DNA of 64,000 bases from an uncultured delta proteobacterium (GTDB lineage: Bacteria > Desulfobacterota > Binatia > UBA9968), in contig CAVUZH010000018.1 of assembly GCA_963745835.1 (NCBI GenBank), positions 128,001-192,000 on the forward strand, in the 5' to 3' direction. Each line of letters begins with the position of its first letter. The first letter of the stretch is position 1. The notes beneath the pieces were generated by a model. It saw only the letters and a list, made by a program, of their open reading frames with translations, was not told the origin of the DNA and searched no databases. Shown one piece after another: positions 1-64,000 of this stretch. A program made the translations under genes and the position numbers.

Positions 1-235
1 CGGAGCTTGCAGAATTAGTTTCAGTTCGCGACCGGCCATTGATTGAGAGATTTGGCTACGCCTTCCAGCAGACTCACGGAGCGCCAAACCTTCCCTATAA
101 GAACACTTAATAGGCCTTCTAAATGATAATTACAAACGAACGAGGAAAACCAGTTAAAGGATGGCTTTCAAATTGTAAGATCCCTGATGCACCGGCGATT
201 TTCATCCGCGCCGGTTCAGACGATTTAGTAGAGAA

Positions 236-1590
236 ATGGAGAACATTGAACACATGCCTCCTGATGATATAGGCCAGCCGACGGGTTTTGTAAGACCCAT
301 TAGCACAAAGAGAATTGGAGGGCCATCCCACGGAACCGCCGCTGCAGACCCGATTTTCTCGTCGGAACCGTTGATTGCTTATAGGTACGATAGCAATCTC
401 GCCCGACAGGAGGAAGTAATATTCACCGTAAAGACGACCTTGCAGCTGGAAAAAAATGACTATCAGGCAGAGCATATAAAAAGGCCGAACCGGGGAGTGT
501 TCGGACGGGAAGCAGCCCGTCCATATGTCTTCGGCATCGTGGCGGCATTTTCTCTTGGTCATGATCGATTAGATTGGAGCTTAGCCGAGGCGAATTGGGC
601 TTTTTCTGCCGTCGAGCCGTATGGCGTGGACGCCAGGGGAAACAAAATGGGGTTGGCTACAGCTAAGTCCGTTCAGTTGATCGACATGGATACTGGAGAA
701 GTGAGGTCTTGTCACAATCCTTGGCTCAACCAGTCACACACGGTCGAGTTTTCGCCGGATGGAAAGAAACTTTTGGTCGGATCGTCCGGTTTCGATGCGG
801 TGTTCGAATTTGATACGGAGAGCGGAGAAGTCGTTTGGAAGTGGTTCGCGTGGGACCATGGTTTCACCGATCAAACCTGGGTCACTACGTCGTCCGTTCG
901 GAAGACAAGGAAAGCGCTGGCCGCGATGCATCACGAAGTGATGTTGGTAGATGATCCCGCAAAGTATCCGAATTCGGCATCCCTACACGGCGAAAGCCGG
1001 CTCATCTCAATAGCGCCTGTTACGATTCGGATGGAAAGATCCTTGTAACTTTATTCCATCAAGGAGCGGGTTATGTTATCGACCGGAACAATGGTGAGAC
1101 CAGAGAAGTAATTTCCGGTCTTTCAAATCCCCACAAGCTTTCGCGGCGAAAAAGAGGAGGATACTTCATCTCGGATACCAAGGGGGGTAAAGTGATTTTT
1201 TTGGACGAAAAATATCGTCCTGAATACGAAGTCGCCCTCGCAGGAATGCCGGGGGTCGCACGATCGCCACAGTTATCGGAGTTCTTGCAGAACACGACCG
1301 AGTTGAGGGAAGATCTGTTCGCGTGCATCGATATCCACCGAAGCTCTCTCTGGCTCATCGACGTGAAACGTCGTAGATATCGCGGAATCAAGTTTCCTGT
1401 GGAGTGGTCGGTGCACGATATTGCGAGTCTCGGTCGAGAACATCGACTCCGTATAGGCAGCTTGGTCGGTACCCAATTCGGCAAAGTCGCTGCTTTCAGG
1501 CGGCAACTCAAAGTCATACATCATTTCTCAGTGGATGGCCGGGAAATCAAGGCTCTGGCTCTTGATAGCCAATCCGTCAGAGAAGGTTAG
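236..1590 (+). CDS. Beta-propeller-like hypothetical protein, frameshifted (ORFs 236..1048 and 1192..1590 are probably one gene)
   Basis: Propeller-type strands (HTVEFSPDGKKLLV, FEFDTESGEVVWKW). After a frame change near 970 the reading continues as ...PAHLNSACYDSDGKILVTLFHQG... into the second ORF. Confidence 0.55.
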
Positions 1591-1842
1591 ACGGTTACTA
1601 GAAATCATCAGTGACATGAAACCTCGAGAAACCCCTAGCCTACGCAAACTGAATTAGTTTGCACCCTTTTGTCATACATAGCTAAAATTCTGAAATGGAT
1701 AGCGTAAAGCATATGCCGAGTCCATGAGTTTCGGTGTGCGCCGGAAATGTCAAACTACTTCTGCGACTCGTGCGCAATTCGAGTAGGCGCTTCAGATCAG
1801 CCATAAAGTTTGGAAGGCGTTAAAAGAACGAGGGAGCAATCC

Positions 1843-2838
1843 ATGAAAGAAAAACTTGTTGTTTTTAGTGGTTAGCTTATCTTTAGTGTCATCGGTTACG
1901 CCGAGGCTCAGCAGACGACGAAGGTCTTGCCCCGTATAGGGTTCATATCCCTTCAGGCCCTCCTGGGAGTCCCTCACCCCTGTTCAACGCATTCCAGCAA
2001 GGGTTGCGAGATCTGGGCTACATCGATGACAAAAATATCTCTATCGTACATCGGTATGCGGAGGGCAGATTAGATCGAATGCCCGCGCTCGTGAATGAGC
2101 TTGTTCAACAGAAAGTTGATGTGATTGTTGCGGTTAATAATGTGGCTAATCCGAGCCGCAAAAGAAGCGACGAAAACGATCCCTATTGTAATGGTGACTT
2201 CTGTTGATCCTGTTGAGGCTGGTTATGTGGATACCTTCGCACACCCGGGTGGGAATATTACTGGGCTTGCCAAGTCGCGCGCGATTTAAGTGCAAAGCGC
2301 GTGGAGTTGCTTAAAGAAGTGCTTCCCGAAGATGTCGCGACTTGGCGTTCTGTGGGATGCGGACGGTCCAGGACCGGCGGTCGCTTTCAAAGAGTATGAG
2401 GCGGCGGCTCGGGCGTTCAAATTAGAATTTCGATCGTTCGAGGTACGTGGCCCCAACCCGGATCTTCGTAGGAGCATTCCAAGCTGCAAAAGCATCGCGT
2501 GTGGATGCGCTTGTTGTCGTGGGAAACCCACTGATGGTCCCAGCACGCGAAGCAAGTTTTCGAATTGGCGGCAAAATATCGCTCACCGTCGCATGACTGA
2601 AGAAGCCCGATACGTAAATGCCGGCGGACTGATATCCTACGGCGCGAACCTGGCCGATTTATACCGGCGCAGCGCGGAGTACGTCGTCGAGATACTGAAA
2701 GGGGCTAAGCCCGCGCGATCTACCGAGTAAAGCTGCCCGGCAAAATTCGAAATTTTTATCAACCTTAAGACTTCGCAGCAACTTGGTCTTGTGATACCAC
2801 AGCACGTGCTAGTCCAAGCAGATAAGGTGATTAAGTAG
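1843..2838 (+). CDS. ABC transporter substrate-binding protein (ABC_sub_bind type), several frameshifts
   Basis: Typical segments across frames: signal peptide, LRDLGY, RYAEGRLDRMPAL, GGLISYGANLADLYRRSAEYVVEILKGAKP, C-terminal FEIFINLKT...ADKVIK; GGGAG RBS before ATG 1843. Confidence 0.8.
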
Positions 2839-3105
2839 CCACCCGTCACCGCCTTTTTGCCACGCTACGGAAATTCGTCCACCTCGCCCTAGTTACAAGC
2901 TATTACGTCTCGAACAATAAACGGATTGCGATGAACAGATAAGAGCATCGAAATGCTTCCTTGAACTCTCGGTTTGAGACAAGTCTGTTCTTTTTGGACA
3001 TTGCTTGACATTTTTAGCCGCATTAACAGCTGACCTACCCATCACAAACTACATATTATCCTTCACTATGCGCTACTTATGAGCTCCCGAGGCTCCTGAG
3101 TAATA

Positions 3106-3120
3106 TGGCATCATTCCTGC
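3106..3120 (+). promoter_or_regulatory. Putative sigma-54 (-24/-12) promoter
   Basis: TGGCATCATTCCTGC fits GG-N10-GC in the intergenic region upstream of the histidine kinase. Confidence 0.4.
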
Positions 3121-3344
3121 GGTTTAGGAGACTTTACGAGCCATGAATGTAGGGTTTCAATTCCTCAGTTGTTCCCAGAACGACTGATTACTCCTATTGG
3201 GAAATTCGTGCTGATTAGCAGGTACCGAAAAAAATCGAAAGCAGTGGATCGGAACTGATAGGAAGAAAGCGTGTACGGCGGCGCGCCCGCCGCGAAGCGA
3301 GCATTACCCTGGGTTCTCACCTTTTCAAGGAAATAGCATCATCC

Positions 3345-6294
3345 ATGGTGTTTCAAAAAATACAATCGGGTGTTCAGAATTTTTCGAAACTCATGCTAGA
3401 CGCTTTTCGAGGCGGCGGTATCCGGCGTCGCCTCATGCTGTGGGGCCTTAGCCTCTTTGGGATGGCACTTTTGGTTTTTGTCGTCGCCGGGCTATTCTTA
3501 TATGGCGAGACAGATCCGGCGAGACGCTGCTGCACTGCAGTCGGAGCTCGCCTCCGTCACGGGCGAGCAAATTCGCACCTTTGTTCGACGCAAGATCGAG
3601 CGGTTTTCGGATAACGCCAACGCCTTGAGTCTTTATCCGCTTGGGAGCAAAGAGCAACAGTTACTTCTTGGCCTATTGGTAAAAAACGACAGCAGCTTCA
3701 CTGACGCTTCTATTATCGATTCGCAAGGTATGGAGGTCGTAAAGGTGTCGGACAGAAGAGTTTATTTTCCTTCCGACCTAAGTGATCAGAGTAAATCGCC
3801 CAAATTCATCAAAGCACTCACAGGCGAAGACTTTATAAGCCGAGTCTACACTTCGCCGCAAGCCCAGCCCTACGTCACACTGGCGATCCCGCTCTGGGGC
3901 GCGGCGCAGAGCGTCGCCGGGGTGGTTTCGGCCGAAGCCGATCTCTCCTTTCTGTGGGAAGCGATTGGAAAGATTCAATTCGGGACTGCAGGCTACGCCT
4001 ACTTAGTAGATGAGAATGGAAATCTCATCGCTCATAAAGATGCGCACGCTGGTATTAAAGCGGATGAACCTCCGAGAAGTCGATGGAGTCAAAAAATTTT
4101 TACGCAACCCCACGCGTTCGGATCCCACTCCCGCTGAGCGAAGGGAGGGGGTTGACTGGACAGCGCTGTGTTGGTCACGTATGCGCCAGTTCCTGAGTTA
4201 GGCTGGGCGGTTATTCTAGAGGAACCCGTCGATGCAGCGTTAGCCAACGTGGAAATAGCAAAGCGCTCAGCTCTTGTGTTCCTGGTGGTGGGTCTGTTCG
4301 TCGGAGCTGCTATTATCGCTTGGGTTAGCCAAAAGACTACTAGACCGATACAAGAACTACGACAACATGTCGCGACGATTGGAGCCGGCAATCTCGAACA
4401 CAGAGCCGATATCAAAACCGGCGACGAAATCGAGGAATTAGCTGCTGAGTTTAACAAGATGACCGACGCTCTCCAAAACTCGTACGCGACTTTGGAACAA
4501 AAGGTGGACCAGAGAACCAAGGAAATTTCGGCTCTCTATAGCGTCACCACAGCAGTAAACCAATCCTTGACTCTTGAAGATATCGCGGACGCAGTCATCG
4601 CAAAGATAACAGAGATATTCCACTTCGAGACTACGCGGGTTTTTCTTTTTAACCACGAGACGGATGAATTAGAGTTGCGGGCATCTTTCGAATTAGACAC
4701 GAATCACTCAGCCGGAGTCCGCACATACAAGCGTGGGCAAGGCATAGTTGGTCGCGTTGCCGATTCCGGCGAGCCAATGATTTTCGAAGATATCGCGACT
4801 GATCCACGCTATGCTGCACTGAGCAGGAGTAAAGCGACGGATAAAGCTAGGCGCAGTTTTTTTGCGGTGTTCCCAATCAAGACGCAGTCCCGGGTCTTCG
4901 GCACGATACTTTTTAACGCCCGCTCTCCGCGAAAGCTGACGACCGATGAAACGCGCTTGCTTACATCGATGTCAGAGCATCTTGCCGTCGCTTTTGAAAA
5001 GGCCAGCTTGTTCCGCCAATCGGAGACCAGGTCTCAGCAGCTTTCCGTTCTTAACACGATTGGTACGGCGGTTAGCCAGTCACTGAATCTCGAAATTGTT
5101 CTAAGCGAGGCCATCGAAAAAATGGTTGAAGCCCTCGATTTTGATGCGTGTTGGATTTACATTCGAGACCCAATTGAAGAAGTACTACGGCTTGAGGCTT
5201 ACAAAGGTCTCGACGAAGACTTGGCTCGCTCCATGGATCGCCGAAAATTTTCAGCCGGAATTAGCGGTAATATCTTTCAAACAGGCGAACGAATGGTGTT
5301 TGAAGACATTCGGAATGATGCAAAGTACCAGCGACTGACGTCTCGCAATAAGATTGGCACCGCCGGATTTTCAAGCGGAGCTGGGTTCCCGATCAAGGCC
5401 AAGCAGAAAGTCATTGGAGTTTTACATCTTGCCAGCAAAGCAAAGCGCCGCTTCGTTTCCGACGAACTTAAACTCATCGAGTCCATAGCTCAGGAAATAG
5501 GTGTCGCCGCCGAAAATGCGCGGCTCTTCGAGCAAGTGAACGAAAAGACCGCTGAGCTAGGGCAGATGAACGAGGAGCTACAACAGGCGAACCGGGCCAA
5601 ATCTGAATTTATCGCCGCTATGTCGCATGAGCTCCGAACGCCACTCAACGTCATCATGGGTAATGCAGAGCTAACCGGTGACGGATTTTTTGGAGACATC
5701 AATCCTCAACAGAAAAAATCTATGATGCAGATCCGCCATCATTCTCAATTTCTGCTTAAAATGGTCAATGATGTGTTGGCGTTGTCGCGGCTGGACGCCA
5801 AAAAGATGTCCATTGAACTTGCAGCCGTCGATATCGAGGACTTAGTCGCTCACGCACAAAGCCAGATCGAGCAACTTAATCGACATAATCGTTTGCAAGT
5901 ATCCTGGGATGTGGAACCGCAGTTGCCCACCATCGTCACGGATGTAACTAAGTTAGAGGAGATTTTGCAGAACCTGATCGGTAATGCTTTCAAGTTTACT
6001 CCACGAGGCCGAATCCAGCTAAAAGTTAGAAATCTTCACGAGCTTCAGCGTGTTGAGTTTAGTGTCGCTGATACAGGGATAGGGATCGAAGCGCAAGATA
6101 TCGATAGAATCTTCGCCGCCTTCGAGCAAATAAGGGAGGCGCACACTGGAGAATATAATGGCGTCGGTCTCGGGTTAAATATTGTGAAAAAATACCTTGA
6201 TCTAATGAAAGGCGATATTCGCGTCGAGAGTCATCCCGGTGAAGGAACAACATTCACTTTTTCCGTACCTCATTCTCTTGGGCTCGATTCTTAA
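3345..6294 (+). CDS. Sensor histidine kinase (TM-dCache-TM-HAMP-GAF-GAF-HisKA-HATPase), frameshifted
   Basis: ORFs 3345..3614, 3457..4137 and 4168..6294 join up. Cache motif GYAYLVDENGNLIAH, HAMP GDEIEELAAEFNKM, H-box MSHELRTPLN, N-box NLIGNAFKFT, G-boxes DTGIGI and GVGLGL. Confidence 0.88.
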
Positions 6295-6495
6295 GAGCAC
6301 GTGCAATTAACAACAAACCTATCGAACGATAGAAGACATAAACCTACCAATTTTTGATTACGGAGACGGCGGACCGCCTCTAGGTTAACTTGTGGAGGAG
6401 CTGTCGCTCACGAGCTGACGGGTTGCACCCTCTGATGACAAGCCAGGTCTAAGCTCAACTGCGTGTGAATGATCCCAGCATCTGGTGGAAAGAAA

Positions 6496-6572
6496 TGGTC
6501 GGGGCGAGTGGATTCGAACCACCGGCCTCACGGTCCCGAACCGTGCGCTCTACCAAGCTGAGCCACGCCCCG
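6496..6572 (-). tRNA. tRNA-Pro (anticodon CGG)
   Basis: Reverse complement CGGGGCGTGGCTCAGCTTGGTAGAGCGCACGGTTCGGGACCGTGAGGCCGGTGGTTCGAATCCACTCGCCCCGACCA folds as a cloverleaf with GTTCGAA T-loop and encoded CCA. Confidence 0.97.
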
Positions 6573-6614
6573 ACCCGCTATAAGTAACACACGCAAAGTA
6601 GAAAACAACAGGGA

Positions 6615-7280
6615 TTACGATTGGCCGACCGCTTGACGCATGCGGCGAATGGTGTCGCTGTAACTAGCGGTTTTAAAAATGCCGGAACCCGAGACGATCA
6701 CTTCGGCGCCGGCGCGTACAACCAAGTTAATGTTGTCTGCTTTGATCCCCCCATCTGCTTCGATCAGGATTGGCAGTTTTTCCTTTTCAATTTTGCTTCT
6801 CACCTGTTCGATCTTGGGCAAAACATCAGCAATAAAAGCCTGACCGGCAAATCCAGGGAACACCGTCATCATGAGAATCATGTCGATATCCGGAAAGCTG
6901 CCCTCGACGTTTTCAATGGCGATGTCAGGATTCACAGCAATAGCCGCTTTGGCTCCTAGTTTACGAATTTTTTGCAAGCTTTCAGATAGCTTCTTAGTCG
7001 TATTCGGATGGATCGATACCCAATCGGCGCCTGCCTTGATGAATTCAGGAGCGTATTTGTCCGGATCGGTAATCATAAGATGAACGTCCAGAGGCATCTT
7101 TGTCACCTTTCTAACGGACTCGACCACTACCGGCCCAACAGTGATGTTCGGTACGAAGTGACCGTCCATGACATCTATGTGAAGCCAGTCAGCGCCAGCG
7201 GCTTCAATTGTCTGAATTTCATCTTTGAGCCGGCTGAAATCTGCACTAAGTATAGATGGGGCGATTTTTATTGACTCCAT
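6615..7280 (-). CDS. rpe: Ribulose-phosphate 3-epimerase
   Basis: IAPSILSADF, HIDVMDGHFVPN, DVHLM, MTVFPGFAGQ, DGGI motifs. Confidence 0.97.
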   Translation of the reverse strand: MESIKIAPSILSADFSRLKDEIQTIEAAGADWLHIDVMDGHFVPNITVGPVVVESVRKVTKMPLDVHLMITDPDKYAPEFIKAGADWVSIHPNTTKKLSESLQKIRKLGAKAAIAVNPDIAIENVEGSFPDIDMILMMTVFPGFAGQAFIADVLPKIEQVRSKIEKEKLPILIEADGGIKADNINLVVRAGAEVIVSGSGIFKTASYSDTIRRMRQAVGQS

Positions 7281-8648
7281 TTACGTGACCCTTCGCAAGC
7301 GCGCCGCGAAAAAGCCGTCAGTATCATGCTTATGGGGCAGCGCCATAAAATACCTCTCCTTGACGAGCTGCTTCGCTTGATCCGGAAGATAACTTGCAGC
7401 GTTCTCTAAAACAAATCCTCTATGGCTGGCAAGAAATTCATTCACAATGTTTTCGTTCTCATGAGCGGTGAGTGTGCAAGTTGAATATACTAAAACGCCT
7501 TCAGCTTTGAGGTAACTGGCCGCTTGCCCGAGAATTTTTCGTTGCAACTCGCTGAGCCTGAGGACATCGCGGATGTCGCGATTCCATTTTATTTCCGGAT
7601 GGGACCGCAGAGTTCCCAGACCGCTACAGGGAGCATCGACGAGGATGCGATCATAGGTTGCTTGTTGTCTTACAGCTACTTGTCTGGTCATGTCGGCTTG
7701 TATCCCACGGATCGACTTGAGCTCTAGACGAATGGCATTTTCACGAATCTTCGCCACACCTTTGGGCGATCTATCGATGGCTGTGACTTGGCCTTTGTCA
7801 TCCATGAGCTCTGCAATATGGGTCGTTTTGCCGCCGGGCGCCGCGCATGCGTCGAGAATCTTCTCGTCTGATTGCGGATCAAGTAGATAGCCAACCAGTT
7901 GCGACGCTTCACCTTGAACTTGGAAGAATCCTTCCTGATGACCGCGTTAATCGATGAATCGGGACCTGCGAACTGCAGCAACAATACCGTGTGGCGACCA
8001 AGTGGTCGGTAGCGCTTCAATGCCGTGCGTTTCAAACTCCCTCAGCAAAGCCTGTCGATTAATTCGACGAATATTTGCTCGCAGTACCAGAGGAGCTTGG
8101 CGGTTGTTAGCTTCCAGCAGCGCCGTAATGTTAGCCTTGCCTAGATACTCAATCCACTCGTTGATCAACCACTCTGGATACGACCAGTAATCGGCAAGTG
8201 CCGCGACCCCGCAGCTGTCCGGGTTGGGCACCGTTTCGGTTCTCTTAGTGCGAATGAAATTACGAACGATCCCATTCACAAAGCCACTTACGCGACTACC
8301 CGCGTGCATCTTCGCCAGAGTCACGGCTTCGTTAAGGGCAGCGTACTCCGGTACCCGATCAAGAAAGCTAATCTGATAGAGAGTGACCCGGAGAAGATTT
8401 TTAATAAACGGATCAGTTTCCTCGAAAGAACGGCGCGTAAGCTGCTTCAGATGGAGATCTATTCTGCCTCGCCAGCGCAAGGTTCCATAAACGATTTCGG
8501 TTAACAGAGATCGGTCTCTCGCTGACATACCGCCCGTTTGGAGTGCCTGATCCAGGAGGATGTCGGCGTAAGCTTTATCAAGCTCAACTCTGACGAGAAT
8601 ATCAACCGCTTGTTTGCGGACATTCTCGCTTCTCTCAAACGTGGTCAC
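7281..8648 (-). CDS. rsmB: 16S rRNA m5C967 methyltransferase RsmB, frameshifted near 7950
   Basis: NusB-like N-terminus (7947..8648) plus DACAAPGGKT, LVDAPCSGLG and YSTCT motifs; lies between fmt and rpe. Confidence 0.92.
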
Positions 8649-9573
8649 CTGCCGTAATCCGCGCTCCTTTTATAAACTCCACCCCGGGAACCCGCTTTTT
8701 ATTTTCTAATTGGACCTCTTCAAGAGAGAGCGTGCCGCATCCGGTTGCAATCCAAAACCCGCCGGTGTCTGCTCTAATTATTTCACCAGGATTGCCTGAC
8801 CTATTCGTTTGAATTGGAGTTGCACGGTGAATTTTTAGGAGTTTCCCGTTGAGGTGAGTATACGCTGATGGCCAGGGGGTAAAGGCGCGGACACGGCGCT
8901 CAATAGACAGCGCCGGTTGGGTCCAATCGACTAAGCCGTCCTCTTTCTTAATCATCGGTGCAAAGGTCACACACGCCTCGTCTTGACGCTGCGGCTGAAG
9001 AGAGTTGCTCTTAAGCCCGCGTATCGTTTTCAGCAGTAAGCGGCCCCCGAGGGGAGCCAGCTTAGCTTGCAACGAAGCTGTCGTTTCATGCTCACCAACT
9101 TGGATTTCTTCTTGAAGGTAGATCGGCCCAGCATCTAGTTGTTCAACAAGTTGCATGGTGGAGACTCCGGTTTTTTCTTCTCCATTGATGATCGTCCAAG
9201 TGACAGGCGCTGCACCACGATATTTAGGCAAAAGAGAATAGTGTACGTTCAAACATCCACCTGGGGACAGATCCAAGATCGACTTGGGGAGAATGCGTCC
9301 AAAAGCTACGACCACGATAATGTGAGGATTCCATGATCTCAGCGCGTCGCAAAAAACCGGATCGCGAATCTTCATGGGTGTAATCACTGGAATCCCCTGG
9401 CTCTCCGCCATGCGGCGGACTGGAGACGGCCTGCTTTGCTGTCCTCTGCCTGTGGGACGGTCGGGTTGCGTGACCACGCCGATAACAGGATCGGAACCAT
9501 CGATCAGCATTTGCAAGCTGACAGCGGCGATCTCCGGAGTTCCCATAAATACGATGGGCCAAGAAGAAGACAT
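8635..9573 (-). CDS. fmt: Methionyl-tRNA formyltransferase
   Basis: IVFMGTPE, VVTQPDRP, NVHYSLLPKYRGAAP, LDAGPI. Confidence 0.97.
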   Translation of the reverse strand: MSSSWPIVFMGTPEIAAVSLQMLIDGSDPVIGVVTQPDRPTGRGQQSRPSPVRRMAESQGIPVITPMKIRDPVFCDALRSWNPHIIVVVAFGRILPKSILDLSPGGCLNVHYSLLPKYRGAAPVTWTIINGEEKTGVSTMQLVEQLDAGPIYLQEEIQVGEHETTASLQAKLAPLGGRLLLKTIRGLKSNSLQPQRQDEACVTFAPMIKKEDGLVDWTQPALSIERRVRAFTPWPSAYTHLNGKLLKIHRATPIQTNRSGNPGEIIRADTGGFWIATGCGTLSLEEVQLENKKRVPGVEFIKGARITAGDHV

Positions 9574-9633
9574 GAAAGGATCGCCTGAGCGACTCTCCTT
9601 TGATTTTTCGGCTGCGGCTTTCTGGAAGGCAGT

Positions 9634-10173
9634 TTAGATCATGACCTGCGCCGATTCGGATGGCTCGATCCCGCTGCGCAACATCTTCTTCCGACGGCGT
9701 GTGTAGAGATCGCGTTTTAACCGACTGATACGGTCGATGAACAATTTTCCATCCAAATGATCGATCTCATGTTGAAGCGCCACAGCGAGCAAACCCTCCG
9801 CCTCTATCGTTCGTTCTTTTCCGTGTTCGTCTAGCGCCACGACTTGTACATGTTCGGCGCGGCGTACTTCAGCCGTAAAATCGACGACGCTCAAGCACCC
9901 TTCCTCCCAAACCAGTTGCCCCTCGGAGTGAGTGATGACAGGATTGACCAATTTGTAGACGTTAGTTCGTGGATTTTCGTGGTCCACGTCCAGAACAACG
10001 ATCCGCTGCAGCACTCCGACCTGTGTTGCGGCTAAACCAACACCGGGTGCGGCATACATCGTTTCAAGCATGTCACTGATCAGTTGAACGGTAGCATCGG
10101 TGACATTCGATATCGGGCGTGCCACTTTTGAGAGCCGTGGATCGGGATATTTCAGAATTTCTAATAGAGCCAT
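9634..10173 (-). CDS. def: Peptide deformylase
   Basis: GVGLAATQVG, EGCLSV, QHEIDHLDG; likely start MALLEILKYPD at 10173. Confidence 0.97.
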   Translation of the reverse strand: MALLEILKYPDPRLSKVARPISNVTDATVQLISDMLETMYAAPGVGLAATQVGVLQRIVVLDVDHENPRTNVYKLVNPVITHSEGQLVWEEGCLSVVDFTAEVRRAEHVQVVALDEHGKERTIEAEGLLAVALQHEIDHLDGKLFIDRISRLKRDLYTRRRKKMLRSGIEPSESAQVMI

Positions 10174-10183
10174 ACCTATATTT

Positions 10184-12472
10184 TCATAACATGTTGTACG
10201 GATCGACATCAATGTGTAGACGCACGTTGCGCGTTCTCGTGAACGTCTCGCGAACGGCACTAGCTAACCCGATCAATGGGCTTATTTGATCGCCTTTGAG
10301 CAAGAGCTGCCACCGATACCGATTCCGCAACTTTTCGATCGGCGAAGGAGCGGGGCCAAGAATTTCAACGTGTTCCCGGTACTTTGGGTTGCCGCTTTGG
10401 ATCGCGCGGATCTTTTTGAAAAGCGCTTGGGCTTTCGCTTCCACATGCTCCGAACTTGGACCGTCTAGGCGCAAATTTACCAACTTGCCAAACGGAGGAT
10501 AGCCCAACGCCCGGCGAAACTCGATTTCTTTCGCGAAAAACTTTTTGTAGTCGTGATCAATGAGCGATTGAATTGCATAATGTTCAGGTTCATAGGTCTG
10601 GATGATTACTCTTCCGGGATCATCCCCTCGTCCGGATCTGCCCGCAACTTGGCTAAGGATTTGGAAGGTTCGTTCAGCGCTCCGAAAGTCCGGCAGATTC
10701 AAAGACATGTCGGCAAGCAGCGCGCCCACGAGCGTCACTCCGGAAACATCGTGCCCCTTGGTGATCATTTGGGTCCCAATAAGTATGTCGATATCGCCAC
10801 TTTCCCACCTGCGGATCAAATCGGCGTGCGAGCCGCGCTTGCCGGTGGTGTCCCTGTCCATGCGTGCGATGCGCGCCTCAGGGACCAATGCATATAGGGT
10901 CTGTTCAATCTGTTCGGTTCCTGCGCCAATACCCGCGAGGGTTTCAGTGCCGCAATCGGGGCAAACTCGTTCTACTGGTCTACTGAAATCGCAGTGATGG
11001 CAGCGAACGATCTTGCGCTTTAAATGCACAGTCAATGTGACGCTGCAATAAGAGCAGCGCAAGACATAACCGCATCGCGTGCACTGTAAGAAATTTGCGA
11101 AGCCTCGGCGATTTAAAAAGACCAGTGTCTGTCGTTTATTTACGAAATTGCGTTTGATCGCAGTTGCGAGCGGATCTGACAACAATCGTTCTCCAGCACT
11201 TTTCTGCTTCCGCCATCCCTCCGACCCGCCATCGGTGGCGGCTACACCAACCGATTTGGATTGGTTTCGGAGATCAAAGATTTCGACACTGGGCAACGGG
11301 CGCTGCTCTACGCGTTGAGAAATCTCCAACAATTGATAGCGACCTTGAAGAGAATTTTCATAACTCTCCAATGATGGTGTGGCTGATCCTAGAACCACGG
11401 CGCAGGCCGAGAGCTTGCCGCGCATAACAGCAACATCCCTGGCGTTGTAGCGCAAGCCGTCATCCTGTTTATAAGATCCGTCATGCTCTTCATCGGCAAT
11501 AATCAAACCAAGATTTGGAACCGGCGCAAAAACGGCCGAGCGCGCCCCCACGACAATGTCGACGTCTCCTCCTTTGATCCGCCACCACTGCGCCCATCGC
11601 TCGGCAGGCGTCAAACCACTGTGTAAAATACCCACCCTGCCATTAAATCGTGCGTTGACCCGATCAAGAAGCTGAGGAGTTAATGAGATTTCCGGAATCA
11701 GGATGAGACTTCGAGCGCCAATGTCTCGGACGCACTCCATGGCACGTAAGTAAATCTCAGTTTTACCGCCACCGGTCACTCCGTGGAGGAGAAATGTCGC
11801 GAATCCGCCGCTTCTAAGGCGAGCTTTGATGGCGACTAGTGCTGCATGTTGTTCCGTGCTGAGCGTGAACCGTTTTAGGTCCGCAGACGGTGATCGGGGC
11901 ATTTGAGAGCCGTCGAATCGACGGCTTTTCCTCTGCCCGGGTAAGCGTTCGCGAATTTCAACATCACCGGCAGATTGAAGTTGTTTTAGGGCAGTGGAGA
12001 TATTCGTTCCGCCAAAAGCTCTCGTCAAGCTTTTGAGGCTGGTCCGGCCATTCTTGTCGCGCAGCACATCTAGGATTGTCTGTCCTAGAACATCATCAGT
12101 CTGCGTCGATTCCGATTTTGCGGCGATGATGCTATCGATTTCCACACGAGAGTTGGGTGGCAGTATCGTGCTTAGCACTTCGCCGAGCGATGCTACATAA
12201 TACTGGCTAGCCCAGTGACTGAGGGTCAATAACTGTTCATCAACAATTGGCGCCTCATCTAACACGGCAATTATATTTTTGATGTCGGGCAGCGGCGTCT
12301 CGGAAATATGGTCGGACACGATCCCTGATACCTTGCGGTTGCCTAGAGGGATTAATACGCGCATGCCGACAGTGACAAGATGTCTAAGGTTATCGGGAAC
12401 ACCGTAGGTGAGAGGCTCTTTAATAGGCGATGGAATGATGATGCGGGCGAATTTCTCCGCTTGCGGACTCAT
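10184..12472 (-). CDS. priA: Primosomal protein N'
   Basis: LLHGVTGGGKTE, DEEHD, LGSATPS, Cys-rich zinc region, GTQMITKGHD; start uncertain (12472 or 12529). Confidence 0.96.
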   Translation of the reverse strand: MSPQAEKFARIIIPSPIKEPLTYGVPDNLRHLVTVGMRVLIPLGNRKVSGIVSDHISETPLPDIKNIIAVLDEAPIVDEQLLTLSHWASQYYVASLGEVLSTILPPNSRVEIDSIIAAKSESTQTDDVLGQTILDVLRDKNGRTSLKSLTRAFGGTNISTALKQLQSAGDVEIRERLPGQRKSRRFDGSQMPRSPSADLKRFTLSTEQHAALVAIKARLRSGGFATFLLHGVTGGGKTEIYLRAMECVRDIGARSLILIPEISLTPQLLDRVNARFNGRVGILHSGLTPAERWAQWWRIKGGDVDIVVGARSAVFAPVPNLGLIIADEEHDGSYKQDDGLRYNARDVAVMRGKLSACAVVLGSATPSLESYENSLQGRYQLLEISQRVEQRPLPSVEIFDLRNQSKSVGVAATDGGSEGWRKQKSAGERLLSDPLATAIKRNFVNKRQTLVFLNRRGFANFLQCTRCGYVLRCSYCSVTLTVHLKRKIVRCHHCDFSRPVERVCPDCGTETLAGIGAGTEQIEQTLYALVPEARIARMDRDTTGKRGSHADLIRRWESGDIDILIGTQMITKGHDVSGVTLVGALLADMSLNLPDFRSAERTFQILSQVAGRSGRGDDPGRVIIQTYEPEHYAIQSLIDHDYKKFFAKEIEFRRALGYPPFGKLVNLRLDGPSSEHVEAKAQALFKKIRAIQSGNPKYREHVEILGPAPSPIEKLRNRYRWQLLLKGDQISPLIGLASAVRETFTRTRNVRLHIDVDPYNML

Positions 12473-12852
12473 CGCTCGATTAATAACTTCGAACATCTCA
12501 AAAGGCAACTCGCGATAGTCATGAACCAAAACAGGAAATCACGAAAAGCCGGTGCGATAGTGTCCCGCCGGATCAGATCTGCTGATCGGACAATGCAACG
12601 CTGGTCACGGAACGGTAGCGCTATTTACAAGACCGATGCAGGCCACCTAGGTAGCGTCCCAATCGGCTTCGGTCCTGGACCTGAATGATTGGACAGGCTG
12701 CAACGGATCTGCTGCAGTTTTCACCCAAGACTGACGTACTCTACGCAATTCTGTCCATAATTGTCCAACTCGGAACATTATGGCCTTGGTAAAGACTCGA
12801 GAATCCGACTATTGGTTTAGTATCCGTTGGGAAATGTCACCCTTACCGACGA

Positions 12853-12867
12853 TGGCATAATTTTAGC
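12853..12867 (+). promoter_or_regulatory. Putative sigma-54 promoter upstream of pilM
   Basis: TGGCATAATTTTAGC fits GG-N10-GC in the priA/pilM divergent intergenic region. Confidence 0.4.
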
Positions 12868-13280
12868 GTTAGCGGCTTTTACTCCACATCCGTGGCCGTA
12901 CCACTCACAGCAACCTCATAGATGGCAGCGGAGGGGTAATGAAAAGACACTCTTTTTGGGGAGCTCAAAGAGCGCGGGAAAGTGAACAATCCTTCGGCCG
13001 CTGAATCCGCCGTTATTAGCATCAACTAGAAACGACGGTCACGAAAATGTAGCTTTCGTTGATAGTTGTTGATTACGACTGGAGTCGAATGAGTTCAGGT
13101 ACAAATTGTAGCTCGTATGTTACCTACATTACGCAAAGAGGACATTAAGGGAGCCATTGATAGGTTAGGGTCAGCTGCTGCCTACGGGGTTTCATCGAGC
13201 TGACTCGCCAGCGATCGGTAGGAACAAACCTCGCATTCGGCACTCAGCGCTACCTTCTGGCAGAAAGTATCATTCCAGTC

Positions 13281-14381
13281 ATGGGTTCTTTCTTGACCAA
13301 ATTTAATCTCAGTGCGTTGACATCGTTTGGACGGAACGGTGGTTTCGTTGCGCTCGATATCGGATCGAGCTCGATTAAAATGGTTGAAACCTCGATCGAA
13401 CGAGGTGGTTATCGGGTATTGAGCTTGGGGGTACTTCCAGTTCCGCTGGATGCGATTCAGAACAATATGGTTGTTAATGCTAAGTTGGTGGCAGATACAA
13501 TTCGGCGCCTTGTTCAAGAGAACCGAGTGAAGTCAACTCAAGTGGTGTCTGCGGTGCCCGGCAGGGCTGTCATTATGAAACGAATTGAAATGCCGATGCA
13601 GGAAGAAGCGGAGTTGGAGGCTAATATAGAGTTTGAAGCCAACAATGTAATTCCAGAGAGAATGGAGAATGTCAATCTAGATTACCAAGTCGTTAACGCG
13701 ATCGCCGGCGGGAGCAAACTGGATGTTCTGCTGGTGGCGGTGAAAAAGGAAATTGTTAACAGCTATACCGAGGCTATTGAAGAAGCCGGTCTCAAGCCCG
13801 TGATTATGGATGTCGATTATTTCGCCATGGAAAATATGTACGAAGCAAACTATTCGACAGAACCGGGCGGCGGATTGGTTGGGCTTATCCACATTGGGGC
13901 ACGTTATACCAGTGTAACTTTGCTGAATAATGGCATGTCGACATTTACCGGTGATCTGCCATTCGGCGGCGACGATTTCAGGGATAGCTTGAAAAGAGAA
14001 TTGAACTTGTCTTCGGAAGGAGCCGAAACTGCAAAGATCACGGGCATGGTCGACGGAAAGAAGGGCTTCGATATCGAGGCCATGCTCAAACCGACCTCAG
14101 AAAACCTAGCCGAAGAAATTCGACGAACGGTTACCTTATACGGCACGGTTGGAACGGAAGAAGGCGATGGGTTGAAAGCGATTTACTTGAGCGGTGGCAG
14201 TGCTCAAACGATCGGATTGCGCGCTATGTTAGAGCAGCAACTGGTAGTGCCAGTGCGAATGGCTGAACCCTTTCGTGGGTTCAATGTGGATAAGAAAATC
14301 GACAGACACTTCATTACGGAAGACGCGCCTGCCTTCGCCGTCGGAGCTGGGTTGTCTATCCGCAGACCCGGGGACAAGTGA
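13281..14381 (+). CDS. pilM: Type IV pilus assembly protein PilM
   Basis: Actin-like fold motifs ALDIGSSSIK and YLSGGSA; first gene of pilMNOPQ. Confidence 0.95.
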   Translation: MGSFLTKFNLSALTSFGRNGGFVALDIGSSSIKMVETSIERGGYRVLSLGVLPVPLDAIQNNMVVNAKLVADTIRRLVQENRVKSTQVVSAVPGRAVIMKRIEMPMQEEAELEANIEFEANNVIPERMENVNLDYQVVNAIAGGSKLDVLLVAVKKEIVNSYTEAIEEAGLKPVIMDVDYFAMENMYEANYSTEPGGGLVGLIHIGARYTSVTLLNNGMSTFTGDLPFGGDDFRDSLKRELNLSSEGAETAKITGMVDGKKGFDIEAMLKPTSENLAEEIRRTVTLYGTVGTEEGDGLKAIYLSGGSAQTIGLRAMLEQQLVVPVRMAEPFRGFNVDKKIDRHFITEDAPAFAVGAGLSIRRPGDK

Positions 14382-14983
14382 TCCGGCTTAATCTACTCCC
14401 GGTTCGTGAACTTAACGCAGAATCTGATCGCCGGAGGGATCTGATTGTAACGGGCGTCTCGCTAGCCATCACTACGTTGATACTAGTGGGCATTTACTTG
14501 TATCAATCAGCCCATTTGTCGCACTTGGCAAACGAGCTTCCCGTGATCCGGAAGGAAGTAGAGATTTTAAACGGCAAAGTAAAAGAACTCGGCAATTTGG
14601 AAGCCAAGATAAAGGAACTGAGAAGCAAGCATAAAGTGATCGAAGACCTGCGCGGCCAGAAGATGGGTCCGACTCTAGTTATGGACAGCCTCGCGGCGGC
14701 TATTCCGTCGAGTCTTTGGTTAGTCGAACTGAAGCAAAGTGGCGGAAGCCTTATAATGAACGGGTTGGCTATGGATAATCAGTCGGTGGCCGAATTTATC
14801 AGGTCGTTATCTCGATCTGGTCACTTCCGAGATGTCGAATTAGTAGAAACAACTCAGGCGGACCAGAAGACAGGGCCCTTTAAGAAATTCTCCATTCAAT
14901 CCGGCATTTCTTATAGGGTTCCGGCAACTCCGGTTAGCTCCTCAGCTCCTCCTCAGGCGGATCCGAAAGGAAACAAGAGTTGA
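14378..14983 (+). CDS. pilN: Type IV pilus assembly protein PilN
   Basis: N-terminal IRLNLLP motif, TM helix, coiled coil; overlaps the pilM stop. Confidence 0.92.
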   Translation: MIRLNLLPVRELNAESDRRRDLIVTGVSLAITTLILVGIYLYQSAHLSHLANELPVIRKEVEILNGKVKELGNLEAKIKELRSKHKVIEDLRGQKMGPTLVMDSLAAAIPSSLWLVELKQSGGSLIMNGLAMDNQSVAEFIRSLSRSGHFRDVELVETTQADQKTGPFKKFSIQSGISYRVPATPVSSSAPPQADPKGNKS

Positions 14984-15603
14984 ACGCCGCGGTTGAGAAC
15001 ATCCTCGACCGGCCCAAAGGTCAAAAGCTCGGGATATTGGTCGGGTTAATCATCCTTATATCAGCGGCTTTTTACTCGTTTCTTTATAGTCCGCAAGCTG
15101 ACGAAGTTGCCAAATTGAATGAAAGCATCGAGGCGGCACAAAATGAAAAAAGTACCAAACAAAAGCGCGCCGCTAATTTGCCGAAGCTACAAAAAGAATT
15201 GGGCGAGCTGGATGTAAGATTAAAAGAGGCGATAGCGCAACTTCCTAGTAAGAAGGAAATTGCGGATCTTCTGTCTAGTATTGCGGCAAAAGCCCAAGAG
15301 TCCGGATTGGACATCAATCTGTTTCGTCCGAGACCTGAAAACTACAAGGATTTCTACGCGGAGATACCAGTAGAAATAAACATTAAAGGAACGTTTCACA
15401 ACGTGATTATGTTTTTTGATGCAATCGGAAGGCTCACAAGGTTAATCAATATTGATAATGTCGGGTTTAAGAATCCTACGACATCGGGCGATCAGATGAT
15501 TCTCGAATTTACAACAACCGCGACCACGTACCGTTTCCTGGAAGAGGCGGAGCGAAAAAAAATTGCTGAAGAAAAGGCCAACGCGTTGAAGGCCAAGAAA
15601 TAG
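14980..15603 (+). CDS. pilO: Type IV pilus assembly protein PilO
   Basis: TM plus coiled coil, LPSKKEIADLL, FYAEIPV, RLINI. Confidence 0.93.
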   Translation: MNAAVENILDRPKGQKLGILVGLIILISAAFYSFLYSPQADEVAKLNESIEAAQNEKSTKQKRAANLPKLQKELGELDVRLKEAIAQLPSKKEIADLLSSIAAKAQESGLDINLFRPRPENYKDFYAEIPVEINIKGTFHNVIMFFDAIGRLTRLINIDNVGFKNPTTSGDQMILEFTTTATTYRFLEEAERKKIAEEKANALKAKK

Positions 15604-15608
15604 AGATC

Positions 15609-16241
15609 ATGGGAGCTTTGTTGAGTTTTTCTTTACGTGTTGTGACCGCAATCTTAGCGACAGCTTTAGTAATCGAGTTTGTTATCGCTCAGGAGCAGAT
15701 TCAGACTCCGTCTCAAAAGACCAAAGAGGCGGTGGATAGGCTGGCAAAGACGCCCGCGACGATCGGCAAAAGTCTTGGGGTACTTACTGAAGCGGCGAAC
15801 GCGAAGTTGAGGCAGGTCTTTGGTGACAAAGAGGAAAGTAAAACGAACGGGGAACCCGATGATAGTGTGCTCTTGAAAAAAAAGAATCTCGAGCCTGAGT
15901 CGCCGAAATTTATTCGGAAAGTGAATCGCGATCCTTTTCGGCCGCCTAGCATTCAAACAAGGACCGGTACCCGGTCCCGAGACAATTTATCTCCTCTCGA
16001 ACGGTTCGAGTTGGGGCAACTTAAGGTGGTTGGCATCGTTTGGGACGTTAAAGAGCCCAGAGCGATGATAGAAGACAGCGCAGGCCTTGGCTATACCATT
16101 CTGGTTGGCACGCCGATAGGCGGGAGCGAAGGCAAGGTGAAAGGAATTCATCGCGACCAAGTGGTTGTTGAGGAGTCTTTTGAAGATGTCTCTGGCAAGA
16201 AAAAAACCCGCGAAGTCTCCATGAAACTATCAACAGATTAA
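15609..16241 (+). CDS. pilP: Type IV pilus assembly protein PilP
   Basis: RDPFRP and PLERFELGQLKVVGIVW motifs; lies between pilO and pilQ. Confidence 0.88.
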   Translation: MGALLSFSLRVVTAILATALVIEFVIAQEQIQTPSQKTKEAVDRLAKTPATIGKSLGVLTEAANAKLRQVFGDKEESKTNGEPDDSVLLKKKNLEPESPKFIRKVNRDPFRPPSIQTRTGTRSRDNLSPLERFELGQLKVVGIVWDVKEPRAMIEDSAGLGYTILVGTPIGGSEGKVKGIHRDQVVVEESFEDVSGKKKTREVSMKLSTD

Positions 16242-16269
16242 TGGCAATGAACAAGGAGAGAGAAAATTC

Positions 16270-18279
16270 ATGCTTTGTCTGAATCGGCGGGTTCAGAGAA
16301 TCGCCCAAAGTGGATCTGCTGCCTTATTCCTCATTTTGGGAATCGTTCATGGGGCGGCTTTATCAGGTTGTGGGCATAGTGCGAGTAAAGCCCCTGTAGT
16401 CAGCCGAAACCAAGCTACTGCCCAATCACCGACCGTTCAATCGCAACCTAGCACCCGAGAAGAGCAGACGCCGTCTGGACTCCTAAAGCTACAGGATCTT
16501 TCAGTCCTCGAAGAGGGTGGCCAAACAACAATATCAATTAAGTTTTCACAGCCGGTATCTGAATTTCGGCATTTTCCCCTGTCACAGCCGTCACGAATTG
16601 TTCTCGATTTATTGAGCGATATTAAACGGGCCCCCATAAGTGAGAGCTTTCGTATCGACACACATTGGGTTGGAACGTTACGCTTGACTGCCAATGACGC
16701 CAGTATCCGGTTGGCCGCCGACATTGCGGCCGCTACCGTGCCGGCATATGTGGTCACCCCTCAAGATGGCGGTCTGAAAATAGTGATCGGTCTTTTTAAC
16801 CCCGATGCGACAGCAAAAAGGCAGGCGGTTCTTTTCAAAGATGGAGTACGTTCAGACATCCGGTCAGCCGGACCGACGTCGTCGTTAAAGGGTTCGAGCG
16901 AGGATGTTAAATCTTCTGTGGCGGGTCAGGCTAAGGCTGAAGATAAGAGATATACGGGCCAGAAGATATCGCTGGAATTTAAGGATGCCGACATAAAGAA
17001 TGTGTTCCGGCTCCTCGCCGAAGTGAGCGGTAATAACATCATGGTCACCGACGACGTCAACCGTAAAGTTACCGTTCGTCTAATTGAACTGCCGTGGGAC
17101 CAAGCGATGGACCTAATTGTTGAAACCAATGGCTTGGCTAAAGAAGAAATCGGCAACGTGATCCGAATATCCACAGCTGGCCGATTCAAGTCTGACAGGG
17201 ACGCTTTGGTAGCCGCCAGGAGAGCGAGAGATGACCTGGAGCCACTGCAGACAGTCTACTACAGTATCAACTATGCTAAGGTGAAAGAGCTTGAGTCCAA
17301 GGTGAAGCCGCTCATGAGCAAGCGGCCCGACGCCGCGTTGGTCATTGATGAGCGAAGCAACACTATCATGTTGCGGGACCTGCAAAAGAGCATAGAAGAT
17401 GTAAGTACTCTCGTCACAAAACTCGATTTGCGAACGGCTCAAGTTCTAATCGAATCAAATCTAGTGGAGACGACGCCGACGTTTTCCAGAGCCTTAGGAA
17501 CTGAAATCGATGCGATATTTAATGGGCGCGTTGTCGCTAGTTCAAGATTCTTGGCCGGTAGTCCCTTTGCAGGGAGCGCCAACACGGTTGCCCCGCCTTT
17601 TCCGGTACCGAGCACGGGTTTCCGGTTTGGTTACACGCCGGCTAACTTGAATGGTTTTATCACGGCCGCTGAGAACGAAGGAAACGCTAAAATCATTTCA
17701 CGGCCATCTATAGTCACGCTTAATAACGTGCCGTCAACGATCAAAAGCGAAAGAATTTTAAGGATTGCGCTGCCTAGCTCGACAAACATAGCTAGTGGCA
17801 GTGGGGCCGCCGCCGGTACGGCAGTGGCAACGGAAAAAATCCCTGTGGGGATCAATCTCACTGTAACCCCTCAGGTTTCGAGCGACGGATTCGTTTTGAT
17901 GAATATAAAAGTGAAGTCGAGTTCCGTCGCCAATTCGTCAACAGTCTCCGGTGGAACGGCAGGTGTGATCCCCTTTGACGAGCTTAACCGCGAGGCAGAA
18001 GCAAACGTGCTTGTGCGAGACGGTGAGACGATCGTAATCGGCGGAATACTTAAGGACATTGACTCGGATTCCCAAAGTGGAATTCCCTACCTCAAAGACA
18101 TTCCTGTTTTCGGCTGGCTTTTTAGAAACTGGCGATTTCAAAAAGACTTTGAAGAGTTGGTGGTCTTTATTACGCCGAGAATTGCTGCAGCAGGTTCAGA
18201 AAATCTTCCATCAGCAGAGCAGCTTTGGCGCAACCAAATGGAAAAAACCAAGACAGAAGCAGCGAATGCAACGCACTAA
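16270..18279 (+). CDS. pilQ: Type IV pilus secretin PilQ
   Basis: AMIN-like N-terminus, YTGQKISLEFKDADI, PWDQAMD, secretin C-terminus GIPYLKDIPVFGWLF...ELVVFITPRI. Confidence 0.95.
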   Translation: MLCLNRRVQRIAQSGSAALFLILGIVHGAALSGCGHSASKAPVVSRNQATAQSPTVQSQPSTREEQTPSGLLKLQDLSVLEEGGQTTISIKFSQPVSEFRHFPLSQPSRIVLDLLSDIKRAPISESFRIDTHWVGTLRLTANDASIRLAADIAAATVPAYVVTPQDGGLKIVIGLFNPDATAKRQAVLFKDGVRSDIRSAGPTSSLKGSSEDVKSSVAGQAKAEDKRYTGQKISLEFKDADIKNVFRLLAEVSGNNIMVTDDVNRKVTVRLIELPWDQAMDLIVETNGLAKEEIGNVIRISTAGRFKSDRDALVAARRARDDLEPLQTVYYSINYAKVKELESKVKPLMSKRPDAALVIDERSNTIMLRDLQKSIEDVSTLVTKLDLRTAQVLIESNLVETTPTFSRALGTEIDAIFNGRVVASSRFLAGSPFAGSANTVAPPFPVPSTGFRFGYTPANLNGFITAAENEGNAKIISRPSIVTLNNVPSTIKSERILRIALPSSTNIASGSGAAAGTAVATEKIPVGINLTVTPQVSSDGFVLMNIKVKSSSVANSSTVSGGTAGVIPFDELNREAEANVLVRDGETIVIGGILKDIDSDSQSGIPYLKDIPVFGWLFRNWRFQKDFEELVVFITPRIAAAGSENLPSAEQLWRNQMEKTKTEAANATH

Positions 18280-18475
18280 GCTGAGGCACGATCGTAGCAG
18301 GACTACGGCTCGTACCAATAAGGCGCCTTGCGCCGAGGAATTGATACCTCAGAATTATTCATTGCGGATTGGGGATGCTAGAGTAACGAAGAGTTTGTTC
18401 CTTAGAGTTGCTGTCCTCAACGATTAACATCCATAGAGGTTTGGATCCCACTGCCGCCGCAATACGGCACCTGAA

Positions 18476-19237
18476 TTAGTCTGAAGATAATGAGCTAATG
18501 TCCATGTCGTTTCTTTTCATCTCGGCAATCACACGCTCACGCTCGCTCTCGAGCTCGGTAATCTGCTTCCTTAAATCACTGAGTAATTTCTCTTTTTCCG
18601 TGTAGGCTGGTGGTGGATTCGTGGAAAATGGAGGGGATTGTGCCTCGCCTCCGGACGGCAGTCCCTGCGCCTTGTATTGAGCGTCTCTAAGTCGCGACAA
18701 AAGATCCGCCTGGTGACCTCTAAAGGCTTCTTCGGTTGTGAATAAGAACGGCTCGACTCCTGTGTTACCTCGAGTCTCCGCAGCGTATCGACCTCTAAGT
18801 TCTTTTAGCTGATCATCAATTTTCTTGATCAGTTGACGGTAGGTGTCTTCCTTCACGTCCGGTTTAGTGATCTCTTTCGCTTCGCTACGCTGGTTCTCCG
18901 TAGGGTTTTGGGGTGTGCCAGTGTTTGTTCGTTCTAGAGCAGGTACTCTATCTTCTGGGACCGTTACAGGCGCGGATCGCAGTGGTGCCTCGGTGGGAGA
19001 TTTCGCTCCTACGGCCGGTTTGATCGTCTGAATCTGATCCTTGGGAATAGAGATTTCGCCGCCGAAGCCGTGAAGTTTTACTATACCCGCCTCTTCGCGA
19101 AAATTTTGTACATTAAAGCGGCGGCCGTTTTTCAAAACTATCGTATAATCCGCGAACAAAGGAAGATTGTATGAAAGGAGGGCGGCGGTCGCAGAATAAA
19201 AAATGAATAGTCGTTTCATAGGTATCGAATATACCAT
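18476..19237 (-). CDS. Secreted hypothetical protein (small N-terminal beta domain, low-complexity linker, coiled coil)
   Basis: Signal peptide followed by ADYTIVLKNGRRF; similar to 22389..22955. Confidence 0.7.
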   Translation of the reverse strand: MVYSIPMKRLFIFYSATAALLSYNLPLFADYTIVLKNGRRFNVQNFREEAGIVKLHGFGGEISIPKDQIQTIKPAVGAKSPTEAPLRSAPVTVPEDRVPALERTNTGTPQNPTENQRSEAKEITKPDVKEDTYRQLIKKIDDQLKELRGRYAAETRGNTGVEPFLFTTEEAFRGHQADLLSRLRDAQYKAQGLPSGGEAQSPPFSTNPPPAYTEKEKLLSDLRKQITELESERERVIAEMKRNDMDISSLSSD

Positions 19238-19635
19238 GGTAGGGCATCTCCAGAAATGGATTTTAGAACTTTGTCAGCGGCGTTGAGCGTAAGGGCAACT
19301 ATGTAACATTTAGGTCTAAGGCTCTCCCTAAACGCAGTGATACACTATCTTTCTAGAAGTTTGGATGGTGATTTGTCTCAGTCTGGCCGACCTAGATTCT
19401 CAGGCACGTATTAATTGGTCGAATCGTAGGGCTGTCGGGGGTTTTGTGGGTTCGTTTGCCTGCGTACGCTCCCATAGTCATGAATTTTCGCCGTTCCGTG
19501 TCAGATGAGCCAATATTGTCGAAATTTTCTGCTGAGATGACCATATCGGTGCAACCCATGGTGCCCGCGTGGCCTCACTTTGGAAGAGTTCGGGGACGGT
19601 AGGGATGTTTACGGAGATAATTGTGCGTCATTGTT

Positions 19636-19651
19636 TGGTACAGTTTCTGCT
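19636..19651 (+). promoter_or_regulatory. Putative sigma-54 promoter of the minor pilin operon
   Basis: TGGTACAGTTTCTGCT fits GG-N10-GC, about 70 bp upstream of ATG 19723. Confidence 0.5.
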
Positions 19652-19722
19652 CGCCCTTGTCGGTGGCGTCGCGCGCAACCTTTAGCGCGGAATCACATAA
19701 ATTGGCAGTTTCGATCCCATTC

Positions 19723-20202
19723 ATGATCTTAAAGTCAGGAAAAAGAATTCTAGCTGATGTTAGCGGCTTCTCGATCGGGGAACTGATGACGGTAGTAAGC
19801 CTTATCGGAATAGTAACCGCCGTAGGTATTCCCAGTTTCTTGTCCTTTCAACCGAGTATGCGGCTAAATGGCGCCGCGAGAGAAGTCCTGAGTAGACTCA
19901 ATTGGGCGCGAGCTAACGCCGTGCAGAATAACAACACCTCTGTCGTCACATTCTTAAACGATCACAGCTTTCAGATCTTCAACGATGCCAATGGTAACGG
20001 GTCAGCAGACGCTAATGAAACAGTAACTATAAATCTTCAAACAAATTACTCCGACGTAACTTTCGCGGTGACTGGTTCCAGCTCTACGCCAACGTTCAAC
20101 GGGCGCGGGACGGCTAGCTCAGATACCACGGTAACGATTAGCAATCCAAGCGGCTCCAAGACCGTGGCTGTCAGTCCGACGGGCAACGTAAAAATCAATT
20201 AA
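19723..20202 (+). CDS. Minor pilin, FimT/FimU/GspH family
   Basis: Prepilin site G|FSIGELM, hydrophobic helix, C-terminal PTFNGRG...VSPTGNVK. Confidence 0.85.
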   Translation: MILKSGKRILADVSGFSIGELMTVVSLIGIVTAVGIPSFLSFQPSMRLNGAAREVLSRLNWARANAVQNNNTSVVTFLNDHSFQIFNDANGNGSADANETVTINLQTNYSDVTFAVTGSSSTPTFNGRGTASSDTTVTISNPSGSKTVAVSPTGNVKIN

Positions 20203-20203
20203 C

Positions 20204-20620
20204 ATGGGCAGAAACTCTCGAAAGAGCCGCCTTACGATAGTGAGCAAAGAGCGAGGTTTTACTCTCATTGAGGTTCTTGTAACAGCGCTGATTTTAACGA
20301 CCGGGCTGCTTGGCACGTTAGGCCTAGCCACCGGAGTCATTCGCGGAAATTTCTTCAGCAAGAATCTTACGTCGGCGACAGCAATTGCTCAGACCCAGCT
20401 GGAGGCGGTTCAGAATAGAGGGTATGTGAACGCAACCACAGCTAATTTTCCAGCAGCCGCCGTAACAGTCAGCATGGGCAACGTGAACTTTGCCCGGACT
20501 ACGATCATCACAAATGATTCGCCAAGCACTAACATGAAAACGATTTCGGTGATGGTGAGTTGGGCTGAGAGCAATAATGCGGCTCGCTCGGTCTCTCTTC
20601 AGACGATTCTGGCCCAATGA
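20204..20620 (+). CDS. Minor pilin, PilV-like
   Basis: RG|FTLIEVLV prepilin motif; second gene of the minor pilin set. Confidence 0.85.
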   Translation: MGRNSRKSRLTIVSKERGFTLIEVLVTALILTTGLLGTLGLATGVIRGNFFSKNLTSATAIAQTQLEAVQNRGYVNATTANFPAAAVTVSMGNVNFARTTIITNDSPSTNMKTISVMVSWAESNNAARSVSLQTILAQ

Positions 20621-21222
20621 ATTTTGCGCCCTCCATAAAGTTTAGAAATCTAGAAGGATTCACCTTGGTCGAGCTCATGGTTTCGATGGGCATCGGAATG
20701 GTGATACTTGCTGCTGTTACAACAACTTTCATGTCACAAACCCGGATTTATAATGCGCAAGAACAAATTAACGAAATGCAGCAAAACGCCCGAGGCGTGC
20801 TCGATATCCTTTCCCGTGAATTAAAGATGGCCGGCTACAAACCCAATGGGGGAGGTTTTAACGGAGTCACTTACAGCACTATACAGTTGATGGTTCAAGC
20901 GGATCTTAATTCAGACGGAGCAATCAGCACCAGTAGCACGGCCAATGAACAAATTACCTACGCATTCGATAGTGCGAACGATCAGATTACCCGAGCTGTA
21001 GGCAGCGGTAGCCCCCAGATACTCGCCGAGCACATTAGTGCGTTTACTTTCAATTATCTGAATAGTACGGGCGCAGCGACAACTGTATCGGCCAACATAC
21101 GTCAGGTAAGTATTACAATTACCGCTAAAACTGCGAAACCTGACCCGAACTACACCTCTGATGGTGGATACAGGACTTACACTACGTCCGCGACGATTAC
21201 GCCCGGGAATTTGGCTCTATAA
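20617..21222 (+). CDS. Minor pilin, PilW-like
   Basis: EG|FTLVELMV and MQQNARGVLDILSRELKMAGY. Confidence 0.87.
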   Translation: MNFAPSIKFRNLEGFTLVELMVSMGIGMVILAAVTTTFMSQTRIYNAQEQINEMQQNARGVLDILSRELKMAGYKPNGGGFNGVTYSTIQLMVQADLNSDGAISTSSTANEQITYAFDSANDQITRAVGSGSPQILAEHISAFTFNYLNSTGAATTVSANIRQVSITITAKTAKPDPNYTSDGGYRTYTTSATITPGNLAL

Positions 21223-21239
21223 CTGTGAGAGTTGAAAGA

Positions 21240-22392
21240 ATGCGTCGATACAGAGTCAGCGCTATTACCATCGATCGATTATCGAAGAGCGAGCAGGGCT
21301 TCCTCCTTGTCGCAGCTTTGACGTTGCTCTCGGCGCTCACACTGGTTGGTACGACGGCCTATCTGTTATCACGCCACGGACATCAAGATAGGAGGTAACT
21401 TCAGAAATAACCAGATGGCACTTCAGGTCGCGATGGCAGGGGCGGAACGAGGGCGCCAATTATTCAGAATAGAAAACATGTCAAGTAGCGACGCTGGTTC
21501 GTTCAGCGACGAACTAAACAGTTCCGCCCGCAAAGGTGCCAATGGAGTTCTCAATGGTTACAGTACGACCACGGACGATCAAGCTATCGCTAGCGGCACT
21601 CTCAACGGAAGCTCCTATTCTGTTTATTTGACCAACGATTCGGCAGACGGAACGTCGAACACGACCGATGCCAATGGGAAAGTGTTGCTGACGTCCGTGG
21701 CGACTGGCCCGAGCAGTGCAAAAGCACGTGTCGAGATCATTGTAGAAGTCAATACGGCGGTTGCTTCGAGCCCAGCGGTCGTTTACTCGAAAGGTGATGT
21801 AACCGGCAACGGTTCTTCCTTGACCATCAATGGCAGTGATGCTTGCAGCCAAGAAACGGCACTCGGGCCGATTTATACAAAGGATCCCGCTACCACCACT
21901 CTCAACGGCACTCCAACCTTGTCAGGTAGTCCATCAACACCGCAGCATGGCACATTGGATATAGATATTCAGAGCCTGATCGATAGCTTAAAGCCATCGG
22001 CGACAACGACGTTGACTGAGGACCAAAACAGCGGCACCTACGGCAGTACAAGCAACTACGTCACAGTCTACACCGACACTAGTGATCCGGAGAACAATCA
22101 AGGGCTCAAGCTGCAAAACCTCACAGGCTATGGGATCCTTCTGGTAAAGGGAGACTTAGTCTTGGGAGGAGGCTTTACCTGGAACGGGCTAATATATGCG
22201 ACCGGGTCAGTCACTCTAAACGGTGGTGGCGGGGCTGGAATCAATGTCTACGGGCAAATCTATGCAGGAACCTCGAGCGTGACCGATGTCACGATCAATG
22301 GTGGCAACACTTTGGGCTATGACAGTTGCAAAATAAAGAAAGCTTTGGCTTCTCAGGCCTTCAAAGTAGTCAGCTGGAAACATGCCTATTAA
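21240..22392 (+). CDS. PilX-like minor pilin with long Gly/Ser/Thr-rich C-terminal domain, frameshifted near 21370
   Basis: ATG 21240 reads ...EQG|FLLVAALTLLSALTLVG (PilX-type, no E5); continues in the frame of ORF 21346..22392 (ALQVAMAGAERG). Confidence 0.8.
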
Positions 22393-22955
22393 TGTCGGTC
22401 TTTTAGAATATCTTCCAGGGCATCCCCTATTCTGTGAAGTTCTGTAAACTCATTCAAATAGCGATTCGATTCACCGCTAGTCTGAATTTTACGCTTCAAG
22501 GTAGTGACATCTTTTGAAAACTCGTTCAACTCGGATGTTAACATACCGCTTACCGAGCTGAATTTCTGCTTCAGCACTTCAAGGTCTTTCAGTATAGGAT
22601 CATTTGGATCCACCTTTACCTCAGTTTTAGCGGTCGAAGGAACTAACGCTTTATTTGACTCAGATTCATCTTTCCTTGCCGTAACCTGAGGCTTTTCGTC
22701 CTGTCTCGGTAATGTGTTAAGCTGAAGAGGTTTGTCAGATCGGGCGATCTTCGATACGAAGTTTCTGTCCACACCAACCACACCGCCATAGACATCAAAC
22801 ATAACCTGGGTTCCTTCCTGCCAGTGCCGGCCGGTAACGAACTCATTACCGTTTTTAAGCTTAATCACGAATGCCGCGTCAGCCAAGTCGGCTTCAACCG
22901 CCCAAGCCATAACACATAAAATAATTACTAAGCTCCTCATATGGCAGTCCCTCAC
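22389..22955 (-). CDS. Secreted hypothetical protein, paralog of 18476..19237
   Basis: Signal peptide then AAFVIKLKNGNEF; C-terminal coiled coil. Confidence 0.7.
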   Translation of the reverse strand: MRDCHMRSLVIILCVMAWAVEADLADAAFVIKLKNGNEFVTGRHWQEGTQVMFDVYGGVVGVDRNFVSKIARSDKPLQLNTLPRQDEKPQVTARKDESESNKALVPSTAKTEVKVDPNDPILKDLEVLKQKFSSVSGMLTSELNEFSKDVTTLKRKIQTSGESNRYLNEFTELHRIGDALEDILKDRH

Positions 22956-23185
22956 GTAGCGCGTATTTTAGCATTTAAACCCAAACATCACCAAAGCTAT
23001 TTGCCTGGCGCTAAACCGGAGTGAATAATCTTCTCTGTCACGGTTAGACAATTCTGTGTCCCGTTTCGACGTGATCGGTTGTACTGCACTGGTCTTAACA
23101 TGCTCCTTTTTGATCTCTTTGCGCGTGACCAACTGCAGTTTCCCACCACTAGCCTCGCAAAATATAATAGGTTAGGATACGCCGC

Positions 23186-24382
23186 ATGCTGCGTTATTTC
23201 ACCGCGGGAGAGTCTCACGGACCCTGTTTGACGATGATTATTGACGGGGTCCCCGCCGGATTTCCTGTTGATCCAGGGAAGATCAATCATGATCTATGGC
23301 GCCGACAGCAAGGTTATGGCCGCGGTGGCAGAATGTTGATCGAAAGGGACGAGGTTCAAATTCGCTCTGGTGTTCGTTGGGGCGAAACACTTGGATCACC
23401 TGTATCATTTGGCATCGAAAACCGAGACTGGAAAAACTGGACCAAAAAAATGTCAGCTGCTCCTGAGGACCGTGACGAAAAAATTGCAGTCACCAAGCCG
23501 CGTCCCGGACATGCTGATCTCAATGGAGTCCTCAAGTATGACCGCTCGGACATTCGAGATATTCTAGAACGGGCTAGTGCGCGCGACACAGTTTCGCGGA
23601 CCGCGGTAGGATCTTTCTCGAAACAAATACTTTCGCCTTTTGGTATTCGGGTGATGGGCTATATCCGGTCTATCGGAAACATCACGTCGAACTTCGACGG
23701 ACTTTCGTACGAGGAAGCCTATGCGCGTGCGGAAGAATCTCCTGTGCGGACCGCCGACAGCGCGGCTGAAGAAAAGATGATCGGCTTGATCGAGGAGTGC
23801 AAGAAAGAGGGAAACACACTCGGGGGTATTTTTGAAATAATAGCATTGGGATTGCCGCCGGGCTTAGGCACGCACACGCAGTGGGATCGGAAACTCGATG
23901 GGCGATTAGCTCAGTCGTTAATGAGCATCCAGGCAATCAAAGGTGTTGAGATCGGCCTCGGCTTCGAAATGGCCCGTCGCCGCGGCTCTCAGGTTCATGA
24001 CGAGATCTTCTTCGATCCCGCCAAAATGGTTAGCGAAGGCACACCGAGAATTGTGCCAACCGGCTTCTACCGGGGCAGCAATAATTCAGGCGGAACTGAA
24101 GGTGGTATGTCGAACGGCGCTCCTTTAGTGGTTCGGGTTGCGATGAAACCGATCTCTACTTTGATGAGTCCGCTGCAGTCCGTCGATCTACGGTCCAAGC
24201 AACAGACGGATGCCTCCGTGGAGCGCTCTGATGTCTGCGCCGCCCCGGCTGCCGCGGTTGTCGGTGAATCTGTTGTAGCTTTTGAGTTGGCCAATGCTTT
24301 TTTGGAGAAGTTCGGTGGAGACTCGCTCCGAGAAATCCGCCGTAATTATGAAAGCTATCTGGAGCAAATCAAAAACTTCTAA
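23186..24382 (+). CDS. aroC: Chorismate synthase
   Basis: MLRYFTAGESHG, RRQQGYGRGGR, PRPGHAD, ERASAR, MKPIST. Confidence 0.98.
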   Translation: MLRYFTAGESHGPCLTMIIDGVPAGFPVDPGKINHDLWRRQQGYGRGGRMLIERDEVQIRSGVRWGETLGSPVSFGIENRDWKNWTKKMSAAPEDRDEKIAVTKPRPGHADLNGVLKYDRSDIRDILERASARDTVSRTAVGSFSKQILSPFGIRVMGYIRSIGNITSNFDGLSYEEAYARAEESPVRTADSAAEEKMIGLIEECKKEGNTLGGIFEIIALGLPPGLGTHTQWDRKLDGRLAQSLMSIQAIKGVEIGLGFEMARRRGSQVHDEIFFDPAKMVSEGTPRIVPTGFYRGSNNSGGTEGGMSNGAPLVVRVAMKPISTLMSPLQSVDLRSKQQTDASVERSDVCAAPAAAVVGESVVAFELANAFLEKFGGDSLREIRRNYESYLEQIKNF

Positions 24383-24387
24383 ATCAC

Positions 24388-24912
24388 TTGCCATTAAACG
24401 CTAATCAGAACATTGCTCTCATCGGTTTTATGGCCGTGGGTAAAAGTGCCGTGGGACGAAAACTTGCGCGGCGATTGAAACGACGATTCGTCGATCTCGA
24501 TAAGGCGATTGAGAAGTGCGCGGGCTCGAAAGTTCGAGAGATCTTCGAAAGGAGAGGTGAGTCTTACTTCCGTCAGTTAGAAATGCAAGCGCTTGCACAG
24601 GTGCTTCGGGACGATGGGCAGGTCATAGCTACCGGCGGTGGGGTTGTGTTGCATGAAAACAATTTGAGGCTTCTGCAAGAGAGGAGCTTAATTGTTTGTT
24701 TGACGGCCGACGTTAATGCGATTGTGCAGCGAGCCGGTAGCGCTAACCGGCGGCCTTTGTTAATGACAGTCGATAAGGCGCAACGGATAAATGAGCTTTT
24801 GAGGCAGCGCAAACAATACTACGCTAAGGCTCACATCGAAATCGATACCAGCGAATTGACCGTCGATGAAGTGGTTAGCAAAATCCTTGCGCTCGCCGGA
24901 TCGGCTCAATAG
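24388..24912 (+). CDS. aroK: Shikimate kinase
   Basis: LIGFMAVGKS P-loop, VIATGGG, RPLL. Confidence 0.95.
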   Translation: MPLNANQNIALIGFMAVGKSAVGRKLARRLKRRFVDLDKAIEKCAGSKVREIFERRGESYFRQLEMQALAQVLRDDGQVIATGGGVVLHENNLRLLQERSLIVCLTADVNAIVQRAGSANRRPLLMTVDKAQRINELLRQRKQYYAKAHIEIDTSELTVDEVVSKILALAGSAQ

Positions 24913-24919
24913 TTGATCT

Positions 24920-25996
24920 ATGCAGACCGTCAAAGTCGATTTAGGACAACGATCCTATAACATCTTCGTCGGGGAAGGAATTCTTTCAGCTGCCGGCGAC
25001 CTCCTCACAGGAGCTGGGATCAAAGGGAAACTTGCAGTCGTCACCAATTCTACAGTAGCCCAACTCTATCTCGACCCTGTGCACGATGCTCTGCAGAGTT
25101 CTGGATTCGAGGTTATCCCTATATTGATTCCAGATGGTGAAGAATACAAAACGCTATCGACTCTTTCGACGATTTTCGACCGTCTCATTAGCGAAAGATT
25201 TGAACGCCAATCGTGTCTAGTGGCTTTGGGTGGTGGTGTTGTCGGAGATATCGCCGGCTTTGCCGCAGCTACATATTTGCGCGGCATGCCGTTCGTGCAG
25301 ATACCGACCACTTTGCTAGCTCAAGTAGATTCAAGTGTCGGAGGAAAGACCGGCGTTAATCATTCTCGAGGCAAGAATTTGATCGGCGCGTTTTATCAAC
25401 CCCGCGCAGTAATCATCGATGTGGCTCTGTTGTCATCACTGCCCCGGCGCGAGCTGGTAGCCGGCCTGGCAGAGGTCATAAAATACGGCATTATTGAAGA
25501 TCCGGTTCTATTTGGCGGCTTAGAGGAGAAACTGGATAGAATTTTGGTTTTGGATCGTCGGTTACTCACTGAAGTGATCGCCACCTCGTGTGCGATAAAG
25601 GCGCGGGTGATAGAAAAAGATGAACGAGAAGATGATCATCGCGCCGTTCTCAACTTCGGGCACACCGTAGGACATGCGTTGGAGGCCGCGACCCATTTTC
25701 GCAAATATCTTCACGGTGAAGCAGTCGCTATCGGTATGGCGAAAGCTGCTGCGATCTCTTATCAGCAGGGTTTTTGCGACGCGAAAACCCTGGGCCGCAT
25801 TATCAAATTGATCAAAATGGCAGGATTATCAACCGAAATACCGCAGGAAGTTTCGACACAGTCTTTGATTGAAGGCATGGAAGTGGATAAAAAATCAGCG
25901 GACGGGAAGGTCAAGTTCGTCGTCTGCACCGCCATCGGTAAGACTTGCTTCCACCTGTTAACCGCAAAGCAAATCGCTGCCGCTCTCGGCACATAG
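24920..25996 (+). CDS. aroB: 3-dehydroquinate synthase
   Basis: ALGGGVVGD, PTTLLAQVDSSVGGKTG, LNFGHTVGHALE, HGEAV. Confidence 0.98.
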   Translation: MQTVKVDLGQRSYNIFVGEGILSAAGDLLTGAGIKGKLAVVTNSTVAQLYLDPVHDALQSSGFEVIPILIPDGEEYKTLSTLSTIFDRLISERFERQSCLVALGGGVVGDIAGFAAATYLRGMPFVQIPTTLLAQVDSSVGGKTGVNHSRGKNLIGAFYQPRAVIIDVALLSSLPRRELVAGLAEVIKYGIIEDPVLFGGLEEKLDRILVLDRRLLTEVIATSCAIKARVIEKDEREDDHRAVLNFGHTVGHALEAATHFRKYLHGEAVAIGMAKAAAISYQQGFCDAKTLGRIIKLIKMAGLSTEIPQEVSTQSLIEGMEVDKKSADGKVKFVVCTAIGKTCFHLLTAKQIAAALGT

Positions 25997-26041
25997 GATA
26001 TCGAAAAACTTGGACTAGTCGCTACCACAATTTACTGGCGC

Positions 26042-26485
26042 ATGATGGCAAAAAAGAAACGAATCTTGATCCTCAACGGTCCTAACTTGAATCTGCTTGG
26101 CAAACGCCAGCCGGAAATTTATGGCAGGCTTACTCTGGAAGAAATAGGCCGAGAGATTCGCTCGCTGGCCAAGCAACTGAGCGTCACCGTGGAGATTCGC
26201 CAGTCCAATAATGAAGGTGAACTGGTCGATTGGATCCAGCAAGCTTCAGCTCAGTTCGGCGCTATTGTGATCAATCCGGCGGCTTATACTCATTCGAGTG
26301 TGGCCATGCGCGATGCCATCCTAGCTGCCGGCATCCCCGCCATCGAAATTCATATCTCCAATATTTACAAAAGAGAAGCTTTTCGAAAACATTCTTACAT
26401 CGCCGGTGTCGCCGTGGGACAGATTACCGGTTTCGGCGTGCAGAGTTATTTATTGGGCTTAAGAGCGGCAGTGGAATGCTTATAA
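26042..26485 (+). CDS. aroQ: Type II 3-dehydroquinate dehydratase
   Basis: LNGPNLNLLGKRQPEIYG, NPAAYTHSS, EIHISN. Confidence 0.97.
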   Translation: MMAKKKRILILNGPNLNLLGKRQPEIYGRLTLEEIGREIRSLAKQLSVTVEIRQSNNEGELVDWIQQASAQFGAIVINPAAYTHSSVAMRDAILAAGIPAIEIHISNIYKREAFRKHSYIAGVAVGQITGFGVQSYLLGLRAAVECL

Positions 26486-26792
26486 GATCGAGCTAGTGCC
26501 CAGTATCAGTGTTGTTGCGTTAAGGTCCTAGTTCAAGTTGTCTCCTCAAGTTAGCTGCCCAATCTGTTCATCACGTAATCCATTTTATGCGGTTGTTGGC
26601 TGCGAAAAACTCCGGACTGGAACTGCAAGAAATCGCCCCGCAAATGTATTCGCCTTCTACATCGATCGCCAGGTCTTAGTTTCTTCGTGACTGCACCGAG
26701 CTTCAGTGCCATTCCTGTGGAGCGAAGCGGCGACTCAATAGGGCACGCGAACTGTTTCCTCCAGATCGCGACGTTTACAGCCTCGTAGGTTC

Positions 26793-28085
26793 ATGTTAGC
26801 GTTCAGTGACTGGGGTATCGCCATGAACCCAATTTTTCTCCGGTACACATTCCTCGCGAGTTTGCTGGTTTGCCGCCTAAGCCAGCCATTTCCACTGTTC
26901 AGCGCTGAAGCCAAAGTGCAGATTCACTCACCAAAAGACGGCGCTACGATCAACCAAGAACAGAACCTGGTCTTTGTTAGCGGCAAGGTGGCTACAACCG
27001 CCGCCCGTTCAGCCAATGTTGACATCATGCTTCTTCTGGATGCCTCCGGGAGCACCGCTCAATATGCCGGGATCGATTTGACAGGAATGGATCAACTACC
27101 GGACACTGGTTCAGGATTTAATACTCCGCAGATTTTCATTGGCGGCATGAGCGTAGGCGGCCCCGCTATGAGGAACCTCAGAAATTCTGTACTTGCCGCC
27201 GAGGTGATTGCAGCCCGCAGGCTCCTAATGCAACTGAACTCCGAAACGACACGGGTCGGCGTGGTGAGTTTCGGCGAGCGCGCAAAATTGGTTCAGCCGC
27301 TCACCCATGATTTCGACCGAGTTCGCCTTGCTCTCGATGAAGTGTATAAGGCGGGCCCCTATGGTGGGACCAATATGGTCGAAGGAATCCGTACCGGCAT
27401 CACCGAGCTGATGGGAATGGGAAGCAGTGAAAAGAAAACTGATGCGGTAAAAGTAGAGTTTCTTTTGACGGATGGCTTTCCGACGATGCCCATCGGCGGA
27501 GGCAAAAGCGCCACCCCGCAAGACACTGACCTAGCCATCAATGCTGCGCGACTTGCCGGAAGGGCTGGAATCAAGGTTCACGTTTTTGCGTTAGGCGAAG
27601 AGGCGCTCTCTTATCCAAGAGCCGCCGTTGGCATCGCTAAACAAAGTGGCGGCATCTATACACCCGTTTCACGGCCGGTCGATATCCTGTCGGTGGTCGA
27701 GAACATGTCCGCTGTTGGCGTGGATTACGTTCAGATCGTCAATCAGACCAGCGGCCAAAAAGCCAGCCAGCTGAGAGTGGCGGCCGACGGGTTTTTTTCC
27801 GCCGCGGTGCCAGCGATCGAAGGGCGGAATCAGATCGACGTTTTTGCGCGAGCAAGCGATGGTTCCAACGGCAAGGACTCGATCACTATCAATTATCAGT
27901 CTGGAAATCAGAAGTCTTTAGAATTGGAAGTCTTCCTGGAAAGAGAAAAGAAACTCAAGTTAGAGGTTGAACGATTAGGCAAGAGCCAAGCAGAGATTCA
28001 AGAAGATATAGAACGCGCAAGGCAACAGGGACTTGGACGCTCGCAAGGGCCGCTGCCACCTGAACGGGAAACGCAGGTGCAATGA
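26793..28085 (+). CDS. Exported von Willebrand factor A domain protein with Ig-like flanks and C-terminal coiled coil
   Basis: Signal peptide; complete MIDAS motif DASGS, GGTN, LLTDG. Confidence 0.85.
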   Translation: MLAFSDWGIAMNPIFLRYTFLASLLVCRLSQPFPLFSAEAKVQIHSPKDGATINQEQNLVFVSGKVATTAARSANVDIMLLLDASGSTAQYAGIDLTGMDQLPDTGSGFNTPQIFIGGMSVGGPAMRNLRNSVLAAEVIAARRLLMQLNSETTRVGVVSFGERAKLVQPLTHDFDRVRLALDEVYKAGPYGGTNMVEGIRTGITELMGMGSSEKKTDAVKVEFLLTDGFPTMPIGGGKSATPQDTDLAINAARLAGRAGIKVHVFALGEEALSYPRAAVGIAKQSGGIYTPVSRPVDILSVVENMSAVGVDYVQIVNQTSGQKASQLRVAADGFFSAAVPAIEGRNQIDVFARASDGSNGKDSITINYQSGNQKSLELEVFLEREKKLKLEVERLGKSQAEIQEDIERARQQGLGRSQGPLPPERETQVQ

Positions 28086-28099
28086 ATACTAAGGCGTAA

Positions 28100-28523
28100 C
28101 TAGCGGGATTTTTCGGTTTCGGCGGCAATGGCAATCTCGGATGCGCCGGCACGTTTGATGATCGACATTATCTTAACTGTGTCGCCCAAGAGCACATCCT
28201 TATCACCGCGTAAAATGACAATCTTATCGGCACTCCCAGCCAGCGCTTCCTTGAGAGCCGGTTCCAATTTATCCTCACTGATCTGTTTCTGATTGACGAA
28301 GATCTCACGTTTCGGAGTAAGGGTGACAGTCGTCCCGCGTGCTCTCGGACTGAGTGGCAACAGCTTTGGGCAGGTTCACTTTACCGCCTGATTCGACCAT
28401 TGCCGAGCTGGTGATCATGAAAATGATCAGTAAGACGAGGAAGATGTCGGTCAGAGGCGTGATGTTGATTTCAGCGACGATGTCCGAGTTGTCTTCGTTG
28501 CTGCCGAGTGGAGTCAGTGCCAT
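28100..28523 (-). CDS. ExbD/TolR family protein, frameshifted near 28345
   Basis: AEINITPLTDIFLVLLIIFMI, VNLPKA, then VILRGDKDV in the second frame. Confidence 0.9.
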
Positions 28524-28533
28524 GGCCGATGCC

Positions 28534-29160
28534 TTAAGCGTTAAAATGACGGAGAACTCTTGCGACTTGGATGCGGAACAGGGCCGTCAAACTGCCAATC
28601 CGGGTCTGGAAGTAGTTGTAAAAAACCAAGGCGATAATCGCTACCCCTAATCCCAAAGCGGTGGCGACCAGCGCTTCCGAAATACCTGCCGCGACTACAG
28701 CGAAACCGCCAGTTCCACTGACCGCCATGCTTTCGAAAGCTTTGATGATTCCCACTACCGTTCCAAATAGGCCTATGAACGGCGCGCTGCTTGCCACGGT
28801 TCCCAGAATCCAAAGATGCTTTCTCAAATGCTGGGTTTCTTCAAACATAGCTTCGACCGCAACATTGCTTCCCGTTTCGGGTAGGTGAGTTTCGGCTCTC
28901 TCCAGAACAGTATGGAAAATTCTTCCCGCCGGACAGTGCGAATTCTGCTTGCAAATAGCCAGTGCCAGATCGCGTTGACCTTTTTGAACTGGATCAACCA
29001 GGGATTCAGCAATCCTCAACGTCGTGGATCTGATATTTCTCAATGACCATAAGCGTTCAAACACCACCGTCACGCTTACAATGGAAAGCAGGATCAGCGG
29101 ATAAGTCGCCAGAGCGCCCTTGTGAATGATCTCGATGAGATTCAGCCCTTGTTGTTCCAT
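28534..29160 (-). CDS. MotA/TolQ/ExbB proton channel family protein
   Basis: LGTVASSAPFIGLFGTVVGII and GISEALVATALGL. Confidence 0.93.
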   Translation of the reverse strand: MEQQGLNLIEIIHKGALATYPLILLSIVSVTVVFERLWSLRNIRSTTLRIAESLVDPVQKGQRDLALAICKQNSHCPAGRIFHTVLERAETHLPETGSNVAVEAMFEETQHLRKHLWILGTVASSAPFIGLFGTVVGIIKAFESMAVSGTGGFAVVAAGISEALVATALGLGVAIIALVFYNYFQTRIGSLTALFRIQVARVLRHFNA

Positions 29161-29248
29161 TATGGATTCCTTCGGAAATCTCCGGTGAGATTACCTTAGT
29201 TCATAATTAATTCAACGAGGGTTTTCGGGAAAGACGAAACTGCAGTCT

Positions 29249-30269
29249 TCATCCGCGGACGCGGATAGCGACCTCAAACCTAATGATCATAGGTTCGTTG
29301 GCGAGATCTTTCAAACTTTCCGGAATAGGTGGAAAAGGCGACGCTCGCCTAATCGCTTCGACGGCGCTGGTGTTGAGTCTAGAATCAGAAGAATCCAGGA
29401 CTTCCGCCAGGGTCAGCTTGCCCGCGCGATCAAGAATGAAGCGCACGGCGACCTTTTGGACTCCGGTGACGTCGTCAGGATACTTCCATACCGATTCCAC
29501 TCTTCTCTTAAGTTGCTGCAGATATTGATTGTAATCAGGAGTTGCGATTCCCTTTAGGCCTGTATTACTGCCGCCGCCTGTCCCAGAGCCACTGCCGCCG
29601 CCGGATAGACCACTGCCGCTGCTCTTTCCACCCGGAACGCCGTACGGTCCCACTCCAGTTCCAACGCCTTTCAGCGAGCCGGGGATCTGTTCGCCTTCCC
29701 TTAGCGCTTTGATGCCTGGCCCGGCATCCGTGCTCTTGAGCGCAGCTAAGCTTTTCTGGCTCGTTTCGGGATCAACCGCCACTCCGCCTGGCAGATTGGT
29801 CGCCGCTTCTTTCGTCGGCAGCCGCACCAGCGAATCCGGTGAAGTCTCTTTTGTATCTGACCGCTTCACGACTCGAATCGCTAGACAGAACTTTAGGCCC
29901 CGGAAGCGCCATCGGTTTCGGCGCGGTTGTCGCTTCGACAGTATCGTTCGGCTTCAAGGCGTCGAGAGAACCGCTGTCCAATTTGCCCGTGCGCTGAGCT
30001 GGGCTGATCGGATTGCCGAGCTTTGGAAGATTGCGCGGCCCGCCAGGGCCTTTGCTCGAACCGATGCTCTTGTTGGAGGAACCGCCCTCGTTTACCTCCA
30101 CAAGCTGCACCGAAATCGGCGGGTCCAATGCCGGCTTTGCCACTGATAAGGTCGCAGCACGAAGCGCCAGAGCTAGGAGCATCGCGTGGAGGAGCAGGGA
30201 GGGTAATAAGAAGGCGCTCCGGAACAGTGTGAGAGCTGAATCTTCCCAGGCAGAGGCTGAATTGTTCAT
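29249..30269 (-). CDS. TonB/TolA-like energy transducer, frameshifted
   Basis: N-terminal TM with SLLLH (S-x3-H) motif, Gly/Pro-rich linker, TonB_C-like end YLQQLKRRVESVWKYP...AIRRASPFPPIP. Confidence 0.85.
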
Positions 30270-30273
30270 GATA

Positions 30274-31417
30274 TCAGTTGCCAGGGATTTGAATCCCTTT
30301 CACGTCGGCGATCGGCAATGAGATCTGCTCCTGCTTGGCGAGTAACTCCAAACCGACGGCGCTGACATCACGTCGGACGACCCGCCCATTCTCATAGTAC
30401 GTCCACAGATCGGCGATGCCGTCGCCATTCATGTCTTTTTCGTCTTTGATAATGATTTCTTCGGCGCGGTTGGTATCATAATGAATCCAAAAATCGATTT
30501 TACCTTCTCCTCGAGTATCTTTCTCGATCTGAGCAAGCCGGCCGTTTTGATAAGTCGCGCGGTAACTAATCCGGCCCGTGCCTGATTCATCACGTTCTTC
30601 GCGGGCGATTTTATCTTCCGCATAGTAAAATACAGTATCAGGTCTTCCCTGACCTTGGCTGTCGACGTCGCGCCGGACCAGTTTGCCATCCTTAAAATAA
30701 CTCCAGGCATTGACGGTGCCGTCGTATTTCGTGGCCTCTTCTTGACGCACGATCTCGCCCGGGTTTCGCGGGTTGTGATAGATCCAGAGGTCCGGCACCC
30801 CGTCCCCATTGATGTCTTTTACTTCGACATTTTTAAACGGCGCGGGAGGAACTAGATCCAGGGCTCTTATTAACCGAGGCCAGTGCGATATTACCGCTTG
30901 CCGAACGCTCCGCTGGGACTGTTGGCGCCGCACGTCCTTGCTCAACGGGCAGTTCGGCTGAACCCACTTGAGCAGCGCCGCCGGATGCAGGAGTTGCTTG
31001 AGCGACCTGGTTCTCAAAGCCTGCCTGACGTTGAAGTTCTTCCTCAATCGCGGCTTCAAGCTGCCGGTCTTTTTGCTGTTCGGACTGAATTTGCGCATTC
31101 ACTGCGCCGTAATGGGAGTCGGCGGTGATCAGACCCGTAAGCAGCCCCAGGGCTAAGCCGCCGGCGCCACCAAAAGGACCGCCAATATTGAGGCCGACAA
31201 AGGCGCCCTCCATTGCCTTGGTCCAGGCGTGATTCCATCTTTGCGAGCCGGTCACCTGTGGTTGCGTAGGGTACTGAGGGGCGCTGCTTGTGTTGTTTAC
31301 GGCAGCTCCGGAGTAAGGCGATTGAACAGAGCCAGGCGGGTGTTGAACGGCAACAGGTTCACACCCTAGCAGTGTCAGTAACATCACGCACGATATCGAT
31401 CCAAATCGCCCGTTCAT
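30274..31417 (-). CDS. Lipoprotein with glycine zipper, coiled coil and about 6 Asp/Gly-rich 24-aa repeats, frameshifted
   Basis: Lipobox LLGC; GAFVGLNIGGPFGGAGGLALG; second frame carries DINGDGVPDLWIY...DMNGDGIADLWTYYENG repeats. Confidence 0.7.
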
Positions 31418-31439
31418 CTTCTAACCACTCGGTCCTGTT

Positions 31440-32675
31440 CTACTTCGTTCTGCTGTCCGACTGCAACCCGGCAGCTACTGCGGTCGCTCGAGGTTCGTCC
31501 ACTTGTACGCCCGCGGAAGCGGCCATTGATCGCAGCTCATCTTCGGCCGCTCCGAAGGGAAGCGCCATCGAAGGAGGCTGCGCGTCCGCCACCGCCTCTT
31601 GTCCGATCACCTGTCCATTCTTGAACGTGTAGCGCGCGCTGATCGTGCCACGAGAATGCTGGTCCTCGAGCTGCTCGACACGTTCGCCGTTCTCGAATGT
31701 AACCCAAACATCGACACGCCGGTCTCGGTTGGTATCACCTTCCTGCCGCTTGATCTGTCCATCGGCATAGAAGATGCGTAGATCGAAAATACCGTCTGCA
31801 TCGGTGTCTCGTTCTTCGCGCACTATTTGATCATTCTCGAAGACGTAAACCGCGTCCCATTTTCCTGAGCCCTTGGTGTCCCTTAAACGTTTGGTCAATT
31901 TCCCGTGAGCAAACGTTTCTATGATATCCATTCGTTGCCGCCCCATAGTATCTTCCTCCCGGCGTACAACGGTTTCGTTTTGAAAATAAACAATCCGGCT
32001 CACTATGCCATCACCGCGAAGATCCTCTTCCTGCTTCACCAACCGATTGTCTTGATAGTAACCCCAGAGATCTGTTTTGCCGGTGTGCTTGCGGTCCAGC
32101 TCTTTTCTGATCAACTGGCCGTTCTCGTAAAAAGCCAAGCTATCGGCCCTACCGTCGGCGTTCGTGTCCTCTTCGACCCGACTTATCTTACCATCGCGAA
32201 AATAAACAGAGCGATTTACCGCGCCGGAAGAACTGTTCTGTTCTTCAGCCCGTAGCGGCTGACCGTCTTGATAGTAAACCCACAGGGTAGGTTTACCCGT
32301 TCTGTTTGGATCTTGACCTTTGCGCTCGACTTTTCCATCTGGATCGAGAAGATACCAGAGGTCGATTCGTCCGTCGTTTTTACTAGCGACTTCTTGGCGC
32401 CGGGGCTTGCCGTTCTCATAATAAACTAATGCATCCGGCTCGCCGTCGAAATTCACATCCTGTTCGATTCGTTCTATTTGTCCTTGTCCATTGTAATGAC
32501 TCCAACGATCCATTTTGCCGTCACCGTTGGTGTCGCGCGCTTGACGGATCACATGTCCTTGGTCATCGTAGTAAAAGCTGGCTACGGGTTGCTGGGCATG
32601 AAGGAGATCGGCGCTTGAAATTATCAGCACGAAGAGAAGTATGATTGGCGCGACTTTGATTAGCTGCCGCTTCAT
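31440..32675 (-). CDS. Secreted tandem-repeat protein (about 13 repeats of 24 aa)
   Basis: Signal peptide MKRQLIK...LHA, then units such as DTNGDGKMDRWSHY, DVNFDGEPDALVYYENG, DTNADGRADSLAFYENG. Confidence 0.8.
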   Translation of the reverse strand: MKRQLIKVAPIILLFVLIISSADLLHAQQPVASFYYDDQGHVIRQARDTNGDGKMDRWSHYNGQGQIERIEQDVNFDGEPDALVYYENGKPRRQEVASKNDGRIDLWYLLDPDGKVERKGQDPNRTGKPTLWVYYQDGQPLRAEEQNSSSGAVNRSVYFRDGKISRVEEDTNADGRADSLAFYENGQLIRKELDRKHTGKTDLWGYYQDNRLVKQEEDLRGDGIVSRIVYFQNETVVRREEDTMGRQRMDIIETFAHGKLTKRLRDTKGSGKWDAVYVFENDQIVREERDTDADGIFDLRIFYADGQIKRQEGDTNRDRRVDVWVTFENGERVEQLEDQHSRGTISARYTFKNGQVIGQEAVADAQPPSMALPFGAAEDELRSMAASAGVQVDEPRATAVAAGLQSDSRTK

Positions 32676-32695
32676 CGCTCGAGTACTCCGGACTG

Positions 32696-32911
32696 CTATG
32701 GCACAAACCACAATCTCGCACCCTGGTTGAGTGGCGTTGGACTCTCGGATCTCTCAAGGATGCATTCGCCGGCGCCGATTATGGTTTTTTTTAAGCCACG
32801 AATCGCTGTGCCCAGAGATTTTCCGAAATCAGGAAAGTTGGCAGGACCAAAGACCATGAGGGCGATCACCGAAACGATAACCAGCTCCGGCATTCCAATG
32901 GCTTCAAACAT
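32696..32911 (-). CDS. TatA/TatE-family small membrane protein, divergent
   Basis: IGMPELVIVSVIALMVFGP...GKSLGTAIRGLKK matches the TatA pattern, but FGxxKLP reads FGPANFP. Confidence 0.7.
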   Translation of the reverse strand: MFEAIGMPELVIVSVIALMVFGPANFPDFGKSLGTAIRGLKKTIIGAGECILERSESPTPLNQGARLWFVP

Positions 32912-33160
32912 AAGGCACCCCCCGTGACTAGGTGCAAGCTACGTCAGGCCGGGAGGCTTGTCAATCTGTGACCCAGTGACGAAGCTTATATCGAAGCTCG
33001 ATCAGTGTGCGAATTCGCGTCGTTTGATCCGCAGGCGATGGCTGCGTATCTTGCAATTCGGTGATTGTCGAGTAAACCTTATCGAACACTTCCTTCAGAT
33101 CATTTCTTGTGAGCGTTATCACGCAAACTTTAATCACTAGCGGCGTCGACTCCGAAAGCG

Positions 33161-34893
33161 TTGAGCCGCCATATCGCTGGTCTACTTTGGCTGTTGTTAG
33201 CTGTCTGCCTAACCTCTCTTTTTTACCAGCTTGGAACGGCCGGCTTGTTCGAACCGGATGAAGGTCGAAACGCGGAGAAAGCAAGGGAAATTCTACTGCT
33301 CAACGATTGGGTAACGCCGCATGAGGATTTCTTTCCGGTTCTCGATAAGCCAATGTTCTTTTACTGGCTGATTGCGATCTCTTACAAAGCCTTCGGTGTC
33401 AATGAATGGGCAGCCAGATTAGCTTCTGTCTTGGCTGCATTGGGCTGTTTCGCGCTGGTTTATAGATTCGCACTGATCCGATGGGGCCCATGGGAGGCGC
33501 TGTGGAGCGGGCTGATTCTGATCAGCGGCGTAGAGTTTTTCATTTTGTCTCGGATCGTCATCTTCGACATGAGCCTAACCTTGTGCATCACACTAGCACT
33601 CTATTCGTTTTACGAAGCGGCGCATGCCGATGAGACAATGCGGCGCAGGATTTACTGCGTCTTGATGTATGGAGCGCTTGGCAGCCGGTACTCTCATCAA
33701 AGGCCTTGTCGGATTGCTCATTCCCGGCTTGATCATTTTCTTTTACCTTTTGATCGACCAACCGATGGTCAATTCTGCGCGCTGTTTATCTTATTCCTGG
33801 TGCATTATTGTTTCTGGCGCTCGTTGCTCCTTGGTATCTTCTGGCCGAGGCACGAAACGCCGGGTTTCTTCGTTATTATTTGTGGGACGAGCACTTCGGC
33901 CGCTTTGCCACCGCGATCTTTGATCGAGAACAACCCTGGTATTTTTTTTTGGCGAGTTGCTCGTTGTTGGGTTTCTTCCCTGGAGTGTGCTGCTTCCGAG
34001 CGTTATTAAACGCTACTGGTCGCAATCGTTGGATGGCAGAAGAATTTTTTTGCTATCATGGAGCATCGTACCGTTAATTTTTTTTTCGCTCTCCAGTTCG
34101 AAAGTGGCGCACTATATTCTGCCGATCTTTCCTCCCTTATCGATTCTGACCGCAACCACGCTAACCGGCATGTTTCAGAACCGAGGTTATAACCTGAAAC
34201 GGCCACTTGCGTTTTTTTGGGTGCTACAAAGCCTTATCATTCTGTACCTTGGTCTGGGATTGATCTGGCCGTCAATTCTCCCCGCACAGATTCGCGATAG
34301 CCTCGCTCCGATGGCGTGGTCCATCGCTGGTTATGCAATGATCTGCCTTGCGATTTTGATAGCGCTAGCCTGGGATAAAGCAGCTAAATTCTGGCAGAGC
34401 CAGTCAACCGTCTTTGCCGTACATGCCATTGGAGCGTTTTTCTTCTTGATCCTTTTGGCGCAGATCATGGTGGCGATTTCACGGAATAGATCGGCCGAAA
34501 AAATCGCCGGTGCCGTTCCCGGCCGGGCGGATGCGGAGACCCAGGTTGTCCTGTATGACACTTATCTTATGGGAATGCCCTTTTATCTACGCGCGCAAAC
34601 ACCCCTTTGGGTGGTCACCCATGCTAACAAGAAAAAGACCGTGCTCGGCAACTTTTATGTGGCTACCAATCGCGCTTGGCCCGACACGCGTTGGGGAAAG
34701 GCGCTTTTTGACTTGGTTGAATTTCGTGAAGTATGGAGGAAAAAAAGATAGGCCTTTGCTTATTATCGTTAAACAGAAAAATATCCCTCGCATGGAGAAG
34801 GAGATCGGAGCTTCGCCGCGCAGGCTGACAACCATTGATGAGTACGTTTTAATGTCGAATGGTCACCTAACCGGTCATCCCGCGCATGACTAG
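33161..34893 (+). CDS. ArnT/PMT-family (GT83-like) membrane glycosyltransferase, several frameshifts
   Basis: EPDEGRNAEKAREI, DKPMFFYW, EWAARLAS, TLIKG, YILPIFPPL spread over consecutive ORFs. Confidence 0.85.
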
Positions 34894-34950
34894 GAAAACC
34901 CTGCTGTCCGAGCTTTTCGCGCTGCGGCAACTAAACTAAGATAGGAATAC

Positions 34951-35775
34951 ATGGAAGGCTGGGGAGTTGCCGTAATTCTAGGCGTGGTGGAGGGGCTAAC
35001 CGAATTCATTCCGGTATCATCGACCGGGCACCTTATCATCGCCAGTCATCTTCTGGGCTTCGTCGGAGAAAAAGCCGCAAGCTTCCAAGTTGCCATTCAA
35101 TTTGGCGCTATTCTAGCCGTGCTGCTGCTCTATTGGCGTCGGTTTGCCGATTTGCTGCCGTTGGGGAAAAACGCCGTCCAATGTAAAAATTCAAACCTCG
35201 CCGGCTGGGCGGGGATTTGGCGGATAGCGGCGGCAACGTTGCCCGCCCTGGTGGTCGGCTACTTAACGAAAGACTTGATCAAAACCTATCTTTTTACACC
35301 ATGGGCGGTAACGGTCGCATTGGCCGGCGGCGGGGTAGTGATTTTGGTCGTGGAACGTTTCCTAAGGGGAAGAAAGTCGAGGCCGCTCGAAACTGTGACA
35401 ATGGTCCAGGCCATCGGAATGGGGCTATTTCAGGTTCTTGCCCTGTGGCCCGGCACTTCGCGGTCAGCTGCCACGATCGTCGGCGGCATGCTTCTGGGCC
35501 TTGACCGGAAGGGAGCCGCGGAATTTTCGTTTTTGATCGCAGTGCCGGTTATGCTTGCCGTTGAATGTTATGAGTTGATGAAAATGGGGACTATGTTTAG
35601 CGCCCAAGATGCGACAAATTTTATGATTGGCTTCCTTGTTTCCTTTATCGTTGCGGTGATGGCTGTGAAGACATTTATCCTGTTGCTGAGTAAATGGACA
35701 CTCGTACCGTTCGCCTGGTACCGGATTATCGTTGCTCCGATTTTTTTTCTTCTCACCCGTGAAACGAGGCTGTAG
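34951..35775 (+). CDS. uppP: Undecaprenyl-diphosphate phosphatase
   Basis: VEGLTEFIPVSSTGHL, PGTSRSAATI, AAEFSF. Confidence 0.96.
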   Translation: MEGWGVAVILGVVEGLTEFIPVSSTGHLIIASHLLGFVGEKAASFQVAIQFGAILAVLLLYWRRFADLLPLGKNAVQCKNSNLAGWAGIWRIAAATLPALVVGYLTKDLIKTYLFTPWAVTVALAGGGVVILVVERFLRGRKSRPLETVTMVQAIGMGLFQVLALWPGTSRSAATIVGGMLLGLDRKGAAEFSFLIAVPVMLAVECYELMKMGTMFSAQDATNFMIGFLVSFIVAVMAVKTFILLLSKWTLVPFAWYRIIVAPIFFLLTRETRL

Positions 35776-35835
35776 CTTATCTGCAGTGCGGAAGCGGCTG
35801 CGGAGCAGTGTCTGGCAGCTGCAGGTTTGCAAGCT

Positions 35836-36564
35836 TTAGATTTCGTGGCGGTGCTTCATCCAGCTGAAAATGCGACCGCGATAAAGATACGCGATCAGCA
35901 AAATGGCCGCGGCAACCACGGCGAAAATGATCGCCGTATAGTACTCCTGATTTCGAATGCTGGCGCCTTGCATGGTCAGAAAGTAAGTCCCGGGGATTCT
36001 ACCAACGATCGTCACAAACAAAAAAGTCGCCAGCTTCATTCGGCTCAGGCCAAGCACATAGCAGAGATAGTCCTTCGGAAAACCCGGAAACAAAAATAAT
36101 AGGAAGCAGATCGCCGCCCCGGTATTGGTCGTTAAGAAGTCGAACCGATGCAAAACATCTTGTTTGACAAAGCGTTCGACAAACGGTCTCCCTAAAATGC
36201 TTGCCAACTCAAAAGCGACCCATGAACCCAGTGTCAGGCCTATAGTCGATAAAATGAAACCCAGAGTCTCGCCATAAACGTAACCGCCTGCCACTCCGGT
36301 CAACTCGCCTGGAAACGGTGCGGCAATGACTTGCGAGACCTGGAAGAGAACAAATACCGCCGGGGAATACGGGCCGAGTGAACGAAGAAAGTTACCTAAC
36401 TTGTCGCTGCTGGAATAGATCCCTTCGAAGTCATCAATCTCTTCACCAGGCGGAACCAAAGCGGAAAACGGTTGCGGTATATAGCGGCTAAAGAGAAACA
36501 ACAGACCGATCAGAACAATAAAAATCAAACCCCTTATCGCGAGCTGTCGGTGTTGACCCGTCAT
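35836..36564 (-). CDS. DedA / TVP38-TMEM64 (VTT domain) membrane protein
   Basis: APFPGELTGVAGGYVYG, FPGFPKDYLCYVLGL, GRIPG. Confidence 0.85.
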   Translation of the reverse strand: MTGQHRQLAIRGLIFIVLIGLLFLFSRYIPQPFSALVPPGEEIDDFEGIYSSSDKLGNFLRSLGPYSPAVFVLFQVSQVIAAPFPGELTGVAGGYVYGETLGFILSTIGLTLGSWVAFELASILGRPFVERFVKQDVLHRFDFLTTNTGAAICFLLFLFPGFPKDYLCYVLGLSRMKLATFLFVTIVGRIPGTYFLTMQGASIRNQEYYTAIIFAVVAAAILLIAYLYRGRIFSWMKHRHEI

Positions 36565-36790
36565 CGCGGCTTTATAACAACAAAATTCAAAAGAAACGAG
36601 GTCGAGAGCGCCGGCTTCCAAAGGCAAAGGACGGGTGAGTTGTGGCAGCAATAGTTCGCGGGTATTTCGATGCAGCAAATCTAAATGGAGCGATACCTGA
36701 TAGAGCCATATCTAGGATGATGATGTGCTGGGGGCGGACTCCACTCTGCCAACTCCTTTCTCAAAATTGCTAAATACGGTGTTCGCCTTA

Positions 36791-39478
36791 TTACCGGCGT
36801 TGCTGCATCTCACGTAACAGAGCCTCAAGCCTCTTTTGCTCCTCACCATAGCCGGCCCAATTTCCCTGCCGTAAAAATTCTTGGGAACGGGAAAAATGCT
36901 CCAGGGCCCGTTGGGCCAGAGTACTCTCGATCAGGGCTTCTTTAACGCTCGCCGGCATCGGCGACGGCTCGGCGCTTGCCTTTCCACCAAACACGCGTTG
37001 CAGGGATTGATCGAGGGTCTCTTCCATCGCGATTTGGTTGCCAAAGGCGACAATAACTCGCTTTAACTCCGGTAAAGAGCCCTTTTCTGCGGCCAGGAAT
37101 AGAGGTTGGACATAGAGCAGGGACTTTTCTATAGGGATGGCCAGTAAGCTTCCCCGGATCACCTGTCCCCTCTGTCCCCACAGACTCAATTGTTGCGAGA
37201 TAAAAGCGTCTTGTTCGATACGGGCGTCGATCTGTTTCGGGCCATAAACCAGTTTCGCCTTGGGAAAATCTAGGGCTATGAGCTTCCCATAATGCGGTGG
37301 ATCGCTGCGCGCCGCCAGCCATGCCCGCATATTGTCCCGGTTGTTCGGCGTGAAGGGCAGAAGCAGAACGAACTCCTCTTTCGTCTCGCCCGGTAGGCGC
37401 ATGATGGTATAGTAGGGCGCCATTTCCCGCTCGGTGCCACTTACGGTCTGCCGCGGGATGCTTAACAAATCCTCTTTGTTGTAAAAAACCTGCGGATCGC
37501 GCATGTGATAGGTTGCGTACATTTGAGACTGAATCGTGAAAAGATCCTCGGGATATCGTATGTGCGCGCGCAGATCCTCAGGCATTTTTTCGAGCGGCTT
37601 GAAAAGCTCCGGGAAAATCTTCTGATAGGATTGAACGATCGGGTCCTCGGGATCACTCATGTAAAAGTCAACCGTACCATTGTAGGCGTCAACCACTGCC
37701 TTGACGGAATTGCGGATGTAGTTCGTGCCTTGACGGCGTATGGGCGCCGAGTACGGGAATCGATCCGAGGTGGTGTAGCCGTCGATCATCCAGAACAGCC
37801 TGCCGCCTTGGGCAATGACCATGTAAGCGTCGCGATCAAACGTGACGAACGGCAGGACTTTTTTCACTCGCTCTTGAATCTGGCGTTGATAAAGGATTCG
37901 GCTCTCTTGAACAATATCCTCTGAGAGCACGATTCTTAACGTCGCAAAATGCGCCGAAAAGATAAGCTTGCGCCATAATGAGCCGATCGATACACCACCG
38001 CTGCCGCTGTACTGAGTGTAGATATTCTGGTCGCCTGCCGGATAATCCAGCTCTCGCGCGCCACTCTTGACAAATACATAATCATTGGCGAGCTCGCCGT
38101 AATAAATCTCCGGCCGCGTTACCTTGAGGCTGCCATCTGAGACCGGCGGTATATCCTTGATGAAAAACTCCGGCAGCCCTTCCGGCGTGACCTGATTTAC
38201 CGGCCCGAAGACGACCCCGTAACCATGCGTGTAGGTTAAATGTTCGTTGATCCAGATGCGGCTTGGCAGGTGTTGATGAGAAAGTTCACGGGCAGAAAGC
38301 ATGATCTGACGATAGGTGCCATCGATGTTGTATCGATCGTTGTCGACATCGACAAACTTGTAGTATGTCCGTATTTCCTGCAATTGTGCGTAGGTCGCCA
38401 GTAACGGCTGATGTTCCCAAAGGCGTATGTTTTTGATCGTCGCATCATTCCGTTGAAGGTCGGCGGCATTCAGGGTTTCGTCAGCCGGAAAGTCCTCGTT
38501 CTCGATTTTATCGAGGCCATAGGCGGTTCGGGTAAATTTAATGTTGTGTTCGATGAATGGACGTTCCGAATCCACCTCGTTCGGAACCACACGAAAGCGT
38601 TGAACCATCGCCGGCGCGGCGCTGAGTCCGATCACATGGACCAGAACCAATCCAGCTATGCCAACAAGCAGATAGGCAAACCCAGGGCGAGTGATCTGAA
38701 CGGCGGAGAGCGCAGCCGCGATCAAAGCAGCGACCGTCAAGATCCTCAAGGCCGGCAGGCTTACATAAACATCGGTATAGCCAGCACCAAAAGCCGCACC
38801 GCCGGAAGCGTACAGCAGATCGTACGAATCCAACACATAGCCCGCTGCTTTAACAGCTAATAAAGCTGCGATCAGAATCAACAGGTGGAATCTGGCCCGC
38901 GGCGCGAGAAAAATGCCGCGCGGACTATACTGCAGGCCTCGATAAAGTACATAAATGACCGCGGTCAATGCCAGAGAAAGCGCCAAAGCCGTCATCAGCC
39001 AATTGTAGAGCGTGCGCAGCGCCGGCAACTGAAACACGAAAAAGCCAAGATCTCGATTATATAAAGGGTCCTCGAGGCCGAAGGACGTCGGATTCAGCAA
39101 GAGCAGGAATGATTCCCAATGGCTGGCAGCCTGGGGCGCGGCAAAAAGCCCGAGAACTAACGCTGCAGGTAGAAGCAGTCGTTGGACTAAGGGATCGATT
39201 AGCTCAGGTCGCGGCAGATCAAGAAAATTCTCTTGGTCCAGGAAGCGAATTCCTCTGACCAACCGAGCCGCTATCCTGACATTAGCGTAGATCAGGAGCG
39301 CAAAAATACTTCCGCCAAGGACAGCCAGAACAGTCTTGAAAAACAGACTGATGGTAAAAACCTGCGTATAGCCCACTTCTTCAAACCAGAGCCAATCGAC
39401 ATAAAGCGAAATGAGTTGGCGAAGCGAAATCAGCACTAAAAAGATTACAAATAGAAATATCCCACCCAGTCCCTTCAT
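36791..39478 (-). CDS. UPF0182 family membrane protein
   Basis: YVDWLWFEEVGY, GAGYTDV, QEIRTYYKF, YTHGYG, NYIRNSVKA; start uncertain. Confidence 0.92.
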   Translation of the reverse strand: MKGLGGIFLFVIFLVLISLRQLISLYVDWLWFEEVGYTQVFTISLFFKTVLAVLGGSIFALLIYANVRIAARLVRGIRFLDQENFLDLPRPELIDPLVQRLLLPAALVLGLFAAPQAASHWESFLLLLNPTSFGLEDPLYNRDLGFFVFQLPALRTLYNWLMTALALSLALTAVIYVLYRGLQYSPRGIFLAPRARFHLLILIAALLAVKAAGYVLDSYDLLYASGGAAFGAGYTDVYVSLPALRILTVAALIAAALSAVQITRPGFAYLLVGIAGLVLVHVIGLSAAPAMVQRFRVVPNEVDSERPFIEHNIKFTRTAYGLDKIENEDFPADETLNAADLQRNDATIKNIRLWEHQPLLATYAQLQEIRTYYKFVDVDNDRYNIDGTYRQIMLSARELSHQHLPSRIWINEHLTYTHGYGVVFGPVNQVTPEGLPEFFIKDIPPVSDGSLKVTRPEIYYGELANDYVFVKSGARELDYPAGDQNIYTQYSGSGGVSIGSLWRKLIFSAHFATLRIVLSEDIVQESRILYQRQIQERVKKVLPFVTFDRDAYMVIAQGGRLFWMIDGYTTSDRFPYSAPIRRQGTNYIRNSVKAVVDAYNGTVDFYMSDPEDPIVQSYQKIFPELFKPLEKMPEDLRAHIRYPEDLFTIQSQMYATYHMRDPQVFYNKEDLLSIPRQTVSGTEREMAPYYTIMRLPGETKEEFVLLLPFTPNNRDNMRAWLAARSDPPHYGKLIALDFPKAKLVYGPKQIDARIEQDAFISQQLSLWGQRGQVIRGSLLAIPIEKSLLYVQPLFLAAEKGSLPELKRVIVAFGNQIAMEETLDQSLQRVFGGKASAEPSPMPASVKEALIESTLAQRALEHFSRSQEFLRQGNWAGYGEEQKRLEALLREMQQRR

Positions 39479-39656
39479 GAGATTGCCTTTGTTCAGCCTA
39501 GGATTTGGGAGATGCAGGTTAGAAAAGAAGTTCCGCAGGAATAACATCAAAAACGATGCTGAGATCTGACGATCGATTTGCGGAACGAAATGCCGGATGG
39601 AAAAGGTGGCTCCCGAATGTCGAGAGCCACCTTTTGAGGGTACGCGATGAACTGCT

Positions 39657-40502
39657 TTAAGCGACAGCTCCAACCTTGGGACGCCACTTGTCAAACCGGG
39701 ATTCGAGTCGGGTCAGAAGCTCCATTGCAATCATTCCCGAGATCGCGAAGATGAGCACGCCGACGAATACCTTATCGGTTTGAAACGTGGCGCCCGCCAC
39801 CGTGATCATGAAGCCGATGCCGGCCGTGGCAGCATAAAGCTCGCCAACCATGACGCCGATTAGAGCCCGGCCCACCCCAAGTCTCAAGCCCGTAAGAATA
39901 AAAGGCAGAGTCGAAGGCAGCACGACGCTCCTGAAAATCTGCCATTCTGAAGCACCGAAGCTCCTTGCGGCGGTCAAAAGGTTATACGGCGTGGTTTTTA
40001 CGCCGTCGCGCGCATTGATCAAGATTGGAAAGACGGCCCCAAGAAATATGATTCCGACTTTGGACAAGATGCCGATCCCAAGCCAAATGATGACTAACGG
40101 CAACAACGCAACTCTAGGCGTTGCGTTCATGGCATTGATAAAGGGATCAAATATGTAGGCAAACTTCTTATACCAACCGCACGCGATGCCAAACGGCACG
40201 CCGACTACCACAGATAGCAAATAGCCCCAGCCGAATTCGAGGCCACTGACATACAAGTCATTATAAATTTCTCCCGATGAGAACATTTGAACCGCCGCTT
40301 TGAAGATCAATGACGGCGCGCTCATAAACATCGGATTGATAAGGCCGAGAGTATTTCCTACCAACTCCCAGGCCGATAAAAATATGATGACTGCCGAGGT
40401 GCCTAAAATCTTCTTTTCATTGTTCAGATAGAACTTATAGGCGCCTGATGCTTCGGCGACGCTAACGTCTAAAAGTTGCTCTTCTGCGGCTTGATCAGCC
40501 AT
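39657..40502 (-). CDS. NitT/TauT-family ABC transporter permease
   Basis: TPRVALLPL, EAA-like AARSFGAS, LIGVMVGE, GIGF. Confidence 0.9.
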   Translation of the reverse strand: MADQAAEEQLLDVSVAEASGAYKFYLNNEKKILGTSAVIIFLSAWELVGNTLGLINPMFMSAPSLIFKAAVQMFSSGEIYNDLYVSGLEFGWGYLLSVVVGVPFGIACGWYKKFAYIFDPFINAMNATPRVALLPLVIIWLGIGILSKVGIIFLGAVFPILINARDGVKTTPYNLLTAARSFGASEWQIFRSVVLPSTLPFILTGLRLGVGRALIGVMVGELYAATAGIGFMITVAGATFQTDKVFVGVLIFAISGMIAMELLTRLESRFDKWRPKVGAVA

Positions 40503-40554
40503 ATCTTTCCTCCTAGTGGTTTATAAAGTCACTCTGGGCCAGCAACGCGAACGT

Positions 40555-40598
40555 CTAACAAAAGGGTTAGTTCTTGTCAATACTAACCTGTTGGTTAG
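40555..40598. promoter_or_regulatory. Two palindromic operator-like sites CTAAC-N6-GTTAG
   Basis: CTAACAAAAGGGTTAG (40555-40570) and CTAACCTGTTGGTTAG (40583-40598) flank a minus-strand TTGACA (40575-40580). Confidence 0.5.
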
Positions 40599-40668
40599 GC
40601 CAACCTATTTTTTTACTGCGGTTTTTACTGCGCCAATGGAGGTCATGGCAAGCTGGAATTCTGCGATC

Positions 40669-40697
40669 TTGACAATTGTTTAGGTCTTAAATATTTT
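40669..40697 (+). promoter_or_regulatory. Putative sigma-70 promoter of the radical SAM operon
   Basis: TTGACA-17 nt-TATTTT, about 40 bp upstream of ATG 40739. Confidence 0.45.
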
Positions 40698-40738
40698 GGC
40701 CTGAACCATCGATTATCCTTCCGCTATCAGGGAGATAC

Positions 40739-42220
40739 ATGAAAATTCTTTTTATTACGCCGCCTATGGGAAATTGGGCTCCCTGGGGTGAGCGCCACGT
40801 GGCTGTCAATTCACTGCACGCCCAGCTTGCCGCCTTTGTCAGAGAACAGAATGCCGCTGAGGTGGAGGTGCTTGATTGCCGCGCGCTCGCACTCGATGAT
40901 GAAGGCATGCTCGATAAAATTAAACAAAGCCGCCCCGATGTGGTGTTTTTTGGCAACATGATTGCCGCCGCGGGGGGCGCCGCGCAGCTTAATCGCTTTC
41001 ATGCAGCCATGAAGCGAATCAAGGACGTGTTGCCGAGCACCATTACGGTCGGCGGCGGTCTGATGTACACCGCGGTTCCGCAGAAAATCATGGCCGAAAA
41101 TCCGCAACTGGACTTTGCGCTTGTCGGCGTGTTCGGCGATAACGAGTATGCCCTTTGCGAATTGTTGCAGACGTTGAAAATGCCGTCTGCAAAATTTGCA
41201 GCGATCAAAGGGCTGGCTTACCGTGAAAACGGAGAAGTCGCGCTCAATCCGCCGCGTCCGCTCATTTCCAACCTCGACGATTTGCCGCTACCGGCTTACG
41301 ACCTCTTCCCGATGGATCGATACTGTGGCTATTCGGTGATTCCAAATTACAACGAAACGGTAACCTCGAGAGGTTGCGAAGGCGCTTGCCATTTTTGTTA
41401 TGAGTGGTGGCTCGTCGATCAACGCAATCCTCGGGATTTCAGCTCGCACCGGACCAAAAGCGGCAGGAAGGTTGCCGAAGAAATGGAGCTCCTCAACCAC
41501 AAGTATGGCGTTAAAGCGCTTACCTTCATGGATGATGACTTCAACTCCGATCGACAAAAGATGGTCGACATGCTCGAAGAGCTGGAAAAGAAAAAGTTGG
41601 ACATGAGCTGGTTTATGCTTAGCAGAGCGCAGAACTTGATTCGTGATGCCGACCTGATTCCGCGTCTGAGAAAAGTCGGTCTGTATCAGGTGCTGATCGG
41701 TATCGATGGCGGAACCGATGAGGAAATCGCCGAAGCTCGCAAGGGACCGATGAAGGTTGGGGTCCAGGAACTGAAAGAGCTTATTCAGTTCCTGCGTAAG
41801 AACGACATCTCGACGATTTCGACTTATTTGAATGGGTTTTGGGAGGACGATGAGGCGAAGATTCGCCAACGCGCCAACGCTGTGGACGAAATTGATCCGG
41901 ATATTGTCATGATCCAATTGCTCAACCCGATTCCCGGATCACCGATCTACAAGAAAGCTGTCAAAGAAAATCTGATCGAGATCGATAATCTGAGCCTGTA
42001 CGATTTAGAGCATTGCGTGATGCCGACCAAGTATCTCTCGCGCCAACAACTCGGCGAACTGACCGGGTGGGCCTTTCAATCGTTCTACAGCAAACCGGGT
42101 CGAGTCGAGAGAATTTTGAACGGCTATACTTCTCCCTATGTAAGGATGAAGTTCCTTTCGTTCAAGAATAACGCGGCGAAGTATGAAAAGGGCGCGGCCG
42201 AAGATGCCATCGCCATATAG
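40739..42220 (+). CDS. Cobalamin-binding radical SAM enzyme (class B methylase / BchE-like superfamily)
   Basis: N-terminal B12-binding-type domain; TSRGCEGACHFCYE (CxxxCxxC); FMDDDF; LNPIPGSPIY. Confidence 0.9.
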   Translation: MKILFITPPMGNWAPWGERHVAVNSLHAQLAAFVREQNAAEVEVLDCRALALDDEGMLDKIKQSRPDVVFFGNMIAAAGGAAQLNRFHAAMKRIKDVLPSTITVGGGLMYTAVPQKIMAENPQLDFALVGVFGDNEYALCELLQTLKMPSAKFAAIKGLAYRENGEVALNPPRPLISNLDDLPLPAYDLFPMDRYCGYSVIPNYNETVTSRGCEGACHFCYEWWLVDQRNPRDFSSHRTKSGRKVAEEMELLNHKYGVKALTFMDDDFNSDRQKMVDMLEELEKKKLDMSWFMLSRAQNLIRDADLIPRLRKVGLYQVLIGIDGGTDEEIAEARKGPMKVGVQELKELIQFLRKNDISTISTYLNGFWEDDEAKIRQRANAVDEIDPDIVMIQLLNPIPGSPIYKKAVKENLIEIDNLSLYDLEHCVMPTKYLSRQQLGELTGWAFQSFYSKPGRVERILNGYTSPYVRMKFLSFKNNAAKYEKGAAEDAIAI

Positions 42221-42237
42221 CTCCTGATTGCAGCTCC

Positions 42238-43011
42238 ATGCCCGGGAAAGAGAACCATCCGCAGCTTCGGGAAAAAGTCATTCTCGTCACCGGCGGGAGC
42301 CGTGGAATAGGCGCGGCGGCGGCGAAGCGGCTGGGCCAATCCGGCGCATGGGTGATCATCAATTATCATCAGAACCGGGAAGCCGCGGAAAAAGTTCTCG
42401 ATGAAATTCAGAGCGCGGGCGGCGAAGGCATGCTTTTTCAAGCTGACGTAACGCGCAAAGAACAAGTTGATCTTATGATCCAGGCCGCTCGGAAGAGGTA
42501 TCGGGCGATCGATGTCCTGGTGAACAACGCTTACTTTCCTTTTCAGGTCGCCCATCTGCACGAGTTGTCATGGGAAGATTTTCACCGCGCCATCGAACAT
42601 GAGCTTCTGGCTTTCTACAACTGCGTTCAGGCTTGCTTGCCGGATATGACTCAAAAGAAATCCGGTAAGATCATCGTGGTCAGCACGCGCCTGGCGCAAC
42701 AGCCGCTGCCCAGAATGGGCGCTTATTCGGCTGCGAAATCGGCGCTCGAATCGATGGCCAACACCATGGCGATAGAGTTGGGGCCGCTTGGAATCACCGT
42801 AAATGTCGTCACGCCGGCTTTTACACTGACCGATGCGTCCTTGATTATGCCCGAAGCGTTTAGAGAAAGAGTTCGGCAAACAAGGCCCTTGAAAAAACAT
42901 ATCTATCCCGAAGATGTGGCGGGGGCGATTGCTTTCCTGGCCGGCGATGAAGCGAATATGCTCACCGGCAGCCATATCCTGATTACCGGGGGCAGCCATC
43001 TTCAGCTCTGA
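42238..43011 (+). CDS. Short-chain dehydrogenase/reductase
   Basis: VTGGSRGIG, LVNNA, YSAAK. Confidence 0.93.
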   Translation: MPGKENHPQLREKVILVTGGSRGIGAAAAKRLGQSGAWVIINYHQNREAAEKVLDEIQSAGGEGMLFQADVTRKEQVDLMIQAARKRYRAIDVLVNNAYFPFQVAHLHELSWEDFHRAIEHELLAFYNCVQACLPDMTQKKSGKIIVVSTRLAQQPLPRMGAYSAAKSALESMANTMAIELGPLGITVNVVTPAFTLTDASLIMPEAFRERVRQTRPLKKHIYPEDVAGAIAFLAGDEANMLTGSHILITGGSHLQL

Positions 43012-43125
43012 GCCGCAATTTAGAAGTGTGCATTTGGAACAGGTACTTGCGTAGTCGCAACTCCTGCCCGCCGAATTCTCCCTCAACCTTGCGGTACCCT
43101 GATCACTAGTTTGGAAGTAAACAGA

Positions 43126-44610
43126 ATGCTCACTGTCGATGAGATCGTTGTCAGGCTTGGAGACATCGTCGGCCCGAGATTGGTCTCGACAAACCCGATC
43201 GACAAAATCAACTATCAGCACACGCTCGCTTATGGCGCCTACCGGGCATTGCCGGACGTGATTGTACGGATCGAATCGGACCCGCAAGGCAATCACCCGC
43301 TGGCGAAAATCCTCAGCTTTGCCAATGAGCATAAAATTCCCATCGTCGCCAAAGGCGGCGTGGGAATGGGAATCAGTTCACCCCTTAAGGGCGGCATTCT
43401 CCTCGATATGCTCGGCATGGACAAGATCCTCGAAGTGAACCCGACGATGCAGTACATCATCGCTGAAGGCGGTGCCAGCGTATATGCCATTCACCATGCA
43501 TTGCGGCAGCACGGCCTGATGCTTCCCAACTTTGGCACTTACGGCCCCGCAGTCGTAATCGGCGCGATGATCAATAAAGGCGGTATCGGCTACGGTATGA
43601 CGCGTTATGGTTGGATCGCCGATATGGTTCTCGGTTTGGAAGTTATCCTGCCCAACGGCGAAACCATCCGGCTCGGAGCACTCGCGAATCAGGGAACCAG
43701 TTTTGGCCCATTTCAGAAATGGATTCATTTGCCGGATTTGCTCGGTCTCTTTACTCTGGCCGCGGGTTCTATGGGAATGATTAGCAAAGTATGTCTCCGC
43801 GCCATTGAGGGAAAGCGCGAGTGGTTGCATGACTACTGCTACACATTTCGCCGTGACCAGCTGCTGAACGTTCAAGAAGCGCTCATGGCGCTAGTCAAGG
43901 GTGAAGTCGTTTACGATATCCATTTTACTGACCGTTGGCAGTATCACTGGCCGATGGAAGAGGGGCTCTATCAGAAGGGCCGAATTCCGGATGATGCCTG
44001 GTTTTTTCTGAAAACGATTCTCTTAGCGCGCGATGAAGAGGAGTTAGCGTTCAAAGAAAAGAGAATGCGGCGTATCTATGAGAGCGCGGGCGGCATCGAC
44101 GTCCCGGAAATCGCTGAAAAAGCCATGGGCGCCAAGGCGCAAGAGCACGGACTGCACGGCTGGCCGGACTACCATGTCATGGGACCGGACGGTTGGTGCG
44201 GCGCGGTCGTGCGCCACAGCGGCATGTTTGCGGTGACATCCAAAATGTATCCGCTGACGTTCTTAAATGAGATGTACGATCTCGACGAGGCGGCAAAGAG
44301 GGAATGCGGTATATGGGACGCCGAACATTCGCCGCAGCACGATAGCTATGTTACGCGCGATTTGGCAATCAAAGAAGAATACTTTGTCTTCTATAATCCA
44401 TACGATGACGAAGATGTCGCCAAACTGCGAAAGTGGATGGCTTTGGTGCAAGAGTTCAGCAATCAGCGCGGAGTGGTTTGGACCGCGCCGACGCTGAGTA
44501 CCAAAGGGCCGTTGCCTTATGAAAGATTGACTAACTTATACGACCTCGTGAAAGAGATAAAACAAGTGGTAGATCCTAATAACATTTTGAACCCGGGCGC
44601 GCTTTATTGA
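43126..44610 (+). CDS. FAD-binding oxidoreductase (VAO/PCMH or GlcD-like)
   Basis: PDVIVR, DMVLGLEVILPNGE, GSMGMISK, C-terminal VDPNNILNPG. Confidence 0.88.
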   Translation: MLTVDEIVVRLGDIVGPRLVSTNPIDKINYQHTLAYGAYRALPDVIVRIESDPQGNHPLAKILSFANEHKIPIVAKGGVGMGISSPLKGGILLDMLGMDKILEVNPTMQYIIAEGGASVYAIHHALRQHGLMLPNFGTYGPAVVIGAMINKGGIGYGMTRYGWIADMVLGLEVILPNGETIRLGALANQGTSFGPFQKWIHLPDLLGLFTLAAGSMGMISKVCLRAIEGKREWLHDYCYTFRRDQLLNVQEALMALVKGEVVYDIHFTDRWQYHWPMEEGLYQKGRIPDDAWFFLKTILLARDEEELAFKEKRMRRIYESAGGIDVPEIAEKAMGAKAQEHGLHGWPDYHVMGPDGWCGAVVRHSGMFAVTSKMYPLTFLNEMYDLDEAAKRECGIWDAEHSPQHDSYVTRDLAIKEEYFVFYNPYDDEDVAKLRKWMALVQEFSNQRGVVWTAPTLSTKGPLPYERLTNLYDLVKEIKQVVDPNNILNPGALY

Positions 44611-44627
44611 TTTTAAAGGAGAACGAT

Positions 44628-45425
44628 ATGTCGGAACTGCGCATTAAAGACTATTCGGGAAGCCGATTGTCGCCGCAAGAAGCCGATGTCGTCATCGGGG
44701 ATCTAAAAAAATATTTGATGGAGCTGGCGGACCGGTGGCTGTTCAAGGGCCGGTTTCATACAGACATGGGCGCCGGCACCTTGCCGATGGAGGCGATTAA
44801 AGTATTTTGGCAAAACTGGTACGGCTTTGTCGCAGAGATCAATAATTTTCATGGTGTCGCGTACCAACGCCAGCTGCCTTTTTTCAAACGCCACCCGGAG
44901 CTACAAAAACATTTCGCCAATCACGTCGCCGATGAAATGATCCATCCGACGCCGCCGGGTCATATTCAAATCGTTCTTGAACAGGGAAGAAACTTCGGTC
45001 TGACCAATGATCAGATGATCGAATACGAGATGCTCGCCGAATGCCGCGCCTTTCTTGAATACTATCGAGGTGTGCTTTACGAGGGTACCATGGCCGAATG
45101 GTGGGCTTCTTTCTGCGTCGAAGAAGCGGTCGGACACTGGGCCAGGTTTTTCGGCGGCGCGTTGCGCAAGAACTACAACCTAGCCGAAGAAAAAATCGTC
45201 TACTTTCGCGTCCACGCTCAAGCCGATCTGGAGGAACACCAGGGCGTCATGGCGCATGCCGAGCTCGATTGGACCGTCTTAAGAAAGCTGCTCGAGGAGG
45301 GACGCGCCGAGACTCGGCCCGGATTCAACCTGGCTTATTGTCTGCGTATGGGCACCGCTTACTTCGCCTGGTTTTTTGAAGGCGTTTACCAGCACATTAA
45401 AAAGGAAGGGCTGTACAAAACCTGA
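44628..45425 (+). CDS. Heme-oxygenase-like diiron enzyme (TenA/PqqC/CADD superfamily)
   Basis: Candidate ligands ADEMIHPTPPGH, VEE and YFRVHAQADLEEH; AAGGAG RBS before ATG 44628. Confidence 0.75.
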   Translation: MSELRIKDYSGSRLSPQEADVVIGDLKKYLMELADRWLFKGRFHTDMGAGTLPMEAIKVFWQNWYGFVAEINNFHGVAYQRQLPFFKRHPELQKHFANHVADEMIHPTPPGHIQIVLEQGRNFGLTNDQMIEYEMLAECRAFLEYYRGVLYEGTMAEWWASFCVEEAVGHWARFFGGALRKNYNLAEEKIVYFRVHAQADLEEHQGVMAHAELDWTVLRKLLEEGRAETRPGFNLAYCLRMGTAYFAWFFEGVYQHIKKEGLYKT

Positions 45426-45427
45426 TC

Positions 45428-46462
45428 ATGGCTGAATCCCCGCTAACGCAGCCCGATCTCTCACCCCGCATCTTGATGCGGGTACTGGGTGATTTTGCCA
45501 ATAGCCAAATTCTTGATGCGTCAATCGAGTACGATTTTTTTACCTTGATCGGCAAGGGTTTTCAGACGGCTGACCAAGTTGCTTCTCAGGCCGGTACTGA
45601 TCCGCGGGCGACGCGTATCGTGCTCGACAGCTTGCTGGCTCTGGCGTTGGTCGAAAAGCGTGATAGCCGTTATTACCTGACGCCGGTCAGCGAAACCTTT
45701 TTAATGCGCGGTAAGCCCTCTTACGTCGGCGATTTCCGGCATGTTGCGCTGGCTTTGTGGGACGGAATGGCTCATCTCAAAGAATCCCTTAAAACCGGAA
45801 AACCCTTCAGCCGCATGGACACCAGCGCCGCGCTTCAGGTATGGGAAAAACTAGTTCTCGGGATCATTGTTATCGCCGAACCCGCCGCCAAAGCCCTGTG
45901 CGATCTTCTTAAGATCGGCACGGAGTGGAAAGCCATCAACGTGCTCGATGTCGCCGGGGGCTCCAGTATCTTCGGCATGACGATTCTGTCCCGGGACCCC
46001 TCCGCCAAAGTCACGCAATTGGATTGGCCAAACGTCAATGCGGTCGCGCGCAAGCTCAACCAGGAGCGCGGGCTGGAAGGCAAGATTCGCTTCATCGATG
46101 GCGAGCACCACTCCGCAAGATTTGAAAGTAGCCAGTACGAGCTGGTTCTCGCCAGTAATTTCTGCCGGTTCGAATCGCCAAAGCGAAACCAGGAGCTGTT
46201 CGCCAAGGCTTACAGCGCGCTAAAACCGGGGGGATACTTCATTGTCAATGATTTCGTGCCCAATGAAGAGAGAACCGAACCGCCCTTTGCCTTACGATTT
46301 TCGGTTTACACTTTGACCCACACTCCCGAGGGGGAATGCTGGACGCTATCCCAGTATGTCGAATGGATGAAAGCGGCGGGCTTTGAAGCGATCGAGACGC
46401 ATGGCGATATCCCAGGAACTTTGCCTGGGACTACGCTGATTCTAGCGAGAAGGCAAGCATAA
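45428..46462 (+). CDS. SAM-dependent O-methyltransferase (dimerisation domain plus Methyltransf_2)
   Basis: N-terminal winged-helix dimerisation region, VLDVAGGS, ALKPGG, MKAAGF. Confidence 0.88.
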   Translation: MAESPLTQPDLSPRILMRVLGDFANSQILDASIEYDFFTLIGKGFQTADQVASQAGTDPRATRIVLDSLLALALVEKRDSRYYLTPVSETFLMRGKPSYVGDFRHVALALWDGMAHLKESLKTGKPFSRMDTSAALQVWEKLVLGIIVIAEPAAKALCDLLKIGTEWKAINVLDVAGGSSIFGMTILSRDPSAKVTQLDWPNVNAVARKLNQERGLEGKIRFIDGEHHSARFESSQYELVLASNFCRFESPKRNQELFAKAYSALKPGGYFIVNDFVPNEERTEPPFALRFSVYTLTHTPEGECWTLSQYVEWMKAAGFEAIETHGDIPGTLPGTTLILARRQA

Positions 46463-46676
46463 CTCGGCGTTCACCCGGACCGGCAAACGACGGTGCGCGA
46501 TGCGACGGTTTAGTGCTGTTGTCGGTTCGATCTCACGCTATAGGAGCTTCCTGTCCTGGAGCAAAGGCCTGGATTCGCTCAGGGCTAAGTGCTAGAGTTT
46601 CCGCCGTGTTAACGAGCGTCTATACGTTCAACCTCGCCGGCTGCAAGCTTCCTCGATAGCTCCCCTCGTCGGGATC

Positions 46677-48072
46677 ATGCAATATCTAGCCATCTGCGAG
46701 GACGATCTTCTGTTTCAGTTTATGCGCGACGTCGCAACTGAACACGGCGAGGTGCGCTTTTTGGTTCAAGACGAGGCCGTGGCGCGGCGGATCAAAGCGT
46801 ATGGGCGGCAAGGCTTGGCATGGCGATCTTCTTAGAGAGGAGACTTACAAGAAGGTCAAATTACATCATATCGACCAAGCGGTTATTTTTCTCCGTGAGC
46901 CTGAATCTCAGGATCGGCTGTGCAAGTTGCTGCGAACCATGGACAAGGCGCTGCCCGTGGTTTTGCTCACGAACGATAAAAACGGCAAGAAAGACGAGAA
47001 TGACCCGCTCGTTCGCCAGATTCAGCTGACCCATACCTTCCGAGAGTTTTGGGCCGCACACCTCCTAGACACGCTTAATCGGAAAAAGGTCGAAAATATC
47101 AGAGCGCTTTTCGGCGAAGAAAAATTACATATCCTCTTGCAGCACGATCCCGACCCGGACGCCATCGGCAGCGCTCTAGCGTTGCGCGAGCTCCTGGGGA
47201 GAAACCGCGCAACCACGCCGATTGTCACCTTTGGCGGCGTCACCCGACCTGAAAACATCGCCATGATCCGGTTGCTGGATATTCAGATCGATCGGATCAG
47301 CTATGATGACTTGCACAAAGACGGGGCCAAGCTTGCAATGGTTGACGTGCAACCGCCTTACTTCGACAAACCTCTGGGGAAGGTTGACTTGGTAGTCGAT
47401 CATCATCCTAAACGAGCCAACTTCAAAGCCCGTTTTACCGATCTACGAACGCCGTACGGGGCTACTTCCACAATTTTCACCGAGTACCTGCGCGCTGCCG
47501 GCATCGAGCCATCGCAGCGCCTTGCCACTGCGCTGCTCTACGGTATCAAGACCGATACGTTGTTCCTGGAAAGGGGCAGCAACCTTGCCGATCTCAGCGC
47601 TTTTACCTATCTCTATCCCTTTGCCAATAAGGCGATGATCTCGCGTATCGAGCGCCCGGCTTTGCCGCGGGAAGACCTCGAAGCGCTTGGCCGCGCGCTC
47701 AGCCGTTTGCGGCTCGACAACGGCGTGGCCGTGATCCACATGGGAGAGATTAACCGGGAGGATGTTATCCCGCAGATGGCCGAGTTTTGCCTGCAGATCG
47801 AAGGCGTCGAATGGGGCGTCGTCTCGGGTCTCGTCAATGATCGGGTAGTCATCTCCGTTCGCAATGTCGGCTATGTCAAAAGCGCCGGCGAAATCTTGAA
47901 AAGACTTTATGACGACATCGGCAGCGCTGGCGGCCACCGAGCCATGGCTAAGGCGGTTATCCCGCTTGACCGTTTCAAGGAACGATACGGCGAGGTCAGC
48001 GACCGGGTGATCCGCGACGCGATGTTGCCGATGATTGTCGAGCGCGAAGTTGAACAAATCGCGCATGGCTGA
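46677..48072 (+). CDS. DHH/DHHA1 phosphoesterase (NrnA-like) with extra N-terminal domain, frameshift near 46800
   Basis: HDPDPDAIGS, VVDHHP, GATSTI, GIKTDT, AGGHRAMA; upstream frame MQYLAICEDD starts at 46677. Confidence 0.88.
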
Positions 48073-48493
48073 GCCTCCTTCCAGTTTCAGGGAAATCGAA
48101 CACACCGCCGACCTCGGCGTTGAAGTCACCGCCGCTACTTTTCCTGCGCTCCTCGCCGCTTCAGGAGAGGCCTTGTTTGCCTTGATCGCAGACCCTCGAG
48201 ATATTGCCCTCCGAGAAGAGATCATCGTCTCCGCAAGCGGCGACGAGCCGGAAGAGCTGCTTCACGCCTGGTTGTGCGAGTTACTTGCTCGTTTCAATAT
48301 CGAAAGTTTTGTCGGTAGGAAATGTGCGATCGATCAGATCACAGCCGATCGAGTGGATGGAACAATCTGCGGAGAGAAACTAGACCTGAACCGTCACCGA
48401 TTTCGTACCGAAATCAAAGGCGTGACCTACCATGAGTTCAGGGTTTGGCAGGAAGATGGGTTGTGGCATGCGCGGGTCATCTTCGATGTCTGA
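48065..48493 (+). CDS. Archease
   Basis: EIEHTADLG, EIKGVTYH, C-terminal VIFDV; overlaps the DHH stop and precedes rtcB. Confidence 0.93.
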   Translation: MAEPPSSFREIEHTADLGVEVTAATFPALLAASGEALFALIADPRDIALREEIIVSASGDEPEELLHAWLCELLARFNIESFVGRKCAIDQITADRVDGTICGEKLDLNRHRFRTEIKGVTYHEFRVWQEDGLWHARVIFDV

Positions 48494-48620
48494 CGGGCTG
48501 CTCACAAGACTCATAGGCTGTTGCGCTCAATCGCCTCAGGTCAACGTACTGAAACATACGTCTTCGGTCATCGATTTATCGCGCGCCTCACCCCTGAGTC
48601 TTTGAGCAGCGGTCGTCAGA
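48489..48620. repeat. About 130-bp imperfect palindromic element (MITE/REP-like)
   Basis: Left end TCTGACGGGCTGCTCACAAGACTCA versus reverse complement of right end TCTGACGACCGCTGCTCAAAGACTCA. Confidence 0.55.
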
Positions 48621-48843
48621 TTCTCAGCAGTCGCCAGCTAGTGTCATGTCGCCTCAACTTCGCTGAAGAATTCTGTCCGTCGTTTGGCGTCACACGAGCG
48701 AGGGCCGCTATCCAGGCGTCTTTGAAGTTCCTAGATTCCGGGTCGCGTAGCTTCTCACACTTGCCCGGAATGACGTTGGGTTAGTCAGTGAATTTTGCGA
48801 CACGACAATAGAGATGCAATGTTTTATTGTCTAAGCTGAACCT

Positions 48844-50295
48844 ATGGCGTCAGACCAAATCGAGCTAACTCGTATCGAGGATTATCTTTGGGAGATCCCG
48901 CGCCAAGGCGGCATGAGAGTGCCGGGCCGGATCTACGCCAATGAAAAGCTCATCACCAGCCTCAAAGAGGACAACAGCTTAAGACAGGTCATGAACGTGG
49001 CGCATCTCCCCGGGATCGTCGGTTACTCACTGGCGATGCCGGATATCCATTGGGGTTACGGTTTTCCGATCGGCGGAGTCGCCGCAGTCAGCGCCGAGGA
49101 CGGAGTGATCTCTCCGGGAGGTGTTGGCTACGATATCAACTGAGGCGTTCGCCTCGTCAGGACCAGTTTGGTCCTCGAAGATGTTAGAAATAGGCTTGAA
49201 CGAATCGTCGATAGTCTTTTCTCGCTGATTCCTGCCGGCGTCGGTTCTGAAGGCGCCATTGCCAAACTCTCCAGGCAAGATGAGAAGCGACTCCTGAATG
49301 ATGGCGAGGCCTGGGCTGTATCCCGAGGCTATGGCCGTCAAGAAGATCTCTCGGTCACCGAAGAAGGAGGAAGGCTATCGAACGCGGATGCGGATTTGCT
49401 AAGTGATCGCGCGTTAGAGCGCGGCTTGAAACAAGTCGGCACGCTCGGCTCGGGAAATCATTTTCTCGAAATAGGCCGAGTGGAAGAAATTTATTCCGCG
49501 CCAGCAGCGGCTGCGCTGGGAATCTCGCCTGATCAGCTGGTGCTCTTAATTCATACCGGCTCGCGTGGCTTGGGCTACCAAGTCTGCGAGGACTCTCTCA
49601 AGGTGATGAGTAAGGCGATGGTGAGGTACGGCATCTCCTTGCCGGATCGCCAGCTTGCGTGCGCGCCAATCGATTCGCCTGAAGGCCAACATTACCTAGC
49701 GTCTATGGCGGCCGCGGCAAACTATGCCTGGGTCAATCGACAGGTGATCATGGGCCAGGCTGAAAAGGCTTTCATGAAAGCCCTCGATGTGAGCCCGAAA
49801 GATCTGGGTTTCTCGCTCGTCTATGACGTTTGCCACAATATTGCCAAGTTTGAAGAACATGCCGTGAATGGTGCGAAACGTCGGCTCTGCGTGCATCGTA
49901 AAGGAGCGACACGTGCCTTTGCGCCGGGACATGCGCAAGTTCCCGCAGCTTACCGAGACATCGGCCAACCTGTGATCATTCCCGGAGACATGGGGCGGTA
50001 CTCCTATTTGTTGGTCGGCACCGAGACGGCCATGGAGAAAACGTTCGGTAGCACTTGTCATGGCGCTGGGCGGGTCATGAGCCGGTCGCAATCCAAGAAA
50101 CACAGCCATAATATAAATATCGACCAAGAGATGGCGCGCAGGGGAGTCGTCGCTCGCTATCAAGGCCGCGGCACCATGGCCGAGGAGATGCCGCACGCGT
50201 ACAAAGATGTTGCCGACGTCGTCGAGACGATGGATTCTGCCGGAGTCTCTAAACGGGTGGCGCGCTTCCGTCCTGTTGGAGTTATCAAAGGATAG
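48844..50295 (+). CDS. rtcB: RNA ligase RtcB, 483 aa with in-frame TGA at codon 100 (putative selenocysteine)
   Basis: ORFs 48844..49143 and 49168..50295 share a frame. Motifs [76 protein letters not shown]. Confidence 0.93.
49154..49178 (+). promoter_or_regulatory. Putative bacterial SECIS element
   Basis: TCG-(TC bulge)-AGGACC-AGTTT-GGTCCT-CGA hairpin; the apical loop starts 21 nt after the TGA and has G at its second position. Confidence 0.7.
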
Positions 50296-50421
50296 AATTC
50301 TCCGATTATTATCTACAACTAGATCTCACTTCGAACTTTTCGCACCCGCAGAAATTCCCTTTGCTTGACAAGATCATCGGCCGGGCATAAGGGTTGAATC
50401 AAATTCACGGAGGAGGAAGTC

Positions 50422-50814
50422 ATGCCTAAGCTTCGCCATTTAGCAATTCGAACCGAAGATACTGGAAAGCTTGCCACGTTCTACATGGATGTTTTCGAAA
50501 TGCAGGTGCTACACAAAGATAAAAATGAGGGAGGCGCCATTTATCTCACCGACGGGTATTTCAATCTGGCGATTCTGCCCAATCACGAGCAACAATCGCC
50601 CAACGGCTTGTATCATTTCGGCTTTGAGGTCGAGAATGGAGAAAAGATTGTCGAGAGATTGCAGAAATTCAATCCAAACAAGCTGCCTAAGCAGCGTCCG
50701 AACGGGCGACCTTATGCCGAAACCCGCACCTCTGACATTGACGGAAATTACTTCGACATATCCGAACATGGATTCCTGACGGTTGAACCGGTCGGCGAAA
50801 AGAAGCCGAACTAA
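50422..50814 (+). CDS. VOC/glyoxalase family protein, copy 1
   Basis: LRHLAIRT, GLYHFGFEV, DIDGNYFDISE; GGAGG RBS. Confidence 0.88.
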   Translation: MPKLRHLAIRTEDTGKLATFYMDVFEMQVLHKDKNEGGAIYLTDGYFNLAILPNHEQQSPNGLYHFGFEVENGEKIVERLQKFNPNKLPKQRPNGRPYAETRTSDIDGNYFDISEHGFLTVEPVGEKKPN

Positions 50815-50847
50815 GATCCGTTTGACGGAGACGGGGGCAGCATCTCG

Positions 50848-51855
50848 ATGGACGTCTACCATCGGAGATTTCTTTTTATCTTTGCCTTGGCAGTTAGCTT
50901 CCTGCCGGCCCAGTCCTCCGCCCAAATTAAATCCAATTTTTCTTCGAGCATCACCAGCGAAAGCATGGCCGCGGTCTGGATCGCTCGAGACCGTGGCCTG
51001 TTCAAGAAGTACGGACTGGATGTTCAATATATTCTAATGCCGCGTTCGCCGCTCGCTGTTTCCGCGCTGGTTGCAGGCGAGATCGACATGGCGGTGATCG
51101 GGCCGGGACATCTGGTAAACGCCGCCGCCGGCGGCACCGATGTGATTGGCATAGCCAATTTCGCGCAGAAACTCGATTATCGTCTCAACACGAGACCCGA
51201 GATCAAGAAAAAGGAAGAGCTTCGCGGTAAACGAATCGCTATCAGCGGCCCCGGCTCTACATCTCATTTGGTTTCGTTACTGGCGTTGCAGCACTTAGGG
51301 CTCGATCCCAATGCAGCCAAGATCGCTTTTTTTACGATTTCGGGCACTGAGATCAACCGCCGACTGGCACTTGAAAGCGGTAGTATCGACGCGACGGCGC
51401 TGAACGGCTCGGTGGGCGACCTCTACGGTCAGAAGGGCTACCCGGTGCTGTTCAATTTCAAAGGCTCGGGGGTGACGATGCCGCAAACCATGCTCGTCAC
51501 CACACGCCGATTGGCATTGACTAAACCCCAGGTCGTCGACGCATACGCCAAGACCATCGTCGAAGCGATCGCGGTGATGTTCGATCCCGCCAACAAAGAA
51601 AGCGTCACACGCACCATCGCTTCCAACTTGCGCCTATCCAATGCAAGTGACGGCGAGGAAGCTTATCAGTCAGTTATTAATTCTTATGAACGCGTGCCCT
51701 ATCCCTCACCGGAAGGAATGCACCGATTGCACGGATTGCTCACCACCATCAATCCGAAGCTGGCCGGTGTGAAGATCGACACGGTGGTGGATGACTCGTT
51801 CATCAGCAAACTCGACAGCTCAGGTTTCGTCCAAAGCGTCTCCAAGAAGCGTTAA
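50848..51855 (+). CDS. ABC substrate-binding protein (TauA/SsuA/NMT1-like)
   Basis: Signal peptide, GLFKKYGLDV, ALVAGEID, LRGKRIAISGPGS. Confidence 0.85.
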   Translation: MDVYHRRFLFIFALAVSFLPAQSSAQIKSNFSSSITSESMAAVWIARDRGLFKKYGLDVQYILMPRSPLAVSALVAGEIDMAVIGPGHLVNAAAGGTDVIGIANFAQKLDYRLNTRPEIKKKEELRGKRIAISGPGSTSHLVSLLALQHLGLDPNAAKIAFFTISGTEINRRLALESGSIDATALNGSVGDLYGQKGYPVLFNFKGSGVTMPQTMLVTTRRLALTKPQVVDAYAKTIVEAIAVMFDPANKESVTRTIASNLRLSNASDGEEAYQSVINSYERVPYPSPEGMHRLHGLLTTINPKLAGVKIDTVVDDSFISKLDSSGFVQSVSKKR

Positions 51856-51899
51856 CTGAATTTATCAAAGCCAACTCGTCATCCGTTACAAACGTTCCT

Positions 51900-53369
51900 A
51901 TGACAAGTAAGCATGTCTCGGTGGTTGTCGTCGGCGGTGGCAGCGCAGCTTTTGAGGCGGCAGTCGCCGCCAAGCAGGCCGGTGCGCCATCGGTGATCAT
52001 GTTGGAAAAGGCGCCGGAGCCGGAATTCGGCGGCAATGCTCGCTTCTCTCACACGGGCTTCCGCTTTGTCTATTCAGGCGCCGATGAGATCCGCCTGTTT
52101 TTACCCGACATCGATGAGGCAAGTTTTAGAAATCTACAATTGCCCGGGTACCGTCCCGAGCATTTCACCGCCGATCTAATGCGAGTGACCCGGGGAAGGA
52201 TCAACAAAGATTTAGCCGAAGTGCTGGTAAACGAGTCCAACGGAGCGATCCACTGGATGCGCGAGCTCGGAATTCAGTGGGAGCCGGCCGGCTCAGTCGA
52301 GATCGACGGCAAACGTTACTTCGAACCCGGTATCGTGATTCACCCCACCGGCGGAGTCGGTGGTGGCGTCAGTCAACTCAATCAATGGCGCGCTATCGCC
52401 AGCCGCATGGGAATCGAAATTTATTTTGACTCTCGGGTGCGTGAACTTCTGGGCAATGACCGGCATATCGAAGGGGTCCGCGTGTCGGATTCCAGTGAAG
52501 AATACGAGCTGCGCGCCGGCGCCGTAATTCTCTGCGCCGGCGGGTTTCAAGCCAATCCGGAAATGCGCGCGCGCTATCTGGGCGCCAACGCTGATCTGAT
52601 GAAGGTGCGCGGCAGCCGCCATGACACGGGCGAGGTGTTGCAGATGGCGCTCGGTTTAGGCTGCAAGGCTTCGGGCCACTGGCAGGGGGCGCATGCCACA
52701 CCGATCGACGCGACCTTTCCGGACGTGGAACTTAGCAACAAAGCCAATCGTTACGGCTATACGTTCGGTATCACCGTGAACTCGTTGGGACAGCGTTTCT
52801 TCGATGAAGGCGAGGCGCATCACTCCTATACCTATGCTAAAACCGGGTGGGCGATTTTGGGCGAGCCCGGCGGAGTCACTTATCAAATTTACGATCGCAA
52901 AGGCGTCGCGCTGTGCGACAAGAGCTACTATGAGTTTGCCGCTCCTGTTGAAGCACCAACCATCTCGGAGCTCGCTCCGAAAATCGGCATCGATGCCGCG
53001 ATCCTGAGACACACGGTGGACGAGTTCAATCGAGCAGTGCGCGATGAAATCCCGTTCGATGCCACCCGTGCCGACGGCCGCTGCACCGAAGGAATCACAC
53101 CGCGCAAATCCAATTGGGCCCTGCGCATCGACGAGCCGCCATTCCACGCTTATCCCGTAACCGGTGGCATCACCTTCACCTTTGGCGGCCTCGAAGTAAA
53201 TCGGCAGGCGCAGGTGCTGAACACAGGCGGGCGGCCGATACGTGGCCTGTTTGCGTCCGGGGATATTCTCGGATTATTTTTCCACAATTATCCATCCTGC
53301 ACAGGTCAGACGCGGAACGTGGTCTTTTCACGCCTGGCCGGCAGGCACGCGGCGGCGCAAGGTTTGTGA
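51900..53369 (+). CDS. FAD-dependent oxidoreductase, TcuA (tricarballylate dehydrogenase)-like, copy 1
   Basis: VVVGGGSAA, GGNARFS, CAGGFQANPEMRARYLG, GQRFFDEG, GITFTFGGL, GLFFHNYP. Confidence 0.82.
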   Translation: MTSKHVSVVVVGGGSAAFEAAVAAKQAGAPSVIMLEKAPEPEFGGNARFSHTGFRFVYSGADEIRLFLPDIDEASFRNLQLPGYRPEHFTADLMRVTRGRINKDLAEVLVNESNGAIHWMRELGIQWEPAGSVEIDGKRYFEPGIVIHPTGGVGGGVSQLNQWRAIASRMGIEIYFDSRVRELLGNDRHIEGVRVSDSSEEYELRAGAVILCAGGFQANPEMRARYLGANADLMKVRGSRHDTGEVLQMALGLGCKASGHWQGAHATPIDATFPDVELSNKANRYGYTFGITVNSLGQRFFDEGEAHHSYTYAKTGWAILGEPGGVTYQIYDRKGVALCDKSYYEFAAPVEAPTISELAPKIGIDAAILRHTVDEFNRAVRDEIPFDATRADGRCTEGITPRKSNWALRIDEPPFHAYPVTGGITFTFGGLEVNRQAQVLNTGGRPIRGLFASGDILGLFFHNYPSCTGQTRNVVFSRLAGRHAAAQGL

Positions 53370-53419
53370 TCGGGCAGGAAGCTACTGATTCGCCATAGTA
53401 CATAAGGAGGATTGGAACC

Positions 53420-53818
53420 ATGCCGAAACTGAAACATCTTGCTATTCGCACGGAAGACACTGGCAAGCTCGCAACTTTTTATATGGACGTTTTTGAAATG
53501 CAGGTGCTGCACAAGGACAAGAACGAAGGCGGCGCGATCTTTCTCACCGACGGTTACTTCAATTTGGCGATATTACCGAATCACGAGCAGCAGGCGCCGA
53601 ACGGTCTTTATCATTTTGGTTTCGAAGTTGAGAGCGGTGAAAAGATCGTCGACAGACTGAAGAAGGTAAATCCCAACAAACTGCCAAAGCCGCGGCCCAA
53701 TGGTCGGCCATACGCAGAAACTCGCGGTTCCGATCCGGACGGCAACTACTTCGACATTTCCGAGCACGGCTTTTCCAATGTCGTTCCCCTGGGGGAAAAT
53801 AAGGACAAAGCTAGTTAA
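53420..53818 (+). CDS. VOC/glyoxalase family protein, copy 2
   Basis: Nearly identical to 50422..50814. Confidence 0.88.
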   Translation: MPKLKHLAIRTEDTGKLATFYMDVFEMQVLHKDKNEGGAIFLTDGYFNLAILPNHEQQAPNGLYHFGFEVESGEKIVDRLKKVNPNKLPKPRPNGRPYAETRGSDPDGNYFDISEHGFSNVVPLGENKDKAS

Positions 53819-53904
53819 AGCGCCGTTTGGTTAGCGGATCGGATTCAAACCAGTAGTCGTCTTTTCCGCTATCACTTGGTTGGACTCATCTAACCTTGGA
53901 CTGA

Positions 53905-55371
53905 ATGAGAACTGAAACCGTACCGGTCGTTGTTGTCGGCGGCGGTAGCGCCGCTTTCGAAGCCGCGGTGGCGGCAAAACAGGCGGGCGCGCCTCGAGTC
54001 GTCATGTTGGAAAAAGCGCCCGAACCCGAGTTTGGCGGCAACGCGCGTTTTTCACATACCGGCTTTCGCTGGGTATTTTCCGGCGCCGATGAAGTGCGGC
54101 GATTCTTGCCGGAACTCGATGACCAGACGTTTCAGAAGCTGCACCTGCCTGCCTATTCCGCCGAGCAGTTCACCGCCGACTTGCAGCGGGTAACCCGCGG
54201 ACGAATCAATAAGGAGCTTGCCGACGTGATGGTGCAGCAGTCCAACGCCGCAATGCATTGGATGCGCGAGCTCGGAATCAAATGGGAGATCGACAGCCAT
54301 GTTATGATCGATGGCCGCTACTATTTTGAGCCGGGCTTGGTGATCCATCCGGTCGGTGGTGTTGGCGGCGGCTTGGGCCAACTGATGCAATGGCGCGAGA
54401 TTGCGACGCGGATGGAGATCGAGATTCGCTATGAGTCTCGGGTTAAACAGTTGCTTGGCAATGACAAGCGCATGGAAGGCGTCGCGGTGTCGAATGCCAA
54501 CGAAGAATACGACATTCGCACCGGTTCTCTGATACTTTGCGCAGGCGGATTTCAAGCCAACCCTGAAATGCGCGCGCGCTATCTCGGCGCCAACGCCGAT
54601 CTGATGAAAGTGCGCGGCAGCCGCCATGACACCGGCGAGGTGCTGATGATGGCGTTAGCCTTGGGGTGCAAGGCTTCGGGACACTGGCAAGGCGCCCACG
54701 CCACGCCCATCGACTCAACTTTTCCGGACGTGGAGATCGGCAGCAAGGCCAATCGCTACGGTTATCCTTACAGCATTACGGTGAATTCATTGGGACAGCG
54801 GTTTTTCGATGAAGGCGAGGCGCGCCACTCATACACCTATGCCAAGACGGGTTGGGCGGTGCTCGGCCAGCCAGGAGCGGTGGCGTATCAGATCTACGAT
54901 CAGAAAACCATTCCATTGCTCGGCACCAGATATGAGTTTTCCACACCCATCGTGGCAAACACGATTCACGAACTGGCGGGCAAGATCGGTGTTGAACGAG
55001 CCGTGCTCGATCACACGGTAAAAGAGTTCAATAACGCTGTGCGCAAGGATATTCCGTTTGATCCGACTAAGTTGGACGGCAAATGCACCGAAGGGATTAC
55101 ACCAAAGAAATCCAATTGGGCAAGTCCTCTCGATCAGCCCCCCTACTGGGCGTATTCAATCACCGGCGGTATTACCTTCACCTTTGGCGGCCTGCAGATC
55201 AACGAGAGCGCCCAGGTGCTCAATACTTCCGGCAACCCAATCCGCGGCCTCTACGCCTCGGGTGATATCGTCGGTCTGTTCTTTCACAACTATCCATCTT
55301 GCACCGGGCAGACACGTAATGTGGTTTTTTCCCGTTTGGCGGGACGCCATGCAGCAGCCCAGGGGCTGTGA
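53905..55371 (+). CDS. FAD-dependent oxidoreductase, TcuA-like, copy 2
   Basis: Same motifs as 51900..53369, with long identical stretches. Confidence 0.82.
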   Translation: MRTETVPVVVVGGGSAAFEAAVAAKQAGAPRVVMLEKAPEPEFGGNARFSHTGFRWVFSGADEVRRFLPELDDQTFQKLHLPAYSAEQFTADLQRVTRGRINKELADVMVQQSNAAMHWMRELGIKWEIDSHVMIDGRYYFEPGLVIHPVGGVGGGLGQLMQWREIATRMEIEIRYESRVKQLLGNDKRMEGVAVSNANEEYDIRTGSLILCAGGFQANPEMRARYLGANADLMKVRGSRHDTGEVLMMALALGCKASGHWQGAHATPIDSTFPDVEIGSKANRYGYPYSITVNSLGQRFFDEGEARHSYTYAKTGWAVLGQPGAVAYQIYDQKTIPLLGTRYEFSTPIVANTIHELAGKIGVERAVLDHTVKEFNNAVRKDIPFDPTKLDGKCTEGITPKKSNWASPLDQPPYWAYSITGGITFTFGGLQINESAQVLNTSGNPIRGLYASGDIVGLFFHNYPSCTGQTRNVVFSRLAGRHAAAQGL

Positions 55372-55534
55372 TGACCCAAAGTCTTCGTTGTCATGCGCCC
55401 TGTTCGCAGCACGATTCCAGCCATCATCATTGCCAACGTTCAGCTTGAAATTCGATTATCGCCTGACATATATCAAAGCCTTCTGATTGGCCAACGCAGT
55501 CAGAGACGGCTGCTTCCGAGAAAAAAGGATTACT

Positions 55535-56623
55535 ATGAAACGAGTCGTGGATTGTTTGAAGCTGGCTCTCGTGGCGTGTGTCGTGTTGGCGCTGAGTTCG
55601 GTTGATTTTCTATACGCTGCCGCTGCGCAATCTCCGGAACAGCTATTTGCAGAACTTGCCAAGTTGAAGCCGGATCAGCGCATCAAACGCCTCGAAGAAG
55701 GATCTCGCAAGGAGGGAAAGCTCAACTTCATTCATACGTTCAGAGGCAAACTCGCGCGCGAGCATGTCCGTTTGTTCGAGAAGCGCTATCCGTTTATCAA
55801 AGTCGAGATGGCCGATATGGGTTCTCAAGATGCAGCGGAGCGCTTCATCGCCGAGGAAACCGCAGGACGCCATCTCACCGACAGTATCAGTCTTGCCGTT
55901 CCCGACCTGCCGGTCATTCTAAAACAGAACCTACTCGCCGATTATCCAACCCCGGCCACGAGCAGAATCGGCAAGCAATTTCAAGGTTTTCTGGATAAAC
56001 AAAACCGGTGGGTGCCGTATTACTGGAGCGAGCACGGCATTTCGTACAACACGAATATCATACCGCCGGACAAAGCGCCAAAGAGCTGGCAGGATCTTTG
56101 TAATCCGGCGTACAAAGGTCAGGTCTCCTTCGATCCTCCCGAGACCCGCTTCATGGTCGGACTCTATGTCTTGATGGGAGAGGAGAAATTTCAGGAGTGG
56201 CTTAAGTGCATGGGGCAAAATCAACCGATCATTCAGCGTGGTCACACGCAACGGATGAATCTGATGCTTTCGGGCGACCATGCAGTCCAGGGCGACAACT
56301 TCCTTTACGTCGGCGCGGAGGAAAAGAAAAAGGATCCCAAGACCCCTTACGCGATCGTTTATTCCGCGCCGATTCTGGCCTACGCCGGCGTGATGATCAT
56401 CAACAAGAATACTCAGAGCCCGCATGCGGCGGCGCTGTTCAGCGATTGGACGCTTTCCGAAGAAAGCCAAAAATATATCGCCGCTGAGTTTCGCGGCCCG
56501 CTAATCGGCAAGCATCCCTATCTGCCGGACAATATCAATGTCGTCACTTTCGGCTATGTCAGCGACGACATCGTCGATCGCTTGCACGGCTATTGGAACC
56601 AGCACATCGGAAAGAAAAAATAA
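55535..56623 (+). CDS. ABC substrate-binding protein (Fe3+/thiamine-like class)
   Basis: Signal peptide, FEKRYPFIKV, YNTN, PKSWQDL, PHAAALFSDWTLSEESQ. Confidence 0.85.
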   Translation: MKRVVDCLKLALVACVVLALSSVDFLYAAAAQSPEQLFAELAKLKPDQRIKRLEEGSRKEGKLNFIHTFRGKLAREHVRLFEKRYPFIKVEMADMGSQDAAERFIAEETAGRHLTDSISLAVPDLPVILKQNLLADYPTPATSRIGKQFQGFLDKQNRWVPYYWSEHGISYNTNIIPPDKAPKSWQDLCNPAYKGQVSFDPPETRFMVGLYVLMGEEKFQEWLKCMGQNQPIIQRGHTQRMNLMLSGDHAVQGDNFLYVGAEEKKKDPKTPYAIVYSAPILAYAGVMIINKNTQSPHAAALFSDWTLSEESQKYIAAEFRGPLIGKHPYLPDNINVVTFGYVSDDIVDRLHGYWNQHIGKKK

Positions 56624-56664
56624 ACCTGCCATCGACTATCGGTTGATATGGGACCGGCTCGTCA

Positions 56665-58383
56665 GTGATGGTGCGGCGGCTTTCGTTAGACAGCGGCAAG
56701 CTGGCGTTGGCACTCATTGTTGGCATCCTGATTTATCAGGTCGTCATTCCGTTGCTGATGGTGGTTTGGACCAGTCTCAAGGTCGAACGTCCTGGGGAGA
56801 CGGGATTCTTTGAGCTGAGTTTCTCGCTGGCCAATTATGCTCGCGCGTTCGGTTCAGGAGATTTTTGGCAGGCGACCTGGAACACCCTCTACTTCGCTCT
56901 CGCTTCCACTGGTGCTTCATTCGCCTTCGGAACTTTTCTCGCTTGGGTAGTGCATCGGACCAATACTCCTTTGGCCCGGCTGATCGGTGTCATCACCCTC
57001 GGGCGAATTATTATTCCCGGCATCTTGATCACCGTATCCTGGATCCTCTTGGCGAGCCCAAGTATCGGCGTTCTGAATCACGCCTTAGCGGGAATCACCG
57101 GCACTAAAGGGATACTGAACGTATACTCTTTCTGGGGAATGGTTTGGGTCCATTCGCTGGAGATGACCCCGCTTGCCTATCTGCTTCTCTCCGCCGCACT
57201 CCAATCCATGGACCCGCGTCTCGAAGAGGCGTCAGGCGCGGCCGGCGCGGGTCATTGGTCGACGCTCAGAAGAATCTCTCTGCCATTGATGCTGCCGGCG
57301 GTGGGCGCAGCGGTCATGCTGCTGATGATCTATACCATCGAGACTTTCGAAGTGCCGCTGTTACTCGGCGGGCGCGCCCAGGTCAGAGTCTATACTACTG
57401 AAATTTATTTCAACACTTCCAGAACGCCGACGGATTGGGGGCTCTCCGGCGCTTATTCCATCGCGATCCTGTTTTTGTGCGCGGTTTTCCTGGCTATTTA
57501 CTTTCGTCTTGTGCGCCATGGCGAGCGCTACCAGACGGTGACCGGCAAAGACTTCCGGCCGCGTCGCATCGATTTGGGGCGCTGGCGCTATGTTACCTGC
57601 GCGCTGAGCCTGTTACTGGTTTTTCTGATCACCGGGCTGCCGTTTCTGGTGATGCTCTACGCCTCGCTGTTGCGGCGCTATCAGCCGCCTTCCCTCGCGG
57701 TGTTGCAGAATTTGAGTCTTAACAACTATCACGAGATCCTTCGCGATCCCGTCTATTCGTTGGACCCGATGTGGAACAGCACTCTGGTGGGACTGGCCTC
57801 GGCGACGGCGGTCATGCTTCTGGTTTCGATCATGAGTTATTTTGTCCACAAGACGCGCCTACGCGGCCGAAAGCTGATCGACTTTTTCGGTTTTGCACCG
57901 GTTGCCATTCCGAGCGTGGTACTGGGCACGGCTTTTTTGTGGTTTTACTTGCTGGTTCCATTGCCCGTCCTTGGCACGCTCACCATCATCTGTCTCGCCT
58001 ATGTCACCCGGTATATGGCGGTGGCGCTGCGCTTCGTGTCGACATCGATGCTGCAGATTCATAGCGAGCTGGAAGAGGCCGCGGCAGTAGCCGGAGGAAC
58101 CTGGTGGAGCAATTTTCGGCGGATTTATCTGCCGCTGCTTCGCCCGGGATTGATGGCCGGCTGGTTTTGGGTGATGGTGCACGCCTACCGCGAGCTCACG
58201 ATCGCGCTGATGCTGGCGCGATCGACCAACCGAACAGCGGCAGTCGTCATCTACGATCTCTGGGAAAACGGTTCGTTTCCACAGCTCAGCGCGTTCGGTG
58301 TGCTGATCTTTGGCTTATTGATCGTTCTCGTTTTGTTAGGACAGACCGTCGGCAAACGGTTCGGTGTCCAAGAGCAGGTGTAA
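56665..58383 (+). CDS. ABC permease, FbpB/ThiP type (two TM domains)
   Basis: Two EAA loops (DPRLEEASGAAGA and ELEEAAAVAGG); no ATPase gene adjacent. Confidence 0.9.
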   Translation: MMVRRLSLDSGKLALALIVGILIYQVVIPLLMVVWTSLKVERPGETGFFELSFSLANYARAFGSGDFWQATWNTLYFALASTGASFAFGTFLAWVVHRTNTPLARLIGVITLGRIIIPGILITVSWILLASPSIGVLNHALAGITGTKGILNVYSFWGMVWVHSLEMTPLAYLLLSAALQSMDPRLEEASGAAGAGHWSTLRRISLPLMLPAVGAAVMLLMIYTIETFEVPLLLGGRAQVRVYTTEIYFNTSRTPTDWGLSGAYSIAILFLCAVFLAIYFRLVRHGERYQTVTGKDFRPRRIDLGRWRYVTCALSLLLVFLITGLPFLVMLYASLLRRYQPPSLAVLQNLSLNNYHEILRDPVYSLDPMWNSTLVGLASATAVMLLVSIMSYFVHKTRLRGRKLIDFFGFAPVAIPSVVLGTAFLWFYLLVPLPVLGTLTIICLAYVTRYMAVALRFVSTSMLQIHSELEEAAAVAGGTWWSNFRRIYLPLLRPGLMAGWFWVMVHAYRELTIALMLARSTNRTAAVVIYDLWENGSFPQLSAFGVLIFGLLIVLVLLGQTVGKRFGVQEQV

Positions 58384-58492
58384 GGCGAATCCAGAGGCCG
58401 TGTTCGTATTACTCGGAATTCTCCATCACGTTTTCACGGACATGAGCACGAGGATCCGCTTGGCCGCTGAGTCGTTTTACCATCGGAAACTG

Positions 58493-59353
58493 CTAGAGAG
58501 CTTCGTTCTTCTCAAAATACTCTCTCGCCCATGCGGCGATATCGCCGCGCCGGGCAAACCAGACATCTTTATGCCTTTTGGCGTAAGCGATGATCTGTTC
58601 GAAAGTATCGATGACGGGAATGCGCGAGCTCAAATAAGCGTGAGAGATGACGTTCATCATCGTCGGATTGTCCGCGCCGATTTCGTAGCGGTAATCGAAT
58701 TCGTCTTTGAACTTATCAAAGAATTCGTGTCGCGTCCCTTCTTCCTCCATGCGGTGATCGTTGATGGTGTACTGGTGCGGGATCATCACCAGCGATTTAT
58801 CGCCGATCCGCCTGGGATAAGGCATCTCGTCATCGTGATAATCGCAATTGTATAGGAGACCCGCCTCGACATTGAGCTCGAGCGTGTTGTCGGTTGAACG
58901 AACGCCAGGAGATGACCAACCCGATGGTCGTTCCCCCGTCAACCTGGTAATCGCCTCCACGGTTTTGACAATGTTGTCTTGCTCCTGTTCGCGGGTCAGC
59001 ATGTAGAGGTACTCGCCCTGATCCCAGCCGTGGGCAATCATCTCATGGCCGCGCTGGTGCGCCTCCTTGACCAGCTCCGGGTAATACTCGCAAGTCAATC
59101 CGTTGATCGGCATGCTGACTTTGAGATCGTAGCGATCGCAGATATCGAGCAGCCGCCGCAAACCCACTTTGGCGCCGAACTCGCGAAACGTTTCCGTGGA
59201 GTAATCGCGCCTGCAGACCGCGTTGGCGGGGATCGAGCCCCGTTGCAATCCTCGACCTGTAGTCGGCTTACTTCGGTCCCAGGCTTCAAATGCGATGCCG
59301 AGCACAAAGGCGAGCCGGGCTTTGTTCGGCCACGTGAAGGGCTGCTGCGCCAT
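58493..59353 (-). CDS. Polysaccharide deacetylase family protein, PuuE-like
   Basis: FTWPNKARLA, EFGAKVGLRRLL, GHEMIAHGW, GERPSGWSSP, DVWFARRGDIA. Confidence 0.85.
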   Translation of the reverse strand: MAQQPFTWPNKARLAFVLGIAFEAWDRSKPTTGRGLQRGSIPANAVCRRDYSTETFREFGAKVGLRRLLDICDRYDLKVSMPINGLTCEYYPELVKEAHQRGHEMIAHGWDQGEYLYMLTREQEQDNIVKTVEAITRLTGERPSGWSSPGVRSTDNTLELNVEAGLLYNCDYHDDEMPYPRRIGDKSLVMIPHQYTINDHRMEEEGTRHEFFDKFKDEFDYRYEIGADNPTMMNVISHAYLSSRIPVIDTFEQIIAYAKRHKDVWFARRGDIAAWAREYFEKNEAL

Positions 59354-59620
59354 TTGAATATTCTCCGATCTTAGAGGCGGCAATTCGATACGACGGCCTT
59401 ATAGCCAAAGTTTTGAAACTCGGCAAGTAGGGAAGCACATGGAGCTGGAGCTTGTTCTTGGTTCGAGCGATCAGAAAGCTAAATCACTGAGATAGAGTAT
59501 GGTTTGCCGTAGCTGCAGTGAAGCACGATTCCGCTTGACCCATCGGATAGGCTGTTGTACTAGAGCGCCAAATATAAAACCTACGGCTGGCCCGCGGGCA
59601 AGAACATAGAGAGGAGATTC

Positions 59621-60679
59621 GTGATGCGACATCGCTCTCGACTAAATCGCGCCGTACTCGGGTTAATTGGCTGTATCGCCGTATTCATCTTTGCTCTCCC
59701 GATCGCCTTGGCCGGTAGCGCTCCGTCCGCAAGCGCTAAAGTCGAATCCCTCGACCAATTATACGAGAAGGCAAAAAAAGAAGGCCACGTGGTGGTCTAT
59801 ATGGCTACGTCGGCAAAAACAGAGGAGGTGGTATTTCCGGCTTTCGAAAAACGTTTTCCCGGCATTAAGGTCAATCATGTAAATGCTACCGCCGATCAAC
59901 TTGTGACGCGTGCCGTGGCCGAGGCTCGGGGAGGCAGGATCATCGCTGATGTCATCAGCGGCACACAAAACTACATTACCCAGCTACGGGAGCAAGATAT
60001 GCTGCTCGATATCGCCTTGCCCGAGGGCGCATCGTATCCTGCGGTCTTGAAAGGCAGCTATTGGGTGGCCACCGACACGGAGTTTTTTATCGCCGCCTGG
60101 AATTCGAGCCGCTTAAAGAAAGAAGACGAGCCGAAGACCTTTGAAGATTTCGCGGATCCGAAATGGGCTAAGCGACTCATCGCCGAACCGAGGGACTTTC
60201 AGCTATTGCTGGGTCTAGCGAAATACAAATACGGCAGCGACGAAAAGGCTGTCGCCTTATTCAAAAAGATTGCCGCCAATAAACCTGAATTCTTCAAAGG
60301 CCACTCGCAGCTTGCAGAGCTTTTAGCGGCGGGACAGGCAGACGTTTGCATGACCTGTTACGCGCATCATATCCCACCGATGGCGAAAAAAGGCGCTCCG
60401 TTGCAGATCATGTTGGATGAAGGCGTCGGCCGCATCGGCGGCACCGTGACCATTGTCAGGGGAGCGCCCCATCCCAATGCCGGGCTACTCTGGGCACGTT
60501 GGCTCATCAGCGAAGAGGGGCAAAGGGCATTCGCGCAGGCGGGCGAAACCCCGGCTCATCCGAAGGTAGAGCCTATGGAGAAAATTATCCCGGCCAAAAC
60601 TTATATGCTTACTGCCGACGACACCAAGGAGTTTCCCAAGTATCAAAAACTCTGGAACGAGATCTTCCAGCTACGCTGA
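59621..60679 (+). CDS. ABC substrate-binding protein (Fe3+/thiamine-like class)
   Basis: Signal peptide, AKKEGHVVVY, FEKRFPGIKV, APHPNAGLLWARWLISEEGQ. Confidence 0.85.
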   Translation: MMRHRSRLNRAVLGLIGCIAVFIFALPIALAGSAPSASAKVESLDQLYEKAKKEGHVVVYMATSAKTEEVVFPAFEKRFPGIKVNHVNATADQLVTRAVAEARGGRIIADVISGTQNYITQLREQDMLLDIALPEGASYPAVLKGSYWVATDTEFFIAAWNSSRLKKEDEPKTFEDFADPKWAKRLIAEPRDFQLLLGLAKYKYGSDEKAVALFKKIAANKPEFFKGHSQLAELLAAGQADVCMTCYAHHIPPMAKKGAPLQIMLDEGVGRIGGTVTIVRGAPHPNAGLLWARWLISEEGQRAFAQAGETPAHPKVEPMEKIIPAKTYMLTADDTKEFPKYQKLWNEIFQLR

Positions 60680-60799
60680 AAGCCGGCGCAAGGCAAAGCA
60701 AGCCTGCGAGTCAGCTTATCTCCTCGATCACAGACCAAAACATCTCTGTGCATCTTCCCCGCTTGACCGATCCCATGAGTTCGATTACAAGCCGGAGCT

Positions 60800-61282
60800 A
60801 TGGCTGACGATATACTGATAGAGTGCGGCGATGATTATGCGAATGCCGCCGTGCGTTCGGCTCTGGAGAACTACCTGCCGGCTGACGTGCTCAGCGCGTT
60901 TGATGGCCGGTTGGCTTTGGTCTCGACCGGGAATGTGGATGGGATTCGCTTGACGAAGAGCTTCTGCAGGGACCGTGATGTCATCGTGCTGTCGGAGCGC
61001 ATCCTACCGGTGAAATCCGGAGACGAGGAGTTTCACCCTGGCTATCGTTACTTCATCTTCGTGGTTCTTCGTGAGATCGCGCACGCTTGCAAGGACCACC
61101 TCTCGCCCTTATCGGATGATCTAGCGGCGGCGCAGGTGGAGAGTCAGACGCGCGAGGCTGACGAGCTCGCGTTGAAATGGTTCAACGAGCACGCCTCGAC
61201 GACTCTGTTCCAGCCGCCGATGTCGATTGCTGAGGTTGAGGAGCTCAGTGAGAAGGCCAGCGCGGGCCGCGACAAAAAATAA
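60800..61282 (+). CDS. Hypothetical protein with degenerate zincin-like motif
   Basis: GGAG RBS; VVLREIAHA followed by READELA. Confidence 0.6.
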   Translation: MADDILIECGDDYANAAVRSALENYLPADVLSAFDGRLALVSTGNVDGIRLTKSFCRDRDVIVLSERILPVKSGDEEFHPGYRYFIFVVLREIAHACKDHLSPLSDDLAAAQVESQTREADELALKWFNEHASTTLFQPPMSIAEVEELSEKASAGRDKK

Positions 61283-61508
61283 ACGATAAGCGTCACCTGA
61301 TATAGAGTTGATATCGAAGTCGTTGCATTCACGATCAGGGTTCCATCGTGCCGACACTCCGGAAATGCCGTTCAACAGTTCAACCGATCCAACATTCGCA
61401 AACTGAACCATCAAACTCCTTAAGGCCTCCCGTAGTGGTTCCAAACCGAGAGCCGAAGTATAATCGACAGGATGGTACCGGTCGAAAAGCCAAGAGGTCT
61501 CCTTAATT

Positions 61509-62300
61509 GTGCCGGCGCTCGTTTATAACGGCTCTCTTCGCTGTCTTAGGCGACAGTCCCGGAGGATTGCCAAGCCGGGGAAGGGCGCTATGCTCCGCTG
61601 GTGTATTGTCGCCATCGGAGCTTGGTTCGCGCTTAACTGGATCTATCAGGTGGTTCGCAAGCCGGGGGAGATCCTGGCGCCGGTCAGTGACTCATTAGCT
61701 AAGTCGCCGGAGTCGACGTGGCGGAGTTATGGATCGCTGTTCGAGAAGCATTCTACCAGGATCATCTCTCCTGAGTTTCTTGCCGCGCTGGCTCAAGTGG
61801 AAGGCAGCGGCAATCCGATCGCTAGCACCTATTGGCGCTGGCGCTGGTCTTGGAACCCTTTCGAAATTTATCGTCCGGCTTCCAGCGCGGTCGGCATGTT
61901 TCAAATCACCGATGGCACGTTCGCCGAAGCGCGAAAATACTGTATCCGGGATCATCAAGTCGTTACCGATGGACCGTGGCATGACGTCCGTTCCTGCTGG
62001 TTCAACAGCTTCTATAGCCGGACCGTGCCGAGCCATTCAATTCAACTAACCGCCGCATATCTCCACCGGACTGTGGCCAGCACGTTGGCCGCTCGGCCCA
62101 ATGTTAGAAGCACACCGGCGCAACAGCAAAGGTTGGCTGCCGTGATTCACCTGTGCGGATCGAAGCGGGGGGAGGTCTTCGCGCGGCGGGGCTTCAAATT
62201 AGCGCCCGGCGAGCGCTGTGGAAGTCACAATCTGGCCCGCTATCTCGCTCGATTGGATCACATGAAGCGACGCTTCGCTGAATTGAGAATGTCAGGCTAG
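61509..62300 (+). CDS. Lytic transglycosylase (SLT-like) protein
   Basis: TM anchor, LAALAQVEGSGNP (candidate catalytic Glu), SSAVGMFQIT; start uncertain. Confidence 0.7.
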   Translation: MPALVYNGSLRCLRRQSRRIAKPGKGAMLRWCIVAIGAWFALNWIYQVVRKPGEILAPVSDSLAKSPESTWRSYGSLFEKHSTRIISPEFLAALAQVEGSGNPIASTYWRWRWSWNPFEIYRPASSAVGMFQITDGTFAEARKYCIRDHQVVTDGPWHDVRSCWFNSFYSRTVPSHSIQLTAAYLHRTVASTLAARPNVRSTPAQQQRLAAVIHLCGSKRGEVFARRGFKLAPGERCGSHNLARYLARLDHMKRRFAELRMSG

Positions 62301-62400
62301 CCGATCAACCGATCAGAACGTAGTCTATGCCTGCTTATCTTGACAACCCCGCAACTTTCCAATAGAAATTTTTAAGTACCTCTAGCATTTTGTTCTACTG

Positions 62401-62439
62401 AATCCATACCTCTGGAGACGGTTAGGTATGGATTTTTTT
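62401..62439 (+). terminator. Intrinsic-terminator-like hairpin just upstream of nuoA
   Basis: AATCCATACCT-(12 nt)-AGGTATGGATT followed by TTTTT. Confidence 0.55.
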
Positions 62440-62454
62440 AGGTAGCTATCATTC

Positions 62455-62811
62455 ATGGATCATTCTTATTTTCCTCTGGTCGTTCTATTTGCGCTGGCGG
62501 GATTCGTGGTTCTGGCTCTGCTCTTTATCGCCCAAAAGATCGGCCCAAAATCCAGCAATCCAGCAAAGATGGAGCCGTTTGAGTCGGGCAATCCGCCCAA
62601 AGGCGATGCGCGTATTCGTTTCTCGGTGCGGTTTTACTTAGTCGCTATGCTGTTTTTGATCTTCGATCTGGAAGTTGTGTTTCTTTATCCGTGGGCGATC
62701 TATTTTCGACAGCTGGGACTATTTGGATTAGTTCAAATGGGAATTTTCCTCACCATTCTTACTATCGGTTATGTGTACGTTTGGAAAAAGGGCGCGCTGG
62801 AATGGGACTGA
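62455..62811 (+). CDS. nuoA: NADH-quinone oxidoreductase subunit A
   Basis: KMEPFESG, FYLVAMLFLIFDLEVVFLYPWA, WKKGALEWD. Confidence 0.96.
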   Translation: MDHSYFPLVVLFALAGFVVLALLFIAQKIGPKSSNPAKMEPFESGNPPKGDARIRFSVRFYLVAMLFLIFDLEVVFLYPWAIYFRQLGLFGLVQMGIFLTILTIGYVYVWKKGALEWD

Positions 62812-62817
62812 TCGCCG

Positions 62818-63381
62818 ATGCCTGAGACCAGCCCAAGCCTCCAGGACATCCAGGACAAGCTCGGCGCCAAGGTTCTAGAGATTAGCCAGTTCCGCGGCGA
62901 CGACATCATCGTTCTTGACCCGGTGGATTTGAGAGAGAGTTTTCGTATACTGAAAGAAGATCCCAGGCTCCGCTTTGACTTTCTTTCTGACATCACTGCC
63001 GTTGACTACTGGAAAAAGAAAGAACCACGCTTCGAACTGGTTTACCAATTGCTCTGTTTGCAAAGCGGCAAACGATTGCGGGTGCGGGTGCCTGTGTCCG
63101 AGGAGAATGCCGCGATAGAATCGCTGACGCCGCTTTGGCGCGGCGCCAATTTTCTGGAGCGCGAAATTTGGGACTTGTTTGGCATTAAGTTTATCGATCA
63201 TCCGGATCTGCGGCGGATATTGCTGTTTGATGAATTCAAGGGTCATCCATTGCGCAAGGACTACCCGATCAATCAACAACAGCATCGGGTTCCGGAGCGG
63301 AAGGTCGAGGGAACTTTCGTCGACGAACGTTCACACAACAAGCTTTTGCGGTTGAAGAAAACTCTCGGGAGCAAAGATTAA
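62818..63381 (+). CDS. nuoC: NADH-quinone oxidoreductase subunit C
   Basis: DITAVDY, EREIWDLFGIKF, HPDLRRIL, GHPLRKDYP. Confidence 0.95.
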   Translation: MPETSPSLQDIQDKLGAKVLEISQFRGDDIIVLDPVDLRESFRILKEDPRLRFDFLSDITAVDYWKKKEPRFELVYQLLCLQSGKRLRVRVPVSEENAAIESLTPLWRGANFLEREIWDLFGIKFIDHPDLRRILLFDEFKGHPLRKDYPINQQQHRVPERKVEGTFVDERSHNKLLRLKKTLGSKD

Positions 63382-63382
63382 T

Positions 63383-64000
63383 ATGTCAGTGCCGGAAACG
63401 CACGACAGCGAAAATCTGCCGACGGAAGTCATGGAACTGCAGATGGGTCCATCCCATCCGGCAACCCATGGCACGATCAAATTCAATCTCAAGCTGGAAG
63501 GTGAGAAGGTCCTCGACTGCGATGTCGAAGTCGGTTATCTCCATCGCGGGTTTGCCAAAAGCTGCGAGAACGTGACCTGGACTCAGGTGATTCCTTATAC
63601 GGACCGGCTGAACTATGCGTCGCCGTTAATCAACAATGTCGGTTATGCCCTGGCGGTAGAAAAGCTGATCGGCGTCGAGACGCCGCCGCGGTGTCAGTAT
63701 ATTCGCGTAATCGTCAGCGAGCTGTCGCGTATCTTCGATCATCTTACCTGCTGTGGCATGTGTTGCTCCGAGCTCGGCGCGATCACCGTCGGCTTCTACA
63801 TGATCGAAGCCCGCGAAATGATAACGCGAATAGTTGAGGCCCTCACCGGGGCCCGCTTAACAGTCACTTACGTCCGCGTTGGCGGGGTCAAGCACGACCT
63901 GCCGGCTGGATTTTGCCGAGGAAGGGTCGAGCGCACCTTTAAGATCATTCGCAGGCTGTTGGAGGATTGCGACGGACTCCTGTCGCGCAACCGTATCTTT
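63383..64000 (+). CDS. nuoD: NADH-quinone oxidoreductase subunit D, truncated by the window end
   Basis: Translated from ATG 63383: MGPSHPATHG, GYLHRG, YTDRLNY, IRVIVSELSRI, TGARL. Confidence 0.93.
   Translation, partial: MSVPETHDSENLPTEVMELQMGPSHPATHGTIKFNLKLEGEKVLDCDVEVGYLHRGFAKSCENVTWTQVIPYTDRLNYASPLINNVGYALAVEKLIGVETPPRCQYIRVIVSELSRIFDHLTCCGMCCSELGAITVGFYMIEAREMITRIVEALTGARLTVTYVRVGGVKHDLPAGFCRGRVERTFKIIRRLLEDCDGLLSRNRIF

Follow-up and report, generated by a model that had tools for sequence, protein, structure and literature searches.

The window analysed here, a stretch of 64,000 nucleotides from a soil bacterium, carries on its plus strand a gene for the 3′-phosphate/5′-OH RNA ligase RtcB (48844–50295; 483 codons and a TAG stop), in which an in-frame TGA (49141–49143) occupies codon 100, the column of the cysteine that ligates both Mn ions. 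This TGA is real, recurrent and specific for that column. Very probably, a functional RtcB ligase of full length is made from this gene, with UGA-100 recoded to selenocysteine (Sec, U100) via the bacterial SelB pathway; we infer actual Sec insertion from comparative sequence data. In the mechanism that we propose, UGA-100 would be recoded to Sec instead of causing termination. A stem-loop within the coding sequence, about 15–37 nt 3′ of the UGA, would bind SelB carrying Sec-tRNA(Sec), and in the resulting enzyme a selenolate would replace the Cys thiolate in ligating the two Mn(II) ions at the site of guanylyl transfer.

An rtcB reading frame interrupted by a single TGA

With translation table 11, RtcB is split into two open reading frames, 48844–49143 (99 amino acids) and 49168–50295 (375 amino acids). 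As the sequence-only reading had proposed, both belong to one frame that is broken solely by the TGA at 49141–49143 in the context GGC TAC GAT ATC AAC TGA GGC GTT CGC (GYDIN*GVR), and reading through this codon yields 483 residues up to the TAG stop without further interruption. Public gene calls take the TGA as a stop and shorten the protein to 375 amino acids. The complete product matches the Pfam RtcB domain over its full length (PF01139, E 7e-170; residues 48–483 on profile positions 1–426 of 426) and RtcB proteins of known structure with E values of about 1e-166 to 1e-170 and ∼55–60% identity (T. thermophilus 2epg, 3e-170; P. horikoshii RtcB, 8e-166). RtcB is single-copy, no second match being present in the host genome.

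In the alignment with the P. horikoshii chain 7lfq_A, after removal of its 20-residue chain offset, the UGA falls on the Cys of GYDINCGVR, that is Cys98, the residue that had been named from the sequence and that ligates both Mn ions according to PMC10630183. The roles of the P. horikoshii metal- and GMP-binding residues Asp95, Cys98, His203, His234, His329 and His404 were taken from the same article. The remaining motifs are likewise kept: by hand count on the alignment, D97, H206, H237, H331 and H406 of the window RtcB correspond to D95, H203, H234, H329 and H404 of the P. horikoshii enzyme. With Sec, a chemical analogue of Cys, as the predicted residue, UGA in the Cys98 column is a variant of this site and not its loss.

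An archease gene (48035–48493, plus strand; Pfam Archease PF01951, E 6e-36) is located 350 nt upstream of rtcB and ends in TGA. Archease activates RtcB guanylylation, in line with the logic of an RtcB-archease operon (PMC3973293). TGA had been described as an ordinary stop elsewhere in the window, and this holds in the immediate neighborhood, where the genes that immediately precede rtcB, archease and DHH, both end in it. Of the window's 36 stop-to-stop frames with at least 250 codons, 13 end in TGA.

The TGA is present in independent assemblies and recurs at one column

Contigs assembled from soil or rhizosphere runs of three other studies (X2, X3 and X8) all keep TGA at this codon instead of TGC or TGT. 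Two of them (X2 record 6 and X3 record 15) show no difference to the window sequence where they cover it, positions 49141–49143 included. The third (X8 record 19) differs at six positions, one of them a synonymous change at 49140 that leaves the TGA itself unchanged. The sole contig from an RNA library (X16), for which DNA carry-over is possible, derives from a 95%-identical relative, spans only 49696–50294 and is silent on read-through; like the X3 contig, it covers the gene in part, and the uncovered stretches carry no meaning.

The expectation that TGA/Cys pairs would recur at exactly this RtcB column, together with a conserved hairpin, was borne out in related genomes. Among 30 related loci, 16 carry TGA and 14 Cys, and the TGA forms are distributed over ten genera of the host's family. 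The matches span residues 1–483 at 76–95% identity and show no other stop. Two of the 16 TGA loci (L031 and L034) come from the unpublished genomes G018 and G012; leaving both out gives 14 of 28, and none of our conclusions depends on them alone. In a sample of 401 genomes of the phylum, one TGA was found in 33 of the 150 matches listed, with 181 further matches outside this listing. We fetched 32 of these TGA-flagged matches, and in all 32 the TGA is placed at GYDIN*GVR. A search of genome contigs returned 80 RtcB loci, comprising two with TGA, 77 with Cys and one without the motif (L078). In metagenomes, all 80 loci examined are RtcB with TGA at the column and 50–87% identity, these loci having been found by their TGA pattern.

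On this evidence, the frame 3′ of the TGA is evidently under purifying selection. The predicted Sec-type RtcB is a widespread form and not a one-off, with at least three putative SECIS designs and a wider spread than the sequence-only reading assumed. One additional hit did not belong here: a second RtcB paralogue of genome G016, flagged with one TGA, has TGC at the column and its TGA elsewhere in an apparently broken gene, and is not a Sec site. Regarding taxonomy, two TGA-bearing public records are labelled Candidatus Eisenbacteria and Candidatus Marinacidobacterales, and the nearest full-length Cys relatives are labelled Candidatus Binatia, Binatota or Deltaproteobacteria.

A SECIS-like hairpin downstream of the TGA

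The SECIS-like hairpin of the window (49157–49178, plus strand) has an upper stem of 7 bp (49159–49165 with 49169–49175) and a conserved loop G at G49166. The hairpin initially described stands: AGGACCA pairs with UGGUCCU around a GUU loop, which becomes AGUUU if the closing A-U pair is open. The lower part needed slight correction, since instead of a TC bulge and a 3-bp TCG/CGA extension we find two pairs, 49157–49158 with 49177–49178, across the single bulged C49176.

Bacterial SECIS elements are defined in the legend to Figure 2 of PMC13188914 by an apical loop of 3–9 nt, a stem of 4–16 bp, a G as the first or second loop nucleotide, a distance of 16–37 nt from the UGA and an MFE ≤ –7.5 kcal/mol. 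We coded these criteria in a script of our own that considers contiguous pairs only. As anticipated from the sequence, the window hairpin agrees with all four bSECIS criteria (loop GUU/AGUUU, 7-bp stem, spacing 21–22 nt, –11.7 kcal/mol for a 30-nt segment). Taken alone, its fold is unexceptional (z = –1.54; 17 of 200 shuffles fold equally well), and it is therefore the comparative data described below that mark the hairpin as more than chance. An Rfam search over 48500–50500 at E values up to 10 returned nothing at the hairpin and three chance-level matches only (snoTBR6, HOTAIRM1_3 and Histone3).

Folding also predicts, on weak evidence, a small hairpin of which the UGA is itself a part (UGAGGC-GUUC-GCCUCG; 49141–49156, plus strand). 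Its four inner pairs are kept in 14–16 of the 16 family members; they fall in the conserved G-V-R codons and are present in Cys forms too. Possibly, this small hairpin constitutes the lower part of the SECIS element.

The hairpin distinguishes TGA from Cys forms

We compared the hairpin region between 49 genome-derived TGA forms (16 + 33) and 91 Cys forms (14 + 77), without L078, which lacks the motif, and L051, a duplicate of L041. A hairpin was scored as present if its loop started at column 24–27 with a G as its first or second nucleotide and if dG was ≤ –5. By this measure, a hairpin is located ∼21 nt 3′ of the TGA in all 49 TGA forms compared with 10 of the 91 Cys forms, and the mean MFE is –10.8 versus –4.5; the rows of this comparison are kin and not independent, and a Mann-Whitney p value overstates the difference. 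With our script, 44 of the 49 TGA forms agree with all four bSECIS criteria, the five exceptions all concerning the loop/stem criterion. The same hairpin columns pair in every one of the 49, and the G at column 26 is invariant.

The sequences that form this hairpin differ between clades. Type A, found in the host's family, and type B, found in other families, use the same columns for pairing but differ in their letters: 19:35 is AU in type A and CG in type B, 20:34 AU and GC, 21:33 GC and CG, and 22:32 AU and UA. The outer three pairs of the hairpin are 98.6% paired, a value reached by none of 500 shuffles. Twelve metagenome loci show a third type, distinguished by its long stem (–24 to –36 kcal/mol). 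By sequence comparison, three unrelated hairpins thus stand at one codon, two of them sharing columns. Covariation within the host's family, in an alignment of 16 rows, gave one compensatory pair and was not significant, 136 of 500 shuffles doing as well, because the hairpin is almost invariant there; the useful signal comes from comparing clades.

Synonymous diversity was lowest at the hairpin. In Sec forms, codons 105–111 rank last of 477 seven-codon windows (0.13 against a mean of 0.47). In the Cys group, which comprised 13 of the 14 sequences without L050, the same codons have a value of 0.325 against a mean of 0.49, the twelfth lowest among the windows listed. The closest Cys forms retain the same hairpin, and part of its conservation therefore reflects the conserved peptide VKTSLVF. 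In lineages that changed to TGC or TGT, the hairpin has decayed, and relic hairpins are visible in nested Cys forms. For these comparisons, 20 of the 117 stop-free phylum matches listed were fetched, hand-chosen from families with TGA forms and from the same class and thus not random, and one comparison set consisted of the 30 relatives plus eight hand-picked loci of the 80 from genome contigs. Together with the relic hairpins, a protein tree of 89 rows, from which L050 was dropped for its long branch, suggests that Sec has a long history in these clades and has repeatedly reverted to Cys. Across the sequences compared, the hairpin is specific to UGA forms and fits the bacterial SECIS consensus.

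Selenocysteine machinery and other readings of the UGA

A prerequisite named from the sequence, the presence of the sel genes, was confirmed: the genome contains selA (609 bits), selB (394 bits), selD (383 bits) and selC, the tRNA-Sec gene (74 bits), all above curated cut-offs. ARAGORN called the tRNA as SeC(tca), and only one match of the selB class passed the cut-off in the host genome. These genes sit on other contigs than rtcB, in a bin with an estimated contamination of 9.3%. Another tRNA-Sec candidate (L002, 47 bits, Rfam) proved to be an ordinary tRNA-Leu(taa). Among the other genomes, selB was found in 14 of the 16 TGA-bearing relatives, in four of five type-B genomes and in the genome behind L130, and the search gave no match in the TGA genomes G001 (84% complete), G007 (96%) and G411 (95%). 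Since 55 of the 61 genomes of the order contain selB, among them genomes with only Cys forms or without any RtcB, the gene is near-universal and its co-occurrence with the TGA does not discriminate.

Systems that insert Cys by means of tRNA(Sec)-like Cys tRNAs exist. The UGA could be recoded to a residue other than Sec, either to Cys by a Sec-like tRNA and a SelB-like factor or to Trp, Cys or Arg by hairpin-stimulated near-cognate read-through. Sequence does not tell the inserted residue, Cys works in most RtcBs (77 of the 80 genome-contig loci), and an engineered P. horikoshii RtcB with Sec98 is unstable (PMC4150793). Against this stand the complete canonical Sec set, with selA, selD, one selB and one tRNA-Sec (anticodon tca), the assignment of the second tRNA-Sec candidate to tRNA-Leu, the single selB-class match and a hairpin that fits the consensus of SelB-type SECIS elements. 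Moreover, Cys is one base change away (TGC/TGT), and the lineages that made this change let the hairpin decay. We regard non-Sec recoding as unlikely.

Still less probable, with only a slight chance of being correct, is that translation stops at the UGA and that the 99-aa and 375-aa halves, the latter starting at TTG 49168, form a split RtcB or a regulated truncated form. The TTG start of the frame 49168–50295 does lie 24 nt past the TGA, and the 375-aa call is in the database. The two halves, however, invariably share one frame, with a single TGA, at the essential residue's codon, joining them, and the 24 nt between TGA and TTG encode the conserved GVRLV in frame. A split would delete the Mn-bridging ligand, and alanine in place of this Cys gives a ligase-dead enzyme (PMC10630183). 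The data are explained without any conservation of the start codon.

The last alternative holds that the TGA stems from faulty sequencing or assembly, or from a nonsense mutation of recent date, so that the gene is a pseudogene or has a mis-called Cys codon. It is refuted: the many indels remarked upon in the sequence-only reading, the 25-contig assembly with its estimated contamination and the public callers that stop at the TGA and give a 375-aa protein could speak for it, but the same TGA occurs in contigs of three other studies and, in otherwise intact frames, at the same column in 16 of 30 relatives, all 32 fetched phylum matches and all 80 metagenome loci, the frame behind it is conserved as protein with synonymous constraint on the hairpin, and only a systematic artefact common to these assemblies, implausible across independent platforms and studies, could revive it.

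Relation to known RtcB proteins and selenoproteins

The window RtcB shares fold family and length with canonical Cys-type enzymes (P. horikoshii PH1602, PDB 1uc2/4dwq/7lfq; T. thermophilus TTHA1785, 2epg; E. coli RtcB; human RTCB), as well as GYDINxGVR, the Asp and four His ligands and the GMP-accepting His, and archease is encoded next door. By analogy, we presume GTP- and Mn-dependent 3′-P/5′-OH ligation. The difference lies in the ligand of both Mn ions, which is Cys in the canonical enzymes and UGA (predicted Sec) here, and in the RNA hairpin within the coding sequence, which most Cys forms lack.

Sec has been placed at the position equivalent to the predicted U100 before: the engineered U98 variant of P. 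horikoshii RtcB, produced with a UAG codon and an EF-Tu system without SECIS, undergoes spontaneous self-cleavage (Haruna et al. 2014, PMC4150793). This site therefore does not trivially tolerate Sec. That variant is man-made, whereas the predicted form described here would be natural, SECIS-dependent, widespread and kept by selection, and must therefore be stable in its own sequence context. The contrast between the two would show which sequence contexts tolerate Sec.

The features of Sec-RtcB resemble those of bacterial selenoproteins with Sec/Cys pairs and in-ORF SECIS elements (e.g. FdhA and SelD; PMC13188914): an in-frame UGA aligned to Cys, a stem-loop 16–37 nt 3′ with an apical-loop G, a dependence on selA, selB, selC and selD (predicted for RtcB) and a scattered Sec/Cys distribution with repeated reversions. 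According to the same source, most known selenoprotein families are thiol-oxidoreductase-like. RtcB, in contrast, is a nucleotidyl-transfer RNA ligase, in which the predicted Sec would be a ligand of a binuclear Mn site.

Sec also ligates metals in known selenoenzymes, Mo/W in formate dehydrogenase and Ni in [NiFeSe] hydrogenase. Sec-RtcB would share with them a selenolate that coordinates the catalytic metal. Those enzymes, however, catalyse redox reactions and contain metals that are soft or redox-active, whereas RtcB uses Mn(II) for phosphoryl/guanylyl transfer without net redox.

The main text of the 2026 catalogue of 119 selenoprotein families (PMC13188914) contains no RtcB, "ligase", "splicing", "rtc", PF01139, UPF0027 or COG1690. 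NCBIfam release 20 gave generic or intein RtcB models only, all below cut-off, and no dedicated Sec-RtcB model. Our literature search found no report of a natural Sec-RtcB; supplementary survey tables and BSepDB may hold an entry. Sec-RtcB appears to form a selenoprotein family that has so far gone uncatalogued and that would be the first to act in RNA repair.

A possible role of Sec in RtcB

Selenolate can be re-reduced after oxidation, and we therefore propose that Sec would make RtcB an oxidation-tolerant ligase, which is our favoured rationale for its use; a changed metal preference is a second possible reason. The active-site Cys of RtcB is inactivated by oxidation in a Cu- and O2-dependent manner, and Cys98 is oxidised in aerobic crystals (PMC10630183, PMC12263435). 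Cys122 of human RTCB is similarly oxidation-sensitive and, in metazoa, is shielded by PYROXD1 (PMC12263435, PMC10630183). Both solutions address the same weakness, PYROXD1 as a separate flavoprotein that shields the site and Sec, in our proposal, as an S-to-Se swap in the ligase itself.

More tentatively, and with considerable doubt, we suggest that Sec-RtcB is an ancient, widespread and uncatalogued selenoprotein family, with no earlier example from RNA repair and ligation, and that Sec lets the ligase survive oxygen, copper and peroxide. If so, Sec-RtcB would give bacteria an alternative, at the level of a single atom, to the shield that PYROXD1 provides in animals, the three unrelated SECIS designs would testify that the Sec trait was either reinvented repeatedly or maintained over a long time, and natural Sec-RtcBs would be oxidation-proof RNA ligases for biotechnology.

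If Sec is inserted as predicted, this selenoprotein family lies outside redox chemistry, and Sec as a ligand of binuclear Mn in a nucleic-acid ligase would widen the known roles of selenium. The RtcB cysteine termed "invariant" (PMC12263435) would lose this status, and the two forms would constitute a natural experiment on the oxidative inactivation of that residue, with Sec/Cys RtcB pairs at 80–95% identity on hand for direct comparison. Three putative SECIS designs behind one codon also offer a compact system to study SelB recognition and SECIS evolution. On the side of annotation, the error is systematic: with calls cut to 375 amino acids, many environmental genomes seem to contain an RtcB that is broken or lacks its N-terminal part.

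A probable selenocysteine RtcB and the TGA codon at the active site

The selenocysteine (Sec) form of RtcB is genuine and widespread, and the UGA of the window RtcB very probably encodes Sec. As proposed from the sequence alone, the RtcB frame at 48844-50295 (+) is open but for a single TGA (49141-49143) within the motif GYDIN*GVR. The read-through protein of 483 residues matches the Pfam RtcB family end to end (E 7e-170) and aligns with the solved structures from T. thermophilus (2epg, E 3e-170) and P. horikoshii (7lfq, 1uc2 and 4dwq, E 8e-166). In the structure-chain alignment the Cys of GYDINCGVR, Cys98 of P. horikoshii RtcB, stands opposite the TGA codon, bearing out the codon's assignment to the Mn-binding Cys, while D97, H206, H237, H331 and H406 correspond to Asp95, His203, His234, His329 and His404. 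The first Mn of RtcB is bound by Cys98, His234 and His329 and the second by Asp95, Cys98 and His203, and replacing the active-site Cys with Ala yields a ligase-dead enzyme (PMC10630183). The TGA thus lies on the sole residue that binds both metals.

Three other studies of soil and rhizosphere each supply one DNA run with Logan contigs across the codon; these confirm the TGA independently, and neither TGC nor TGT occurs in them. Two contigs show 0 differences, over 49038-49173 and 48970-49173; the third shows six, one of them synonymous at 49140, and leaves the TGA unchanged. All four runs compared over the gene carry G>A at 50295, turning the RtcB stop from TAG into TAA; this is a population variant.

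TGA is not reassigned in the window. It is the stop in 13 of 36 long frames and terminates the two genes directly upstream of RtcB, so that the sequence-only reading's view of TGA as an ordinary stop held for its archease example and extends to the DHH gene. Archease, the RtcB activator (48035-48493, +), lies 350 nt upstream of rtcB and is preceded by a DHH/DHHA1 phosphoesterase gene (46801-48072, +) overlapping its start by 38 nt; the three genes may form one RNA-end-processing operon. The archease-rtcB gap (48494-48843) contains only an 87-aa ORF (48521-48784), which has no Pfam match. Since the source genome has no RtcB match besides the TGA gene, archease would be orphaned if this gene were dead.

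Selenocysteine machinery

The source genome holds the full set of Sec genes sought: a tRNA-Sec (74 bits; called SeC by ARAGORN, anticodon tca) and a selA-selB-selD cluster outside the window (C22:65479-70161; loci L017, L009 and L018), every member of which exceeds curated cut-offs. Because selD contains one in-frame TGA, selenophosphate synthetase is, judging from its gene, probably a selenoprotein as well. Nearly all genomes of the order have selB (55 of 61), and it was found in 14 of the 16 TGA-bearing relatives and in four of five tested genomes with the type B hairpin described below.

Recurrence of the TGA codon

Searching 60 relatives with the read-through protein gave a match in 38 of 61 genomes. 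TGA and Cys codons recur at the same column, as anticipated: the best 30 loci of relatives carry TGA in 16 cases and TGC or TGT in 14 (14 TGA of 28 when two unpublished genomes, G018 and G012, are left out). These TGA forms span 10 genera of the family, are 76-95% identical over residues 1-483 and contain no other stop. RtcB was present in 326 of 401 genomes sampled across the phylum; exactly one TGA occurred in 33 of the 150 matches listed, and all 32 of the flagged matches fetched, the window's own excluded, have it at GYDIN*GVR. A scan with one genome per species gave 80 loci (2 TGA, 77 Cys, 1 lacking the motif), and one of the two TGA forms lies on a complete chromosome titled Candidatus Marinacidobacterales, in a genome with selB. 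In metagenomes, a degenerate motif-with-TGA pattern matched at least 120 stretches, and the 80 loci returned were all RtcB by BLASTP (50-87% identity).

L304 (G016:C686:1772-3260), a second RtcB paralogue of ~50% identity found in two pieces in a relative, was rejected as a Sec site: its active-site column reads TGC, its TGA lies elsewhere, and the gene is apparently broken.

A SECIS-like hairpin follows the UGA

The predicted fold of 49157-49178 is a 7-bp stem with a GUU loop (AGUUU with the closing A-U pair open) and two further pairs below a bulged C; over the 30-nt segment the MFE is -11.7 kcal/mol. Bacterial SECIS elements are modelled with a loop of 3-9 nt, a stem of 4-16 bp, a G as first or second loop nucleotide (usually N1-G-[G|U]-N-N2, N1 pairing with N2), a UGA-to-loop distance of 16-37 nt and an MFE of at most -7.5 kcal/mol (PMC13188914). 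The A-G-U-U-U loop, 21 nt past the UGA, fits this model exactly, in line with the hairpin and early loop G noticed initially, and by our script 44 of 49 genome-derived TGA forms satisfy all four criteria. A looser definition (loop start at columns 24-27, G at loop position 1 or 2, dG no higher than -5) holds for 49/49 TGA forms versus 10/91 Cys forms, with mean MFEs of -10.8 and -4.5 kcal/mol, respectively, although the p value of this comparison is overstated because the rows are related. Column 26 is G in every one of the 49 TGA forms.

The source genome's family has a type A hairpin, GAAGACC-AGUUU-GGUCUUC, encoding VKTSLVF. Other families have type B, GCGCUC(C/A)-GGNNU-(G)GAGC(C)GC, which occupies the same columns (18-36), encodes MRSGL(E/S)R and has four of seven pairs altered on both sides. 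For the three outer pairs the paired fraction is 98.6%, a value matched by none of 500 shuffles. On sequence comparison, this retention of structure while sequence differs is the strongest point for an RNA element; covariation inside the source family is weak because the hairpin hardly varies there. In the Sec forms no 7-codon window of the gene is under stronger synonymous constraint than the hairpin codons (lowest of 477, at 0.13 versus a mean of 0.47), compared with 0.325 versus 0.49 in Cys relatives, twelfth lowest among the windows listed. Twelve metagenome loci (L186, L196, L197, L200, L207, L208, L213, L215, L233, L236, L254 and L255) show a third design with a 15-20 bp stem, -24 to -36 kcal/mol over 66 nt and a loop of ~9 nt, which lies outside the standard model because G is often absent from the first two loop positions. 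Apart from the protein itself, all the features expected of a UGA recoded by SelB and a SECIS are present.

Contigs of runs X2, X3 and X8 end at 49173/49174, within the hairpin 3' arm (49173-49175), where relatives vary between GGUCCU and GGUCUU; strain variants of the compensatory pair therefore probably co-occur in these samples.

Evolution of Sec and Cys forms

A protein tree of 89 rows requires at least 14 switches between Sec and Cys, 10 of these being imposed by well-supported branches, and both large clades have Sec forms at their base. Near-intact "fossil" hairpins persist in Cys forms that nest within Sec groups (e.g. L164, L165, L170-L173) and are gone from Cys lineages of longer standing (L166-L169, L174-L177). 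Such a distribution is consistent with repeated reversion from Sec to Cys; the three SECIS types may have had one origin or several. In two genomes with Cys-type RtcB, G015 (100% complete) and G016 (94%), selB was not found at E up to 1e-60, which would be consistent with the Sec trait having been lost alongside the conversion.

Possible role of Sec in RtcB

Sec inserted at UGA 49141-49143 would bridge the two Mn ions. Selenium, once oxidised, is easily reduced again, and selenols are completely deprotonated at neutral pH, so Sec would provide an oxidation-tolerant, permanently deprotonated metal ligand. The essential Cys of aerobically purified P. horikoshii RtcB was found oxidised (PMC10630183), and in human RTCB Cu(II) and oxygen inactivate Cys122 when PYROXD1 does not occlude the site (PMC10630183, PMC12263435). 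Sec-RtcB holders occur in soil and rhizosphere metagenomes. Oxidation resistance is the favoured, though somewhat doubtful, reason for Sec. Alternatively, Sec could shift metal preference: Mn, Co and Ni already support the activity of P. horikoshii RtcB, and Zn and Cu poison the enzyme (PMC9745838). Engineered Sec98 P. horikoshii RtcB is self-cleaving, which calls for caution; in that enzyme Cys98 is also the intein splice junction (PMC4150793).

Literature and annotation

The Sec form of RtcB is apparently unreported so far. Full-text literature on RtcB and selenocysteine or selenoproteins yielded only the engineered enzyme and unrelated work, with no report of a natural Sec-RtcB; in PMC1586002 selenocysteine is confined to the reference list. 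Older RtcB names gave nothing relevant among the matches listed. A 2026 review presents its 119 prokaryotic selenoprotein families as the most comprehensive inventory so far (PMC13188914); its main text lacks "ligase", "splicing", "rtc", PF01139, UPF0027 and COG1690. The deep-Sep and BSepDB papers lack "ligase", "splicing", "RNA repair" and "rtc", and no RtcB model in NCBIfam release 20 is specific for Sec. In a collection of 5.8 billion proteins, all 115 full-length matches listed carry Cys, at no more than 84% identity, and the window gene and its near-identical relatives are present only as 375-aa C-terminal calls. One public protein of 583 aa (P0070), 80% identical to the window RtcB, has both RtcB and Archease Pfam domains and may represent either a natural fusion of archease with RtcB or two genes merged in calling.
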